From a bacterium (GTDB lineage Bacteria > Electryoneota > Electryoneia > Electryoneales > Electryoneaceae), in assembly GCA_963669175.1 (NCBI GenBank), contig OY769902.1, positions 3,712,001 to 3,776,000 of the forward strand: a DNA stretch of 64,000 nt, in the 5' to 3' direction. The position numbers were made by a program, and so were the translations under genes. Within the stretch, counting starts at the first letter, position 1; every line of letters starts with the position of its first letter. Below the pieces are notes generated by a model that was not told the origin of the DNA, did not search any database, and saw only the letters and a list, made by a program, of their open reading frames with translations. This document shows, in pieces, positions 1 to 64,000 of this stretch.

Positions 1-291
1 GACATACTGTGTCATCACGACATCGCTGTAGGTATTGATAATGGCGTTGGCGCCGGCACGCTTGGTCAGCGCATCCTTGTACGCAGTCTGGTAGCCGCCA
101 TCGGGGGTCATGACAATCATGCCACCGAACAGGCCGTCAGCATAGGAATAGCCTTCCACCGGTCCCAATACTTCAAACTCGCCGCCTTCATACTCGGTTG
201 CAGACAAGGAACCGTACGGCATGGTCGCCGTACAACCAATCATCAACACCAGCGCCAGCAATGCCAGCGGCAGTAACAGCTTCTTGACCAT
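1..291 (-). CDS. Putative lipoprotein, partial (runs off the window edge)
   Basis: Own translation from ATG at 291: MVKKLLLPLALLALVLMIGC..., a signal peptide with lipobox-like Cys; open to position 1. Confidence 0.7.
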   Translation of the reverse strand, partial: MVKKLLLPLALLALVLMIGCTATMPYGSLSATEYEGGEFEVLGPVEGYSYADGLFGGMIVMTPDGGYQTAYKDALTKRAGANAIINTYSDVVMTQYV

Positions 292-562
292 TCTTTTCTC
301 CCTCTTTGTGTGTTAATCCCCAGAACACTTTGTGGGTGCTTCACCTGCATCAAACTATTGAATGTACGGTTTCGGACAATTCACAACAATTAGGCAACCC
401 AAAATTCCTGAACTCTCGCGGAACTCTTACTCATCGCATTTGCCACCGATACACGAAGGTTGTACTTTCATTTCAACAAAACAATCACCGCTTGCAGTCG
501 TCTCCATGGCTGCATAAGCACAATACGGTTACCCTGACCGCATTCCAGAGGGAGTACACATC

Positions 563-2599
563 ATGCGCAACCTGTCCCTGATCACCTTGTTTGTCCTGGT
601 TCTGACCGTTGCCGCTTTCGGGCAGACTGTCGAACGCACCCACGATATTGTACCGGAAGATTACTTCACCCAGGTGTTCCTGTCTGATGTGGACGTCTCC
701 CCTGATGGCAAACTGACGGCGTTTGTTGACTATCGCTGGGATGAAGAATATGATCGACGGTCGCGCGACCTCTGGGTTGTCGACAACACCACGAAAGAAA
801 CGTTGCGCCTGACCTTTGATCCTCGCAACGAAGTTAACCCGCAGTGGACTCCCGACAGCAAGCAGCTCTATTTCGTTGGCCATTACAAGTTGGCAAACGC
901 TACCGAGCCGCCCTATGACGGTTCAGCCCAGGTCTGGCGCATCAATGCTGATGGTACCGAACTGACACCGATTACCCGCATCCCGGATGGTATCTACGAT
1001 TTCCAGCTTTCCGCCGATGGCAAGACCATCTATTACACACGCACCAAAGAGCATCTTATTGACGAGTGGAAATCGCTGCGTTCCCAGTACAAGAACAGCC
1101 TCGTTTTCGGACATGGCATCTATGAAGTCTCGGAACTGTGGAAACTGAGCCTCGTGGATTGGCGTAGTGATTTGCTGCTGGACCCGACGCTTCATATTCA
1201 TGAGTTTGCCGTATCTCCCGATGAATCCCAGATCGTCATGATCACCACGGTTGACGGCGAGTCTGTCACCGGTGAAGGCTGGTCGAACGTCCGTATGCTG
1301 ACTACAAAAACCGGTGAATTCACCCTGCTGCCAGACAAGATATTCCGTGAAGACGCCCACTGCCCCCACGGCTGGCTGGGTGGACTGACCTGGACCGACG
1401 ACGGGGCGCGCTTTGCGTTTACCGTAGACTTTGACGGTTACCCCTCAGAGATCCTGGTCGCGGATGTTTCCGGCGGCGCAAAAAATGTGAAGATGAAACA
1501 GTTGATTCGTCCCGATGAAGCGAGCTGTTCCGGTGGCCTGAGCTGGCAGCCCGGTACGCATAACCTCGGCTTCAAGGCAGACCTGCGCGCGCGGCAACGT
1601 GTCTGCGTGATCAACACCGATGACGGCAGCAGTAAAACCCTTACCCCAGGCGATGTTGTCATTGACGGCTATTCTTTCATCGGTAACAAAGGCGCGCTGC
1701 TAGCGATTCAAAGCACCACCACCTATTACCAGGACCTGATCTATTGGGATCGTAAAGGCAAGCAGGAACGTCTGACTCACCTGAACCCGCAGGTCGATAC
1801 CTGGAAACTGCCGCAGATTTCCATCTTCAGTTGGATCGGCGCGGATGGCGACACGGTGCAGGGAAAACTGGAACTGCCGCCGGACTATGACGGTGAAGGC
1901 AACCTGCCGTTGCTGGTCAGCCTGCACGGCGGCCCGACCGACGCAGACCGTTACAGCTTCCTGCTCTGGATGTATGGCCACGCTGCCTATGCCGCCAAGG
2001 GCTACGCCATGCTCGCCCCGAACTACCGTGGCTCAACCGGTTACGGTGATGACTTCCTGACTGACCTGATCGGCCACGAAAACAACTGGGATGTTATCGA
2101 TATCATGACCGGAGTGGACGCCCTGATCGAACAGGGGATTGTCGATCCGGAACGTATGGGTGTGACCGGCTGGAGTAACGGCGGCTTCCTGACCAACTGC
2201 CTGATCGCCAGCAACCGTTTCAAGGCGGCCTCCTCCGGCGCGGGCGTACTGGATATGGCAGTCCAGGTGCTGGAAGAAGACACCCCGGGCCACGTGATTA
2301 ACTACATGGAAGGCCTGCCCTGGGAAAAACCGGAAGAATACCAGGCCGCCAGCCCGTTGTACGGCTTCCATGACGGCATCACAACCAATGTCCTGATCCA
2401 TTGCGGCGAGAACGATCCGCGTGTACCTGTCACCCACGCCAAGGGCCTGCACCGTATGCTGACTCGCTACCTGGGCGTCAACTGCGAACTGGTCATCTAC
2501 CCCGGCGCCGGACACAACCTGACCAAGTACAGCCAACGACTTGCGAAAGTACGGTGGGACCATGCGTGGTTTGATAAGTATGTGCTGGGAGAGGAGTAA
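563..2599 (+). CDS. S9 family peptidase (acylaminoacyl/dipeptidyl peptidase-like)
   Basis: Signal peptide, beta-propeller repeats (SPDG), HGGP, PNYRGS, GWSNGG nucleophile motif, D and H of triad. Confidence 0.93.
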   Translation: MRNLSLITLFVLVLTVAAFGQTVERTHDIVPEDYFTQVFLSDVDVSPDGKLTAFVDYRWDEEYDRRSRDLWVVDNTTKETLRLTFDPRNEVNPQWTPDSKQLYFVGHYKLANATEPPYDGSAQVWRINADGTELTPITRIPDGIYDFQLSADGKTIYYTRTKEHLIDEWKSLRSQYKNSLVFGHGIYEVSELWKLSLVDWRSDLLLDPTLHIHEFAVSPDESQIVMITTVDGESVTGEGWSNVRMLTTKTGEFTLLPDKIFREDAHCPHGWLGGLTWTDDGARFAFTVDFDGYPSEILVADVSGGAKNVKMKQLIRPDEASCSGGLSWQPGTHNLGFKADLRARQRVCVINTDDGSSKTLTPGDVVIDGYSFIGNKGALLAIQSTTTYYQDLIYWDRKGKQERLTHLNPQVDTWKLPQISIFSWIGADGDTVQGKLELPPDYDGEGNLPLLVSLHGGPTDADRYSFLLWMYGHAAYAAKGYAMLAPNYRGSTGYGDDFLTDLIGHENNWDVIDIMTGVDALIEQGIVDPERMGVTGWSNGGFLTNCLIASNRFKAASSGAGVLDMAVQVLEEDTPGHVINYMEGLPWEKPEEYQAASPLYGFHDGITTNVLIHCGENDPRVPVTHAKGLHRMLTRYLGVNCELVIYPGAGHNLTKYSQRLAKVRWDHAWFDKYVLGEE

Positions 2600-2600
2600 T

Positions 2601-2666
2601 TAATTAGGAATTAGGAATTAGGAATTAGGAATTAGGTATTAGGTATTAGGTATTAGGAATTGGAAT
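2601..2666 (+). repeat. Heptamer tandem repeat (ATTAGGA/ATTAGGT)n, ~9 units
   Basis: Directly visible just after the peptidase stop codon. Confidence 0.9.
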
Positions 2667-2728
2667 CAGTGCGCAAGATTGAGGTTTTGCATTCTTGATC
2701 CTTCGTAGTATCTGAAGGAAAACCAACA

Positions 2729-2767
2729 TGCACAACCTGTTGTCCTGATGACAGTGGGTTGTGCATT
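2729..2767. terminator. Hairpin between convergent genes, likely terminator
   Basis: ATGCACAACC...GGTTGTGCAT inverted repeat. Confidence 0.55.
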
Positions 2768-2802
2768 TGTATTTACAGTGCTACTCGGGGAATCCCCACA
2801 TG

Positions 2803-3180
2803 CTACGCAACCTTCAGATCTTTCTTCGTAATCAGCAGTTCGACCGGAATCAGGAACGCTTCATGCAGGCGTTGAATCATGCTAAGTGAAAGCTGACGTT
2901 TCCCATTCAGAACCTCCGATACCTTCGAAGCAGATCCGAGATATGGCGCCAGATCTTTCTGTTGCAGGTCATGTTGCTCCATGATGAAGTGCAGGAGATC
3001 AATGGGGGTGACATCATCGTGTGGAAAGGCTTCACGTTCATACTGATCAATCAATAGCGCGAGAAGCTCCAGATCATCGTACTCCTTGGTTCCCTCTTCA
3101 GGGTTCAAGTCCATCAAGCGATCAAGTTCAGCGATCGCTTCATCGTGGTCCTGTTCAGTTTTTAACACTCGAATGCGCAT
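2803..3180 (-). CDS. higA: HigA-family antitoxin / HTH transcriptional regulator
   Basis: 'LELLALLIDQYE' N-terminal region plus XRE-type HTH 'QKDLAPYLGSASKVSEVLNGKRQLS'. Confidence 0.85.
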   Translation of the reverse strand: MRIRVLKTEQDHDEAIAELDRLMDLNPEEGTKEYDDLELLALLIDQYEREAFPHDDVTPIDLLHFIMEQHDLQQKDLAPYLGSASKVSEVLNGKRQLSLSMIQRLHEAFLIPVELLITKKDLKVA

Positions 3181-3203
3181 CTTTCACCACAACAGTCAAT
3201 TCT

Positions 3204-4160
3204 TTACTCTTTACCATATGGTCCCAAGAATCTATCCCCATCAAAATGAATAAGATGCGAGGGTGCATCCGCCACCCACACTTCAGTTTCCCAGGCGATA
3301 TCGGCAAGATAGCGAGCCATTGTGGTTCGATTGGGAAAAGCCGTAACATAGACCAGCCCTGCCTCAACACCAGTAAAAAGTTGTTCCAATTCAACATGCC
3401 GTTTCGCATCAACAGGGCCATGACTGGTTACCGCTTCTATCAGAAACAACCAGTTACGCTCAGTATCATAGAGAATAACGTCCGGCATTTTACCATGTTC
3501 ATCAACGGTGACACCCAATTTCTTCAAAGCCGCATTTTCGAAAATCCCCAGCTTTGAACCGGTATCCCCCGCGTATAGCAATTGGCTACCAGATGCAAAA
3601 CGCGGCCCAAATACTTCGATAATGTTCTTTATCAATTCACTGTGTTCGCCAGGTGTTAAACGTACTATTTCCCCAAGTGGTGTTGTTACAGGAATCATCT
3701 CCTGCTCGCGAATTTTTGCATATTTTTCAGCCAGACTCGCCTGATTTTCCTTATACTCCACCAAACTTGCTAGCCATGCTTTTGTTTTATATTGCTTTAA
3801 AAGCTGAAGCACTTCTGGTGATATTTGGTAGACCGTATGTGGACTATTGACAGGACGTGCGGCCTCATCAGGATTTATCACTGCGATTCCAGCCTGTACA
3901 AACTGATGCATGGTCTGTCGTCGAATTGTCTCGCGGGTATTGGGAGCATATACTACTTTATAGTACTTCTTTATCCAATCCATTATTGGCGTTATCCCCA
4001 TTAGAGGATCCTCTAGCTCAGACCATTGCTTGTCACGTGTGAGATTCAAGAGAGCAAGCAGGCACAAAGCAGAACGATCATTCTGTTGTTCTTTTGGCAA
4101 ATCAAGATCTTTAAGAACGAGCAAAGCCTCATTGACAACCGTTTTAATCTGTCTCGGCAT
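3204..4160 (-). CDS. BsuBI/PstI family type II restriction endonuclease
   Basis: YAPNTRETIRRQTMHQF, HGKMPD, LIEAVTSHGP, IAWETEVW motifs typical of the family. Confidence 0.92.
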   Translation of the reverse strand: MPRQIKTVVNEALLVLKDLDLPKEQQNDRSALCLLALLNLTRDKQWSELEDPLMGITPIMDWIKKYYKVVYAPNTRETIRRQTMHQFVQAGIAVINPDEAARPVNSPHTVYQISPEVLQLLKQYKTKAWLASLVEYKENQASLAEKYAKIREQEMIPVTTPLGEIVRLTPGEHSELIKNIIEVFGPRFASGSQLLYAGDTGSKLGIFENAALKKLGVTVDEHGKMPDVILYDTERNWLFLIEAVTSHGPVDAKRHVELEQLFTGVEAGLVYVTAFPNRTTMARYLADIAWETEVWVADAPSHLIHFDGDRFLGPYGKE

Positions 4161-5694
4161 TACATGTCTCCTCTACGTATTTATCAACTAATTCCTGAGT
4201 TGTGACTAATGAGCCCGGTACTTTTTTTCCCAATTTTTGTAGCTGGTCAAGGCTCGGGTATTTCATATTCCGCAAGTCAGTTGCATTGACTTGAGTGTGT
4301 CCATTGAAACTTCTGAAAGCCTGATCAAAATATGTAGAGTTTAGAAATAACATCAAGCCTTTTACAAGATTCAAATCCAATCCTCTTTTATTCCAATGAA
4401 ATACATTCAAATGGTTTTCAAAACCCAAATACTTGTAATCGGGGAAATTTTCAGGCTGTACTATACTTGCTACTACTCTCCGCTTCTCCTCTTTTGAAGA
4501 GAATCTTCTTACAACACAATAATTACCAGTAGGGAAAAGCCATTTCCGAGTTTCATCATTAAGCGCAATAGCATTAGCTTTTTTCAAATCCGGATTGGGC
4601 CATACAACTTTCTCTTTGAAGTGACCTGGATATAGTAGCGGAATCGCAGTAGCGTCCGGCATGGATTGCAGGTGTTTTTTCATGCGGAAATCCACTACCG
4701 GTCCAGTTGAAACCTGCACGCCAATATCCTGCAATGAATGATGGTACTTTTTTAATCTATTGGAATTCAGATTTTTGTCTATTGGAATATGGATGAATTT
4801 TTCTTCATCTTCAGAGCTGATAATATCTTCGTAATTGAATTGTCTAACATCCAAATCTGAAAAACGATCATCACTGGATGTAGATATTTTTACAGTCTCC
4901 TTGATATTACTTTTCTGAAGCATGATAACAATATTTTCCTGCAACACATCATCATCTTTAAATGCTTTTTTGCGCGAATTAAAAATATGTATATGTCTTA
5001 TCACTGAACATGAAATCAATTGATTCCTGAAAGGTTTATAATAGGGCCCATTACAAAAACTCCTGGGAACTATTGCAACCATATATCCAGATTCAGATAA
5101 TAATCCCAGCGCAAGCGCCATAAAAGCAGTATACAGGTTTACTGTTTCAATGCCAGCTCTACTCAATGCTTTTCTATATAATGAATTAGAACGTATCTTT
5201 TTGTATGGAGGGTTCATTATCACATGAGAATAAGTTTTATGATTTTCAGCAAATAAATCAGCTTCTAAAACACTTGAGGCATAATAAACAAAATCTTCTA
5301 ATATTATATTTGCTTCTATATTACTGTTAATATTAAACATATTATAGCTACTCTCTAGATAAGGGGTGAGTCGCTTATCCAGTTCGAAAGCATCCACGCT
5401 GATTTCATTCGATCCCTGGTTGACATCATGCCATTTTTCCAGAAAAGCCGCAGACAGCGAACCAATACCAGCCCCTGGATCGAGCAAACCAGTATTCATT
5501 TTCAATGATTCTTCAGGGAACAATCCGGCCATAAATCTCGCTATATGAACGGGTGTAAAATACTGCCCCAGACTCGATTTATGTTTCGCGTCGGTTGTCC
5601 TTGCAACTGCAATTCGTGAATGTTCTATCCCAGATAACAATGAGGTCTCCAGCTTGTGTTTTCCCAATATACGCTTTATCAGGCTGACAGCCAA
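4144..5694 (-). CDS. N6-adenine DNA methyltransferase (BsuBI/PstI/Eco57I-like); start uncertain
   Basis: GQYFTP, LDPGAGIG (SAM-binding), NPPY catalytic motif; overlaps REase start; AT-rich. Confidence 0.92.
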   Translation of the reverse strand: MAVSLIKRILGKHKLETSLLSGIEHSRIAVARTTDAKHKSSLGQYFTPVHIARFMAGLFPEESLKMNTGLLDPGAGIGSLSAAFLEKWHDVNQGSNEISVDAFELDKRLTPYLESSYNMFNINSNIEANIILEDFVYYASSVLEADLFAENHKTYSHVIMNPPYKKIRSNSLYRKALSRAGIETVNLYTAFMALALGLLSESGYMVAIVPRSFCNGPYYKPFRNQLISCSVIRHIHIFNSRKKAFKDDDVLQENIVIMLQKSNIKETVKISTSSDDRFSDLDVRQFNYEDIISSEDEEKFIHIPIDKNLNSNRLKKYHHSLQDIGVQVSTGPVVDFRMKKHLQSMPDATAIPLLYPGHFKEKVVWPNPDLKKANAIALNDETRKWLFPTGNYCVVRRFSSKEEKRRVVASIVQPENFPDYKYLGFENHLNVFHWNKRGLDLNLVKGLMLFLNSTYFDQAFRSFNGHTQVNATDLRNMKYPSLDQLQKLGKKVPGSLVTTQELVDKYVEETCNAETD

Positions 5695-5725
5695 ATAAAC
5701 AGTAGTTCTTTTATTTTCATATTAT

Positions 5726-6517
5726 TCAATCCTCAAGAAGGACTTTCGCTTCCACTACCCTCCCCCGCCAATATTCCCATTCCCCCTCTTCTTTTTCGAA
5801 GGTCATGACGGCTCTGAAGGGGATACGCATGCCGTTCATGAACCGGTAATCGGAATAGTCTACGCGCCAGGGGGATTCTTCGTAACCGTCGGGGACATCA
5901 TAGGGACGGAATGCGCTCCAGGCACGGACGATCTCGCCGGTCTCGTTCACATCAAAACGGATGGTGATGCCGCGTTCCGGCTTGGCATAGTGCAGTTCGA
6001 AGGAGGTGTCGTTTACAGCGGTGAAGGTCATGTCCGGATTGAAGATAAGCACACGCGCTACCCAGGGCAGTTCGGCCAGGTTGCGGACGAGTTGTGTGGT
6101 CAGGACTTCCGGATCGGTACGTTTGCCCATGGGAATCCAGCCCCACAGCTTCGCGCCGCCCCAGCCTTGACCGTCACGGTGGCCGTCACTCGCTACAACC
6201 GTCATCACCGAGTTCAGCTTCAGTTTCGCCGTCCATTCAAAGGCCAGCGGGGATGCTTCGTAGATGCCCTCAGCAGTGAAGGGTGTCCAGTTACCACGGA
6301 TGTCCATCTCCCCTTCCTGGATCAGACGGATCGTTGCTGCAGCGCCCTGTTCATCCGAAAGGCAATGCTCCATCCAACGCTGCATCGCTTCAGGGTAAAC
6401 GCTGGTCGAATCGGTCATGGTTACATCTGTGTTTGAGGTTGGTTGCTTGGCGCTGGTACTAAAAGTCATATACACCAGAAGAAGAATCGGTACATATCGA
6501 AGGACGCGAATGGACAT
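5726..6517 (-). CDS. Hypothetical exported protein (DUF6544-like)
   Basis: Signal peptide; 'LAELPW' and C-terminal 'YR..NGMRIP' pattern. Confidence 0.6.
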   Translation of the reverse strand: MSIRVLRYVPILLLVYMTFSTSAKQPTSNTDVTMTDSTSVYPEAMQRWMEHCLSDEQGAAATIRLIQEGEMDIRGNWTPFTAEGIYEASPLAFEWTAKLKLNSVMTVVASDGHRDGQGWGGAKLWGWIPMGKRTDPEVLTTQLVRNLAELPWVARVLIFNPDMTFTAVNDTSFELHYAKPERGITIRFDVNETGEIVRAWSAFRPYDVPDGYEESPWRVDYSDYRFMNGMRIPFRAVMTFEKEEGEWEYWRGRVVEAKVLLED

Positions 6518-6775
6518 GTCTTTTTCCCCTGAAAAACAGTCTCACGCAAAGACGCGAAGTCGCAAAGAAAAAAATGAAAGAAAATATTATAAAAGAATTC
6601 TTAATGCTAAAGCTATACTATTCGCGTCAATAATGTCATGTTGTCATGCAAATAAGGCTGATCAATTCCACTAAAAGAAAAAAAGATGCCCAAGATTAGT
6701 AATTTTGTATTTCATAAAACTTCAATTATTATTCTCTAACCTATATCCAAATCAAGTAATACATAATCATTTCTT

Positions 6776-6901
6776 TATCCTTTCCATCCTTCACATCCTT
6801 GCCATCCTGTAAATTCAACATCCCATGAATTCGGCATCCTGTTCATTCTTACTCATCCTGTCAATCCTGTAAATTCAAATCTTGTCAATCTTGTAAATCC
6901 A
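6776..6901. repeat. Degenerate short repeats (CATCCTG / ATCCTGTAAATTC) overlapping the radical SAM 3' end
   Basis: ATCCTGTAAATTCAA occurs twice among ~10 ATCCT/ATCTT units. Confidence 0.6.
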
Positions 6902-7826
6902 ACCGTGAGTAGCTGTAGGCGTCCAGTTCGCATGCACATTCCCGGTCCAGCGCGGATACATACTGCCCGCAGTTACTTCCGATCTGGTTCTCTTCCAGTT
7001 CACCGATGCTGACCAGCACGTCATACCCGGCTTGTCGCAGCTCATCTGTCAGCGTACCTATCTCCGCCTCACCTTTCAAACCATTGGCAACCTTATGTTG
7101 CTGCGCACGGAAGGTTGGGTTGATCGGCGTCAGCTTGATATGAAACAGGCTTGGATCAAACAGCTCAAGTAGTTCTTCCGCACTCAACCGCACATCCTCA
7201 GTCAAAGCGAAGTTCAGCGAGGTTTTGCGTCCTCCCTGTACATGAAATGCTCGAGCGTAGTCCACAATCTGCTGTGGGATCCAGGTTTTGACCGGAACCA
7301 GCTTCTTCCGTGCCTCCCAGTCCAGTGTGTGAATGGAGAACTGGAGCTGAAATTGGATGGGATAGAGTTCATGACGAATACGCAACAGCTCTTCAAAGAA
7401 AAGCTCACGTCCCATCGGCGCTACGGTTGAAATGCAGGGCATCAGGGCGGGATTGGGATAGCGCTGTGGTAATTCACGCAACACATCCAGCACTGCCGGA
7501 TTCAAAGCGGGCTCGCCCATCCGGGCAAACTGGATTTTCCAGAACTTTGATGCGGGTATGCTATCGCCAAAGCGATATCGTACCAGCGTATCGATCTGGG
7601 CGAACAGTTCATCTTTACTGACAGGCCCTTCGTAATGCCCACCCGCATCGCAGAACAGGCATCCTACCGGGCAGCCGTAGGATGTGGAAATGATATTCAC
7701 CCACTTTTCGCTACGAGTGCGTGGCGGTTGCACCGATTCCACAAATTCCAAGCGTTTACCATGCTCGTTTTCCCCAACGAACACAGTCGCCAGATCATCT
7801 TTACCAAAGTGTGACAGTATGTTCAA
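6885..7826 (-). CDS. Radical SAM protein, RlmN/Cfr-like
   Basis: CPVGCLFC cluster motif, MGEP motif, C-terminal IGSNCGQ (cf. RlmN IxAACGQL). Confidence 0.85.
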   Translation of the reverse strand: MNILSHFGKDDLATVFVGENEHGKRLEFVESVQPPRTRSEKWVNIISTSYGCPVGCLFCDAGGHYEGPVSKDELFAQIDTLVRYRFGDSIPASKFWKIQFARMGEPALNPAVLDVLRELPQRYPNPALMPCISTVAPMGRELFFEELLRIRHELYPIQFQLQFSIHTLDWEARKKLVPVKTWIPQQIVDYARAFHVQGGRKTSLNFALTEDVRLSAEELLELFDPSLFHIKLTPINPTFRAQQHKVANGLKGEAEIGTLTDELRQAGYDVLVSIGELEENQIGSNCGQYVSALDRECACELDAYSYSRLDLQD

Positions 7827-8719
7827 GAGTGGTTCCGCTCTCGCATGTGTGTTTCAATCTGCATGGCCGCTTTGATGCCATCACCCACCGCGATGGCAGT
7901 CTGACGATAGCGTCCCTGCACCATATCACCGATCATGTGCAGGCGGCCTTCACGATGCAACTCATCCAGCCTGTCCTTCACGGAAGCCCCAAGATAAGGC
8001 ATGGTTACCGTTCTTCCCACAGCCGCGAGAATAAAGTCAACCGTTTCCTGAACCGGTAAGGACTGATCCTGAATGCGCCAGGTCAACCGGATATTATCCA
8101 TAAACGATTCAACACAATCCAGCGTCCGGTTGGTTCGGAGTTGTATGCTGGAGTTGCTTTTCACACGTTCCCGCAGCAGCGGCAGGCAACGAGATCGGTC
8201 CGTGCGCATGTTAATCGTAACCTGGTTTTTCGCCGCAAGGTTCAAGGCGTAATCAAATGCCGCGTCGCCACTGCCAAGAATCGCGATTTTCTTTCCGGAC
8301 ACGATATTCAGATCAACTACTTCCGTGAAGCAGTGCTTACGAGCCAGTGCTTTCCAGCCTCGCACCTGTGGGATAGTAGCTGTGGTTCCGGTTGCGAGGA
8401 TCAGGTAATCACTTTCCATCTCACAGGAATTGGTAATCGTACGGAACTCGAAGTCGGTAAATTCAACCTGTTCAACAGTCTGCTTTTGTACTTCAATACC
8501 AAGCGCTTGCAGGTGTTTCTGCATCTGAGCGACCAGACCGTGACCGGGAATTCCTTTCGGAAAACCGGGATAATTTTCGACCAGGTTGGCATTGTTCAAC
8601 AGGCCGCCAACACGCTTTTTTTCCAGCAACAGAAACGGTATCCCGGTTCGTTTCAACTGGATGGCTGCGGCAATTCCAGCCGGACCGGCCCCGACAATGA
8701 CAACCTTAACCTGGCTCAT
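7823..8719 (-). CDS. NAD(P)/FAD-dependent oxidoreductase (thioredoxin-reductase-like, no CxxC)
   Basis: GAGPAG, ENYPGF, ILATG, GSGDAA, IGD motifs. Confidence 0.85.
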   Translation of the reverse strand: MSQVKVVIVGAGPAGIAAAIQLKRTGIPFLLLEKKRVGGLLNNANLVENYPGFPKGIPGHGLVAQMQKHLQALGIEVQKQTVEQVEFTDFEFRTITNSCEMESDYLILATGTTATIPQVRGWKALARKHCFTEVVDLNIVSGKKIAILGSGDAAFDYALNLAAKNQVTINMRTDRSRCLPLLRERVKSNSSIQLRTNRTLDCVESFMDNIRLTWRIQDQSLPVQETVDFILAAVGRTVTMPYLGASVKDRLDELHREGRLHMIGDMVQGRYRQTAIAVGDGIKAAMQIETHMRERNHS

Positions 8720-9402
8720 GGTTTTGCCTGCAACGCAGCAATCACATCATCGACAAAGCCGATCCGTGCAAAACCATGCGCCAAGCCACGCAAGCTGCCA
8801 ACATGCAGCTCTTCCGAATAGGTAGCTGTGCCGTCAGCAAGGAATACGACATCGAACCCACGCATGAATGCGGAGCGTGCGGTTGTCTCACAACAGAGGT
8901 GCGTCATCACTCCCGAGATCAGCAGGGTTATCTTTTTATTGTACTTAAAGTAACACTCGAGACCAGTGCTGAAAAATATGTCATATCTTGATTTTACAAC
9001 CTCACGATCAAATATAATATCGTCATCCGGCAGCGCTGATCCCGCCAGAGGATGATCCTGTGAAATGATCTCCCGCCACCAGGTCGCCATGTTACCGGCG
9101 TCCTCAAGCGTATTGATATGTCGTGTGGAGATGACCGGGACTCCGGCCTGATTACACGCTTTTGCCAATGCAGTGATGTTTTCTCGAACAAATGGCGCTG
9201 AGGGCACGAAGGCATGCGATTCCGGCTCAAGGAAATAGCGTTGCATGTCCAGAACTAACAATGCAGTCTTCGACGGGTTTAAGCCAAAGTCTCCCTGTCG
9301 GCGGACTTGCTCTACGGCTTCACGCCACTCTAAACGCTTTTGTGATGCGTTTTCTGCGGTCAGGTAGTCTTGTTTGTGCATGACGAAAAAAGCCCGAGAC
9401 AC
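8716..9402 (-). CDS. Isochorismatase-family cysteine hydrolase
   Basis: LLVLDMQRYF, K, GVMTHLCCETTARSA (D-K-C triad). Confidence 0.88.
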   Translation of the reverse strand: MSRAFFVMHKQDYLTAENASQKRLEWREAVEQVRRQGDFGLNPSKTALLVLDMQRYFLEPESHAFVPSAPFVRENITALAKACNQAGVPVISTRHINTLEDAGNMATWWREIISQDHPLAGSALPDDDIIFDREVVKSRYDIFFSTGLECYFKYNKKITLLISGVMTHLCCETTARSAFMRGFDVVFLADGTATYSEELHVGSLRGLAHGFARIGFVDDVIAALQAKP

Positions 9403-9439
9403 ACGGCCCCAGGCTCCTGGTTTCTTTTCAGGTCAACAC

Positions 9440-9928
9440 TTAGACAAAGGTTTTCACCAGTTCTTTGTGCAATCCATCCAGTTCGCTGTAAGCTCTGTTG
9501 ATCTGGTCAATCTTGTCTTTCAACAACTTCATCAGTTGCTTCTTCTCGATGCCATTCCGCAGGATTAGCAACAGGTCGTCATTTTCCCAAGGCTTTTCGA
9601 TATACTGGAACAGGCCGACCTCGTTGATCGCCTTTATCGCATTTTCCTTATCCGCGTAACCGGTCAGGATCACACGAGGCACTTCCGGTTGCAGATCTCG
9701 AACTTTGCCCAGGAACGAAATGCCATCCATTTCCGGCATCAGATAGTCGGAAATGACCACATCAATCTCGTTTTCCCTGATAAACTCCAGCGCATCCCTG
9801 GCGGATTCGTAAGTGACTACGTTGTAATCGGTTTGAAGCGACAGGAATGCACGAATGCTGGACAGCACCATCTCTTCGTCATCAACGATCACAATTGTCA
9901 CATCTTCATCGGCCATCTTTATCTCCAT
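9440..9928 (-). CDS. Response regulator (receiver domain plus short coiled tail)
   Basis: IVDDE, SDYLMPEMDG, LTG, KPW. Confidence 0.92.
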   Translation of the reverse strand: MEIKMADEDVTIVIVDDEEMVLSSIRAFLSLQTDYNVVTYESARDALEFIRENEIDVVISDYLMPEMDGISFLGKVRDLQPEVPRVILTGYADKENAIKAINEVGLFQYIEKPWENDDLLLILRNGIEKKQLMKLLKDKIDQINRAYSELDGLHKELVKTFV

Positions 9929-10082
9929 CCATCATCTGTATGCAGTACACGCGAGGTGTGTCGTATCAGCCGCACTTGCTCTTTGTCCCAGAAGATACAT
10001 AAAAACGTGATCCCGAGCACCCCTCAAAACAAGAAGCAGGAGAACCTCCATCATCAGGCTACTGATATCATCCTGAGAAGCA

Positions 10083-11273
10083 TTATGCGGGCTCTGCTGC
10101 CGGGACTTTGATTCGTATACACACAAAAAAACCGGCCACTCCAAATGCTGCCGCCAGGAGGAACACCCAACGGAAGCCAAACGCTTCCCAGATATAGCCG
10201 GATAACACCGGAAGTGTCATCGCAACAGCGTGGTCTATGGTAATCCCCATGGAGATGGTCGGGGTTATGTCCTTGGGATCATCTGCTATTTTCTTCAAGT
10301 AGGTAGTACGTGCCACTCGCAATGCGAAAAGCACACTGTCAAGGACATACGCTCCATACAGCACATACAACGACCAGGGCGCGGGGAATAGATCTGTTGC
10401 AAACGCATAGGCGAGGCAGATCAGAACCAGCAGCACTTCATCAGCGGTAAGCACTGCCCTCTCCCCCAGCCAGTCGATCACTTCTCCCAGCAACGGACGG
10501 AAAACCACCCCAAGCGTAGCGGCGATGAAGTACAACAGGGCGATGGTCGATAACGGGACACCATGAAGCTCGACCAGCACATACGCCCCAAAGGCAAGAA
10601 ATATTTGCTTTCTGACCCCGAAAAGGGCGCTGATGGCATAAAACAGGTTGTATTTTTTTTTGTAAACGATCCTGCGGGAACGTGGCTCCCCTTTCCCGAT
10701 CTTCAGGAACATGAAGAACAGTCCGGCCAGCAAGGCAGATCCGCCGGCGATACCGTAGAACAAGCCGTACTGGTCGCCAAACAACTTCGCAAGCAGGAAG
10801 ATGATCCCCACGCCGATAATAGTACCAAGGTTGCGTGCGCCGCCAAACTGTCCCAGACGTTTCCCTTCGCCGCCTGCACGTGACAACCGAAGCCCAATAG
10901 GCCCTTCTACGGCAAAGATTACATGATCACCAAGCGACCAGATAACAACCCAGATTACCAGCATGGTGATGCCGGGAGTCAGGAATCCGAGCCCGAAGGC
11001 GCCAAGCGCCGTAGCCAGCATGGCGATGGCCGCCATCCTGGTTTCACGCAAGAAAGTCAGCATGAAACCTGCGACAAACATGATGAAGAAGCCGGGCAGC
11101 TCTCGTGGAAATTCGAGCCAGCCACGCGCCTCCGCGTCAAGATTATGTATGTCGACCAGGTAGTTGTTAAGCGTGGCGGTAAATATCCCGGAGGCCGCTC
11201 CGAAGAACAGAGTCGCCAGCAACGCAAGAATCAGGTCTTTTCGGACTTCCCGGGTCAATTCTCCTCCAAACAC
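10083..11273 (-). CDS. MFS transporter
   Basis: ~12 hydrophobic segments; G..ID..GER loop motif. Confidence 0.85.
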   Translation of the reverse strand: MFGGELTREVRKDLILALLATLFFGAASGIFTATLNNYLVDIHNLDAEARGWLEFPRELPGFFIMFVAGFMLTFLRETRMAAIAMLATALGAFGLGFLTPGITMLVIWVVIWSLGDHVIFAVEGPIGLRLSRAGGEGKRLGQFGGARNLGTIIGVGIIFLLAKLFGDQYGLFYGIAGGSALLAGLFFMFLKIGKGEPRSRRIVYKKKYNLFYAISALFGVRKQIFLAFGAYVLVELHGVPLSTIALLYFIAATLGVVFRPLLGEVIDWLGERAVLTADEVLLVLICLAYAFATDLFPAPWSLYVLYGAYVLDSVLFALRVARTTYLKKIADDPKDITPTISMGITIDHAVAMTLPVLSGYIWEAFGFRWVFLLAAAFGVAGFFVCIRIKVPAAEPA

Positions 11274-11519
11274 ACTTGTAAAAGGCTATATTACAAGTTA
11301 AACAACTACGCTTAAAGTGTAGCATTATCTCTATAGTCGGTTTTTAGTGGACAATTCTGGATTTATTTTCTGATTTTCATTGAATAGCCATGATTTTTGA
11401 ATTGTCACTCAAAGTACTTTCTCCCGGAACTCGCAAGCAACCGGGCCAAAGCTGTTGCGCCTCGGTAGTTTCTATGCTTTCATTCCCATATCCCCGCTGG
11501 ACTTATGTGTGGAGGAACG

Positions 11520-12119
11520 ATGAAGCTGGCACGTTGGATGATTGCTCTCTGCCTGGCAGTATTTCTGTCAGACATTGCGGGAGCAGCGGTGGTACAAGGC
11601 AGGGTCACATTGGCAGCCGACGGCTCCCCTGCCCCGGGTGTTGATATTGAGGTGTATCGTAAACCCAAGCTGCATGCGACAACAGATGCAGCAGGGTATT
11701 ACGAGCTTAAAGGCTTACGGCAGGGGATTTATTCGATTTCCTGCAAACCGCAAGGCTATTTGTCTTCGCGCGTCCGTTTCAGCATCAGCCAGGCGGACAC
11801 CTTTACCATCGATATGGAACTGGTTGCTTCCGCAGATGCCCGCACCTCCAGCTCGCAAGCCTCCCTTGAGGTCATTGTGATCGGCGGTTCCCAGGCTAAG
11901 GCGATATCAGGCGCAAGCATCCATCTGGAAGGGCCATCGTCACGTACTGGATCGAGCAACGGCAAAGGCATTTGCTCGATTTCAGGTTTACGGCCGGGAA
12001 CATATTCGGTATATGCGACACATCCATCGTATGGTCGCACAGATGCGAAAACGATACAAGTGCCACCGGGTGGGATAAAGCTGGACACGATCCTGCGTTT
12101 CTTCCCGGATTCGGAGTAG
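11520..12119 (+). CDS. Exported protein with two carboxypeptidase-regulatory-like (Cna-B-type) domains
   Basis: GGAGG RBS before ATG 11520; signal peptide; 'TTDAAGYYELKGL..GIY' and 'SGLRPGTYSV' repeats. Confidence 0.75.
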   Translation: MKLARWMIALCLAVFLSDIAGAAVVQGRVTLAADGSPAPGVDIEVYRKPKLHATTDAAGYYELKGLRQGIYSISCKPQGYLSSRVRFSISQADTFTIDMELVASADARTSSSQASLEVIVIGGSQAKAISGASIHLEGPSSRTGSSNGKGICSISGLRPGTYSVYATHPSYGRTDAKTIQVPPGGIKLDTILRFFPDSE

Positions 12120-12148
12120 AGTAGTTTCGACAGGTTAGTACTTTTTAC

Positions 12149-13264
12149 ATGAATCCACTACGTTTTTTTCGCGCAGTAAACCCGGATAAGACGTTACCGC
12201 GTCATCATCCGCCACGCATCCTGGCGGTCCAGATCGCCGGAATTGGTGATCTGGTCCTTGCAACACCAACTCTGACAGCGCTTCGGGAGCGCTTTCCCGA
12301 CGCACGGATTGATGTCCTGACTTCCCCCCGTGCGGTGGATCTGCTCCTGGGACACCCTGCCGTGAATCGTATCCTCGGCTTTGATATCGAACGGTTTCGT
12401 GATCCACGTTCCCTGAAACAACCGGGCACGCTACGATCCCTGCGCCGTGAGATTATTCCCATCAGGGAAAACCGTTACGACGCCCTGCTCAGCTTGAATA
12501 ACATCTCCACCACTCGTGGCGCATATACCCTGGGCTTTTTGTTTCATGCGCTGAATATCCAGATGTGGGTTGGCAGGAATACGGATAAACGCGCTCCCTA
12601 TTTCGACCGTTCGGTAAAGGATATCAGCGCTGCTCCGGTCCCGGAAGCCATTTCCAAGCTTCATGTGGCAGGTTTGTTGGGTGCCAGCTTGACATTGCGC
12701 CCTCTTTCCCTCGGGTTAAACGATCAGGACATAAACTTAGCCAAATCTCAGCTTGTCCATGAAGGACCGTGGGCCGCGATCCAGCCCGGCGCAAATGTGC
12801 CGTTGAAAATGTGGCCCCCGGAACGCTTTGCTGAAGTCGGACGTTACTTGCAAACCAAAGGCTTCTCGATAGTCATTCTGGGTGGCCCGGGTGATGCAGA
12901 AACAGCACAACGTGTCTCGGAGGGGCTCGACACGCCCGCTTTGAATCTGGCTGGCCAGTTATCACTTCGTGAAACAGCCTCTGTTTTAAGCCTGATGCGT
13001 ATCGTAGTAACCAATGACACCGGTCCAATGCACATCGCAGCGGCTGTTGGAGCGCCGTTGGTTGCTGTTTACGGACCTTCGAATTCACGTCGATATCGTC
13101 CATGGGCGCCCAAGGAACGGTTCAGGTTACTGCATCACCGTCTCCCCTGCAATCCCTGCGATTTCAGGCAATGCCCCATGGAAACCTGGTGTATGGACCT
13201 GGTGCGTGTTGATGATGTGATCGAACAGGTTGACTCGCTGCTGGAGGAGTCGTCCTGTGAATGA
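12149..13264 (+). CDS. Glycosyltransferase family 9 (LPS heptosyltransferase-like)
   Basis: GIGDLVL, PGA...K.WP.ERF, NDTGPMHIAAA. Confidence 0.92.
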   Translation: MNPLRFFRAVNPDKTLPRHHPPRILAVQIAGIGDLVLATPTLTALRERFPDARIDVLTSPRAVDLLLGHPAVNRILGFDIERFRDPRSLKQPGTLRSLRREIIPIRENRYDALLSLNNISTTRGAYTLGFLFHALNIQMWVGRNTDKRAPYFDRSVKDISAAPVPEAISKLHVAGLLGASLTLRPLSLGLNDQDINLAKSQLVHEGPWAAIQPGANVPLKMWPPERFAEVGRYLQTKGFSIVILGGPGDAETAQRVSEGLDTPALNLAGQLSLRETASVLSLMRIVVTNDTGPMHIAAAVGAPLVAVYGPSNSRRYRPWAPKERFRLLHHRLPCNPCDFRQCPMETWCMDLVRVDDVIEQVDSLLEESSCE

Positions 13265-13976
13265 ACTGCTTTTTTTATTCTGGACCCTGTTCGTCATCTT
13301 TCTGGTGCTCGCCACATTTCGTTTTTATGGCCGCGCGGGATTATTCGGGATTATCGGCGTATATATTATCCTGGCCAACATCTTTGTAACCAAGCAGATA
13401 ACTCTATTCGGAATGGCTGCTACGGGGGGAAATTCGCTCTACGGCGGTATCTTCCTGGCAACTGATCTGATCAGTGAATATTACGGGAAGCGTGAAGCCA
13501 AGCGAGCGGTCTGGTTCGGCTGGTTCTGTGCGATCGGCTGGTTGCTGGCAACACAGATTTTCCTGGCATTCAAGCCTTCCGGTGAAGACTTCGTTCATGA
13601 GGCCATGAGTACCCTGTTCTCGATGACTCCTTCGATTGTTCTCGGGTCGCTGGTCGCCTACATCGCCAGTCAATCGCATGATATATGGGCTTTCCATTAC
13701 TGGAAGAAGAAGACTGAGGGCAAGAAACTCTGGTTGCGTAATAACGCATCCACATGGGTCAGTCAGCTTATTGACACATTGATATTTTCATTTATTGCGT
13801 TTTTCCTGGTCTTCCCTTTCCCTGTATTTCTCCAGATTGTACTTACAACGTATCTCCTTAAAATTATTGTAGCTGCTATCGACACTCCTTTCTTATACCT
13901 GAGCCGTCGGTGGAAACCAAAAGGGTTGCGGTCACTTCCACCGGACAAACGCCGTAAAACAGACAATGATTGCTGA
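13257..13976 (+). CDS. Queuosine precursor transporter (YhhQ/VUT family)
   Basis: FLATDLISEYYG, LWLRNNASTWVSQLIDT; GTG start after GGAGG, overlapping GT9 stop. Confidence 0.88.
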   Translation: MNELLFLFWTLFVIFLVLATFRFYGRAGLFGIIGVYIILANIFVTKQITLFGMAATGGNSLYGGIFLATDLISEYYGKREAKRAVWFGWFCAIGWLLATQIFLAFKPSGEDFVHEAMSTLFSMTPSIVLGSLVAYIASQSHDIWAFHYWKKKTEGKKLWLRNNASTWVSQLIDTLIFSFIAFFLVFPFPVFLQIVLTTYLLKIIVAAIDTPFLYLSRRWKPKGLRSLPPDKRRKTDNDC

Positions 13977-14228
13977 TTGATAGTTTTTGCTTAATCCCCG
14001 GTATCAGGCCGATCATAAGTTTTTCTATTGAATCGAAAGGTTTTATAAGGTACTTTTTAGATACCGGTTGGTAGAGATACACGATAACGGTTGACTTTGA
14101 GATGGCCCGGGTGCGGCCCGGGCCATATTCTTTAGTGCCTTCCAGGTTGCAGACACTCTCATTTCCTGCCGGATACTCGTTTACCTGGATAGATACAAGC
14201 AAAACCATTGCTCCCCGGAGGAAGCACG

Positions 14229-17200
14229 ATGCACAGGCGGTTCATCCTCTCGATCTGGCTGCTGGCCTTTTCCAGTTCGTTGTTATTCGCACAAACCCAA
14301 CTCCAGCGTGACGCCCTGCAGGATCTCAAGCAACGGATCACTGCACAGGAAGCACAATGGCATGGTCCGGCCTTTCAGCAATTGAAGGCAATGCAGTCCG
14401 GCCCAATGGGCATCTTGAATCGTGACCAGGATATTGAGCTGGTCGGTGTAGATGAAACCGGGCATATGCGTTTCCTTGAAACTCATAACCTTGTCTCGGC
14501 ACAGACTGTCAGCGCAGATGAATGCTGGCCCGGCGGGAACAGCGGTTATGATATCACAGGTTCAGGCGCGCATCTTGGCGAGGTCTGTGTATGGGATGCC
14601 GGTAGTATTCGCAGCACACATGTCGAGTTCGGAAATCGTGTCTGGATCATGGATAACAGCGACATGCATTACCATGCCACCCATGTTGGCGGCACGATTG
14701 CAGCGTCCGGCTTGAACAACGCGGCAAAGGGATTGAGCTTCGGGATTGACTATCTCTTCTCCTATGACTGGGACAGCGCCGAATCGGAAATGATTGACGC
14801 TGCACAGACATACTCAATGCACGTTTCCAACCACTCCTACGGTTATATCGCAGGCTGGCGCTACCAGTCAGATGACAATGCCTGGTACTGGTATGGCAAC
14901 GTAAACGTATCCGAAACGGAGGATTACGGTTTCGGTTTTTACGATGACCGTGCCGAGGCCTGGGATGAGATCTGCTATAACGCCCCGTACTACACCATCT
15001 GCAAATCGGCCGGCAACGACCGTGGCGATGGTCCCGGCGCCGGAACAGGACACTATGCAGAAATCAATGGCGACTGGGAATGGAGCACAACCACACGTGA
15101 ACGCGATGGCGGAAACGATGGCTACGATTGCATCGGGTATAACGGTAACGCCAAAAACATCATTACCGTAGGCGCTGTTGATGATGTTCCCGGCGGCTAC
15201 TCCACACCCGGCGGCGTAACCATGAGCAGCTTCAGCGGTTGGGGGCCGACGGATGATGGTCGTATTAAACCGGATATCGTTGCCAACGGCATCAACCTCT
15301 ATTCCACGTATTCCAGTGGTGACAACGAATACACATCCATGTCCGGCACTTCCATGTCTTCACCCAGCGCTACAGGAGCTGTAAACCTGCTGCTCCAGTA
15401 TTACAAGTCCACTCATGTCGGACAGGCGCCACGTGCGGCAACTATCAAAGGCCTGATCATTCAGACGGCTGATGAATGCGGCAACTACGATGGCCCGGAT
15501 TACCGTTTCGGCTGGGGGTTGATCAATGTTGAACATGCAGCGGACATCATTACGGCTGATGCTGCAGATGGCTTCAGTATTCAGGAAAATGTCCTGGATG
15601 ATGGCGAGATCTGGAATGTCACCTACACTTCGACCGGAGATGATCCCATTGCTTTGACGATCTGCTGGACAGATGTCCCGGGCAATTCTCCCGCGCCGGT
15701 GTTGAATGATACGACACGCATGCTGGTCAATGACCTGGATATTCGTATTGAAAATACCAGCACGGGAACCGAGTATTTCCCCTGGATCCTTGATCCGGCT
15801 TCTCCCACATCTGCTGCATCTACCGGAGATAATTACAGGGATAACGTCGAAAAAATCTACATTGAAAATCCCCAGGCAGGCGATTATCTCGTAACCGTTT
15901 CCCATAAAGGAACGCTGGAAACCGGTTCACAGGCCTATTCGCTGATCGTGTCCGGATTGGAATGGACTGAAGATCCTCGCATTCCTCCTTCCAACCTGGC
16001 GGCGGAAGTTGATTACGCCAACGGCGAAGTCACGCTTTCCTGGGACATGGAAGAACTGAACGATTTTCTCAACTTCCGTGTATACCGTAACCTCGAAGAT
16101 GTCGGTGATAGTGATGACAACGAGTTTACAGACCGTCTCGAAGATTTTGGCACCTACACTTACCAGGTAACGTCGATCTGGGATGAAGGCGAATCGACAG
16201 CGTCGAACGAAGTGACTGTCAATTACGCAGAACCCATCGCCCCTACAGCGATTCACGTAACCTGGAACGAAGAAACACCCGGCGAGTTGACCCTGAGCTG
16301 GCAACATATGGAACTGGAAGAACTGTCCTATGATGATGGTTCCTCGGAAGATCCCGTTTCATTTGTCACAACCAGCCCGGCCGGTTCGTTCTTCACCGAA
16401 CGCTACACCGCCACGATTCCCGGCCCGCTGGCCGAAATCGGCGCCTACCTTGGCGCACACGAAGTCAACGGCTTCGGTCCGGTCCGGTTTATCGTATTCG
16501 CTGAAGGTGAAACGGAAGAGCGTGGTGGCGACACCCTGTTCATCTCGGATTCCTTCACCCCCGATACCGAAGACTGGTATTGGATGAACATCATTGACGA
16601 AGGCATTGTGCTTGAAGAAGGTGAAGACTATTGGGTAGCGGTTTCCTGGGATTCGCCCGGGTATACAGTGCTGGGACGTGACACCAGCTCCCCGGACCGG
16701 GGACGCGGTATGGTCGTCGGCAACAATGTCTGGCTGCAACTCCCCAGCATGTGGGCCGGGAACCTGATGATCCGTTCACGCATCGGCCAGCCGCACGAAG
16801 TCGGTGTAGATGGCCTTACGGATTACCTGATTGTGCGGAACAACGAGATCCTCGCTGAGGTCACGGAAACTCATCTTGTTGACCAGCTTCCGCAGGCAGG
16901 CACGTATACCTATTCCGTTACCGCCCGTTATCAGCAGGGCCAGGAAACCGGCATGCCGCTTTCTGTCGAATGGAACGGCACCGACGTTTCCGAAAACGCT
17001 ATCGCCGACAACTTTGTTATTGGTGAAGCCTATCCGAACCCGTTCAATCCTGAAGTCAGTATCCCCATCACGGTGAATGCTTCCATGGAAGTGAAGATGG
17101 CGGTTTATGATGTGCTGGGACGTAATGTTGCTACGATCCAACGCCAGGTCGGCCCCGGTCTGCACCGGATGACCTGGAACGGGCAAAGCATGGCAGCAGG

Positions 17201-17267
17201 CGTCTACTTCATCCAGGTTCAGGCCGGTAACGTGAAAACCATGCGCAAGGTCGTTTTGATGAAGTAA
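14229..17267 (+). CDS. Secreted S8 subtilase with FN3-like domains and T9SS-type C-terminal domain
   Basis: Triad motifs VWDAG, HATHVGGT, SGTSMSSP; KPDIVANG; C-terminal YPNPFNP...VVLMK. Confidence 0.92.
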   Translation: MHRRFILSIWLLAFSSSLLFAQTQLQRDALQDLKQRITAQEAQWHGPAFQQLKAMQSGPMGILNRDQDIELVGVDETGHMRFLETHNLVSAQTVSADECWPGGNSGYDITGSGAHLGEVCVWDAGSIRSTHVEFGNRVWIMDNSDMHYHATHVGGTIAASGLNNAAKGLSFGIDYLFSYDWDSAESEMIDAAQTYSMHVSNHSYGYIAGWRYQSDDNAWYWYGNVNVSETEDYGFGFYDDRAEAWDEICYNAPYYTICKSAGNDRGDGPGAGTGHYAEINGDWEWSTTTRERDGGNDGYDCIGYNGNAKNIITVGAVDDVPGGYSTPGGVTMSSFSGWGPTDDGRIKPDIVANGINLYSTYSSGDNEYTSMSGTSMSSPSATGAVNLLLQYYKSTHVGQAPRAATIKGLIIQTADECGNYDGPDYRFGWGLINVEHAADIITADAADGFSIQENVLDDGEIWNVTYTSTGDDPIALTICWTDVPGNSPAPVLNDTTRMLVNDLDIRIENTSTGTEYFPWILDPASPTSAASTGDNYRDNVEKIYIENPQAGDYLVTVSHKGTLETGSQAYSLIVSGLEWTEDPRIPPSNLAAEVDYANGEVTLSWDMEELNDFLNFRVYRNLEDVGDSDDNEFTDRLEDFGTYTYQVTSIWDEGESTASNEVTVNYAEPIAPTAIHVTWNEETPGELTLSWQHMELEELSYDDGSSEDPVSFVTTSPAGSFFTERYTATIPGPLAEIGAYLGAHEVNGFGPVRFIVFAEGETEERGGDTLFISDSFTPDTEDWYWMNIIDEGIVLEEGEDYWVAVSWDSPGYTVLGRDTSSPDRGRGMVVGNNVWLQLPSMWAGNLMIRSRIGQPHEVGVDGLTDYLIVRNNEILAEVTETHLVDQLPQAGTYTYSVTARYQQGQETGMPLSVEWNGTDVSENAIADNFVIGEAYPNPFNPEVSIPITVNASMEVKMAVYDVLGRNVATIQRQVGPGLHRMTWNGQSMAAGVYFIQVQAGNVKTMRKVVLMK

Positions 17268-17347
17268 TCATCTGATTTGTACAGTGATCATCTGATTTGT
17301 ACAGTGATCAGTTGACTTGTACAGTGATTATCTGATTTGCAAAGTAA
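17268..17347 (+). repeat. 20-bp tandem repeat x4 (TCATCTGATTTGTACAGTGA)
   Basis: Starts at the base after the stop codon; two perfect and two degenerate units. Confidence 0.9.
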
Positions 17348-17359
17348 CAACTCTATTGG

Positions 17360-17389
17360 CCCCGCCGGCTTGTCCGGCGGGGTTTATTC
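17360..17389 (+). terminator. Rho-independent terminator
   Basis: CCCCGCCGG-cttgt-CCGGCGGGG followed by TTTATT. Confidence 0.8.
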
Positions 17390-17958
17390 TAAATAAAATA
17401 AAGATTTACCCATTATCCCCTTCTATTCGACAGTGATACAAAACTCTTCAGGTTCGACTGGCCCGATACACAATTATATCCGACCCGATGCGCTCAAGGC
17501 CTCATCTTAGCTTTACTACTTTATCAGCGTATTCCGGGATCAATATCAGTTGAAGCATTGCCACTTATTGCCACTTGCGGATCGGGCCAGCCGGTCTTTT
17601 TGAGAATTGCTGTAATCCTACAGCCCCCCTCGGAGCAAAATTGAGTATCCATACCCAAGGTTCATTTTCCAATATGGTCACAATCCCGACTTTGTCCATC
17701 AGAATCTGATGTGAGAGAAAGCTTTGTTTCTAATTCCAGTGCAACAAGATAACAACATCATCGCAAGGCAAAATCGGGCCAGCCTCGGAGGGTGATATTC
17801 ACCCGGGCGCCCTCCTCTTTGACGATTGCAAGGTAGAAAAATGAAAAATCTTTCAAACTTCCTTGTCATCAGGACTTTTTCCTCTTTAGTATAATAGAAG
17901 CTTGCTGATTTTATTAGTTACACCCACCTGCCACGAACAGTTGCAAAAGGAGGAAGCC

Positions 17959-20355
17959 ATGCGGAGCCGGATTCTTTTGGTCCCCTTGATGTGCCTGTTA
18001 TTTACTGTGCCCGCCCTGTCCTTCGAGGATGATTTCGAGGATGGGCTCGGGAACTGGACAGGAGACTGGCAACTCACCACGGAACAGGCCCACGGCGGTT
18101 CGTACAGCATCACCGACAGTCCGGGAGCTGACTACGCCGCCGACATGACCTACAACATCGAAATGGCCACAGGCGAAGACCTTTCTGACGCCCTGGGCGC
18201 AGAACTGTCATTCTGGGTACGCGCTGATACGGAAGCCGATTTCGATTACTGGTATCTCGATATCACCACCGACGGTGGCGAACAGTGGCACAACCTGTAC
18301 ACGGAAGCCGGGCAATTTCTGGAATGGCGCGAGATGACCTTCGATATCGGAGGCTATGTCGGCAATGCGGACGTCCGTGTCCGTTTCCAGCTTATTTCTG
18401 ACGGCGGCACTGAAGAGGATGGCCTTTGGATCGATGATGTCTCAATTATTGGCAACGATGAAGACACCAGCCCGCCTCTCATTGTTCACAGCCCCATTCC
18501 GGAAAACTCGGCGGTTGACGGTATCGCTTCGCTGACCTTCACTTTCCTGGATATCAGCGGTTTCGGGGATATCGACCTGTATTATACCGTTGATGGCGGT
18601 GATGAGGTTACAGTCTCGGATTACACGGTCAACGCAGAAGACTATACCTTTGAGATTCCCGTTTATCCTGCCGGTTCACGTGTTGAGTATTACGTGATCG
18701 CCAGCGACGGCGCAGAACCCGCAAATGAAGGAGAATACGGGCCATTCTCGTATTACTGCGGCACAATGCTCTGTTACGATGATTCTGATGTTGCCTTCAT
18801 CAATTCGCCTTCAGCCGATTATTCCTATACGACACAGTTCACAGTGGAAGAAGAGCTGTACCTGGTGGGCTTGTTTTTCCGCTTCTACATGGATCCCTCG
18901 CATGGCCTGGACTCGGTGGATGTGAAGGTTTGGGAGTATAACGATGGCGAACCGGGGGATGTCATTTATGAGATGGCACAATTCCCGGGCAACGAGGAAG
19001 GCCGTCCATATCAGCTAACTTTTGTTGATCTTCGCGATGCCATGATCCTGGTAACGGACGAGTTTTATGCCGGGTATACCAATCGTGCCAGTATCCCGGT
19101 TATCGGGTACACCTCCCCAGCGGTTTCAGGCCGAAGCCTGCAAAACACTGGTGGCACATGGTCTGATTTCTCCGGAGACCTGCATATCCGGGCTCTGGTC
19201 GGGCAACGTGAGCCTACCGAAGTCACCTGTGAAGCGATCCAGACTGATCCTAACCTCGACGGCGAATACATCCGTACTTCCGGCATCATCACCCTGGCCC
19301 CGAATACCACCTGGACTACTCGCACAGAAGCATGGATTCAAGATGAGACCGGGTATGGTGTCAAGCTGTTCCAGTTGGAACCAACAGAAAATGTATTCCG
19401 TGGCGACGAAGTTGATATTGTCGGCTTTGTTGACGAGTTCATGGGAACCACTCGTATCGTTGATTATACGCTGCAAGTGTTATCGACAGGGAATGATCTG
19501 CCGGAGCCACTTACCGGAACGACGGCCGAGATGGCCGCTTATGCAACCATGGAAGGAAGCTGGGCTGAGATTACCGGTATCCTGCAGGACGAGCCGCCTG
19601 ATCAACCAACCAGCGTCACACTGAATGTCGATGATGGGTCCGGACCGTGCGAGATGCGGCTCTTCGTGACATCCGAACTGGATTTGACCGGGTATGAACA
19701 ATACGACGGTATCACTGTACGGGGGCCGTTGTATGTGGAGGGCGATGCGATACAGATTGTCCCATCAGTGGATGCTGACATTGAACCGGCGGACGGCCTG
19801 GAAGCGCCTGTTTCTTTCGATGCGGTAATCGATAGTGTAAAAGGTGAAGTGGCACTGTCCTGGAGTTTCGGCTTTGTCGAGGGCTTTGAACGATTCCACA
19901 TTTTCCGTGATGATGAGTTGCTGGACACCCTGGTTGCGACCAGCTTCAGCGACACACTTACCGAACATGGGGACTATGCCTACACCCTGGTTGCCGAATA
20001 CATCAACGGTATGGCTGCCTGCCAGGATACGGTATTCATTAACTGGGTTGGCAGTAATGTTCCGGAAGGCGTATTCGCAGGTATCCCGGAAGAGTTCGGT
20101 ATTGCGGCAACGTACCCGAATCCGTTTAACAGCGCAGTCAGTGTGATGGTTGCGGTGGCTGATCCGTCCGAAGTTAAAACCGTGGTCTTCAACCTGCTGG
20201 GACGCAATGTGGCGACAATTCATTCCGGCCAGCTAACGGCAGGATATCACCGGTTCGTCTGGAATGCGGACAACCTGCCCACAGGTGTCTATTTTCTGCG
20301 GACAACGACGTCCAACGGTGAGAAGGCCATCAGGAAGATTACGTATGTGAAGTAG
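17959..20355 (+). CDS. Secreted multidomain protein (jelly-roll, Ig-like, OB-fold-like repeats) with T9SS-type CTD
   Basis: AGGAGG RBS; signal peptide; 'DGLWIDDV' jelly-roll motif; YPNPFN C-terminal domain. Confidence 0.8.
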   Translation: MRSRILLVPLMCLLFTVPALSFEDDFEDGLGNWTGDWQLTTEQAHGGSYSITDSPGADYAADMTYNIEMATGEDLSDALGAELSFWVRADTEADFDYWYLDITTDGGEQWHNLYTEAGQFLEWREMTFDIGGYVGNADVRVRFQLISDGGTEEDGLWIDDVSIIGNDEDTSPPLIVHSPIPENSAVDGIASLTFTFLDISGFGDIDLYYTVDGGDEVTVSDYTVNAEDYTFEIPVYPAGSRVEYYVIASDGAEPANEGEYGPFSYYCGTMLCYDDSDVAFINSPSADYSYTTQFTVEEELYLVGLFFRFYMDPSHGLDSVDVKVWEYNDGEPGDVIYEMAQFPGNEEGRPYQLTFVDLRDAMILVTDEFYAGYTNRASIPVIGYTSPAVSGRSLQNTGGTWSDFSGDLHIRALVGQREPTEVTCEAIQTDPNLDGEYIRTSGIITLAPNTTWTTRTEAWIQDETGYGVKLFQLEPTENVFRGDEVDIVGFVDEFMGTTRIVDYTLQVLSTGNDLPEPLTGTTAEMAAYATMEGSWAEITGILQDEPPDQPTSVTLNVDDGSGPCEMRLFVTSELDLTGYEQYDGITVRGPLYVEGDAIQIVPSVDADIEPADGLEAPVSFDAVIDSVKGEVALSWSFGFVEGFERFHIFRDDELLDTLVATSFSDTLTEHGDYAYTLVAEYINGMAACQDTVFINWVGSNVPEGVFAGIPEEFGIAATYPNPFNSAVSVMVAVADPSEVKTVVFNLLGRNVATIHSGQLTAGYHRFVWNADNLPTGVYFLRTTTSNGEKAIRKITYVK

Positions 20356-20416
20356 CGATCAGGAGGATCTCGACCAAAGTATACTGGTCATGATCTTTCA
20401 GGTGATATGAGATATT

Positions 20417-20451
20417 CAACAAACCTCGCCGATGTGGCGGGGTTTGTTGTT
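20417..20451. terminator. Bidirectional terminator
   Basis: AACAAACCTCGCC-gatgt-GGCGGGGTTTGTT between convergent genes. Confidence 0.75.
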
Positions 20452-20476
20452 ACCAGTATTTCCAAAAGACGATAGC

Positions 20477-22486
20477 CTACTGAATGAAAACGATTTTACG
20501 CAGATCATGCATTTGACCGGGAATTTCGGCAGAAATGAAATATATCCCACTGGCATGTCCGGATGCGTCGAAAGAGAATTGCGTATACCCGGCATCCTGG
20601 TATCCATCGCAAAGTTGGGCAATTTCTTTCCCCAGAATATTAAAAACACTGATTCGCAAGTTGGCTGATTCCGGTAAACCTACGGTGACTATTACTGAAG
20701 AATTGAAAGGGTTTGGATAGAGCGAAGAAATGGCGAATTCATCAGGTATTCCACCAAGATTGATCTTGGGCGCAATGGACAAATCCCTGTAGAAAAAGGA
20801 CCAGGTTTCATTCGACCATGTACTGTCGCCATTGCTGTCTACGGCGAGGACTTTCCACCAGTAATCGGTACTGTCTACCAGGCCATTATAGTTTGCTGTC
20901 GTATCGGTTCCTGCATCCAGTTCATCCGGTTCACTGAAATTTTCGTCTGTGTCGATAAAGAGCGTGTAGGTAATAATATCCACAGGATTAGGATCGTAAG
21001 CTGTTTCCCAGGTAAGTGAGATATTTGGCTCATTGACCTCTGATTCATCCAGTGGTGCGATAAGACTGAACTCCTCCGGCGGTGCAGGGCTATACGTAGA
21101 AAATGTCCATTCTTCTTCCGAAAACGCACCAATATTTTCCGTTCCGGATGCGTAAACCTTCCACCAGTACTGCGTTTCTGCTTCCAAGCCATCAAAGGTA
21201 CAGAAAGTATCTGTCCCAACTTCGATAATGTTCGGATCAGTGAAATCTTCGTCTGTAGCGATGTACAAAGAATACTCTATCTCGACGTCAGGTATCAAGC
21301 ACTCCGTAGCTTCCCATCTCATTGTTACTGTTGAAGCATCGAAAACGCTCGCATCAGCTGGTGATAACAGTGAGAACTCACCAACCAGGTCCGGGTTAAG
21401 TTCGTTTTCGTGGAAGTATAATGAGGTGCGACTGAAACTCACACTCACAATGTCTTCATCGAAATCACCATCCAGGTCTACAGTACACATCCCATGTGGA
21501 TAGCTGTCATCAACTTCTGTTCGCGTAAACGACTCATTCCCATCATTCTCGAAACAATAGATGTAATGTGTTGATACTGAGCCGCTTATTACATCAATGT
21601 CACCGTCCTGATCAAAATCCGCGGCTCCCATATCATAATTATCCCTGCTGCCTACCAGGTAGTGTACAGTCCAGTTTATCGGGTCACCACCACCATTCTC
21701 AAACCATTCTGCGCTTGGGTGGCCGGTTTCACCTGCGGCCAGGATATCCATATCGCCATCGCTGTCAACATCGCCAAGTTTCAGCATTTTAGGGCCATTA
21801 TAGTTATCAGAAACATATCTTTGCGTCCAATCTCCATTACCTTCGTTTTCCCACCAGCAGATAATGTCTTCCGTCGGGGAGCCGCCAACAACATCGCCAT
21901 CACCGTCGCCATCGAAATCCACAGCGCAAAGGGTGCGAATCCTGTCAACTTCGGAATCTATAATATGCTCTGTCCATCCATCCTCTTCCGGAGTTCCATC
22001 ATTCTCCCACCACAGAACATCATTTTCACCGCCGGAGACAATATCAATGTCGCCATCACCATCAATATCTGCAGGATAGCAACAGAGGAGCGTATCCATA
22101 TCTGATGCGACTGTATACCTGGTAAACTCAGCATCGCCATTATTACAGAACCAATAAACTTCATCATGATCAATACTCTCGGTTACAATATCCATATCGC
22201 CATCGCCGTCAAGGTCAACGATATTGACACTCCGGGGCGAGAACAGCGAATCGATTTCAACCGGTGCAAATTCCTGATTGCCATCATTTTCCCACCAGCG
22301 GAGCATATTGTTGTTGCCCTCAATCGGGACAATATCCACATCGCCATCGCCATCAAGATCTGCGGCAGCAACTTGACGGGGGTTATTAAGATTGCTTGCA
22401 ATAGTATTCGTTGTAAACTCAATTTCTGCGTAAACAGTAGAAATGCAAATTGCTGAAAACAAAACTACTACAAATTTCGATTTCAT
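20477..22486 (-). CDS. FG-GAP/VCBS repeat secreted protein with FN3-like domains and T9SS-type CTD
   Basis: Seven DxDGDGDxD repeats; YPNPFN CTD. Confidence 0.88.
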   Translation of the reverse strand: MKSKFVVVLFSAICISTVYAEIEFTTNTIASNLNNPRQVAAADLDGDGDVDIVPIEGNNNMLRWWENDGNQEFAPVEIDSLFSPRSVNIVDLDGDGDMDIVTESIDHDEVYWFCNNGDAEFTRYTVASDMDTLLCCYPADIDGDGDIDIVSGGENDVLWWENDGTPEEDGWTEHIIDSEVDRIRTLCAVDFDGDGDGDVVGGSPTEDIICWWENEGNGDWTQRYVSDNYNGPKMLKLGDVDSDGDMDILAAGETGHPSAEWFENGGGDPINWTVHYLVGSRDNYDMGAADFDQDGDIDVISGSVSTHYIYCFENDGNESFTRTEVDDSYPHGMCTVDLDGDFDEDIVSVSFSRTSLYFHENELNPDLVGEFSLLSPADASVFDASTVTMRWEATECLIPDVEIEYSLYIATDEDFTDPNIIEVGTDTFCTFDGLEAETQYWWKVYASGTENIGAFSEEEWTFSTYSPAPPEEFSLIAPLDESEVNEPNISLTWETAYDPNPVDIITYTLFIDTDENFSEPDELDAGTDTTANYNGLVDSTDYWWKVLAVDSNGDSTWSNETWSFFYRDLSIAPKINLGGIPDEFAISSLYPNPFNSSVIVTVGLPESANLRISVFNILGKEIAQLCDGYQDAGYTQFSFDASGHASGIYFISAEIPGQMHDLRKIVFIQ

Positions 22487-23064
22487 GTTTCCCTCGCGTT
22501 TGTAAACAACGTGTAATCACAGGATAATAGCAAATGAACTCAAAAAATACTACAACGTATTTATCTATTATTTCCAAGTTTATGATAGTAAGAATGACTT
22601 CTCTATAGAATCAAGTATAAAAATTCAAAAGTAAAAAATGACTCAAAGTAAATAGCACCCTATAGCCGTCCCCGAAAGTCTTTCCGTTTCAGGTTGGCGG
22701 CAGATTCATTCTGGCACTGAACATCTTTCTTGTTTAGGGTCCGATTCTCCCCGGTTGCACTCTTTGATTGCACTCTTTCGAATCAGCAAAAAACTTTCGG
22801 GCACAACTATTTGAGAACAGGAATTTATAGTGAATTGAATTGTCAAAACAGGAAGACAGCGCTAATTTGCGTCTGACTAGCTTTTTACAGGCAAGCAGAC
22901 AGTCCAGTCAGAGAGCTGTTCTTTCTTTTACCTGAATCGTCTAAAACCGTGACTCACCTCTTGTCCTGTAACGTGCAGAATCCTATCTTTTACCGATACT
23001 TGAAGAGTGTTATTTTTATGGCGGTAAACCTTCATCGAACGCACCAAGTCGCGAGGAGATAGAC

Positions 23065-23406
23065 ATGAAAATCAAGTCGAAGCTCTACGAAAGTGTCGTA
23101 GTCATCGAGTTGAAGGGTAAAATCATGGGTGGTCCGGAAGCGAAAGAATTCCGTGACGAACTCCAGAAGTATCTTGACCAGGGGATCAAGAAGATCGTTA
23201 TCGACCTGGGCAAAGTGGACTGGATGAACTCATCCGGCCTTGGCATCCTGATCGGCGGTCTTACTACAGTCCGTAACAACCTGGGCGATATGAAACTCGC
23301 GCGAGTTACCGACAAGATCAAATCGCTACTCATGATCACCAAGCTGGTCCAGGTGTTTGATTCACATGATACCGTTGAAGGCGCGATAGCCTCCTTTAAC
23401 ATTTAG
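23065..23406 (+). CDS. STAS-domain anti-sigma factor antagonist (RsbV/SpoIIAA-like)
   Basis: IDLGKVDWMNSSGLG phospho-Ser motif. Confidence 0.92.
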   Translation: MKIKSKLYESVVVIELKGKIMGGPEAKEFRDELQKYLDQGIKKIVIDLGKVDWMNSSGLGILIGGLTTVRNNLGDMKLARVTDKIKSLLMITKLVQVFDSHDTVEGAIASFNI

Positions 23407-23454
23407 GCTGACTAGGGGAAGACGGCCGGCGATCATCCCCTGCCGTAACAGCTT

Positions 23455-24846
23455 GTGAACACAGATTATCTACATCATCTGGAGCTGGTTCTCGGTTCCT
23501 TGCATGACCTGTTGGACCGGATTCAATCCGGTGACAGCGAGGATGCTCCGCTTTCCGCTCTTCCCCAAACCACCGAATGCAGTAACATTCACAGCCAGTT
23601 GGCACAAATCCTGCACCACTTGCAAAGTGAGCAGGAACTGCTCTTGTTAAGCGATATCGCGGATTTGCTGGCTCGAGCTGTCAGCACGCGTCAGGTTCTG
23701 GAAGCAATCGTGGACGGGCTGAAAAAGATCACCCCTTACGATGCTGCCGGGATTTTCCTGCTCGACGAATACGGTTCTATCGAAGCGGAAGTATTACGTG
23801 GTTATGCCCCGGACCGCCATGATCTGGTTCATGTAAAGGTCAACGAGGGCATCATCGGCTGGGTCGTTGCCAATGCCACGGCGGCTATCGTGCCTGATGT
23901 GGAAAAAGATGAGCGTTATGTTGATGCTCGTCGTCGCACCAGCAGCGAGATGGCAGTGCCGATCATCAGCGGCGGAGATGTTGTCGGCTGCATGAACCTT
24001 GAATCGGACAACAGCGGGCAGTATTCCGAAGCTGATTTACCGCTCCTTGAAGATATGGCAGCACAGGCGGCAGTTGCGATTGATCGTGCAAAGACTTACC
24101 ACGCTCTGCTTGAATCACGCGAACGTGAGCATGAGCTTGAGATCGCACGGAGAATTCAGCAGACACTTTTGCCGCAGACGCCTCCGGAATTCCAGACTTT
24201 TGACATTTTTGGCCATAATGTGTCGTCAAAAGCGGTAGGTGGTGATTATTTTGACTTTATCCGTATCACCCCCGATGATCTTGGCATCGTCATCGCGGAT
24301 GTTTCGGGTAAAGGTGTTCCGGCGGGATTAATCATGTCGGGGCTGCGTGGCGCTTTACGATCCAAGATCGAGACGACGTATTCCATAGATGCCATTATTC
24401 AGCAGATTAATCGTTTTCTCTATGAATCGACAGGGCCGGAATCGTTTGTCACCGCGTTTTATGGTGTGCTTAACCGGAAATCCGGCATCTTCACGTATGT
24501 CAACGCAGGCCACAATCCACCGCCCTGTATTCGCAGTGATGGCAGTACGGAGTGGCTTTCCATCGGAGGCCCGTTACTGGGGGTACTTCCGAAAGGGAAC
24601 TTTGAAACTGGACTGGTAAAACTTGAGCCTGGTGATATCATCGCCATGTATACGGATGGCATTGAGGAAGCAGGTGTGCAGAATGGTGAGGAATTCGGTG
24701 CGGAACGAGTCGTGACCTATCTTAAAGATCACGCTTCTGAATCCGCGAAAGCGCTGGCGCTTGGTATAGAACAAGCATCAAAGCAGTGGATAAACAACCG
24801 CGGCGGCGCCGATGATCGAACCGTAGTGGTGGTGAAACGCACATGA
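23455..24846 (+). CDS. GAF + PP2C/SpoIIE phosphatase (RsbU-like)
   Basis: GAF domain; VGGDYFD, ADVSGKG, NAGH, YTDG, DDRT. Confidence 0.92.
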   Translation: MNTDYLHHLELVLGSLHDLLDRIQSGDSEDAPLSALPQTTECSNIHSQLAQILHHLQSEQELLLLSDIADLLARAVSTRQVLEAIVDGLKKITPYDAAGIFLLDEYGSIEAEVLRGYAPDRHDLVHVKVNEGIIGWVVANATAAIVPDVEKDERYVDARRRTSSEMAVPIISGGDVVGCMNLESDNSGQYSEADLPLLEDMAAQAAVAIDRAKTYHALLESREREHELEIARRIQQTLLPQTPPEFQTFDIFGHNVSSKAVGGDYFDFIRITPDDLGIVIADVSGKGVPAGLIMSGLRGALRSKIETTYSIDAIIQQINRFLYESTGPESFVTAFYGVLNRKSGIFTYVNAGHNPPPCIRSDGSTEWLSIGGPLLGVLPKGNFETGLVKLEPGDIIAMYTDGIEEAGVQNGEEFGAERVVTYLKDHASESAKALALGIEQASKQWINNRGGADDRTVVVVKRT

Positions 24847-25253
24847 ATGCTATTGATGAGAAACTGGTAATTCCATCGAACCAGAAACTTCTGACCGAAG
24901 TGGATGAGATGGTCGAAGGAATCGTGAAACGGCTGCCCTTCAGCGAGGATGCCCGTGACGATATCGCTATCGCCATTTCTGAAGGAGTCAATAACGCCAT
25001 CATCCACGGCAACAAGTTCGACCAGCAGAAAACCGTTACTGTTCTTTTCCACGCCAACGACAATTCCCTCACCATCACCATCATTGACCAGGGCGATGGC
25101 TTCAAAGAAGAAGACGTTCCCGACCCGACCAACCCGGAAAACATGCTTGCCCTGAGCGGACGCGGGCTCTTTATCATCCGCCACCTCATGGATAAAGTGG
25201 ATGTATCTTCCGATTCCACCGGCACGACGATAACGATGATGAAGAATTTCTAG
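24843..25253 (+). CDS. Anti-sigma factor / Ser kinase (RsbW-like)
   Basis: E..NNAIIHGN, DQGDGF, GRGLFII. Confidence 0.92.
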   Translation: MNAIDEKLVIPSNQKLLTEVDEMVEGIVKRLPFSEDARDDIAIAISEGVNNAIIHGNKFDQQKTVTVLFHANDNSLTITIIDQGDGFKEEDVPDPTNPENMLALSGRGLFIIRHLMDKVDVSSDSTGTTITMMKNF

Positions 25254-25540
25254 GTTACGCGATACAACTTCATTTGTATTCTGTATTCTTGTGAAACCTC
25301 CGCTTTCTACCAGGCGTCTTCTTTTCGATCCAACCGTTGACAGTTCTTGTATCAGTTCTTACCCGATTCGCTCAAGACACATCATATTTCGCAGTATCCT
25401 CAGATTATTCTGGATTCAACTTTGATGGCAACATTATCACTTGCGGATCGGACCACCCGTCCAAATCTTTTCCATTTACGTAGTGTCAAGTGTCTTCCCT
25501 TCACCTAATACCAAACCTCTTCCATCTACTATTGTTTTCA

Positions 25541-26150
25541 TTAGCAGGCTTTAGCCTGCTCTTTTTAGCACCCGGCTTCAGTCGGGGTGTCGAGAGGCGA
25601 CTACAATTGCGAGCATCCTTCAGGGTGCTTTCCGGTGCAAATGCCTGATAGCTGGAAAGTACGCTAAAGCGCACTCATATTAATCGTTTGGTTCTTTCAC
25701 CCTGGCTAAAGCCCTGTCTCTTACCCACATCCTCTGAAAGCTGTATCAGTAAAAGAGTTGTGGACATAGCATTTTTAGAATCCCGGCGGAATTCCCTATT
25801 TTAGCATAGTGTACAGACCGTCTGTTTGGCCTGTATACTATGTCAGGATTTCTAACGAACAATCAACCTTGGAAGGGTTGCATAATGAGCAGTCAATATT
25901 AGTTTATTCAATTATTACAGGTAATAACGTAATTTATATCCTTTATAAATCAATTGGGTATCAATTATACTTTATGCAACCCTTTCAGGGTTGATATGAG
26001 GTTTGATCTTTTTCGTAGGGTAGGCGCTAAACAGACAGCGCCTACCCTACGCTAAAATATCCCACCCCCACGGGGTGGCAGAAACACGAAGATGTGAGTA
26101 AGAGACAGGGCTAAAGCCAGGTGCTAAGAAGAGCCTGCTGAAGCAGGCTT
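25541..26150. repeat. REP/REPIN-like composite palindromic repeat, copy 1, interrupted by a MITE
   Basis: AGCAGGCTTTAGCCTGCT and CCCGGCTTCAGTCGGG hairpins; reverse complement of the repeat at 34783-35383. Confidence 0.8.
25714..26108. mobile_element. MITE copy 1 with IS50/Tn5-like 19-bp TIRs and 10-bp TSD
   Basis: CTGTCTCTTACCCACATCC ... AGATGTGAGTAAGAGACAG; GGCTAAAGCC on both flanks (25704-25713, 26109-26118). Confidence 0.88.
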
Positions 26151-26473
26151 AGGAAAACTATTTCGTAGTGTATCATGATGTACACAGACAATTCTCTCGA
26201 GATATCCCTGTTGTGCAATTGTTCGACCTTATACGGCTTTCGTGATAATTCCGGATATCATCTCCCCATATCCTGATTACGTCTTTTTTCCCCTCTCCCC
26301 CCTCCGTATATTCGCCCCATATTTACTATTGGTTGCTCTGTGGGGTGTTTGCCCCTGTTTGCTCGTCAAACAGGGTCTATAGTAATTGCAGTAGACAGGG
26401 TTTCCTGAGTAAAAACCGCGTGGCCCGGGTGCTGGCACCCGGGTGAGCACGTAAACATAACTGCGGAAAGCTG

Positions 26474-26971
26474 ATGAGTGACCGCATTGCCGTCTATCCG
26501 GGCACATTCGACCCGATTACCAACGGGCACCTGGACATTATCGAACGTGCCACCGATTTGTTTGACAAGGTGATCGTCTGCCTGGCGAAGAACCCTTCCA
26601 AGGAACCGTTGTTCTCGCTGGAAGACCGTCGCGCCATGCTACAGGAAGCGACTGCGCATTTTAACGGCCGCGTGCAGATCGATATCCTTGAGGGGCTCAC
26701 GGTGGACGGCGCACGTAAATACGACGCTGTCGCGATCATTCGCGGCATCCGTGCCATTTCAGACTTCGAGTATGAATTCCAGATGGCCTTGATGAACCGT
26801 CATCTCGAACCGGATTTGCATACGGTGTACCTCATGCCGAAAGAGGAATACACCTACCTGAACAGCACCATTATCAAAGGTGTAGCACGACATGGCGGGA
26901 ATATCCGCCGGTTTGTTCCACCTGGAGTAGAACAGCGGTTGCTGGAACGTTTCGGCCACCGCAAACCATAG
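26474..26971 (+). CDS. coaD: Pantetheine-phosphate adenylyltransferase
   Basis: YPGTFDPITNGHLDII, RGIRAISDFEYEFQMA. Confidence 0.97.
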   Translation: MSDRIAVYPGTFDPITNGHLDIIERATDLFDKVIVCLAKNPSKEPLFSLEDRRAMLQEATAHFNGRVQIDILEGLTVDGARKYDAVAIIRGIRAISDFEYEFQMALMNRHLEPDLHTVYLMPKEEYTYLNSTIIKGVARHGGNIRRFVPPGVEQRLLERFGHRKP

Positions 26972-26982
26972 GGGATTTTCAC

Positions 26983-27975
26983 GTGGACCCGATCGTACGC
27001 ATTCTTGAAGAAGCAAAGAAAAATCCGCAGCGGATCGTATTGCCGGAAGGCAACGACGCCCGTACCTGGACCGCCGCACGCCGCCTGGTCGATGAAGGCC
27101 TGGCAATTCCGGTCGTGCTCGGCACTCCGGACGAGTGCGCAGCCGGCCAGAAGGAAGCCGGAGTGACCAACCTGGACGGTATCGTAGTCATCGATCCGGC
27201 CACCTCGGACAAGTATGAAGAGTATGCTGCCAAGTTCGCCGAACTGCGCGCCAAGAAGGGCATGACGCTAGAGCAGGCTCGTGAACTGATGAAGGACGTC
27301 CTCTATTACGGCGCCATGATGGTCCGTGAAGGCGACGCCAACGGTGGCGTGACCGGCGCTGCACATGCGACTGGCGATGTGATGCGTGCCGCGTTCCAGT
27401 GCATCGGCATGGCCAAGGGCATGAGCATTGTCAGCTCCATCTTCCTGATGATCATGCCGGAAGCGGACGGTCGTGTATTCTCCTTCGGTGACTGCGCGAT
27501 TGTCCCGCAGCCTGATCCCGATCAGCTCGCGTCCATCGCCATCGCCTCCGCCGGCACCCACAAGGCCCTGACCGGTGTTGAGCCGACAGTCGCCATGCTT
27601 TCCTTCTCCACCAAGGGCAGCGCGAAGCATGATGATCCGGACAAGGTCATCGCCGCGACCAACCTGGTGAAAGAACGTGCGCCGGAACTGCTGGTTGACG
27701 GTGAGTTCCAGCTCGACGCCGCTATCGTGGAAAAAGTCGGCCAGAAAAAAGCACCGGGCAGCCCCGTCGCAGGCAAGGCAAACGTCCTGGTCTTCCCGGA
27801 CCTCGACGCCGGGAACATCGGCTACAAGCTGACCCAACGCCTCGCCAACGCCCAGGCTATCGGCCCAATCGTCCAAGGACTCGCCAAGCCGTTCTACGAC
27901 CTGTCCCGTGGCTGTTCCAGCGACGATATCGTGAAGGTCAGCGCGATCTGTGCGGTGGTTGCACAGCAGGGGTAG
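26983..27975 (+). CDS. pta: Phosphate acetyltransferase
   Basis: RIVLPEG, MLSFSTKGS, DGEFQLDAA, FPDLDAGNIGYK, DLSRGC. Confidence 0.95.
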   Translation: MDPIVRILEEAKKNPQRIVLPEGNDARTWTAARRLVDEGLAIPVVLGTPDECAAGQKEAGVTNLDGIVVIDPATSDKYEEYAAKFAELRAKKGMTLEQARELMKDVLYYGAMMVREGDANGGVTGAAHATGDVMRAAFQCIGMAKGMSIVSSIFLMIMPEADGRVFSFGDCAIVPQPDPDQLASIAIASAGTHKALTGVEPTVAMLSFSTKGSAKHDDPDKVIAATNLVKERAPELLVDGEFQLDAAIVEKVGQKKAPGSPVAGKANVLVFPDLDAGNIGYKLTQRLANAQAIGPIVQGLAKPFYDLSRGCSSDDIVKVSAICAVVAQQG

Positions 27976-28023
27976 ATAGACATACAATTAATAGCATCTT
28001 AGAAAACATGCCAATCTACAATG

Positions 28024-28062
28024 TTTGGCCCGATGCAACAAGTCGGGCCAAATATTGTTTTT
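28024..28062. terminator. Rho-independent terminator
   Basis: TTTGGCCCGA...TCGGGCCAAA followed by a T-rich tract. Confidence 0.75.
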
Positions 28063-28108
28063 CTGAAGGGATGTAATATTTCTAAAACTTTTTTTATTAA
28101 CTCAAATA

Positions 28109-28492
28109 CTATTTTAGCAATCCCATTACCTGATCAAGTACAATTTTTTTGCCCATCTCAATAGCTATTCCAATTGAATATCCTTTTATTCTATTTAGAA
28201 TTGTTTCCTTTTTTATGATTGATAAATATTCGTATCCTATTGATGTTATTCTATATTCTGCTGCTACACTTAAATCGTATTCATCATCCCTATATTTTAC
28301 ACCACAATTTTCCACATTTGTTTCGATACAATTAGCATCATATAACAACAATACATGTCCTATAAATTTCTTTATTTCACCTTCTTCGCCAATATCCATT
28401 TGTTCCATCAATTCTCTCATACTCATATGAAAAGATTCATAATTTTCTAATACACATAATATTTTTTTTTGGTATCTATGGTCTAGTATCAC
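28109..28492 (-). CDS. Hypothetical protein (DUF2513/YjcQ-like winged helix)
   Basis: 'RITSIGYEYL' motif; AT-rich. Confidence 0.55.
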   Translation of the reverse strand: MILDHRYQKKILCVLENYESFHMSMRELMEQMDIGEEGEIKKFIGHVLLLYDANCIETNVENCGVKYRDDEYDLSVAAEYRITSIGYEYLSIIKKETILNRIKGYSIGIAIEMGKKIVLDQVMGLLK

Positions 28493-28524
28493 TTCAATAT
28501 CCCCCTACTTTTATATTAATGGAA

Positions 28525-28845
28525 TCATCTAGCATTCCCTTTTCCTTCGTCCTGTTTTACTGAAATAAACGCACTGACAATACAGATTGCTGCAACGGCA
28601 ATATCAATAGGTGCCCAAGTTGCGCGACTAAGACCAACCTTGAAAATAGGATTAAACAGAGTACCAATTACAATAAACGCCCACGCCCATCCGATTTTTT
28701 TAAACACAGTATACACGTAAGCCTGGTATGCACTTACCCCACATACAATCCATCTTAACAACGTATAATAATCATACGGTGGATGCCCGAATACCGCGTA
28801 AACAAGCATCCCAGCGGTGGCAATTAGTATCAGTTTTCGTACCAT
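28525..28845 (-). CDS. Small membrane protein (DUF6804-like)
   Basis: PYDYYTLLRWIVC, LFNPI, W..ID motifs. Confidence 0.7.
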   Translation of the reverse strand: MVRKLILIATAGMLVYAVFGHPPYDYYTLLRWIVCGVSAYQAYVYTVFKKIGWAWAFIVIGTLFNPIFKVGLSRATWAPIDIAVAAICIVSAFISVKQDEGKGNAR

Positions 28846-29116
28846 ATCTATTTCACCTTGTATGTGCTCCATGGCAACAGAAAGCGCATCATTCAGCAAT
28901 TTAGTAGTACTTCTTCTTAAATATTATAATCAGCTTTATCCCTTTAATACACTCATAGCTCTTCGCTAATAGATCATTTTTGTATTCTACAATAGCAATT
29001 ACTATATACTTAATAGTTATCAATAAATTAATAATCTTATTTTTACACGAGATTATATAAGTTATATCATATCAATATCATTTACAACCTGATGATTCTG
29101 TTCAAGCAAAACTATA

Positions 29117-29890
29117 TTACGTATTTTCCTCCAATTCATCAACGAGAAATGTATACCTCCAAGCTAAATGACTACATATTCCTGTTAAATCAGGATATAT
29201 AACCGAATTATTCACACCTAACATATTTAATCCGTAGCGTATATCCCAGTAATTTTCTTTATTAATTAGTATTTTTACCAATTTTTTTGAAAATGCAATA
29301 TGTTTTTCTAATTTTACTATTCTACCACCGGAATTTATCTTATGAACTGTGAATACTCCTGATTGTGCTGATATTCTTTCAGTTATAACTTTCGGCCTTA
29401 TTATTCTTGTAGATATTTTATTGGAAAATGGGTAATCGTCTGATGGGTCATCAATCCAATCTGTTTTTTCTGGCTTCAGTAACCATACAACGCCATATTT
29501 GCCGTTATCAGAATCTTTAGGAGGATCACAAACAGCAAACCATAACGCTACTAACGCACTATATGTCCAATCAAGTAATCGTGTCGGTAATCCATAGTGT
29601 TGTGATAAGGCAAGTCTATCCCATTCATCATGGACATTTGTTGGTGTAAATGGAAGACTTACTCTTTTAAATTCGTTAAACATTAGCTTTTCAATTCTAT
29701 ATAACGGTCCTTTTGGTTCTATTCTTGCTAATTTTGGCCATAGTGGCCAATCAGAACTTTGTCCTCTAAAAATAAAGTCTACATAATTTTCTCTTTCCTC
29801 TTCTGCTATTCGTTCACTTTCACAGTAATCTACATAGTCTGATACTGATTCAATCTCTACAACTTTGTAGCTAGCCATATCTGTCTCCAA
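29117..29890 (-). CDS. FRG domain protein
   Basis: FRGQ, QHYGLPTRLLDWT, ALWFA, RI.AQSGVF. Confidence 0.92.
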   Translation of the reverse strand: METDMASYKVVEIESVSDYVDYCESERIAEEERENYVDFIFRGQSSDWPLWPKLARIEPKGPLYRIEKLMFNEFKRVSLPFTPTNVHDEWDRLALSQHYGLPTRLLDWTYSALVALWFAVCDPPKDSDNGKYGVVWLLKPEKTDWIDDPSDDYPFSNKISTRIIRPKVITERISAQSGVFTVHKINSGGRIVKLEKHIAFSKKLVKILINKENYWDIRYGLNMLGVNNSVIYPDLTGICSHLAWRYTFLVDELEENT

Positions 29891-29944
29891 GAATAGTTGA
29901 ATAGATTGTTATCTAGTATCAGTGTGTTCATAAAAATAGGAATA

Positions 29945-30394
29945 TTAATTGTTTTTAGTTAATAATACTACTCTATATCCGTTTATTTCATCATCTCTTA
30001 TCAAAGTTATTTCACTATATGAATAAATCGCATCATCCGGAACAGTATCAAGTCCCATATCCCCATTCCGCCAAGCATCGGCGCGGATCTTGATCCCGTT
30101 CCAGCCGAACAGGATAAAAGACACGTTGACATCATAAATCACAACATTGGTCAGGTAATCGGCCTCTGATTTCCGCAATGCCTGTTCGACAGCTTCTTCA
30201 AGGTTGATGTTGCCTAAACCAAAAGTCAGGATGGAATAGACATAACTTTTCCCCTTGACGTCCCGTTGCACCAGTTCATTGCCGGAGTTGAAATGGACAT
30301 TGCGTGTGGACATCACGGTAAGATCACCCATCCTGCGCGAACAGCCCGTGAACAAAACGAAGACAACCAGTAGACCGAATAATAAACGTTTCAC
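29945..30394 (-). CDS. Putative lipoprotein
   Basis: GTG start after a GGAGG-rich RBS; lipobox LFTGC. Confidence 0.7.
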   Translation of the reverse strand: MKRLLFGLLVVFVLFTGCSRRMGDLTVMSTRNVHFNSGNELVQRDVKGKSYVYSILTFGLGNINLEEAVEQALRKSEADYLTNVVIYDVNVSFILFGWNGIKIRADAWRNGDMGLDTVPDDAIYSYSEITLIRDDEINGYRVVLLTKNN

Positions 30395-31087
30395 CCTTCC
30401 CTCCCCTCCATGACAATGATATCCCTTTCGACACACGGTAAAAGCCAAGAAAACAATATCATCATAAAATTAGGTTCCGTTTTTGTACGTATCCTTGACA
30501 ATAGCCATGAACGTACGATTACTGTAATTTTCATACATCTTTATAAATGTTTATCAAAGCTACACGACTCCAATTGACAACGCAAACATTATTTACATCT
30601 AATCAGAAATCTGTTTGTAGTTGTTTTCGCTACAAACATGTCCTAAAAATGAATACAAGCTTCGTGTTGCAGTTTTAGTACTGATTCTGTGATATGTATA
30701 TCTGACAAGGGCTGGCACGGTTTTCAACACTTAGCATTCAATGGAATCAGTTTGTTTACCTGTTTGTATACTTCATATCCTCCAAGAGCCAAAGTTCGAG
30801 AGGGTGTATTTTTCTGGTGAGTGAAAACACGTGGAAGGTGTGATTGTATCGTAATCCGGAATGATATCTCTTACGTATTTCATCATATCCCTTCTCCAAC
30901 GGAGAAACATGTGTCTAGCGCGTGGCGTAGGCCATGTGAAAAGTGGTTCGCCCTTATTCTCCACCCTGGATGGGTGGCACATGGTGAGTGGTTGCAGGAC
31001 AGGATGCACATTGCGTGCATAACGCAAGGAGTTGTGCCACCCAGCTAGGATGGGATGAGGTGAAGGAGTCTCACATTGAATAACGAG

Positions 31088-31207
31088 ATCCCCGTTCGGA
31101 GCCGGGGATGACATAGGGTCGGAGCAAGAGCTGATGTGGCACCAGAACCGGGGATGACACAGGGTCGGAACAAGAAGCTGACGTGGGATCGAAGCCGGGG
31201 ATGACAT
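31088..31207. repeat. 46-47-bp tandem repeat (x2.3) containing REP-like CCGGGGATGACA
   Basis: CCGGGGATGACA at 31102, 31148 and 31195. Confidence 0.8.
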
Positions 31208-31327
31208 GAGGTGGGTGGGATCGTCCCACGGGGCTGACGACTCGCGCCCCGCGCCAGCCCGGATATTTCACGAACGCAGTGTCGAATCAACGAAGACAGC
31301 CAGTCTATTAGTCAACAATTCTGCTTA

Positions 31328-31511
31328 CTTGACTGCCAAACAGCCTTGACTACCAAACAGCCTTGACTACCAAACAGCCTTGTCTGACAAACAGTCTGAC
31401 TGCCAAACAGCCTTGACTACCAAACAGCCTTGACTACCAAACAGCCTTGTCTGCCAAACAGTCTGACTGCCAAACAGTCTGACTGACAAACAGCTTTGAC
31501 TGCCAAACAAC
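31328..31511. repeat. 16-17-bp tandem repeat x11 (CTTGACTACCAAACAGC)
   Basis: Directly visible. Confidence 0.93.
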
Positions 31512-31514
31512 AAG

Positions 31515-31621
31515 GTACTCCGAAGGAGTACAATAATTTAGCCCAGGGTACGCGCTGTCTGTTTAGCGCGCACCCTGGGTAGAGTGACTACTTCTTTTCA
31601 ACCCCGAAGCGGGTTGCATAA
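31515..31621 (-). repeat. Three-hairpin REP-like unit, related to the interior of both MITEs
   Basis: Reverse complement shares TTATGCAACCC...GGGTTG and AGGGT..GCGCTAAACAGACAGCG..TACCCT with 25972-26078. Confidence 0.8.
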
Positions 31622-31762
31622 AGCACCAATCAAAAATTGAGAATGGTCACAACAATCCTGATGTATTTCACAAGATGTCAAACAAACATCAAAAACTCAT
31701 AAAATTTCCGCGCTGGTCACATACCGCCCGTCCTGGGCTTTGGCGGCGTGACATAGCCTCCT

Positions 31763-32248
31763 TCACGCGTGCTTTTTCTCTTCCCGTTTCGTCACCCACA
31801 TGGCCATTGCAGCGCCGCAGACAACACAGAACGCGAAGAAATAGGTGATCGGGAAGGTTCCGAAGGGGCCAAGATAGCCGGTATCCATGAAGAGGCCGGC
31901 CAGGTGTGGAAGGAAGGCGACCAACGGGGCAATCACCAGGGTAAACAGACTGCCGAACAGGAGTTTACGGTATGGCACATGTTTGAGGGTATAACGAAGC
32001 ACCAGCAGGGTATGACCGGCAATCAGTACGAAGCTTAGCAGTTCCACGAAGACGAGCAGCATCCGACCGAGTATTTCAGCGTCTTTAGTGTAGGCCAACA
32101 AGCTCATCATGCTGAAAAAGGCCCAGATCATCGAGCAGATAAGTGCCATCAAGGGAAAGGTAATCACGTAAACGCCCGGGCTGAGCAAAATGAGAAGCAG
32201 CCAGCGTTTCTTGTCCGGCAGATTTGAAAACGAAATCTGTTTCACCAT
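31763..32248 (-). CDS. Hypothetical membrane protein (tandem paralog A)
   Basis: ~4 TM segments; similar to the neighbouring gene (RWLLL, ITF, EILG, TL, KLLF, LG.FG). Confidence 0.75.
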   Translation of the reverse strand: MVKQISFSNLPDKKRWLLLILLSPGVYVITFPLMALICSMIWAFFSMMSLLAYTKDAEILGRMLLVFVELLSFVLIAGHTLLVLRYTLKHVPYRKLLFGSLFTLVIAPLVAFLPHLAGLFMDTGYLGPFGTFPITYFFAFCVVCGAAMAMWVTKREEKKHA

Positions 32249-32291
32249 TTACAGCACCAAATCTTGATGTTTTGGCTATTTACATGAAGGG

Positions 32292-32774
32292 TCATCCTCT
32301 ACGCTCATTTTTCCGTTTTTCTGCACGTTTCGGCAACCACACGGCAGCCACAGCGCCTGCGACAACACCGATAAGCAAATAGTACTTGGCCGGACTGAAT
32401 CCGAACGCACCGAGGAAGACAGGTTCGACATAGGGACGGGTCAGGATCGGAAAAGCGATCAGAAACAAAGCGGAGAACAGGGAAAACAGGACGCAGAACA
32501 GAAGTTTATGACGTGGCGCCAGCATGAGGGTATAGTAAAGCAGCAGCAGCGTCTGACCGGCAACCATCCCGATGACGAGTATCATCATGGCGATTAGCGC
32601 AAAAACACCCAGGATCTCCACATTAAAATTATACGTCAACAGGGAGAACATGATGCTTGCCGCCATCAACGCATCGCTGACAACAATCATTGCGAGGAAG
32701 GTAATCGCAAACGATCCAACGAAAAACGGGACCAGGAGCAGCCAGCGTACATTATCAGACAACCTGTTGAACAA
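32292..32774 (-). CDS. Hypothetical membrane protein (tandem paralog B)
   Basis: Shares motifs with 31763-32248. Confidence 0.75.
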   Translation of the reverse strand: MFNRLSDNVRWLLLVPFFVGSFAITFLAMIVVSDALMAASIMFSLLTYNFNVEILGVFALIAMMILVIGMVAGQTLLLLYYTLMLAPRHKLLFCVLFSLFSALFLIAFPILTRPYVEPVFLGAFGFSPAKYYLLIGVVAGAVAAVWLPKRAEKRKNERRG

Positions 32775-32957
32775 GTGTGATCCCCCCCCTGTTATTCTCG
32801 TTTTCGGTCTGTTAATATACGCAAGGAAGCGTATCTGACGATATGAGGTCCGTTCCGGTTTCGTAACATTCTTCCCCTACTATATTGCTCGACAATATTA
32901 CCGGGCCTATCTTAGCAGACCTATCTTTTACACGGCAAACCTGTCAACAAACTGGGG

Positions 32958-33605
32958 GTGGACAGTATGCGTACCGGGCAACGCCTTTGCATGGCCTTTC
33001 TCTGCCTGTTTCTCGTTTCTCTTTCCGCAGTAGCACAAACTGATGCAAAGAAGGAGTACTACGAAGGACGGCTGATCGAACGTGTGGACGATCTTGAAGC
33101 CAAGCTGAACCGTTTCAGCGAAGCAATGGGCAGCAGTGACATCAAGATGATGAATGAGAAGCGTCTGGACCTGTTCGTCGCCTATGCGTTTGTGTATGAA
33201 CATGCCAGCTACTTCGAGATGTTCAATACGCCCGAAGCGCTAATCCCGACTCTGGCGGAACGTGTGCCGCCATTAATGGAAAAAGCGGATGAAGTGATGC
33301 CGACCTGGATCCTGGGCCTGCCCAAGGAACTGTCCACCTTTACGTTCTTCCTGGCAGAGGCTGAAAAGCTCGAGGCGCCTGCCGAGAAGGCTATTGAAGG
33401 CTACCGGGACGGGACGACAGATCATGCGGGCCTGTTCGCCGCGCAGTATCGTTTCCTGGGCAACACCATCGTGATGAACCTGCTGTGGCGTTCCGGTGAA
33501 CAGTTCGGCATCACCAGCAGCAACAGTAGCCAGTATGAGTCCCGCGTGAATGCCGTAAACAAGAAAATGGAAGAACTGGACGCGGAGATGGATACGCTGG
33601 AATAG
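32958..33605 (+). CDS. Hypothetical exported helical protein
   Basis: Signal peptide (SLSAVA-Q); host-like codon usage. Confidence 0.7.
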   Translation: MDSMRTGQRLCMAFLCLFLVSLSAVAQTDAKKEYYEGRLIERVDDLEAKLNRFSEAMGSSDIKMMNEKRLDLFVAYAFVYEHASYFEMFNTPEALIPTLAERVPPLMEKADEVMPTWILGLPKELSTFTFFLAEAEKLEAPAEKAIEGYRDGTTDHAGLFAAQYRFLGNTIVMNLLWRSGEQFGITSSNSSQYESRVNAVNKKMEELDAEMDTLE

Positions 33606-33817
33606 CGGTAGTCCCTGCGGCAGTTTTACTCCGAAGGAGTTCGATACGTGAGCCCCGGGTTGGTATCGTCAGTGTGATGCCTGCCCGGGGTTCATCTATC
33701 CAGGCCCCTCGGGATAGGTTCCGTCTTCAATGTGATAATAATAATCGCATGTGATAATAGTAACCGCTGAATACGAGGCACCTCGAAGAGGTGAAACTTG
33801 AATAGCACCGTAAATTC

Positions 33818-34507
33818 CTAATTCCTAATTGCCTTTTCCGCTCTATCCCGAATTCCACGCATCATTTTCTGTTCCATAATGAAGTGTCCGAATTCGGAAA
33901 ACGCGTAGTCCAGGATTTTCATGAACCAGGATTGTGGCAGCGAGATCATGGACCTGACAATCAGTCTGCATTCCTCAGCTTGATCTCCCCCATCTCCGAC
34001 TGGTTCCAGGTGCATCTGCCAGATGAAATCGTTGAGGCCCATCAGGGGCTGGCGTCCTCCAGTGGCTTTCAGGGTGGCGCTACTATCGTGGGTCAGCACG
34101 AAGGTCCGTCCCTCCACCATCCGCGACAGACGGATCACCGGGATACCGTTCGCAGCAAACTTCACCTGATCGCCTTCCTGGATAGCATCCCAGTCCGGGA
34201 TCAGTTCGTTTATCGTCTTCCCCCTGTATCCGAACAGGTTCTCCAGCCAGGTGTAGGAATAGAACCCGCCGCGACCGTGCCCAATCTGCTTGATCCACGG
34301 CCAGGTTTGGGACGGTGAGGCTTTGATAGTCAGCGCACGTGTGCTGGTCGAGATCTTCCCGGAAGCAAGATCATCCCCGGGCAACGGCATGGCCACTTCT
34401 GCATCCGTAGCTCCCCATCGCATGAACCAGCGTCGGAACCGCCATGCGATGATTCCGGCAAGCAAGGTACAACCGGAAATAAAGAGCCATGTGGTGCGTT
34501 TCGTAAT
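33818..34507 (-). CDS. SRPBCC-like protein; start uncertain (ATT 34507 or TTG 34465)
   Basis: WGATDAE...LPGD, WPWIKQIG.GRGGFYSY.WLEN, FIME.KM..GI..RAE. Confidence 0.75.
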   Translation of the reverse strand: MTKRTTWLFISGCTLLAGIIAWRFRRWFMRWGATDAEVAMPLPGDDLASGKISTSTRALTIKASPSQTWPWIKQIGHGRGGFYSYTWLENLFGYRGKTINELIPDWDAIQEGDQVKFAANGIPVIRLSRMVEGRTFVLTHDSSATLKATGGRQPLMGLNDFIWQMHLEPVGDGGDQAEECRLIVRSMISLPQSWFMKILDYAFSEFGHFIMEQKMMRGIRDRAEKAIRN

Positions 34508-34603
34508 CCTGTCCTCCTATAAAGCTACTTGCACAGATAGCACTGCTACCATCGAAACATCGTGTTGAATGATGTATCGCGCTGAGTACTATTCCAGTTA
34601 TGT

Positions 34604-34782
34604 TTCACATTCATCAGTCTTCTTCACATTCATTTAGCTTGCTTCACATTCATTTAGCTTGCATCATATTCATTCAGCCTGCTTCACATTCATTCAGCCT
34701 GCTTCATATTTATTCAGCCTTCTTCACATTCATCAGCTTGCTTCACATTCATCAGCTTGCTTCACATTCATTTAGCCTTCTT
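34604..34782. repeat. Degenerate ~19-20-bp tandem repeat (TTCACATTCATTTAGCTTGC), ~9 units
   Basis: Directly visible; abuts the REP/MITE cluster. Confidence 0.88.
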
Positions 34783-35383
34783 CAGCAGGCTCTTCTTAGC
34801 ACCCGGCTTTAGCCCTGTCTCTTACCCACATCTTCTGAAAGCTGTATCAGTAAAAGAGTTGTGGACATAGCATTTTTAGAATCCCGGCGGGATTCCCTAT
34901 TTTAGCATAGTGTACAGGCCGTCTGTTTGGCCTGTACACTATGTCAGGTATTCTAACGAATAATCAACCCTGGAAGGGTTGCATAATACGCGATTCATAT
35001 TAGTACGTTCAATAAATACAGGAAATAACGCATTTTATATTCTATACAAACCAATTGGGTGTAAATTATACGTTATGCAACCCTTCCAGGGTTGAGATAA
35101 GGTTTGATCTTTTTCGTAGGGTAGACGCTAAACAGACAGCGTCAACCCTACGCTAAAATATACCACCCCCTCTGGGGTGGCAGAAACACGAAGATGTGAG
35201 CAAGAGACAGGGCTTTAGCCGGGGTGAGAAGAACCTACTTCATAGCAGAGCGCGCTTTAGCGTGCTTTCATGAAACAAGTTATTGCGCCGGAAAGCACCC
35301 TGAAGGGCGCTCACCATGTTGCTTCCATCCAATACACCCCGGCTGAAGCCGGGTGCTAAAAAGAGCAGGCTAAAGCCTGCTAA
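34783..35383. repeat. REP/REPIN-like composite palindromic repeat, copy 2 (inverted relative to copy 1), interrupted by a MITE
   Basis: CACCCCGGCTGAAGCCGGGTGCTAAAAAGAGCAGGCTAAAGCCTGCT matches the reverse complement of 25543-25589. Confidence 0.8.
34815..35210. mobile_element. MITE copy 2 with IS50/Tn5-like TIRs and 10-bp TSD
   Basis: CTGTCTCTTACCCACATCT ... AGATGTGAGCAAGAGACAG; GGCTTTAGCC at 34805-34814 and 35211-35220; highly similar to 25714-26108. Confidence 0.88.
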
Positions 35384-35640
35384 GATCAACCTGGAAGTAT
35401 TGGTTATACAACACTTATACTGTTTCTTGAAAGTATTGTTGTGTGCGAGAAGCAACCATACAAAGCTGTAAATGCGGCTTCAACACATCCATTTCGCAGA
35501 TATGCGACATTACTTTCGAGCATTACTATAATCAAGAGCATTGCAATAGCTGGCATCTCAACCTGAATAGTATAGTGAACAGGCTGACACGAGATATCAT
35601 TCCTAATTTCTAATTCCCAATTCCATATTCCGAATGGTTG

Positions 35641-36735
35641 TCATTTCACCAGGATCAACTGTTGTATCGCACTGATCTCCCCAGCCTGGAGCCGCAGGAA
35701 ATACATCCCCGTCGCGAGATTAGCGCCGTCAAACTGAACCCGGTGAAGTCCGGCTGACTGAGAAGCGTTTGCCAGCACGGCAACCTGACGTCCCAGCGCA
35801 TCGAACACCACTACATTCACCCTGCCTGCCTGTTCAAGGGTATAAGCGACCGTTGTTGTCGGGTTGAACGGGTTCGGGTATGCGGACAAGTCGAATTCTA
35901 CGGGCATTGTATTGCCAGTACGTACCGCCTGTTCCGGACGATAGATGCGAATGGCGAAGCTGTCGTTATCGATGAAAGGATTCCGGTTGCCCTGGATGGC
36001 GTAAACCGCTTCGTTTCGTTCGATTTCCTTTTCGCTGACCGGATCGGCGGCATGCCATTCCAGCAACATTTCTTCGGCCCAATCCTCCAGTACCGCACCG
36101 TCGCACATGTCGCTGCCCGGCCAGGCGCCGTCTTCGCCGTAATAACGAACCGTCATGTAGAGGTAGGCGCGGGCAAAATCACCCTTGTATTCATCGATGG
36201 GCTCGAATACGGTCCCGGAATAGCCAGTGTAAACGCATGGCCCGATCTTACAACCATTCTCCGAAGTCCAGGTCGGGTTGGACACTTCGCCATAAGGATA
36301 ATTGCCACGCCGGTTATTTACATAAATATCGGACGGATAAATCATGTTGATATCGGTGTTCATGGGAAGAATTTCACCGCCGAACCAGCTACGTGGCCAG
36401 GAATGCTCACGATTGTAGCCTTCTCCTTCCCCGCCTGCCGATCCTCCCTGGTCATCACCGGGGGTGTATTCGTAGGGTGGTGTACCGCCGGGAATGTCCG
36501 AATACATATCCCAGATCATCCCGTTAGATTTGACATCTGTGGTAAAGAACGCGCCCCAGATGTCGCTGTAACTGATGACAGTATGGTTATCGATTATATC
36601 ATGCAACTCAGCACGTAATTCTTCGCCCAGCAAACCGTCCGCAGCATCGTAATAGCCGTCGGGCTGTGCCATCCCACATGATGCAATCAGGAGAACAGCC
36701 ACACTTGAATACAACATCGTATCTAAAAAACGCAC
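35641..36735 (-). CDS. Secreted endonuclease I (EndA/Bsn family) with T9SS-type CTD
   Basis: NREHSWP.SW, N..RGNYP, KGDFARA, QGNRNPFID; YPNPFNP CTD; GTG start inferred from RBS. Confidence 0.9.
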   Translation of the reverse strand: MRFLDTMLYSSVAVLLIASCGMAQPDGYYDAADGLLGEELRAELHDIIDNHTVISYSDIWGAFFTTDVKSNGMIWDMYSDIPGGTPPYEYTPGDDQGGSAGGEGEGYNREHSWPRSWFGGEILPMNTDINMIYPSDIYVNNRRGNYPYGEVSNPTWTSENGCKIGPCVYTGYSGTVFEPIDEYKGDFARAYLYMTVRYYGEDGAWPGSDMCDGAVLEDWAEEMLLEWHAADPVSEKEIERNEAVYAIQGNRNPFIDNDSFAIRIYRPEQAVRTGNTMPVEFDLSAYPNPFNPTTTVAYTLEQAGRVNVVVFDALGRQVAVLANASQSAGLHRVQFDGANLATGMYFLRLQAGEISAIQQLILVK

Positions 36736-36924
36736 AAGAACCTCACTTTTGAACCGTATTGAGAAATCGTATGGGAAGGTAGTCAAGATGGTTTGATGCA
36801 GCAAGGGCAGATTATCCTCCGAAATCGACATTACTTCTTATTCTGCAACTAGATACTCCGCTCACGAGATGTTTTATTACGTTCCAACCGCGCCTATATT
36901 GACTCATCCATGAAGTATTGAGGG

Positions 36925-37620
36925 GTGAACATGAAACAATATTTAAGCTTGGGACTATGGACGGGATGCCTGCTGATTGTTACTGTTGCTACGTTTGCTG
37001 AAGAGAAGATCACTGCTGAAATGCTGGAGAAGCTCATCGCGAACTTCGAGATAACCGCGGAAGAATTTCAAACCTCTGTTGCCGATTACGAACAGGGGCT
37101 GGCAACTGTAAATGAGATGTTCGACAAGTATAAAGCTTTCATGGATGGCCTTGATCAGATCAACGCCAGTCTGCTCCCCTATGCAAATGGCGATGTAATT
37201 ATTGACCAGACGACTGATTCTCTATACATGGTTCGTATTGAGCAAATCAGCGAAAGCGCTACCGAAGCCTTGGATAATATGGAAGCCTTGACTTCGCCCG
37301 GTTATGAAAATTTCCTGCGGGTGATGAACTATACGATGGAAGGCGCGGGCCGTCTGGACCCCATGCTCGATTCCGTGATGGCCGGGCAACTATCGCTTCA
37401 GGAATTAACTCGGAAAATGGATTTGACATCAGACCAGGCCCGAATTACAGCTCACGGGTTAAAATCTCCTGTGGAATGGGGCATTCCTGGTGATAGCCTT
37501 TCCGTTTACGGCGAGAGACTGATCGTGACCAGTCACCAGATGCAGACTTTCCACGAACGCTACACCAGGTATATCGAAGAGCAGGATACACCTGAGGACA
37601 ACAGGCAAAAAGACCAGTAA
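36925..37620 (+). CDS. Hypothetical exported protein
   Basis: Signal peptide, RBS GAGG, long ORF. Confidence 0.65.
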   Translation: MNMKQYLSLGLWTGCLLIVTVATFAEEKITAEMLEKLIANFEITAEEFQTSVADYEQGLATVNEMFDKYKAFMDGLDQINASLLPYANGDVIIDQTTDSLYMVRIEQISESATEALDNMEALTSPGYENFLRVMNYTMEGAGRLDPMLDSVMAGQLSLQELTRKMDLTSDQARITAHGLKSPVEWGIPGDSLSVYGERLIVTSHQMQTFHERYTRYIEEQDTPEDNRQKDQ

Positions 37621-37658
37621 CAACAGTCATACAGCTTGACCTTGAGCACGGAGCCAAG

Positions 37659-38228
37659 ATGCGCACGCTTACTTTGATGATCAGTATTCTTCTTCTGTTT
37701 GCTTTTACGATTCCTGCATCCGGGGAAAACTTTGGAGCGCCCGTCTGTGAAACTCCTGAAGCGCTGGCGCAGTCCTGCATCAATTCTCTGCAAACCGGAG
37801 ATTTTGTAGCTTTCGCAACATTGCTGCACCCGGAAGAGATCGAGTTATTCACCGATATCATTGACATTGCATCCAGCATGGACAGCACCGGCTCAGTGAC
37901 CATGATGCTGTTTCATGTCGATTCGCCTGATGATTTTGCCACCATGGACAAAGAAGAGCTGATCGGCAACTTCCTGCGTGTCATGATGGATCAACAGCAG
38001 GGTATCCTCGAATCTTTCAGGACGGCCACATTCACCCTGCTCGGCAGCGTTCCGGAAAAAGATATGGTTCATGTCCTCTACCGAATGTCCTTTGTCATCC
38101 AGGGAATACCATTTGAAACAGTAGATATTATTACTGCCCGTCAGTACGAAAACACCTGGCGCATGGAACTGGATGCGGAAATCAAGGGGGCGTTGGAAGT
38201 ACTCAAGACAAAGCTGTCCAATAATTAG
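37659..38228 (+). CDS. Hypothetical exported protein
   Basis: Signal peptide, RBS GGAG. Confidence 0.65.
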   Translation: MRTLTLMISILLLFAFTIPASGENFGAPVCETPEALAQSCINSLQTGDFVAFATLLHPEEIELFTDIIDIASSMDSTGSVTMMLFHVDSPDDFATMDKEELIGNFLRVMMDQQQGILESFRTATFTLLGSVPEKDMVHVLYRMSFVIQGIPFETVDIITARQYENTWRMELDAEIKGALEVLKTKLSNN

Positions 38229-38400
38229 TCTATTGATTTCTGTTCTATTGAATACTGTTATGACTAGCCTTGTTCCGTATCGGTAAAACTCGTACAATTA
38301 CTGATACTGCTGCACATATCCCGTTGACTGCCTGCCAGTACGCCTGATCAGGGATTGGATGGAACGCCCTCATTTTTTGCTCTCTACCGGGAGAACTGTT

Positions 38401-39423
38401 ATGGATACGCTGAAGCCATCGTTTCGGTTTACTGGTTACATGATCTCGCTAATCATATTCTGGACAATTGTTGTTGGCGCCTCCCTGGTTTGGAACCTAT
38501 ATACCCAATATCGTGAGAGTGAGGAAGCTGCGCGTGTTGAAGCACGAACGTCGATCCGAAAGGACATTCTTTACCGTTACTGGAATGCTAATCACGGTGG
38601 CGTTTACGCCCCTGTAACTGACTGCTCCCCCCCCAATCCCTACCTGAGTTTTATTGAAGATCGTGATATCGTTTCCGAATCAGGGAATCAATATACCATG
38701 ATCAACCCGGCCTATATGACTCGCCAGGTCTTCGAGCTTGGACATGAGAAATTCGGGATTCATGGTCACATAACCAGCTTGAATCCTCTTCGACTGGAGA
38801 ACAAAGCTGATTCATGGGAAACGAAAGCGCTTGAAGCGTTTGAAAGTGGCGCCCCGGAGTATAGTGAAACGATTGATATCGAGGGAATTCCTTATATGCG
38901 TTTGATGATTCCCCTTGAAACCCAGGATCAATGTCTAGGGTGTCATGCATCTCAAGGGTATCAACTGGGCGACATTCGTGGCGGTATCAGCGTTGCTATT
39001 CCGTTGCTCCCCCTGCGAAGAGTGGCAAGAGAACACATCCAGGCGATGGCAATAGGTCATTCCCTGGTATGGCTTGTAGGAATGGTTGGATTGGGATTGG
39101 GCGGAAGAAACCTGCGAAAGAGGTTTGATGAACAGGAACGTGCGGATCGAGAAGCCCAGCGTTCCCAGACAATCACCATGCTGGCAGGCACAATCGCTCA
39201 CGAGTTCAACAATCCCCTGGCCATCATCAAGGGATCTTCGGACCTGCTGACGATGAGTGAAAAACGCACCAATGAATGCGACGCGGCGCTCAAGAAAATC
39301 AGTCGACAGGTGATACGAATGAGTGAGCTGGTTGATAAACTCGGCAAGCTTCACACGTTGAAGGAGATTGATTACGCCCAGGGAGTTAAAATCCTTGATT
39401 TAAATGGCGATGCGAAGTCATAG
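38401..39423 (+). CDS. Heme-c (DUF3365/Tll0287-like) sensor with HisKA domain but no ATPase domain
   Basis: Two TMs, NPAYMTRQ, CLGCH heme motif, IAHEFNNPL H-box; ends ~75 aa later. Confidence 0.85.
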   Translation: MDTLKPSFRFTGYMISLIIFWTIVVGASLVWNLYTQYRESEEAARVEARTSIRKDILYRYWNANHGGVYAPVTDCSPPNPYLSFIEDRDIVSESGNQYTMINPAYMTRQVFELGHEKFGIHGHITSLNPLRLENKADSWETKALEAFESGAPEYSETIDIEGIPYMRLMIPLETQDQCLGCHASQGYQLGDIRGGISVAIPLLPLRRVAREHIQAMAIGHSLVWLVGMVGLGLGGRNLRKRFDEQERADREAQRSQTITMLAGTIAHEFNNPLAIIKGSSDLLTMSEKRTNECDAALKKISRQVIRMSELVDKLGKLHTLKEIDYAQGVKILDLNGDAKS

Positions 39424-39469
39424 CGGCCCCTGTTATTTAGCTATGGAACAAACTTCAGCCGGTTGTTTT

Positions 39470-39505
39470 GAAAACCTCCCACGCCATCGTGGGAGGTTTT
39501 CTTTT
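39470..39505. terminator. Bidirectional terminator
   Basis: GAAAACCTCCCACG-ccat-CGTGGGAGGTTTTC TTTT. Confidence 0.85.
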
Positions 39506-39569
39506 GAAGAACACACTGAACCTACTTACGTTTCGGCAAATATTCCGGTAGGTTCCTTTTGTGACTACG

Positions 39570-40400
39570 TCAGTGTTTTCCCGTTTCTGAGACTTCAGTC
39601 TCTTGTTTTTGTTTACTTTCCAGTTCTGGATGATGATGACGCACGATTTTTTGGTATTGGACCACTGTGGCGCGGCCCAGTGACAACGTCCGCATAATCT
39701 CGATTTGTGTCAACCCCTTCTCCATTAATGTCTTGATGTTTTTGTAAGTTCGTAAATAGCGACCCACCGCTTCAAGACTATGTTCCGTCTGCTTTGAGAT
39801 CGCAGGTTCATCCAGGCCCTGTTCATATAACGCAATAATAATTGCCTTGTGTGTCGGTCGACTGCCCTGGTCCAGCATGATCCCTTTTGTAGGCAGGATG
39901 TCATCATGTGTCGCATGGTAGCGTTGCAGGTATTTACCTACCGTGCTTAAGCTGCGATTCATCAGCGTACTCAGCTCTGCATGGCTCAACAGACCGCCCT
40001 GTTCGTACGCGCTTTTCACTAACCGAGCCATTACCTCCACATCACGGTCAACCTGCTTCAGCACATTTTTCTTGCCGTAGTGTCGTTGCACACGTACTTC
40101 GATGTCCTCTTCCGTCACCAGCGGCAGAAAGACGGTCTTCACCGGCACATCCTCCACACGGGTGCCGTAGCTCGGCTTCCCGCAACGGGCATCCGTGGTC
40201 CGCCAGACAACCGTACCCGGAGCACGTTGGGCGATGTCGGGATAGAACTCACGATGCAGCTCCAGGATGTCGTTCGCAAGCATCCCCAACACCTTCCGGC
40301 TGCCCAGGATCTTGTACTCTGTCTCCAGAAGACGGATGATCGCAGCCCGAAACTCCCGTTTCTGCAACGATTCGTAGTGGTTACGATATTCAGGTCGCAT
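39570..40400 (-). CDS. DUF1670-like multi-HTH protein (paralog 2)
   Basis: AYEQGGLLSHAEL, PTKG..LDQG..PTHK..II.LY, HS.EAV.RY; ATG 40400 after GGAGG. Confidence 0.8.
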   Translation of the reverse strand: MRPEYRNHYESLQKREFRAAIIRLLETEYKILGSRKVLGMLANDILELHREFYPDIAQRAPGTVVWRTTDARCGKPSYGTRVEDVPVKTVFLPLVTEEDIEVRVQRHYGKKNVLKQVDRDVEVMARLVKSAYEQGGLLSHAELSTLMNRSLSTVGKYLQRYHATHDDILPTKGIMLDQGSRPTHKAIIIALYEQGLDEPAISKQTEHSLEAVGRYLRTYKNIKTLMEKGLTQIEIMRTLSLGRATVVQYQKIVRHHHPELESKQKQETEVSETGKH

Positions 40401-41271
40401 CGACGCCTCCTCCAGCGGACTCTTTTTTTTCTCCCGCCACCGGATACAACGCCCGTAACTGGTCCAACAGTTCCGAATAAATCGACGGCCATAGATCACC
40501 GTCACGATACTTCTCGAATAATGCAAGATACTCCTCGGCCAGGCGTGGACTAATCTGAAGCAAATGGCACAAGTCCAACGGCTTTGTAAACCCTTTCTCG
40601 ATCAGCAACAACATCCGGCCGAACATGGTCACATACCGACGGATCGCCGCCGCGCTGTGCCGTGTCCGACGCATGATCGTATCGTACGTAAAACCGTTCA
40701 GGTATAACTCCACGATCCGAGACTTGTGCGAGCCCCCCCGTCCGATGTCATGGTCATACCCGCGTGTATGAACGGTCTGACCATCACGAATCAGCGCCTT
40801 TACATCGTTACGGATCGTTCGCACCGACACATGAAGCAGATACGCCAGATCCTCCTGGGTCAGCAACCCGCCCTGTTGGTACGCTTCTTCCGTGACACGC
40901 AATACACGCAGTTGACGCAGAGCCGACGAACCCTGATCCTGAAGAACAGCCATATCGTCGCTGCCGTCCACCAGGGTCAGCACCACACGCTTCTTCTCCT
41001 GCTCCGACAAAGGAAGCCCGTGGCGAGCACGCCGCGAAGCACACCAAAAAAGAAGCTTGCCCGGGGTCTGCGGAATCTCTCCAAACAGACACTCACGGGC
41101 AAGCTCTAAAATCCCTTTGCCAAGCGCCGGTGACAGTTCAAACTCGTCACGCAGACGACTGCGAAACACCCCCTCTGGCGTCTTCGACAAAACACCTTCA
41201 GGTACTGCTTGGACCAATTGGACCATCGCATCCTCCGATAGATGATGACCCGTATCCCTTTGCGATAACAT
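40390..41271 (-). CDS. DUF1670-like multi-HTH protein (paralog 1)
   Basis: EAYQQGGLLTQEDLAYLL.VS.RTI, TRG...DIG...SHK..IV.LY, HS..AI.RY. Confidence 0.82.
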   Translation of the reverse strand: MLSQRDTGHHLSEDAMVQLVQAVPEGVLSKTPEGVFRSRLRDEFELSPALGKGILELARECLFGEIPQTPGKLLFWCASRRARHGLPLSEQEKKRVVLTLVDGSDDMAVLQDQGSSALRQLRVLRVTEEAYQQGGLLTQEDLAYLLHVSVRTIRNDVKALIRDGQTVHTRGYDHDIGRGGSHKSRIVELYLNGFTYDTIMRRTRHSAAAIRRYVTMFGRMLLLIEKGFTKPLDLCHLLQISPRLAEEYLALFEKYRDGDLWPSIYSELLDQLRALYPVAGEKKESAGGGVDAT

Positions 41272-41324
41272 AACCTGAAAACCGCACCAGAAGACAGATC
41301 TAACCACCTACCGGAATATTTTCC

Positions 41325-44300
41325 TTATTTCACCAGGATCATCTTCTGAACCAGTTGTTTCCCGTCTCCTTCCAGCCTGTAGAAGTACGTTCCGGAAGCA
41401 ACTGCGCGTCCATGTGTATCCATCCCGTTCCAGGTTACCACATGGCGTCCGGCATCCTTCACGCCATCAACCAGTTTAACCACCTGGCGCCCCAGCACAT
41501 CATACACGGTCAAGGTCACCGGCATGCGCTGATCCAGTGAGAAACCGATCTGTGTGGACGGGTTGAACGGGTTCGGATATGCTGGCGACAGGGACCATTC
41601 GGTTGGGTGAAGTTGCCTTAAATCGTTCACACCAATCCCAGTGATCTCAATGTGCTGTGCATAGATATTTCTTAAGAATTCAGTATCAGTTGACCGATAG
41701 TCTTCCCATACACAGATAGCCCCATTCGCAGTAGTCGGAGTAATCATAGCATTTACTTGCATTTGGTAAGCCTGCGTTAAAGGCACACCATCGTATTCCG
41801 GTATTCCTTCGACCGGTACTCCTTCCGCATCCAGTTCTGTGCAGTAAAGATCAATAAAGTTGCTTCCAAACACTGATTCCCAAACAAGATAGACACCACC
41901 ATTGCAATCAGCGCTCAGCCTGGATTTTCTGCTATCTGAAAGATCCCGGGTAATCTGAATTCCTGTTTCAGGAACAAGTACAGGAGTTCCATCAAGATCG
42001 TACTTCTGAATGTAGATATCGGCGGAGTTATCCCTGTTTTCGTGCAGCCAGGAAACCCAGAATGATGATCCATCATTCGTCGTAATGCTGTTTATTCGTT
42101 GTCTGTCTTCAACATCTACCAGGGGTATGCCGTTTTCCTCCCAAGCGATTGTACCATCAGAATGAATCAATTGACCGTAAATATCACTATTGCTGTTACC
42201 ATTGCGATTATCAAGCCATGCGATGACTATACCATTTTCCACCTTCACCATAAACGGATATCTACGTCCTTGCTCACCGGAACAGATTGGAGTTTGCCAG
42301 CGAATGGTCCCGTCCTGCGACACACCACTCATATAGATATCACTTGTCCCCGGACCTGAATCTCTACTATATAGAATACCAATTGTTGCGTCAGTGGGTT
42401 CCTGATCTCCGTCTTCAAAGAAGACAATATCATCAAGAGTCTCATCCTCCTCAATTCCTTCGTTCAGGATGATACCTCGTCCGTCTTCACCTTCGAATTG
42501 CATCGAGCCATCAGTGTCTATTTTTTGAAGAAATACATGCTGATAATAGTTTGCTTCGTATTCACCTGTGAACGCGACAAAGATACCACCGTCCGGGGCG
42601 AGTAGCATTGTTGGCGTATAGGTCCCGAAGAAGTCAACTGTTGGGATAACAAGACCTTCGTCACCCCAATCCAGGGTCCCATCGGATAGAATATGTTGAA
42701 AACCAGTTGTTTGGCTATATAGAGGACGCGAATCTTTCCAACCGAGATAAATCCCTCCTTCACCATCGGGAATCATTGTCAATGAGTCGGTTAAGACACT
42801 TTCTTCTGGTGGTCCTTCCGGCAACGGGAAATGCGGTAGGGCACTGATTCCGTTTGCCTCAAACGCAGGCTGCCCGGTTGAGATATCCAGCTTTTGGACA
42901 AAGGGCAGACGGCCATAATGGCGGTACCTGTTATCAATCCACGCAAACCATACTTCTTCAGGATTACTGTGATTAACAGCAATGGCAGAACTAGTTGCAT
43001 TCCCACTTAAACCGGAATAGACTACTACTCCTTCGTCTTCCATCTGAATAGCGCCTGTTTCGAGGTCATGCCTTTGGAGAAATGCTCCCATACTACCTTG
43101 CCGCCATTCTTGCCAAAGAACAATAACGTCTTCGCCAACCTGATGCACTCTGTTCATTTCATAATAGTTGTATGCAGTGTATGCACTGGTTTCTATTCCT
43201 CCTTCAGCACCCCAGTCAGATGTTCCATCCTCGTTGATACGTTGTGTATAGACGTTATACTCATGACTTCTTCCTTCACGACCATCCAGCCAGGTGAAGA
43301 TTGCGCCGCCATTCCCATCAGCTATCCCCTTGATATTATTCTGACTTCCTATTTCATCACATATGGCAATGCCATATTGCTCTTCACCTTCCTCCCCCCA
43401 TTCAAGGACGGGTTGATTTTCTTCATCCATGGTAATTCTCTGCATGTACAAATCCGTGCCGCTTGGCCACTCATAGGTATGGCAGTGCTCCCATGCTAGA
43501 ATGAGTTCACCTTCACCAGCCTGAACCATTGCCTGTCTAGCAACAGAATAGTATTCAAAGCCAGGTTCATGCGGGAATAACTGGAGCCCATTATCATCCC
43601 AATCACTATTTCCATCTGCAGTTACGTGTGCAATCCTGAGCACTGCAGCAACTGAAAGCTGTTCATCATCAATCGCAACTTCTCCATTCCAACTGAAATA
43701 CGCTCCCCCGGCCCCATCAGGTACTGCTCTGATCCATCGTGCATAGTCAACGTCAGTGTCAAGCGCAACCCCGGATGAAGCCCCCCATGCCAGCTCACCT
43801 TCGGTTGAAATCCTGTTCATGTAGATATCATATTCATTTATATCTCTTGTATCGACCCACCCAGCAATTATTCCGCCGTTCCCATCAGGAACAGCACTAT
43901 AACTCTGCGTCCAGATTTCGCCCTGATCCTGATCGCCATCAGCAAAAGGATTACCATTGAGCGTCCAGTTGCCATCCGGAGTGCCATCAGCAAGAATATG
44001 CATCGCATACAGATCGCTATCCAGATTTCTGTCGGTGACCCAAATGACCATTGCCCCACCATCACCGTCATCAAACGCGCATGGATACATTTCCGTTGCA
44101 TTTTCAGTTACTGTAACAGCGACACCGCCATAGTCCGGACTGTTCTCCGGCCATTGGATATCACCTGCACTTGTCACTTTCTGCGCGAAAATATCACTTC
44201 GCTCCAGGATTTGAGAATCATTCCTGAAATCAACCCAGGTAATGATCCAGGTACCATCACTGGCTGCCATGACATAGGGTGACTCCTGGCGACTTCCGGC

Positions 44301-44588
44301 ACCCCGGGCAATTAACAACCCGTTTTCAGCCCATTGTGGTTGCCCCTCTTCATTATAAAGCTGGGCATAAATGTCGTTGTCACCTGTTCTGCAGTCACTC
44401 CAGGCATAGAGAATAAAGTCGCCGTTTACGGCTGAGCAGGACGATGTCCTGCCGTTAGTTGCCATTTCATCGCCCTGACGAATGGGCACACCGTCTTCCG
44501 GCTCCCACAACCGATAGGCAAACGCTGACTGGGAAAGGATTGCGATGGAAATCGCGAGGAAAAGGATGCGAGCAGTTCTGGTAATCAT
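41325..44588 (-). CDS. Large secreted repeat protein (DG.GG...W.D.R...DIY.Q repeats) with T9SS/FlgD-type CTD
   Basis: Signal peptide; many 'W.D.R...DIYAQ' repeats; YPNPFNP, WNG.D..G..VASG.YFY. Confidence 0.85.
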   Translation of the reverse strand: MITRTARILFLAISIAILSQSAFAYRLWEPEDGVPIRQGDEMATNGRTSSCSAVNGDFILYAWSDCRTGDNDIYAQLYNEEGQPQWAENGLLIARGAGSRQESPYVMAASDGTWIITWVDFRNDSQILERSDIFAQKVTSAGDIQWPENSPDYGGVAVTVTENATEMYPCAFDDGDGGAMVIWVTDRNLDSDLYAMHILADGTPDGNWTLNGNPFADGDQDQGEIWTQSYSAVPDGNGGIIAGWVDTRDINEYDIYMNRISTEGELAWGASSGVALDTDVDYARWIRAVPDGAGGAYFSWNGEVAIDDEQLSVAAVLRIAHVTADGNSDWDDNGLQLFPHEPGFEYYSVARQAMVQAGEGELILAWEHCHTYEWPSGTDLYMQRITMDEENQPVLEWGEEGEEQYGIAICDEIGSQNNIKGIADGNGGAIFTWLDGREGRSHEYNVYTQRINEDGTSDWGAEGGIETSAYTAYNYYEMNRVHQVGEDVIVLWQEWRQGSMGAFLQRHDLETGAIQMEDEGVVVYSGLSGNATSSAIAVNHSNPEEVWFAWIDNRYRHYGRLPFVQKLDISTGQPAFEANGISALPHFPLPEGPPEESVLTDSLTMIPDGEGGIYLGWKDSRPLYSQTTGFQHILSDGTLDWGDEGLVIPTVDFFGTYTPTMLLAPDGGIFVAFTGEYEANYYQHVFLQKIDTDGSMQFEGEDGRGIILNEGIEEDETLDDIVFFEDGDQEPTDATIGILYSRDSGPGTSDIYMSGVSQDGTIRWQTPICSGEQGRRYPFMVKVENGIVIAWLDNRNGNSNSDIYGQLIHSDGTIAWEENGIPLVDVEDRQRINSITTNDGSSFWVSWLHENRDNSADIYIQKYDLDGTPVLVPETGIQITRDLSDSRKSRLSADCNGGVYLVWESVFGSNFIDLYCTELDAEGVPVEGIPEYDGVPLTQAYQMQVNAMITPTTANGAICVWEDYRSTDTEFLRNIYAQHIEITGIGVNDLRQLHPTEWSLSPAYPNPFNPSTQIGFSLDQRMPVTLTVYDVLGRQVVKLVDGVKDAGRHVVTWNGMDTHGRAVASGTYFYRLEGDGKQLVQKMILVK

Positions 44589-44897
44589 AACACCTCCCCC
44601 GGTAAAGAATCATCCGGAAGGAAAAGCGCCTTTGGATCATGTTACAAGGGGCTTTTCCCTTCGCATATAAAGCGGAATTAGCATACTTTCAATTATAAAA
44701 GTAGATAGACATCACGAAATTCCTGTGACAAATCTCACACGACATAAAAAACTGAAAGGCAATGATGAATCGGAGCCGCCGTTGAGCTCTCGACTCTTCA
44801 CTGCCTTTTTTCAGAATAAAAAACCAGCTTTGCAGCTTGAATCAACTTCTTGAAGCTTCAGTACTTCTATATCTGAATCACTTCACAATAGCCCAAA

Positions 44898-45650
44898 TCA
44901 ATAATGTTTACCGAAACCAATAACCAATCCCATTGTGGCATGGTAATCTTCACTGTATATCCCGCCATTGGCCTGAAACCCCAGGCTGATAGCACGCAGC
45001 TTGATAAAGCTGAGCGACATTTCCACGGCCAGCTCAGGGCTCTGTGTGTTCTCGACTTCATCATAGGATCTTCCGTGATAAATTTGCTCTTCATACTTAT
45101 ACCACCCAACCCCGATCGCCATTCCTACCCTGACCAAGTGATAAGGATCAGTGACCTGCTTCCCGATCAAAAAGGCAAATTCATCGCTACGTTTTTTGAT
45201 ATCTCCTTCTTTTATCTCACCCCACAAAGGCATATTGCCATACCTGTAGCGCACCAGGTACTGGGTTTTGTTTCTGAAATACGTGAGGCCACCACCGACC
45301 TCAAGACCAACAGTTCCACCGCCCACATGCGCATCCAACGTCAACCCTTTTACACCGAGGTCAACGCCGCCTGGATCCTTAACCGGGAATAGTCTTTCCA
45401 TGAAACGAAAAAATGCGGGTGGATGAGATGCGTGATCCTGTGGTAAGGATGTGTTAATCTCTGACTGCGCATCGTTTGGAGGAGAGATACTGTCATCACC
45501 AGGTGAATCGGGACTAGCTTCCGGATCGGCTGCATATGCCAGCGTCGAATCAGGTACCAATTCTTCTTCCCCTGCAAACGCTATCAAAACACTTCCATAG
45601 AGCAGGATCAGAAGTACGAGAAAACCGTGCAGCGCTATCTTCATATTCAT
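44898..45650 (-). CDS. Hypothetical exported protein, possibly outer-membrane beta-barrel
   Basis: Signal peptide, low-complexity linker, amphipathic Gly/aromatic strands. Confidence 0.6.
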   Translation of the reverse strand: MNMKIALHGFLVLLILLYGSVLIAFAGEEELVPDSTLAYAADPEASPDSPGDDSISPPNDAQSEINTSLPQDHASHPPAFFRFMERLFPVKDPGGVDLGVKGLTLDAHVGGGTVGLEVGGGLTYFRNKTQYLVRYRYGNMPLWGEIKEGDIKKRSDEFAFLIGKQVTDPYHLVRVGMAIGVGWYKYEEQIYHGRSYDEVENTQSPELAVEMSLSFIKLRAISLGFQANGGIYSEDYHATMGLVIGFGKHY

Positions 45651-45789
45651 TGTGGTATCTCCGGCTGTGTTCGTATAAAGCTAAACACGTTTTTACGATT
45701 GCACAAATCATTGATTGCTGAAAGAGAAAAAAAACTCACACGTCAAGCAAACGGGTATGCTCCATCTTCACCTTGTAACGAAAAGAAGT

Positions 45790-46111
45790 GGTTCCTCAGA
45801 AGAATTTGTGCATCCGGGCAATGTTGTGGCAGGTCTTGACGCGACATTCTGTTTTCGGCTTTCGCTATTTTTTTCTAAATGCACGGTGATACCGAAACCA
45901 CCTCTTCACCTTTCATTGTCGCGTTGTGACCTGCCACCGGTATCAGCACTCTTGCTGTCGTCAGGTCACAACGTGATGCCTGATGACGATCTTTCATGCG
46001 ATGTGGCAGGTGTGAAGTAAGACAGATGTCTGCAATTGGAAAGTAGAACATCACGTCAAGACCTGACGAAACGTGCTCGTCGATAATAGTCATAAATTCT
46101 TGTGAGCAGCC
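45790..46111. repeat. IR-bounded double-hairpin element, copy 1
   Basis: Outer IR GGTTCCTCAGAAGAATTTGTG / CATAAATTCTTGTGAGCAGCC; inner arms GTGGCAGGTC...GACCTGCCAC and CGTCAGGTC...GACCTGACG. Confidence 0.85.
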
Positions 46112-46118
46112 AAAAAAG

Positions 46119-46955
46119 TTATGGTTTCGCCACCGCAGCGAGTTCAATGGAAGTCGGGTCATAATCAGCGCCACCCAGGTCACCTTGTATACCCAGTACT
46201 TTAAACCCCGCCTCTTCCAGTTCAGCGGTCAACGACTGCGGATTGAAGTATTTTAACCAATTATAGATCACACGTGTTCTATCCGGTTCAATAATGGTGT
46301 ACTTATCAAGGGTAACTCGCTCATCTTTGTAAAGGAAACCATTCAGGAACAGGTAGTGCGCTCCACCAGCCCAGAAGCCATTGCCGGGAATAAACTCGTA
46401 GGTCCGCTTCTCCTCCGCAGCGTCAAACATGGCATCAGAGAAAACATCCAGGATAAAATGACCTTCAGGTTTAAGCAGATCATGAATCTTTTTCAGCATC
46501 AGCTTGCGCTGTTCAGATGTCAACGCGCACAAATCATAGTAGATCAACGATGCCAGGTCATATTTCTGCTCCGCTTCCCAAGTAAGGTAATCACGGTGCA
46601 GGTAGTGGATCGAAAGGCCTTCCGCTTCTGCCTGAGCACGTGCGTAACGAATGGAATTTTCCGAGAAATCGATACCGGTTACTTTTGCGCCTGCCCTGGC
46701 CAGATACGTACTGTACAACCCCGGACCACATCCCAGGTCGAGAACATCACTTTCAGCCCCAATCGAAAACCGTTGGATAATAGTCGAGCAAATCGCTTCT
46801 ATCTTTGCTTTGCTGCGTGATGCGATATCTCCATCGGGATCGACATGATACTCCAGCATTCGCTGTGCGATGTACTCATCGGTCCACAGTCCATCAGCGG
46901 TATAGACCTCGTAAAGCTCTGGTCGACGGTTGATTTCGGTCAGTTCTGCGAACAT
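46119..46955 (-). CDS. Class I SAM-dependent methyltransferase
   Basis: VLDLGCGPGLY, GIDFS, LKPEG.FILDV. Confidence 0.9.
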   Translation of the reverse strand: MFAELTEINRRPELYEVYTADGLWTDEYIAQRMLEYHVDPDGDIASRSKAKIEAICSTIIQRFSIGAESDVLDLGCGPGLYSTYLARAGAKVTGIDFSENSIRYARAQAEAEGLSIHYLHRDYLTWEAEQKYDLASLIYYDLCALTSEQRKLMLKKIHDLLKPEGHFILDVFSDAMFDAAEEKRTYEFIPGNGFWAGGAHYLFLNGFLYKDERVTLDKYTIIEPDRTRVIYNWLKYFNPQSLTAELEEAGFKVLGIQGDLGGADYDPTSIELAAVAKP

Positions 46956-47246
46956 ATTTGCTCCCTGTTTTCAGCGTTTGGAAAAAGCAATTGATCTTTT
47001 TACAACACATGTTTTCTGGTGACGGGAAATATAGGCCGTAACAAATTTGTATGCCATTAGCTCTTGCCTCCTGGTAAATATCCGGCCACCCTGGGCTATT
47101 TCACGAATTGGCCGCACAACTGGCAGTGTCTCCATCCGAGTCAAAATTTGAACTTCTATTTGTTTTCTTTCAGAACGGTACTATATTTACAACTTAATCG
47201 AGCCTGAGAGTTGGTTCGTACTATCTTTTTTTTTAGGAGCAGTTTG

Positions 47247-47447
47247 ATGCACGGCAAAGTGAAGTGGTTTGACAGCGGTAAGGGTTTCGGATTTATCGAG
47301 CCCGATGAAGGTTCCGACGTGTTTGTACATTACAGTGCAATCCAGGGCGACGGCTTCAAAACTTTGAACGACGACGATGAAGTAGAGTTTGAAGTCATGC
47401 AAGGTCCGAAGGGCCCGTCCGCTTCAAACGTGAGGCGCGTGAACTAG
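47247..47447 (+). CDS. Cold-shock protein (CspA family)
   Basis: [21 protein letters not shown]; AGGAG RBS. Confidence 0.96.
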
Positions 47448-47476
47448 TAGAGTTTTCTATACTAGAAGTGACCTTA

Positions 47477-47506
47477 AACGCCCGGACTTCCAGCCGGGCG
47501 TTTTCA
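47477..47506 (+). terminator. Terminator of the csp gene
   Basis: AACGCCCGG...CCGGGCGTTTT. Confidence 0.8.
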
Positions 47507-47519
47507 TGTTTGGTGACGA

Positions 47520-47555
47520 AAACCGGGACTGAATAATAGAGTTCAGTCCCGGTTA
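47520..47555 (-). terminator. Terminator of the 1679-aa gene
   Basis: AACCGGGACTGAA...TTCAGTCCCGGTT. Confidence 0.75.
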
Positions 47556-47582
47556 GTATTTCTGGTGGATTATCTTCCCGAA

Positions 47583-50500
47583 TCACTTCAACAGGATGAT
47601 TCGCTGAGTCGAAACCTGGTTTTGATAGTTGACCTGCATGAAGTACACTCCACTGGCCAGCATACCACCTGCCTGGTTGGCATTCAGCATGTACCTGTGC
47701 TTCCCTGCCGATAGGTGTAGTGATTCATTGTGAACAGCCTGTCCCAGGACATTGTACACCTTGATAGAAACGTCACCGGTTACGGGAATAGCCAGGTCTA
47801 CAGCAGTCACCGGGTTGAACGGATTCGGATAGGCCCGGGAAACACTGAACTCATGTGGCAGGTTCACCGGCGCCTTTTCATCTTCAACACCTGCGAACAT
47901 GTCGTAGACATAATCCGCTGTTGCCTGGAGGCTTTCCAACCCATCATTTACCATAACAGCGATTTCTACAAACAGGGTATCCTGTGGTCGCAACGTATAT
48001 GGCCCGACAGACAGGAACATCCGGTAGTCGAAAGGCTCTTCACCCAATTCCGCCGGTGTTGGCATATGCTGCCTGCCCTGGAAAGTCCGATGGCTGCCGT
48101 TCATGAAAGAGTATTTCGCCTCGTCTGTTTGCGGATCATCGGACCAGTTCCACCAGGCCATGTGTGCCAGTGGTTGCCAGTTTGACGCATTAATCACACG
48201 AGCGCCGATGTATCCCGGTATTGTCCCCCCTTCACCTGTGTCATCATCGTAACTGCCCGGGGAATCAGCATCGTACATGTATGGCATCAGACGTTCTTCA
48301 TCGAAATCCAGGTAATCATCATAATTGGCATTATTGACCTGACCATGCGGCCCCATGGCAATATCAGGATCAAGGTACCAGCCGAGATAAACCTTCTTGA
48401 GAACGTCCGAACTGATGTTTTTCATGGCAATCCTGATCAGCATAACATCAGCCAGCGCCTGATCCGTTGCTTCCGGCCACATCTCTGTTGTTTGGGTTAC
48501 TTGCAGGCCAAGGGGAAAATCGGCGTTCAGATCATTATAAACACAGGAATGGAAAAATCGATCTGCGCCAAGGATACTGGTCCGGTAAACATCTTCATTA
48601 TCCGGCTGCCACTCATGGTTCGCGTACTCGCTGAACGAGATTACCGGTTGATTGCCAAACATCACTCCAGCCCAGAATCCACCATGCCACAGGTAGTATT
48701 TCCCGCTTCCAATCGGCCATTCCATGGATGGGTTGGACTCGAAAGGATCGCCCAGGATACCGTAATTGCTGACCTGGCAGGCGATATGCGCTTGCGAATA
48801 CTGATCCGAGGTCTGAACATAGGCTTCTGTATAGCTGCTTTCACCGACAGGATTACTGTAGTTGGCTGTCACTCGGTAATAATATGTGTTGTTTTCGGCA
48901 AGATCTTCATCATTCCAGATCAGGTCAGTCACATCAGCCGCAACCTGCTCGAAGCCATGATCAGGATACTCGGACCGGTATATGGTAAATCCCGTCAAGC
49001 CCCCTTCGTTGTCCAGCTCGTTGGCAGACAATTGGCTTAGAACTTCTGCTTTATGATTCCGAATACTTTGCTTGTGCTCGAGATAAGTCATTTGGTTGGG
49101 ATCACTTTCCCAGTAGGGTAATCCAATTCGCAGTTCAATAGATGTTGCCGAAGTTGGCGCTGCATATACTGTTGGCGGGATGAAATAGTCCGGTTCGTCA
49201 TTCAGCACGACAGTAGGACAGCCGTAGAGGTTCACGTCTGTATCCGTCCGAGAAAAAACGGTTACCAGCTTATGATAATCTCCTTCATTTTCAGGGCCCA
49301 AAGCCCAACCGGGAATTGTAAGATCGACGCTGCCACGGTTTGCTTCGTTCAATGTTGTGTTTTCAACGAGAAAATCACCATCCTGAATGTGTTCAGTGGA
49401 GAGTGTAGTAGAACGAATGCAGCCTACAGCCATCGTTACGTCGTCATTTCCATCAAAGAAAAACTGTCCTTCAGGATCCAGGGTGGGATTGGGCGAATAC
49501 GCCCCATAGGCAGTGTACGCTACACTGAACGACCAGGGCGAAATGGACAGTGCATAGGGACGCACATCGGTTTCACGCCATTTGGTTTGAGGCATGTAGT
49601 AATATGCAGAAGAAAAATCAACATTGTTGAAGAGGAACAGATCATCATGAGTATCGCTGGCCCTGTCCAGGATGCAAGCCAGATTATAGTCCAGATATAT
49701 TTCCTGTAACGATTTTGACCGGTAAGGTTCCGGAAGGGTTGGCTGAATATCATTGAGCACAGAGTGAACACTGGCCATGCCATTATCTGCATTAGATGCG
49801 ACGCTCTGGATTAGTTCATCCCCTCCATACCGTTCATACAGATATTCGAAGAAGAGGAAAGCATTTACCAAGTCTTGCCGGGTTGCTACCAGCTCTTCAT
49901 AGGGCATGGTAATCAGTGTATTGTTCAATGGGGGAAGCAGATTCAAACCTTCATTGACATAAAAGACTGTCTCGCCCACAACAAACTGTTCGCACAATGA
50001 GGAGATTCCTTCAACTACCCAGGCTTCTTCATCCGGATCCACCTGTTGCATCATCCAATGCGCCAACAGATTTGTAATCGCATTGTACCCGGTAAATGAA
50101 TGCCAGACTTCCCATTCATCTTCAAAGCTGGAATGCTGCAATACATAAGCCGAATCCTGCTGCATAAACACTTGTGGATGTGAGTCCAGCAGGAGCATTT
50201 CAGGTTGATTCTGCTCTGCCGCCACGTATTTGGAGCCGAAATAGTATTGCGAACGTGCGTTGTTGCGTCCCTTTCCAGCCTCATCAAGAATATCTGTAAT
50301 CAGGATATCAACCGGATACTCGAGTTCATCCTGGTTATCCAGCGCCAGGTATCCCTCCAATTGTGTTATAGCCCCACTATTCGGATCAGTTGGCGTACTA
50401 TCCTCTATAAAACCAACAATACTGTCCAGTTCGGCCTCGATAACGGGGATCAGGCCATTATTCTCTTCATAAGCCCTGAGTTGATTCAGGGCAACGTACA

Positions 50501-52622
50501 GGTTGACATGTTCAGACATTCTGCGCAGGCGAAAAACCTGTTCGGTTGGTTCCGGTGCGAACTTTTCGAAGGATGGTACAGAATAGACCTGTCCCCATCC
50601 TGCAAGAAGGTTGCCCTCACCACCGAATTGTTCCAGGTTCATCCCGTCTGTCAGGTTTATCAAATCAGCATTGGAAGTGCCGTTGTAGGTTGTAAATGTA
50701 TTCGCTGCGATTGAGATGATGGGAATGACTCGTGGCAGATACTCCAGCTCCTGCATCGCGGCAGCGCTGGCATCATCCAGCAATACCCGTATTTCAGTGG
50801 CAGAAACAGCTTCCACTTCATACCAACTTAGCTCCACATTGGAATACGTGATACCTGACGAAGCCGACAAAGCGGTATTCACCAATTGTCCATCAAAGCA
50901 CAATCGAAGCGCTTCTTCGTTTTCCACGTATATGATACTGATCGGCACTAACGAACGATTATCTGAACTATACTGAACATGGACCAGTTGATCCCAGTTG
51001 CCGTTCAATTTCGATTGCTGAAGCACAGTAAACGGGAACAAATGCAATGCTGTTGTGTTTGTATTGAACTCTGTTTCCAGGGAATAAGCACATTCATCTG
51101 TCAGGATGAATACCAGTGCCCGGTTACCATCCACACGTTCCATGCTAGTATATCGCAACCAGAGGTACTCAGCGCCATCCGTGAGTAACAGGCCGTTTGT
51201 ATTGTACAGGTAATCTTCAATACGAATGTCAAAATGCACATAAAGCCGGTTTGCTTCAGCGTCGAAAACACACTCATCTGCAACAGGCGCTTTCACACTA
51301 CCGGTTTCGGGTATGATCCCCAACTCGACTTCCGCTTCTGCATTTTTTTCCCCAACAATCCCCAGCGCCATGTAGGGCAGCACATGCACAAAAACAATCT
51401 GATCATCGTTGATAGCTTCTTCAAGCTGCCTTTGATTGTCGATGACAAGCGAAATTGTTATCTGTTGCTGTTGAATAATGACATCACTGTGACCACTGAG
51501 AAGAAATGATCCGCTATCCTGGGTAACGATTTCAATCCTTCCGGGATTAAAATCTGTCGTATAGTCAGGCGATACAGGCCCATCAGTCACCAGCGTCAGT
51601 TTATTCCACCCCATATCATATTGAGCGATCTCCACAATAAGGGGATTAACCACAGAATAGCTTATCAGGGACATGCTGGTTTCCTGAGTTCCGTGGTACT
51701 CCTGATCGGTAAAGGCCCAGGGATCAAAGGTGACGGTTGTATTCGCCAGGTCCAGCGCTTCGAGACCGATGCGGTCATGCAAGGTCAGATGCAGGCGTAA
51801 CTGTGTATTATCTGCCGGATCAATAACCTCCAGCAATTGGTTTTGAACCATGTAATGCAAACGATACTGAAGCCCGTTATTGTCCTCGAACAGGATACTT
51901 TCAGGGAAAATGTCTCTTTCAAACTCCAGGACACCATTCCCATTACGATCTTCATGCTGAATGATCGTATTGTCCAGTCTTCCATTTCCCGGCCCATTGT
52001 CCTCAGATACATCTTCCGGGATCAGATCAAACTGCACAGAATCCGAGAAGGTCAGCACCAGGTGCCCCATGGTAGTATCGTATGAAGCTGATTCAATCAC
52101 CGGACCGGCCACAGGTTCACCAGTTCTTGTGAGTGTTACTCCATCTTCAACCGTGATGCCATAATTCCCTTCCCCTTCACCATTGATAACACAGTTTTCA
52201 CCGATGACTATTTCCCATGAAGCTACGTCCTGATGACAAACGAGTAGCCTGGCTGTATCAAATATCTTTCCCCAGGTCTTGAAATGATAAGGTGTATACT
52301 CAATTTCCCTGTCATATTCATCATTAAAACCGCATACTGACAACGGGATCTGTAACCTGGCGCCGGAAATTGTCGCAGAATCAGGATTAGTGGCAACCCT
52401 GCGGATGGTTGTTTCGTAGTCCGGCCCGAATGCAATCCATACCTGGTCAGCGTGGTATTGCTCCGATGAGAGTTCCTGATCAAATGTCAGGGTAAGTATC
52501 GTTGTAGAGTAGTCGTACTCTGCTTCAATCAAAACAGGAGGTATCGCAAATGCTGCAAAAGGAAGGAGAAGAAAAAACAGAACAATTACTCTGGTGCAGA
52601 GTGCTTCCATTTCCCGGCTCAT
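47583..52622 (-). CDS. Very large secreted multidomain protein (repeated Ig-like units, degenerate zincin-like domain, FN3, T9SS-type CTD)
   Basis: Signal peptide; repeated 'A.YD...L.L.F'; 'DEEAWVVEG'; FN3 'YYYRVTA'; YPNPFNP CTD. Confidence 0.8.
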   Translation of the reverse strand: MSREMEALCTRVIVLFFLLLPFAAFAIPPVLIEAEYDYSTTILTLTFDQELSSEQYHADQVWIAFGPDYETTIRRVATNPDSATISGARLQIPLSVCGFNDEYDREIEYTPYHFKTWGKIFDTARLLVCHQDVASWEIVIGENCVINGEGEGNYGITVEDGVTLTRTGEPVAGPVIESASYDTTMGHLVLTFSDSVQFDLIPEDVSEDNGPGNGRLDNTIIQHEDRNGNGVLEFERDIFPESILFEDNNGLQYRLHYMVQNQLLEVIDPADNTQLRLHLTLHDRIGLEALDLANTTVTFDPWAFTDQEYHGTQETSMSLISYSVVNPLIVEIAQYDMGWNKLTLVTDGPVSPDYTTDFNPGRIEIVTQDSGSFLLSGHSDVIIQQQQITISLVIDNQRQLEEAINDDQIVFVHVLPYMALGIVGEKNAEAEVELGIIPETGSVKAPVADECVFDAEANRLYVHFDIRIEDYLYNTNGLLLTDGAEYLWLRYTSMERVDGNRALVFILTDECAYSLETEFNTNTTALHLFPFTVLQQSKLNGNWDQLVHVQYSSDNRSLVPISIIYVENEEALRLCFDGQLVNTALSASSGITYSNVELSWYEVEAVSATEIRVLLDDASAAAMQELEYLPRVIPIISIAANTFTTYNGTSNADLINLTDGMNLEQFGGEGNLLAGWGQVYSVPSFEKFAPEPTEQVFRLRRMSEHVNLYVALNQLRAYEENNGLIPVIEAELDSIVGFIEDSTPTDPNSGAITQLEGYLALDNQDELEYPVDILITDILDEAGKGRNNARSQYYFGSKYVAAEQNQPEMLLLDSHPQVFMQQDSAYVLQHSSFEDEWEVWHSFTGYNAITNLLAHWMMQQVDPDEEAWVVEGISSLCEQFVVGETVFYVNEGLNLLPPLNNTLITMPYEELVATRQDLVNAFLFFEYLYERYGGDELIQSVASNADNGMASVHSVLNDIQPTLPEPYRSKSLQEIYLDYNLACILDRASDTHDDLFLFNNVDFSSAYYYMPQTKWRETDVRPYALSISPWSFSVAYTAYGAYSPNPTLDPEGQFFFDGNDDVTMAVGCIRSTTLSTEHIQDGDFLVENTTLNEANRGSVDLTIPGWALGPENEGDYHKLVTVFSRTDTDVNLYGCPTVVLNDEPDYFIPPTVYAAPTSATSIELRIGLPYWESDPNQMTYLEHKQSIRNHKAEVLSQLSANELDNEGGLTGFTIYRSEYPDHGFEQVAADVTDLIWNDEDLAENNTYYYRVTANYSNPVGESSYTEAYVQTSDQYSQAHIACQVSNYGILGDPFESNPSMEWPIGSGKYYLWHGGFWAGVMFGNQPVISFSEYANHEWQPDNEDVYRTSILGADRFFHSCVYNDLNADFPLGLQVTQTTEMWPEATDQALADVMLIRIAMKNISSDVLKKVYLGWYLDPDIAMGPHGQVNNANYDDYLDFDEERLMPYMYDADSPGSYDDDTGEGGTIPGYIGARVINASNWQPLAHMAWWNWSDDPQTDEAKYSFMNGSHRTFQGRQHMPTPAELGEEPFDYRMFLSVGPYTLRPQDTLFVEIAVMVNDGLESLQATADYVYDMFAGVEDEKAPVNLPHEFSVSRAYPNPFNPVTAVDLAIPVTGDVSIKVYNVLGQAVHNESLHLSAGKHRYMLNANQAGGMLASGVYFMQVNYQNQVSTQRIILLK

Positions 52623-52714
52623 GGGAACCTCCGTTTGTCATCGCCCACTGCATCAACTTATCGACAATTCCCAATTTCTGCAAGCAGATATACACTCAAA
52701 TTGTAAAAAAAAGT

Positions 52715-53020
52715 GGTTCCTTACAAGAATTTGTACACTGCGGCAGTGTTGTGGCAGGTCTTGGCGCGAAATGATTTTACGCTACTTTTTACATGTGCTG
52801 GACGATGCGATTGCTCTAAATACTATAGATATCGCGTTGTGACCTGCCACTTGTTTCAGAGCTGACGTCAGGTCGCAATGTGATGCACGTGACTTCTCGC
52901 AAACGGCAAACTACAATCATCGATAGCCCTTCGGACTGATTCAGAACGGGAAGCCGGCATCACATCAAGACCTGACGCAACGTGACTGTTGACACGCTGC
53001 ACAAATACTTGTGAGCACCC
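52715..53020. repeat. IR-bounded double-hairpin element, copy 2
   Basis: Same outer IR and four arms as 45790-46111, with different loop sequences. Confidence 0.85.
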
Positions 53021-53022
53021 CC

Positions 53023-53056
53023 AAAAAAACGGCCATCTCCACTTGGAGATGGCCGA
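53023..53056 (-). terminator. purA terminator
   Basis: CGGCCATCTCCA-ct-TGGAGATGGCCG with a T-tract on the minus strand. Confidence 0.85.
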
Positions 53057-53098
53057 CAATAGACAAAAGATAACTCAAAATATCAGCAGATTAATCTA

Positions 53099-54382
53099 TT
53101 AAAACTCTCGCAACATGATTGTAGCATCTCGATCAGCGCCAACGCTTACGGTACCAATCTTCACCTTTGTCAGATCCTGGATCGCATCCAGGTAATCACG
53201 GCAGGCCATGGGCAATTCTCCATAGCTGCGAGCGCCGCTGATGTCTTTCTTCCACCCGGGCATGGTCGTGTAAACGGGTTCAACCTCGTCCAACAGCCAT
53301 GGCTCCATGGGGAAATCCTTGATCAGCTTTCCATCATACTCATAACCATCGCAAATCAGGATTTCATCCAGGTTGGACAGCACATCCAGTTTGGTTACCA
53401 TCCAGTAATTTATTCCATTTACCCTGGCTGCGTACCTTGCGATGACTGTATCCAACCAGCCACAACGACGTGCGCGCCCGGTCGTAGCGCCAAATTCTCC
53501 ACCCCAGGTACGGAACTGAGTCTGCAACGGTTCTGCAACTTCAGTCGGAAATGGCCCATTACCGACACGTGTTGTGTAAGCTTTCAAAACACCAAGTACG
53601 TTGGTAATCCGGTTCGGACCGATACCAGAACCAGTAATTGCTCCACCGGAAGTCGGGTTGGAACTGGTTACAAAAGGATAGGTTCCGTGGTCGATATCCA
53701 GCAATGTCCCCTGGGCGCCTTCCATGATAACCGATTTCCCTTCCCGAACAGATTGATCCAGGAACAGGGACATGTCACGAACATAGGGTTCGATCCGTTT
53801 GCGGCAGTGCATGAATTCAGAGATAACAAGTTCCGGGTCCAGAGGCTTGGCATTATACAGCTTGACAAGCTGTTCGTTCTTGGTTTTGATATTGGCAGCC
53901 AGTTTGTCTCTCAGATAATCCTGATTGAGAAGATCTACTGCACGGATGCCGCTACGGTTGTACTTGTCCGTATAACATGGACCAATACCTTTTCCAGTCG
54001 TGCCGATTTTGCCTTTTCCGGCAGCTTTCTCCATCGCTTCATCCAGGGCGCGATGATACGGCATGATCATATGCGCCTGGGGACTGATATAAAAACGGCC
54101 TTCTGCCTTGATCCCACGCGCTTCAAGGTCTTCAATCTCCTGAAGCATGACCTTGGGATCAATGACGCAACCGTTGCCGAGACAGCAAATCACGTTATGG
54201 TGTAACAGACCGGAGGGAACATTGTGAAGAATCACCTGTTCCCCGCCAAAGACGATGGTATGACCTGCGTTAGGTCCGCCCTGGTAACGAACAACAATGT
54301 CCGCCTCACGGCTTAACCTGTCTACAATCTTACCTTTACCTTCATCGCCCCACTGGCTGCCCAGGATTACGGTTACCGGCAT
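53099..54382 (-). CDS. purA: Adenylosuccinate synthetase
   Basis: QWGDEGKGK, GGPNAGHT, EGAQG, GTYPFVTSS, GATTGR.RRCGW. Confidence 0.98.
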   Translation of the reverse strand: MPVTVILGSQWGDEGKGKIVDRLSREADIVVRYQGGPNAGHTIVFGGEQVILHNVPSGLLHHNVICCLGNGCVIDPKVMLQEIEDLEARGIKAEGRFYISPQAHMIMPYHRALDEAMEKAAGKGKIGTTGKGIGPCYTDKYNRSGIRAVDLLNQDYLRDKLAANIKTKNEQLVKLYNAKPLDPELVISEFMHCRKRIEPYVRDMSLFLDQSVREGKSVIMEGAQGTLLDIDHGTYPFVTSSNPTSGGAITGSGIGPNRITNVLGVLKAYTTRVGNGPFPTEVAEPLQTQFRTWGGEFGATTGRARRCGWLDTVIARYAARVNGINYWMVTKLDVLSNLDEILICDGYEYDGKLIKDFPMEPWLLDEVEPVYTTMPGWKKDISGARSYGELPMACRDYLDAIQDLTKVKIGTVSVGADRDATIMLREF

Positions 54383-54674
54383 GCTGGTCGCCTCCCGTTG
54401 ATGTCAGGGTGAAACCCTCTCCAAAATCCGACAATGAATATAAGGAAACGATTAGCCGGAGTCGCCCTCATTTCCTCGGAGATAAACAAAATATCCTATT
54501 CAATGCTCCTTCTATCCAAATTATTATATTACAACAATATAAAAAATCTATCTCAATTTCTCAAAGCTATTGCGGATCAAGCTTCCACTGTGCTAGCTTG
54601 TGTCACGCTGATTGATACCAGTGTATCAACCTGCTAGTGGACCGGAGCCGGATACTTGCTATGTGAGGTGCATC

Positions 54675-57017
54675 ATGTTCAGGATTCCAGCCCGCTGTAG
54701 ACTCGCCCTTTGTTGTATGCTCCTGCTTTTTCTGCTTGTTCCCAGCGCTTTCAGCCAGGACAGTCTCTTCGTAGAACTGCTCTATGAGCGTCATGATGCA
54801 ATTGACCAGGTGTGGGACTTCCAGTTGGATATGTTTTATGCTCACCTGGCTTGCGGAAAAGACGGGTATCGTGTATACGACTTCTTTGATCCAACTTCGC
54901 CCAATGAATTGAGCACAACCTACTTTTCTGCTCCAGACCATATTGATTGTAATTTCGCCGATAAGGTCCGTGTTGACCAGATGACCGGACGTGCCTTTGT
55001 GCTCTGGTACGATGGTTCCATGGAATACGACCTCTATACGATGGCAGTGTATGATGTTTCCAATCCGTCCGCGCCTTCCCTTTTGGGCGTGATGGATCTG
55101 CCCGACAGTGTCAATCAGATCATCGTTGAGGGGAACTACGCGTATGTTGCCGCGGCTTCTCCACCGCCGGGTGAGGATGATTATGGCCTCCAGGTAATTG
55201 ATGTGTCAGATCCGGCCAACATGAGCACGGTCGCATTTTTCCCGACAGGATCACCACTGCTGGATCTCCACATAGCCGGCGCTTCCTTGTGTCTGACCAC
55301 GTATACCGTTACAGATTCTCTTTACCTGCTCAGCCTGGCCGACCCCACAGCGCCAACCCTCCAGGGAAGTTGGGCTCCACAGGCGGAAGCAAGACGATTG
55401 CAGCAAATGAAGGATGACGGTTCCGGTCATCTTTTCCTGCTTGACTGGTTCTATGGATTGCGTGTGCTGGATATTTCAAACCCGGCTTCCATTTCCGAGG
55501 TCGGTTCACTTGAGATGAATGCCGGTGGTTTGTACACCCCCTACTACGCCATGCATTATGGTATGAACCAGCTTCGTTTCACCTGCTGGGTATTCGGCGA
55601 CATTACCCAGGCAGGGCTGATTTCAGTTGCGGATCCAACATCTCCCGAACTTGTCGGCACATGGGAAGGCCAGGGATTGGGAAGTGTTTACGCTTCCTGC
55701 ATTGATTACAGCAGTGTTTATATCTGGAATTCGTACATCGGCAGCGGTTGTACGATGCGCATGGTCGATCTCACCGATCCGGACAATGCCGATGTAGTGA
55801 CAACCTGGCAACCGGAAAGCTCACCTGAAAAGTTTGCCAAATCGGGCAACTTTGGGTATGGAATGCTTCGGGACGGCAGGATTCGTATTGACGACATGAG
55901 CGATCCTGCAAATCCACAGTTTGAAAGCTACCTCGTCCCGGCAACGGATGATTATTTGCAGGCAATTTGTACAACAGATGATTACCTCATCACATCAAGG
56001 TTCTCCGGCGGAAGCATTGATAGTGTGGGAATCGTCATCTATTCCTTGATAAATGATCCAACCGTTCCGGAATATGGCTGGTTTTTCCAGACTGCCTACT
56101 TGAACGAACCGCCGTTGGATTTTGCTGTCGATGGGACCAGTTTTGCCGCGGTGGAAGGGACATCCGGCGTCAGTGTATATTCACTGCCGAACAATGAATA
56201 CCCACCTTTACGTATCGCCAACTGGAATGTGCCGGATGAAAACCGAAACCTTTCCCAGGTTGCCCTGGATTGGCCCACTCTTTACGCTGTTGACGTCAAC
56301 CACTCGGAGGTGGTGATCTTTGGCGGCACGTGGGAAGGATTGGAGATCATTACAACCATCGCCACCGATGGCGTCCCCTGGGATGTTGCTCTGTCCGAAG
56401 ATAGAACTCGCCTGTTTATTGCCGACGGCGCATCCGGGTTAAGTATTTACGATGTCTCAGACCCGTCATCTCCGACATGGTTATCCTCGTGCAGTGATGA
56501 CCTTGATTTTGCTGTCAATGTCCAGGTGCAAGGTAATCTGGCAGCAGTGCTGAATATTGGTGATACGGGATTGCATGTTTTCTGGTGCTCTGACCCGACC
56601 CAACCGGAACATATCGCATACCACAGCACACAGGGCATGTATCCGCTGGATTTGCTGCTTGAGAACAATACCATCTATGTGGTTGAGGAGAACCAGTTTG
56701 AGATATACGAGCTGGATGAGAATGATGTTCACGATGCGACTTCAGTCCAACCTTGTTCCTTCACCCTGGATGCTCCCTGGCCCAATCCCTTTAATGCACA
56801 GGTAAAAATCGGTTATACACTGGAACAGGCTGGCCAGGTATCACTGAAGCTGTATGATGTACTGGGCCGTCAGGTCAGAACACTGGTTCAGGGGAATGTC
56901 AGCCAGGGACATCATGAGTTGTTCCTGTCATGCGACCATCTCGCAGCCGGAACTTACTTTCTGGCCATTGAGAAGGGATCGCAACGTATCGTAAAACAGG
57001 TCACCCTGTTGAAGTAA
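54675..57017 (+). CDS. LVIVD-repeat secreted protein with T9SS-type CTD
   Basis: Repeated 'GL.V.DVSDP..P'; WPNPFN CTD; ATG 54675 after GAGG. Confidence 0.87.
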   Translation: MFRIPARCRLALCCMLLLFLLVPSAFSQDSLFVELLYERHDAIDQVWDFQLDMFYAHLACGKDGYRVYDFFDPTSPNELSTTYFSAPDHIDCNFADKVRVDQMTGRAFVLWYDGSMEYDLYTMAVYDVSNPSAPSLLGVMDLPDSVNQIIVEGNYAYVAAASPPPGEDDYGLQVIDVSDPANMSTVAFFPTGSPLLDLHIAGASLCLTTYTVTDSLYLLSLADPTAPTLQGSWAPQAEARRLQQMKDDGSGHLFLLDWFYGLRVLDISNPASISEVGSLEMNAGGLYTPYYAMHYGMNQLRFTCWVFGDITQAGLISVADPTSPELVGTWEGQGLGSVYASCIDYSSVYIWNSYIGSGCTMRMVDLTDPDNADVVTTWQPESSPEKFAKSGNFGYGMLRDGRIRIDDMSDPANPQFESYLVPATDDYLQAICTTDDYLITSRFSGGSIDSVGIVIYSLINDPTVPEYGWFFQTAYLNEPPLDFAVDGTSFAAVEGTSGVSVYSLPNNEYPPLRIANWNVPDENRNLSQVALDWPTLYAVDVNHSEVVIFGGTWEGLEIITTIATDGVPWDVALSEDRTRLFIADGASGLSIYDVSDPSSPTWLSSCSDDLDFAVNVQVQGNLAAVLNIGDTGLHVFWCSDPTQPEHIAYHSTQGMYPLDLLLENNTIYVVEENQFEIYELDENDVHDATSVQPCSFTLDAPWPNPFNAQVKIGYTLEQAGQVSLKLYDVLGRQVRTLVQGNVSQGHHELFLSCDHLAAGTYFLAIEKGSQRIVKQVTLLK

Positions 57018-57454
57018 CCCTACATCATCATGTTCAACTTTATAGCAGCATGGCTAAATGCTCTTTCTTCTCGGCCATGCTGCTTTTATTTCGACACTGT
57101 CCATTATCGGACACTCAACCGTCCAGTAATACTACATGAGAACTTGATATTCTCATCAATATCCTTTTATATCGGTTTGTCTCAGAGTTTCCGACACTCT
57201 CATTCCTTCGAAAGAAGGAATTCAGTTATATTGCGATACTACAACGATTTATGCATTATTGAGCAAGGAGGTTCATTGCATCTGTGTAGGAGTGTAAATC
57301 TATATTTAATTGTCACTTGCCTGCCCCCCATCTTCATGGGGATGAAAACCCGGCCTATTCTATTTCGCCTGTTATCTGTATAAGCCTTGATATGAATCAA
57401 TCAATGGCACATGCTTTGCTTTTTCAGCCATGAAACAATGGAGGTGGACCAACG

Positions 57455-59884
57455 ATGTTGACCAATATGCTGAAAATAGCCTGGCGGCATTTGCTCCGGA
57501 ACCGGGTACATTCGCTCATTAATATTCTCGGCTTTGCCATTGGCCTGGCCGCTTGTATTGTGATCGTATTGTCTGTGGTGAATGACCTGCAGTATGACCG
57601 TCATTACCCCGGCCCCGGTCATGTATATCGTATTTATATGCAATGGTTCAACGAGGACTACACTGAATCAACGGAATTTGCCCCTACATGCGGCGCCATG
57701 ATGTCACGCATCGCGGACAAATTCCCTGAAGTGATGTCCGCTGTTCGTATGCAGTATTGGGGCCCGCGTGACGTACATCGTGGGGATATTGCCAGTGAGA
57801 ATGTCAGCCTTGAAGTGATTCATTCCGATTCTTCATTCCTGGATGTATTTGGTTATAAAATGGTAAAGGGCAGCCGTGCGGATGTCCTGCGAACACCTCA
57901 AGCGGTATTAATCACGACCACCGCCGCAGAAAAGCTGTTTGGTGTTGAAGACCCCATTGGTAAACCAGTCGTCCTTCCGGGAAACGAAAATGCGTATGTA
58001 GCCGCTGTTGTTGAGGCTCCTCCTGCCGCATCTCATCTTCAATTCGATGTTGTGACTGCATTTGAACTGAACGAAGTAACGCAACAATGGCTGGATAACT
58101 GGCACAGTTTCTGGGTGCTGGGATATCTGCGGCTTCCGGACGATGTCGATCTGGATGCCCTTGAAACCAAAATGGTGTACTGGTTCTATGAGCAGGTTCC
58201 TGAATGGGGACCGGACGAAGACGAGCAGGAACTGATGGAGAAATTGCGTCCATTCCAGTTGATGCCTGTCGAAGATATTCATTTGAACACCGCGCATTTC
58301 CGTTATAATTGGGTCAATTTCAACGGTCAATCAGTGGAGCAGATACAGTTACTTGCAGCTATTGCCGCTGCAATCCTGCTATTGGCCTCGATTAACTTCA
58401 TCAACCTGTCCAGCGCCACAGCGGCCCGACGGGCTCGTGAAGTCGGCTACAGAAAAACGATCGGCGCCGATCCGCTGATACTGAAATTGCAATTCCTGGT
58501 TGAATCCGTTCTGACAACTTTCTTCGCGACTCTTGTTTCGTTCGCGATTGTGGAAATCAGTTCCCCCTGGATGGAATCCCTGATTGGTAAAAATGTCGGC
58601 GGGATGCTGCTGCACAATCCTCTCCTGGCTGCTGCGTTTGTCCTGGCCGCTTTCATTGTTGGAATTCTTGCCGGCCTTTACCCGGCTGCTGTGTTGACTT
58701 CGTTCAAGCCAGTTGATGTCCTTCGTGGTGATTTCAGAACAAGTAAAGCCGGGCGATACTTCCGTCAGGCGCTGGTTGTTTTCCAGTTTACGATTTCCAT
58801 CGTGTTGCTGGTTTCCATGGTGGTCATGATCAATCAACTCAAATATGTTGAGAATCGGGACTGGGGTTATGACCGTGAACAAGTGATGTTCTTCCAGGCA
58901 GGCGAAGGTGATCAGGCCTGGACACGTGATGACATGCTGACTCGTATGAATTCGTCTACCCTCATCGTATCAGCAGGCAGCTCCAACATGGCGCCTGGCG
59001 AACCTCCCCCGTACAACCCGGTTCACATGGGCACGCCGGAACATCCTGACAGCTCTTTCGGCTTCATTCATTATGATGTCCGTGGCGAATGGTTCAAGAC
59101 TCTGGATATTCCTATCCTCCAAGGCAGGAGTTTTAACCCGGAATCCTCGGGTGATATGGAACACTCAGTTCTGATCAATGAGACCGCGGTAGAGATGCTT
59201 GGGCTGGAACATCCCGTAGGCGAACAACTGCTTTGGGGACCGGAAGAGGATATACAAACGAAAACGATAATCGGTGTCGTCCCAGATTTCCATATGGGCA
59301 GCGCACGCGAAGGTCAGGCGCCAGCCATGTTCCACACCTACAATTCCTTCGCCCGGCAGGTAGTTGTACGGTTGCAGGCCGGTCATATTAAAGAGGGGAT
59401 AGCGGAAGTAGAGAAAATCTACCAGGATTATTTCAGCGGAAAACCAAGCTGGTCTTTTCTTGATGAACGCTTTGAGCAAATGTATCGCAGCGACCACCGT
59501 CTGGCCAACAGCATACAGGTGTTCGCGGGATTGGCCATGCTGATCTCCTGCCTGGGTATCCTCGGATTGTCCAGCTATGCGATTGAACAACGCAAGCGTG
59601 AGATCGCAATTCGCAAAGTGCTTGGCGCTGAAGAAGCCGGACTGCTGGTTCTCTTGAACAAAGCCTTCCTTCGCTGGGTTCTATTTGCAAACCTTGTTGC
59701 GCTTCCTCTTGCCGGGTGGCTGATGCACATCTGGCTGGAACAATACGTTTACCGTACTGCTTTGTCGGCGACTCCGTTCCTTATTGCGGCTATCGTAGCA
59801 ATCGGATTGGCCATGATCACAGTTACAGCGCTGACAATTCGAGTTGCGCGCATGCATCCGGCAGATGCGCTTCGTCAGGGCTGA
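57455..59884 (+). CDS. ABC transporter permease (duplicated MacB/FtsX type)
   Basis: KIAWR.L.R, INFINL...R.REVG.RK.IGA, LVVFQF, R.REIAIRKVLGA. Confidence 0.92.
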   Translation: MLTNMLKIAWRHLLRNRVHSLINILGFAIGLAACIVIVLSVVNDLQYDRHYPGPGHVYRIYMQWFNEDYTESTEFAPTCGAMMSRIADKFPEVMSAVRMQYWGPRDVHRGDIASENVSLEVIHSDSSFLDVFGYKMVKGSRADVLRTPQAVLITTTAAEKLFGVEDPIGKPVVLPGNENAYVAAVVEAPPAASHLQFDVVTAFELNEVTQQWLDNWHSFWVLGYLRLPDDVDLDALETKMVYWFYEQVPEWGPDEDEQELMEKLRPFQLMPVEDIHLNTAHFRYNWVNFNGQSVEQIQLLAAIAAAILLLASINFINLSSATAARRAREVGYRKTIGADPLILKLQFLVESVLTTFFATLVSFAIVEISSPWMESLIGKNVGGMLLHNPLLAAAFVLAAFIVGILAGLYPAAVLTSFKPVDVLRGDFRTSKAGRYFRQALVVFQFTISIVLLVSMVVMINQLKYVENRDWGYDREQVMFFQAGEGDQAWTRDDMLTRMNSSTLIVSAGSSNMAPGEPPPYNPVHMGTPEHPDSSFGFIHYDVRGEWFKTLDIPILQGRSFNPESSGDMEHSVLINETAVEMLGLEHPVGEQLLWGPEEDIQTKTIIGVVPDFHMGSAREGQAPAMFHTYNSFARQVVVRLQAGHIKEGIAEVEKIYQDYFSGKPSWSFLDERFEQMYRSDHRLANSIQVFAGLAMLISCLGILGLSSYAIEQRKREIAIRKVLGAEEAGLLVLLNKAFLRWVLFANLVALPLAGWLMHIWLEQYVYRTALSATPFLIAAIVAIGLAMITVTALTIRVARMHPADALRQG

Positions 59885-60041
59885 TAAAATCTGAACGAAC
59901 GTCTCTCCAACTCAGAGAAATACAGGAATTTATTTACACCACTGTGCACACCGATGCGGATTGCCTATATTGTGCACGCGTTGAAGAAAATCGCGAAAAA
60001 TAGCGAACTCTCAGGTTCGTTTTGCACATGGGGGCTAACCT

Positions 60042-61118
60042 ATGCGTATAGGGATTACAACTGGCGGCGGCGACGCTCCCGGTCTGAATGCGGTCATTCG
60101 TGCAGTAGTAAAAACAGCTCGTAAACGCTTCAACTGGGATGTGATTGGAATCGTAGACGGCTTCTCCGGCCTGATTGATACACGAAGAATTATCAACCTT
60201 ACCGAAGCCAGTGTCCGTGGCATTCTGCCCAAGGGCGGCACCATGCTGGGCACCACCAACCGTGGCAACCCGTTCGAATACGAATACAAGAATCTGGACG
60301 AAAGCGTTACCGTTCTCGACCTGTCTGACAAGTGCATGGAGAACTTTGAAGCGCTTGGTCTGGACGCGCTGGTTGTGATCGGCGGCGACGGTACCCAGGG
60401 AATCGCCCAGCGTTTCTTTGAGAAGGGCATGCCGGTTGTTGGCGTACCCAAGACCATTGACAACGACTTGATGGCTACGGACGTAACATTTGGTTACAAC
60501 ACCGCTGTTACCACAGCCACCGAAGCTATCGACAAGCTGCATACCACCGCCGAAGCCCATCACAGGACGATGGTACTGGAAGTCATGGGACGTGATGCGG
60601 GCTGGATTGCCCTCGAAGCCGGTATCGCCGGTGGCGCTGACCTGATCCTGATCCCGGAAATCCAGTACGATGTAAACGCAGCGCTTAAATATATCAAGCA
60701 GCGTTATGCCCGTGGGAGCACGTTCAGTATTGCCGTCGTCGCTGAAGCGGCCGAACCTCGCTACACCAACGGTGAGGAAAAAGTACACCGCCGTGGCAAT
60801 GATTCGCCCGGCCTGGTGTTCGGCGATTTGATCCGCAAACATTTAAAAGTTGACGTTCGTGTGACCGTATTGGGCCATTTGCAGCGTGGCGGTTCACCCA
60901 CCTGTTATGACCGTATGCTCGGTACACGTTTTGGTGTGAAAGCTGCTGAATTGATCGCGGAAGGCAAGTTCGGCCAGATGGTAACCCTGGACGGCCGCTA
61001 TATCAAGGATGTTTCCATCGCGGAAGCATCCGGACAGCAAAAACTGGTTGAACCGGACGGCGAACTTGTCCGGACTGCGGAATCACTGGGCATTTTCTGC
61101 GGCAGGCCACTGAAGTAA
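60042..61118 (+). CDS. pfkA: 6-phosphofructokinase (PfkA family, group III/mixed-substrate type)
   Basis: GGGDAPGLN, GGTMLGT, GGDGT, PKTIDND, EVMGR, LGHLQRGG. Confidence 0.93.
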   Translation: MRIGITTGGGDAPGLNAVIRAVVKTARKRFNWDVIGIVDGFSGLIDTRRIINLTEASVRGILPKGGTMLGTTNRGNPFEYEYKNLDESVTVLDLSDKCMENFEALGLDALVVIGGDGTQGIAQRFFEKGMPVVGVPKTIDNDLMATDVTFGYNTAVTTATEAIDKLHTTAEAHHRTMVLEVMGRDAGWIALEAGIAGGADLILIPEIQYDVNAALKYIKQRYARGSTFSIAVVAEAAEPRYTNGEEKVHRRGNDSPGLVFGDLIRKHLKVDVRVTVLGHLQRGGSPTCYDRMLGTRFGVKAAELIAEGKFGQMVTLDGRYIKDVSIAEASGQQKLVEPDGELVRTAESLGIFCGRPLK

Positions 61119-61148
61119 CGATTTTCGTATGTGAGACTCACAAACACT

Positions 61149-61178
61149 ACAGCCAGGGAATTCCCTGGCTGTTTTTTC
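61149..61178. terminator. Terminator between pfkA and cheB
   Basis: ACAGCCAGGG-aatt-CCCTGGCTGT TTTTT. Confidence 0.85.
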
Positions 61179-61211
61179 TATAACGAAAAATGAATCGCAC
61201 GATTATGGTTC

Positions 61212-62417
61212 TCAGCGCACCAGTTTGTCAATCCGCTCTGCGATCTTGTTCAACGGCAGGATTTCATCAGCCGCGCCTTTTAACGCCACCGCTCCCGGCA
61301 TACCCCAGACGACACACGTCGCTTCATCCTGCACCAGCGAGTAGGCGCCGGCATCGTGCAGGGTTTCCGACCAGTCCGCACCGTCATTCCCCATCCCGGT
61401 TAGCATGACCATCAGCACATTGCTTCCATAAAGCTTGTGTATGGATTCGTACAGAACTTCAACAGATGGTTTACAGCTCTTGACCGGGGCTGTATCCAGT
61501 ATTTCAAGACGGGGCAATCCTTTTGGTCCCCTGACTACCATATGCTTGCCACCCGGCGCGATATACATCGTTCCGGGTTTTACGTGCATCCCGGCTTCAC
61601 CTTCAACCACAGCAATCTTCGAGTCACGGTTCAGTTTTTCTGCAAGTGTCGCCGTAAAAAGGGGTGGCATATGCTGCACAGCAAGAATCGGCAACGGGAA
61701 ATTGGGCTGGAGCAAGGGAACCAGGTTTTGAAGCGCTTGTGGCCCACCAGTTGAGACACCTAATGCAACAACATCAAACTTCAATCCCACAGATGATCTT
61801 CTGGGGGTGGTCGGAACGACGGATGGCTTGGTAATTGGCGCAATTGGCTGACGGCTTGGTATAACAGGTCGTTCTACCGTTCTCGGCGAAAGACCGGTTC
61901 GGGGAGCCGTTTGACGCGCCCCCCCCGCAGGTGGCGCTGATGCAGACAGTGTTGGCTTTGCCCTTGACGCGGCATCTTCTTCACGTACCATTCGCAAGCG
62001 TTTATTCTTGCGTGCAATTATAAAGAGAGGCGTAAGTTCACGGGTAAGCGTGGTAAGGCTGTCTTTAGATGATGTGCTATCCGGTTTGGTGACAAAATCC
62101 AACGCTCCCAGCGAAAGCGCTTCCATCGTTGTACGCGCCTGGTCAGAACTTATGCCACTGACCATTACCGCATCAATCTTCGGGTGCTTGCGTTTGATCT
62201 TTCGCAGGGTTTCAAGGCCGTCCATACCGGGCATGGTCACATCCAGCAACACCAGGTCCGGTGACAGTTCATCAATTTTCTTCAGCGCATCATGTCCATC
62301 CGTCGCCTGCCCTATCACCTTAGCCCCGGGAATATCCCCGACAACTCGCGATAGAATCTGGCGGTATGTAAAAGAATCATCCACAACAAGGACATTCAAT
62401 TCAACTGTCTGCGGCAT
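61212..62417 (-). CDS. cheB: Chemotaxis response regulator protein-glutamate methylesterase
   Basis: Receiver domain; STGGP, VQHMP, LTGMG.DG, VVWGMP. Confidence 0.95.
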   Translation of the reverse strand: MPQTVELNVLVVDDSFTYRQILSRVVGDIPGAKVIGQATDGHDALKKIDELSPDLVLLDVTMPGMDGLETLRKIKRKHPKIDAVMVSGISSDQARTTMEALSLGALDFVTKPDSTSSKDSLTTLTRELTPLFIIARKNKRLRMVREEDAASRAKPTLSASAPPAGGARQTAPRTGLSPRTVERPVIPSRQPIAPITKPSVVPTTPRRSSVGLKFDVVALGVSTGGPQALQNLVPLLQPNFPLPILAVQHMPPLFTATLAEKLNRDSKIAVVEGEAGMHVKPGTMYIAPGGKHMVVRGPKGLPRLEILDTAPVKSCKPSVEVLYESIHKLYGSNVLMVMLTGMGNDGADWSETLHDAGAYSLVQDEATCVVWGMPGAVALKGAADEILPLNKIAERIDKLVR

Positions 62418-62499
62418 CCAGATTCGCCCTCTTTATGGCCTTTGCTGTTTTGTCCCGACGAGATTATATATAGAATACAACCTGTTTTTTTGACGGCGG

Positions 62500-63006
62500 C
62501 TACTCCGCTGCAGTCAATGCACGATTAAGAACTGCCGGATGATCCAGGATGAGAACCAGTCGATCCTCCAGTTTCACCACACCTTCAATGATTCCACTCT
62601 CAACTTCGCTCATGTTGCTCGGTGGTGACAGGATCTCATCCGAATCAATTGTGATTACTTCATCCATCCGTTTTATCAGGAGTCCAACAATGTCATCTCC
62701 CACCCTGGCATTGGCAATCTCCTCATCATCCTGGTGCAGCGCCTGCAACTCAGCGCCGGTTTTCATAATGAGAAGACGTGTATTCTCAAGCGATTCCCTT
62801 GATTTTCCTGTCAGATAATACTCCAGATCGATAATAGTGACGATCTTACCCCGCAGGTTTACCAGTCCGGTAATCTCCCTGGGCGCTCCCGGGACCGGGC
62901 TGGTTCTGAGTTGACGGTGAACTTCCTTGATGAACAGAATGTCAATCCCAAGAATTGTGTCACCTACCAGGAATGTAGCTATCTGCTGATTCATTGTCAG
63001 CTCCAC
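62500..63006 (-). CDS. cheW: Chemotaxis protein CheW
   Basis: VPGAP..I.GLVNLRG.IVTIIDL. Confidence 0.93.
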   Translation of the reverse strand: MELTMNQQIATFLVGDTILGIDILFIKEVHRQLRTSPVPGAPREITGLVNLRGKIVTIIDLEYYLTGKSRESLENTRLLIMKTGAELQALHQDDEEIANARVGDDIVGLLIKRMDEVITIDSDEILSPPSNMSEVESGIIEGVVKLEDRLVLILDHPAVLNRALTAAE

Positions 63007-64000
63007 TAACTCTGTACTGTTTGTGAAATCATCCGATCAATCTTTTGTAGAATCCTGTCCTTGTTCAATTTGGATTCCCAATCGGTGAAACCAAGCTGCT
63101 TCCCTTTTTCCAGGCTGGCCTCATCACCCAGCGAGGTTACCGCCAGGACCGGGATGTTTTTCCACCGCTGATCCTTACGCATCTCCTCGATGACCCCCCA
63201 ACCGTCCAACCGTGGCATCAGGATATCCAGAATAACAGCATCGTATTCATGCTCCGCCAGTTTTTCCAATGCCTTCTCACCATCTTCGGCCGTATGCACT
63301 TCATAGGAAGCGGACTCCAGGTAATCACGTTCGACCATGCGGAAAAACGGTGTATCGTCAACAACAAGAATACGCGGTTTCCTGTCCAGTTTCTCTTTTT
63401 TGAATTCCTCCTGCCCGAACCAGGAAGGTTCAGCCATTTCAAACAGACGGTACAGGTCAGGCATCAGGGTGATTCGTTCTTTGATAATCGCGCTACCGAA
63501 CAACCCAGGGGCAATGATCGTCTTTGTGTCAAGTTCAACCGTGGTTTCCACAGTATCAATAATACGGTTGATCACAACGCCGATCGGCTTTCCACCAATC
63601 TTGGGAATAATGATGCCGATTTCGGTACTATCATCACGATGCGGCGCCTGAACAGGCAGGTAATCCTCCAGCATTAACAACCGTAATTTTTGCTTTCTGT
63701 ACTGGTAATAAGGTTTGTTTTCCAGCCATTCGATATCTGAATAGCTGATTTTTTCAATCCGTGTGATAAGATTCAGCGGCAGCGCAAACCGTTCACTGGC
63801 GCCATTATCAAACACCAACAGGTTTAGAATCTCCCCCGTCTGCTCCTGTTCTTCTGCACTATGATCATCAACGTGCGATTTCATTTTATCGCCGAGGTTT
63901 TCCAGCTTGACCAGGCCGGCAATGCCTGGAGGATCAAGAATCATAGCCACACTGCCATCGCCCATAATTGTTGTTCCACTGAAGCTCTTCATCCGTTGCA
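63006..64000 (-). CDS. cheA: Hybrid CheA C-terminus (CheW-like domains + receiver), partial
   Basis: SGTTIMGDGSVAMILD (CheA P5 end), second CheW-like domain, REC domain; 5' end beyond the window. Confidence 0.87.
   Translation of the reverse strand, partial: QRMKSFSGTTIMGDGSVAMILDPPGIAGLVKLENLGDKMKSHVDDHSAEEQEQTGEILNLLVFDNGASERFALPLNLITRIEKISYSDIEWLENKPYYQYRKQKLRLLMLEDYLPVQAPHRDDSTEIGIIIPKIGGKPIGVVINRIIDTVETTVELDTKTIIAPGLFGSAIIKERITLMPDLYRLFEMAEPSWFGQEEFKKEKLDRKPRILVVDDTPFFRMVERDYLESASYEVHTAEDGEKALEKLAEHEYDAVILDILMPRLDGWGVIEEMRKDQRWKNIPVLAVTSLGDEASLEKGKQLGFTDWESKLNKDRILQKIDRMISQTVQS

Follow-up and report, generated by a model that had tools for sequence, protein, structure and literature searches.

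A putative insertion-sequence family that encodes two DUF1670 proteins and occupies the last codon of T9SS sorting-domain genes

Comparison with its relatives indicates that one interval of the window, the 64,000-nt stretch of DNA analyzed here, is a mobile copy of an undescribed insertion-sequence (IS) family whose units measure 1.8 kb and end in terminal inverted repeats (TIRs) of 19-23 bp. Insertion evidently takes place in one orientation and in genes that end in a type IX secretion (T9SS) type A sorting domain, between bases 2 and 3 of their last sense codon (AAR or AGR). The only genes of the family encode two DUF1670 proteins, which most likely constitute the transposition machinery of the element and may supply its catalysis. 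As a whole, the observations are probably best explained by an IS family residing in the last T9SS codon, with the DUF1670 pair as its own transposase and a leader hairpin that would block read-through translation.

The initial annotation of this DNA had likewise proposed a mobile IS-like element with the DUF1670 pair as its sole genes, and other copies in other contexts bear this out. That annotation did not recognize that insertion is site- and orientation-specific, at the last codon of T9SS genes, that the element brings its own stop codon, or that a 2-nt repeat flanks it. A lexical literature search returned no paper naming DUF1670 or PF07900, and no description of the family appeared in the titles and abstract openings of the top matches of a wider lexical search, to which supplementary files were external.

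Boundaries of the element and the insertion site

The features of the locus are listed in Table 1. The 19-bp TIRs initially annotated as bracketing the ORFs were recovered and match at 18 of 19 bases. The outer 12 nt of the upstream TIR formed a near-palindrome of the GGAAAT/ATTTCC type, and the core GGAA....TTCCGGTAGG was kept across the element family. Although the 9-mer CCGGTAGGT occurred 42 times in the genome, the full repeat context was confined to the ends of the window element and of seven sister copies, and a chance origin of the TIRs was thereby excluded.

Table 1. Coordinates of the element, its target gene and associated features in the window
Feature	Position	Strand	Details
Whole element, redrawn	39528..41328	- (genes)	1,801 bp; drawn by the junction rule from 35 insertions
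Target gene	41329..44588	-	1,087 aa; C-terminal T9SS type A sorting domain, residues 1004-1085
AA dinucleotide, upstream copy of 2-nt flanking repeat	41329..41330	-	First two bases of last Lys codon; TT on + strand
Element-borne A TAA	41325..41328	-	Third base of target's last Lys codon and the stop now used
Gene-proximal (upstream) TIR	41306..41324	.	Reverse complement reads GGAAAATATTCCGGTAGGT
Leader hairpin	41234..41315	-	Inner half of upstream TIR pairs with stretch containing ORF A Shine-Dalgarno
ORF A	40390..41226	-	278 aa, DUF1670; plausible start behind GGAGG-type ribosome site
ORF B	39570..40400	-	276 aa, DUF1670; plausible start behind GGAGG-type ribosome site
Distal (downstream) TIR	39535..39553	.	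Reads GGCAAATATTCCGGTAGGT
GAAACGT (gene strand), 7 nt	39528..39534	-	Distal TIR to flanking dinucleotide; part of element
AA dinucleotide, downstream copy of 2-nt flanking repeat	39526..39527	-	Distal junction; TT on + strand
Target's original third codon base and stop (G TAG)	39522..39525	-	Stranded beyond element
Two-way hairpin terminator	39470..39505	.	About 16 nt past target's original stop; now 1.8 kb from gene

The right TIR had been described as abutting the TAA of a gene at 41325-44588. The adjacency was correct, but this TAA is part of the element. In 35/35 insertions from several phyla the TIR was preceded by A TAA on its upstream side, whereas the distal junction, which read [AAA/AAG/AGA/AGG][TAA/TAG/TGA] in 31/32, differed among otherwise identical copies, and the four bases were for this reason assigned to the element. 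They complete the Lys or Arg codon and provide a new stop, leaving the host protein unchanged. On the distal side, the 7-nt stretch beyond the TIR was lineage-specific and constant among copies (TAATAGT, TAAACGT, TAATAGA or GAAACGT). The redrawn element thus extends beyond the repeats by 7 nt on the left and 4 nt on the right. In agreement with these boundaries, contigs from other studies matched only across 39520-41330/41336 and then diverged.

The first two bases of the last codon appear on both flanks of the element, as either a duplication or a crossover overlap. In 31 of 32 insertions, that of the window among them, the two junctions carried the same dinucleotide, AA in 29 cases and AG in 2; the initial statement that there was no clean TSD was consequently revised. 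The target's old third base, stop codon and terminator were evidently displaced 1.8 kb downstream. The terminator reported initially proved a real hairpin on both strands, with a 14-bp stem and folding energies of -26.5 kcal/mol (z -5.5) and -25.6 kcal/mol (z -5.3), and the insertion lies between the gene and this terminator, as had been suggested. The hairpin was absent from the list returned by a simple terminator scan.

The tail of the upstream gene was judged by eye to be T9SS sorting-domain-like, with the gene in the same orientation as the element genes, in 32/35 insertions; the exceptions were two insertions at contig ends (L013 and L032) and one off-target insertion (L028). The 23-bit cut-off of TIGR04183 was passed by all nine target tails tested, and the window target gene scored 43.5 bits. 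When the 13,066 ORFs of this genome were scanned for the repeat motif after the ORF, all nine ORFs so followed were sorting-domain ORFs. The genome holds 335 sorting-domain ORFs.

Copies and distribution of the family

The possibility that no other copies exist had been raised initially. The window-type element was indeed present as a single copy in this genome, and a sister lineage, 67-68% identical to it, contributed seven 1,799-bp copies at seven loci that differed by 0-5 nt. All 16 PF07900 matches in the genome fell inside these eight elements. Copies 85-95% identical to that of the window, with different flanks, were found in three other metagenome studies, and near-identical copies stood behind unrelated T9SS genes. 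Many homologues occurred on contigs of about 1.8-2.0 kb. The hosts of the family ranged as widely as FCB-group phyla, Anaerolineae and Methanosarcina. Distribution within the phylum was patchy (3/79 genomes), and the DUF1670 module was not found in a genome of the same genus (92% complete, 390 contigs).

Traces of movement were sought in several collections. When the target gene's 3' portion was used to look for an empty allele in 41 related genomes, sorting-domain similarity alone was returned and no orthologue. The public runs, which consisted entirely of assembled contigs, yielded neither an excision nor a circle junction of the element, and a degenerate pattern for a head-to-tail (circle or tandem) junction had 0 matches in metagenome contigs. 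No second element was found behind L015, L029, L025 or L027, and the plasmid collection contained no match to the element. The public runs held one unrelated joint, 41347 to 41559, in the sorting-domain region. Solo-end scars were also encountered, as were short units (L073 and L087; about 90 nt) enclosed by the same TIRs, so that TIRs can outlast the genes between them.

The two DUF1670 genes and their leader

The two overlapping, paralogous DUF1670-like ORFs of the initial annotation were confirmed, both on the minus strand and together filling the interval. The end of ORF A overlaps the start of ORF B by 11 nt, and the products scored 165 and 161.7 bits, respectively, against Pfam DUF1670 (PF07900; gathering threshold 25). 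They are paralogues with 31% identity over 196 aa (E 2e-16; hhalign probability 98.5%). At its N-terminus ORF A has a helix/beta-sheet module, and three helix-turn-helix (HTH) units come after it; the gene callers of a public collection had predicted the same 278-aa product. The A-stop/B-start overlap measured 1-14 nt in 18/18 relatives in which ORF A was found, a count that leaves out a 19th locus (L015), where no full ORF A was found. No third conserved ORF was detected, and L017 and L018 held only ORF A and ORF B at a length of at least 60 aa. The 1.8-kb two-gene unit was retained at 28 loci in genomes of several phyla, with about 55% protein identity across phyla. Values of dN/dS were 0.04-0.09 for ORF A in 8/10 pairs and for ORF B in 7/10, the other pairs being saturated, and both proteins are thus under strong purifying selection. 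Public sources annotate DUF1670 proteins as transcriptional regulators.

Residues H184 and Y215 (ORF B numbering) were invariant family-wide, and D177, K185 and H207 of ORF B, with their counterparts in ORF A, were also conserved across the family. An N-terminal S-L-Y-D-R motif was present in 19/20 aligned ORF A sequences and was missing from that of the window, whose nearer relatives likewise varied at this place. The tyrosine of this motif was rejected as a nucleophile, the motif not being kept in the window lineage and near relatives.

As initially noted, no DDE, HUH or serine motif was evident, and neither Pfam and NCBIfam nor PDB profile searches and Foldseek revealed a transposase domain of the DDE, DEDD, HUH, serine or tyrosine class. 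Pfam and NCBIfam returned HTH-type matches only and no known catalytic domain for either ORF, and PDB profile searches reached a best E of 0.011. Foldseek against the PDB gave 0 matches at E <= 0.001 for the models of ORF A and ORF B; these models were moderate (pLDDT 71 and 68), so a fold could have escaped the comparison. The NCBIfam IS630 model matched at 16.3 bits (cut-off 100), on the HTH part only, and the DDE/DDD domain of IS630/Tc1-mariner was not found in either ORF; the flanking dinucleotide is AA/AG, not TA. A serine-recombinase domain had no Pfam match and was not among the Foldseek matches listed, and the models predict helices with a two- to three-stranded sheet, unlike the resolvase fold. 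The two conserved ORFs matched none of the TnsA, TnsB or TnsC families in Pfam and NCBIfam. A protein atlas yielded small archaeal HTH clusters only, at scores of 0.80 or less.

Two further candidates were considered. Identity as a tyrosine recombinase was kept as a lead only, because hhalign comparison with the 10 tyrosine recombinases of the same genome gave a probability of 0.9% (E 0.062); the register chosen by hhalign against these integrases was a G-6-I-6-HS spacing that resembles box II. ISDol1 (ISNCY) has a single transposase ORF, and on this difference in gene number it was set aside as the identity of the element. The digIS paper mentions transposase models built for the ISDol1 subfamily (PMC8147514).

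The initial annotation had also suggested that the paralogues form a heteromeric mobility enzyme. Neither protein showed a catalytic fold or motif that would uphold this, and prediction of the A+B heteromer gave an ipSAE of 0.40 (best control 0.00), in a band where passes are more often wrong than right, and was given no weight.

Folding of the window leader gave a structure of -42.6 kcal/mol (z -5.5), and all eight further members of the family that were folded had the same architecture (z -4.8 to -7.8). Of the outer-stem cells, 86.6% were paired, compared with 34-61% in slid controls, and in 5 pairs both partners were changed. No Rfam family matched within the element.

Proposed mechanism, alternatives and relation to known systems

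In the proposed mechanism, the translationally coupled multi-HTH DUF1670 paralogues would bind the ends of the element, which are near-palindromic, as well as the conserved DNA that encodes the sorting-domain tail, and would bring the ends and the target tail together. The pair would then itself break and join the DNA with a stagger or overlap of 2 nt, or at any rate guide these steps, acting as a transposase outside every known chemical class. By pairing at the ORF A ribosome-binding site, the leader hairpin would keep read-through transcripts of the host gene untranslated. A more tentative extension holds that the pair may form a chemical class of its own among DNA transposases or site-specific recombinases, composed of HTH modules, a small N-terminal domain and a conserved T-[KR]-G...D-x-G...[ST]-H-K linker, with sorting-signal coding DNA as its landing site. 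On this view its annotation as a regulator would have kept its spread among bacteria and archaea from notice.

The proteins might instead recognize only the ends and the target, leaving cutting and joining to a host enzyme recruited in trans, as in XerCD-dependent integrative elements, or to a host tyrosine recombinase. Neither DUF1670 protein shows a catalytic fold, this genome encodes 10 tyrosine recombinases, and the 2-nt identity beside a short non-identical stretch may recall IntDOT and other homology-tolerant tyrosine integrases. This division of labor nevertheless appears doubtful: none of the 10 integrase genes adjoins any copy, the insertion site is not dif-like, and a partner serving hosts from FCB-group phyla, Anaerolineae and Methanosarcina would need very wide conservation. 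The initial annotation had raised a different dependence, that of a non-autonomous derivative mobilized in trans. In this reading a longer element with the same TIRs and a conventional transposase would move the unit, which would itself be a deletion product or a cargo cassette of that element. The 90-nt units and solo-end scars do show TIRs outliving genes. No longer master element with these repeats and a transposase was found in the one-contig genome, however, nor among 10 longer relatives in the public collections sampled, all 10 of which carried extra DUF1670 modules only and no conventional transposase domain. Retention of the two-gene unit at 28 loci of several phyla also speaks against such a derivative, as does its conservation at about 55% identity, and the strong purifying selection on both ORFs is unexpected for passive cargo, making this origin very unlikely.

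That the module does not move at all, and is a pair of regulators belonging to T9SS cargo genes and inherited with them, is scarcely credible, even though sources call the proteins transcriptional regulators, the module always lies behind T9SS genes, and two loci (L035 and L072) look like an old, vertically inherited insertion. Against it stand the near-identical copies behind unrelated T9SS genes, the old codon and stop that remain at the far junction, the off-target copy, and the patchy distribution with no module found in the same-genus genome.

If the DUF1670 proteins of the favored mechanism are the enzyme, DUF1670 would gain a function and a transposase class would be added to the DDE, DEDD, HUH, serine and tyrosine classes. 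Even if the chemistry belongs to a host enzyme, secretion-signal DNA, with hundreds of sites per genome, would serve as a harmless landing pad for an element that brings its own codon base and stop and so preserves the host gene. The stop codons of some T9SS genes are element-borne or scars of old insertions. DUF1670 units, annotated as regulators, break metagenome assemblies at T9SS genes. Insertion this precise and oriented may also offer a tool.

Several known systems share parts of this behavior. IS630 and Tc1-mariner elements also combine TIRs, a 2-nt flanking repeat and paired HTH modules, and weak HTH_23/HTH_29 and IS630-model matches fell on the HTH region; the DUF1670 element differs in having two genes instead of one, AA/AG in place of TA, and no DDE/DDD domain. 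The shared dinucleotide, with polarity drawn from its being non-palindromic, resembles that of IS607, resolvase and invertase elements, and some DUF1670 homologues gave resolvase-type HTH_7 matches. IS607 is not known to have inverted repeats, whereas the DUF1670 element has TIRs and no detected serine catalytic domain. Islands that target tRNA or tmRNA genes, and phage e14 in icd, likewise replace a displaced gene end with incoming DNA and leave the gene functional, using tyrosine or serine integrases and replacing tens of bases; the DUF1670 element replaces only 4 nt and encodes no integrase. Two co-transcribed, coupled and conserved genes are also found in IS21 (IstA/IstB) and in PIF/Harbinger (a transposase and a Myb-like protein). 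One of the two partners in those systems is a DDE enzyme, whereas the DUF1670 partners are a pair of paralogues, both lacking any known catalytic domain.

In target choice the element resembles Tn7, which through TnsD uses conserved coding DNA at the 3' end of a gene (attTn7) as a landing mark; Tn7 insertions likewise share a single orientation and spare the gene product, a safe-site logic. Tn7 requires TnsA, TnsB, TnsC and TnsD, generates a 5-bp duplication and lands downstream of glmS. The DUF1670 element, by contrast, has two small HTH proteins only, with 2 nt common to its junctions, and lands within the last codon, which it rebuilds. Where Tn7 targets a single gene, the DUF1670 element targets a domain family.

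Junctions of the element with sorting-domain genes

The initial annotation had claimed that inverted repeats bracket a paralogous DUF1670 pair, and this held: the repeats matched at 18/19 positions and enclosed two minus-strand ORFs, both far above the Pfam threshold for DUF1670 (PF07900), whose products were paralogues (31% identity, E 2e-16; hhalign probability 98.5% over ~200 columns). The start of ORF B overlapped the end of ORF A by 11 nt, and the ORF A protein annotated in the public collection was identical.

Coordinates of the element, its genes and its flanks in the window
Feature	Position	Strand	Remarks
Terminal inverted repeat	39535-39553		paired with 41306-41324; 18/19 positions matching
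Terminal inverted repeat	41306-41324		paired with 39535-39553; 18/19 positions matching
ORF A	40390-41226	minus	278 aa; start behind GGAGG-type ribosome site
ORF B	39570-40400	minus	276 aa; start behind GGAGG-type ribosome site
Redrawn element	39528-41328		from the junction rule across insertions
Flanking TT	39526-27 and 41329-30	plus	both sides of the redrawn element
Old G TAG of target gene	39522-39525

Within a lineage, all copies had the same upstream junction (...AAA TAA GGAA...) and differed in the downstream junction, beyond the repeat and seven lineage-specific bases. In the sister lineage, a related type in the same genome, the downstream junctions were AAA TAG (four copies), AAG TGA (two) and AAG TAG (one). 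The six downstream junction bases formed a Lys/Arg codon plus stop in 31/32 insertions with a readable distal junction, and we read them as the original end of the target gene, the gene upstream of the element. The first two codon bases were equal at both junctions in 31 of these 32 (AA/AA in 29, AG/AG in two), the exception, locus L032, lying at a contig end; a further case, CG/CG at L059, came from a metagenome scan aimed at Arg-type junctions. From the junction sequences we conclude that insertion falls between bases 2 and 3 of the target's last codon, that two bases are common to both junctions, and that the element's own A TAA finishes this codon and ends the gene. The window element was therefore redrawn by this junction rule (table). 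The target gene's original hairpin terminator lies ~16 nt past the old G TAG.

Target sites were compared in 35 insertions, pooled from the species-wise scan and the eight copies in the window's genome. A TAA lay immediately upstream of the repeat, in coding orientation, in all 35, and in 32 the ORF ending at the insertion carried a T9SS-type tail (...SG.YFY...K-M-x-L-x-K/R) and shared its strand with ORFs A and B; the others were L013 and L032, at contig ends, and the off-target site L028. All nine tails tested passed the type A sorting-domain model TIGR04183, the window gene scoring 43.5 bits (cut-off 23). A profile built for this analysis identified 335 sorting-domain ORFs in the window's genome, 281 of them ending in AAR or AGR. 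When the 13,066 ORFs with a length of >=100 aa were scanned, the motif of a stop followed by the repeat occurred nine times, each time behind a sorting-domain ORF.

Between positions -15 and +5 the reconstructed target held ~20 bits of information, with a codon periodicity (T at -11, -8, -5 and -2), AA at -15/-14 and then AA R T R R. No post-stop consensus was found in uninterrupted sorting-domain genes and, because conservation is lacking past the stop, recognition must depend on the coding sequence. Part of this signal may be read by the element, and part may reflect only coding constraint on the sorting domain.

Three unrelated insertions (L022, L025 and L102) had the short string ..CATATGACC.. 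directly after the old stop. L035 and L072 had ~75 nt of downstream flank in common, including a hairpin terminator, with diverged upstream genes and the rebuilt codon AGA versus CGA; both probably descend vertically from a single old insertion, with a later synonymous change of the upstream codon (AGA to CGA).

Copies, distribution and remnants

The sequences show an insertion element that is specific for both site and orientation and was recently active; its two junctions share 2 nt, and it brings its own codon base and stop. Extra copies in the genome had been named as a check on the initial reading, and seven copies of the sister element, 67-68% identical to that in the window, were found on the single 5.45-Mb contig (G000:C1). 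Each was 1,799 bp long, they differed pairwise by 0-5 bases, and they occupied seven loci with unrelated flanks. All 16 DUF1670 matches of the genome fell inside the eight elements, and a genome-wide search for the full repeat context found none outside them. In three other studies, on marine sediment, a microbial mat and one further metagenome, contigs matched the window at 85-95% only from ~39520 to 41330/41336, and carried unlike sequence beyond.

In each of the four public runs compared, many unrelated contigs also gave short matches to 39133-39243, inside a histidine-kinase-like gene (38359-39423); this stretch is a conserved kinase motif and no part of the element. Two sister copies lay ~8.9 kb apart (G000:C1 ~1195509-1197307 and ~1204369-1206167) behind paralogous T9SS genes with the tails ...SGTYFVRLESDGVNLTSKMVLLK and ...SGTYFVRLEGENVSLTRRMVLLK; because their old stops differ (AAA TAG versus AAG TGA), they look like separate insertions and not one duplicated block. 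A different three-copy repeat (G000:C1:4219336, 4560546 and 4633321) contained the 9-mer ACCTACCGG in the context GAAATCGTGATAACCTACCGGACAGCAGTG and likely represents one end of a separate repeat family.

A word-index search returned 1,177 relatives of ORF B at E <= 1e-3. Many, like those of ORF A, lay on element-sized contigs of 1.8-2.0 kb; repeats typically assemble as contigs of their own size. In the host phylum the family was present in 3/79 genomes, and it was not found in the same-genus genome, whose completeness of 92% in 390 contigs means that a copy may have been missed. When each species was scanned through a single genome, 28 loci were recovered; their MAGs bear the labels Bacteroidota, Ignavibacteriaceae, Melioribacteraceae, Neomarinimicrobiota, KSB1, Caldithrix, Fibrobacteres and others. 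Eight of these were in one 6.5-Mb MAG, where seven copies (L018, L019, L021-L024 and L026) had identical junctions and ends over the stretches compared. Anaerolineae-labelled members exist and the Methanosarcina control genome also gave matches, so that the family at large extends beyond hosts with a T9SS.

Remnants were also present. Two sorting-domain genes (G000:C1:800634 and 2946988) ended in AAA TAA plus the first 12-14 bases of the sister repeat, followed by unrelated DNA. Both are solo-end scars, in which the stop codon was probably left by an element since lost. Of 51 pattern matches from the Arg-type scan, ~32 lay behind sorting-domain-like tails; the remainder look like chance or unrelated matches. 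Among the 22 Arg-type loci read at the junction, at least eight had no more of the repeat than its first 20-25 bases. Two others of the 22, L073 and L087, had ~90-nt units behind T9SS genes, in which a short hairpin lies between the upstream repeat and an inverted copy of it; these may be miniature non-autonomous derivatives.

The DUF1670 proteins and the proposed insertion machinery

No third conserved ORF was found in the element. The ORF A stop overlapped the ORF B start by 1-14 nt in all 18 relatives in which ORF A was found; at a 19th locus, L015, the full ORF A was not found. In all unsaturated pairs (8/10 for ORF A, 7/10 for ORF B) dN/dS was 0.04-0.09, values by which both genes are evidently under strong purifying selection. 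The only residues invariant across 77 diverse representatives were H184 and Y215 (numbered as in ORF B), with G62, L92, R126, A131, L138, P170, G173, D177, G179, K185, H207 and Y249 kept in >=90%. Reading the conserved H...HS...Y stretch as tyrosine-recombinase-like is appealing but lacks statistical support (probability 0.9%).

Neither ORF reached the cut-off of any NCBIfam model; the best transposase-model matches, IS21 (20.8 bits, cut-off 160) and IS630 (16.3, cut-off 100), covered helix-turn-helix stretches only. AlphaFold2 models (pLDDT 71 for ORF B, 68 for ORF A) predicted two N-terminal helices, a two- to three-stranded sheet, further helices and three helix-turn-helix units. Foldseek of both models against the PDB gave nothing at E <= 0.001, the best matches being sigma factors, TFIIB, the Pax6 paired domain, the DNA-binding part of Mos1, and RecX. 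Sequence profile searches of the PDB gave nothing for ORF B and only HTH-like matches (E >= 0.011) for ORF A. A complex of A and B was weakly predicted (score 0.40 versus 0.00 for controls).

A profile search of 1.84 billion representatives gave 977 clusters, and ten longer relatives tested had no other domains. Those of 930-952 aa (P0146, P0148, P0161 and P0165) comprised three fused DUF1670 modules; in some lineages the element's proteins thus appear to be made as one chain. One of 544 aa was an A+B fusion, and those of 414-433 aa had an additional N-terminal stretch without a Pfam family. Source names were 'hypothetical', 'DUF1670 domain-containing', 'biotin operon repressor', 'CsgD family regulator' and 'predicted transcriptional regulator'; JGI calls P0037, an A-B run-on protein, a 'predicted GIY-YIG superfamily endonuclease', and no match listed was named a transposase.

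In the proposed mechanism, A and B would bind the element's ends, which are near-palindromic (GGAAAT|ATTTCC), as well as the DNA that encodes the sorting-domain tail, and would jointly carry out insertion. We favor, with some reserve, A and B as the element's own machinery, catalysis included. That they serve as specificity factors for a host enzyme seems less likely, and we give little weight to readings in which the unit is a cassette moved by a conventional transposon or a regulator pair that does not move. The closest known analogies are Tn7/TnsD in safe-site targeting, IS630 in its type of ends and 2-nt repeat, serine recombinases in their 2-nt crossover, and integrative elements that restore a displaced gene end; for each of these families that was tested, the window's element lacked the catalytic feature that defines it. 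Lexical literature searches, the wider ones covering listings and abstract starts, found no published description of this family.

The leader RNA

The upstream repeat is separated from the ORF A start by ~100 nt. In the window this leader was predicted to fold into a long hairpin (-42.6 kcal/mol, z -5.5; none of 200 shuffles as good), in which the inner half of the repeat would pair with a stretch running into the Shine-Dalgarno sequence. By analogy we infer the usual guard of insertion sequences against read-through activation, which would matter here because the element always lies directly behind an expressed gene. The same fold was predicted in all eight other family members that were folded (z -4.8 to -7.8). 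Across a 16-sequence alignment, 86.6% of cells in the 16-pair outer stem were paired, versus 34-61% with the partner slid, and five pairs had changed on both sides; 15 cells showed such a change, against 0 of 500 shuffles.
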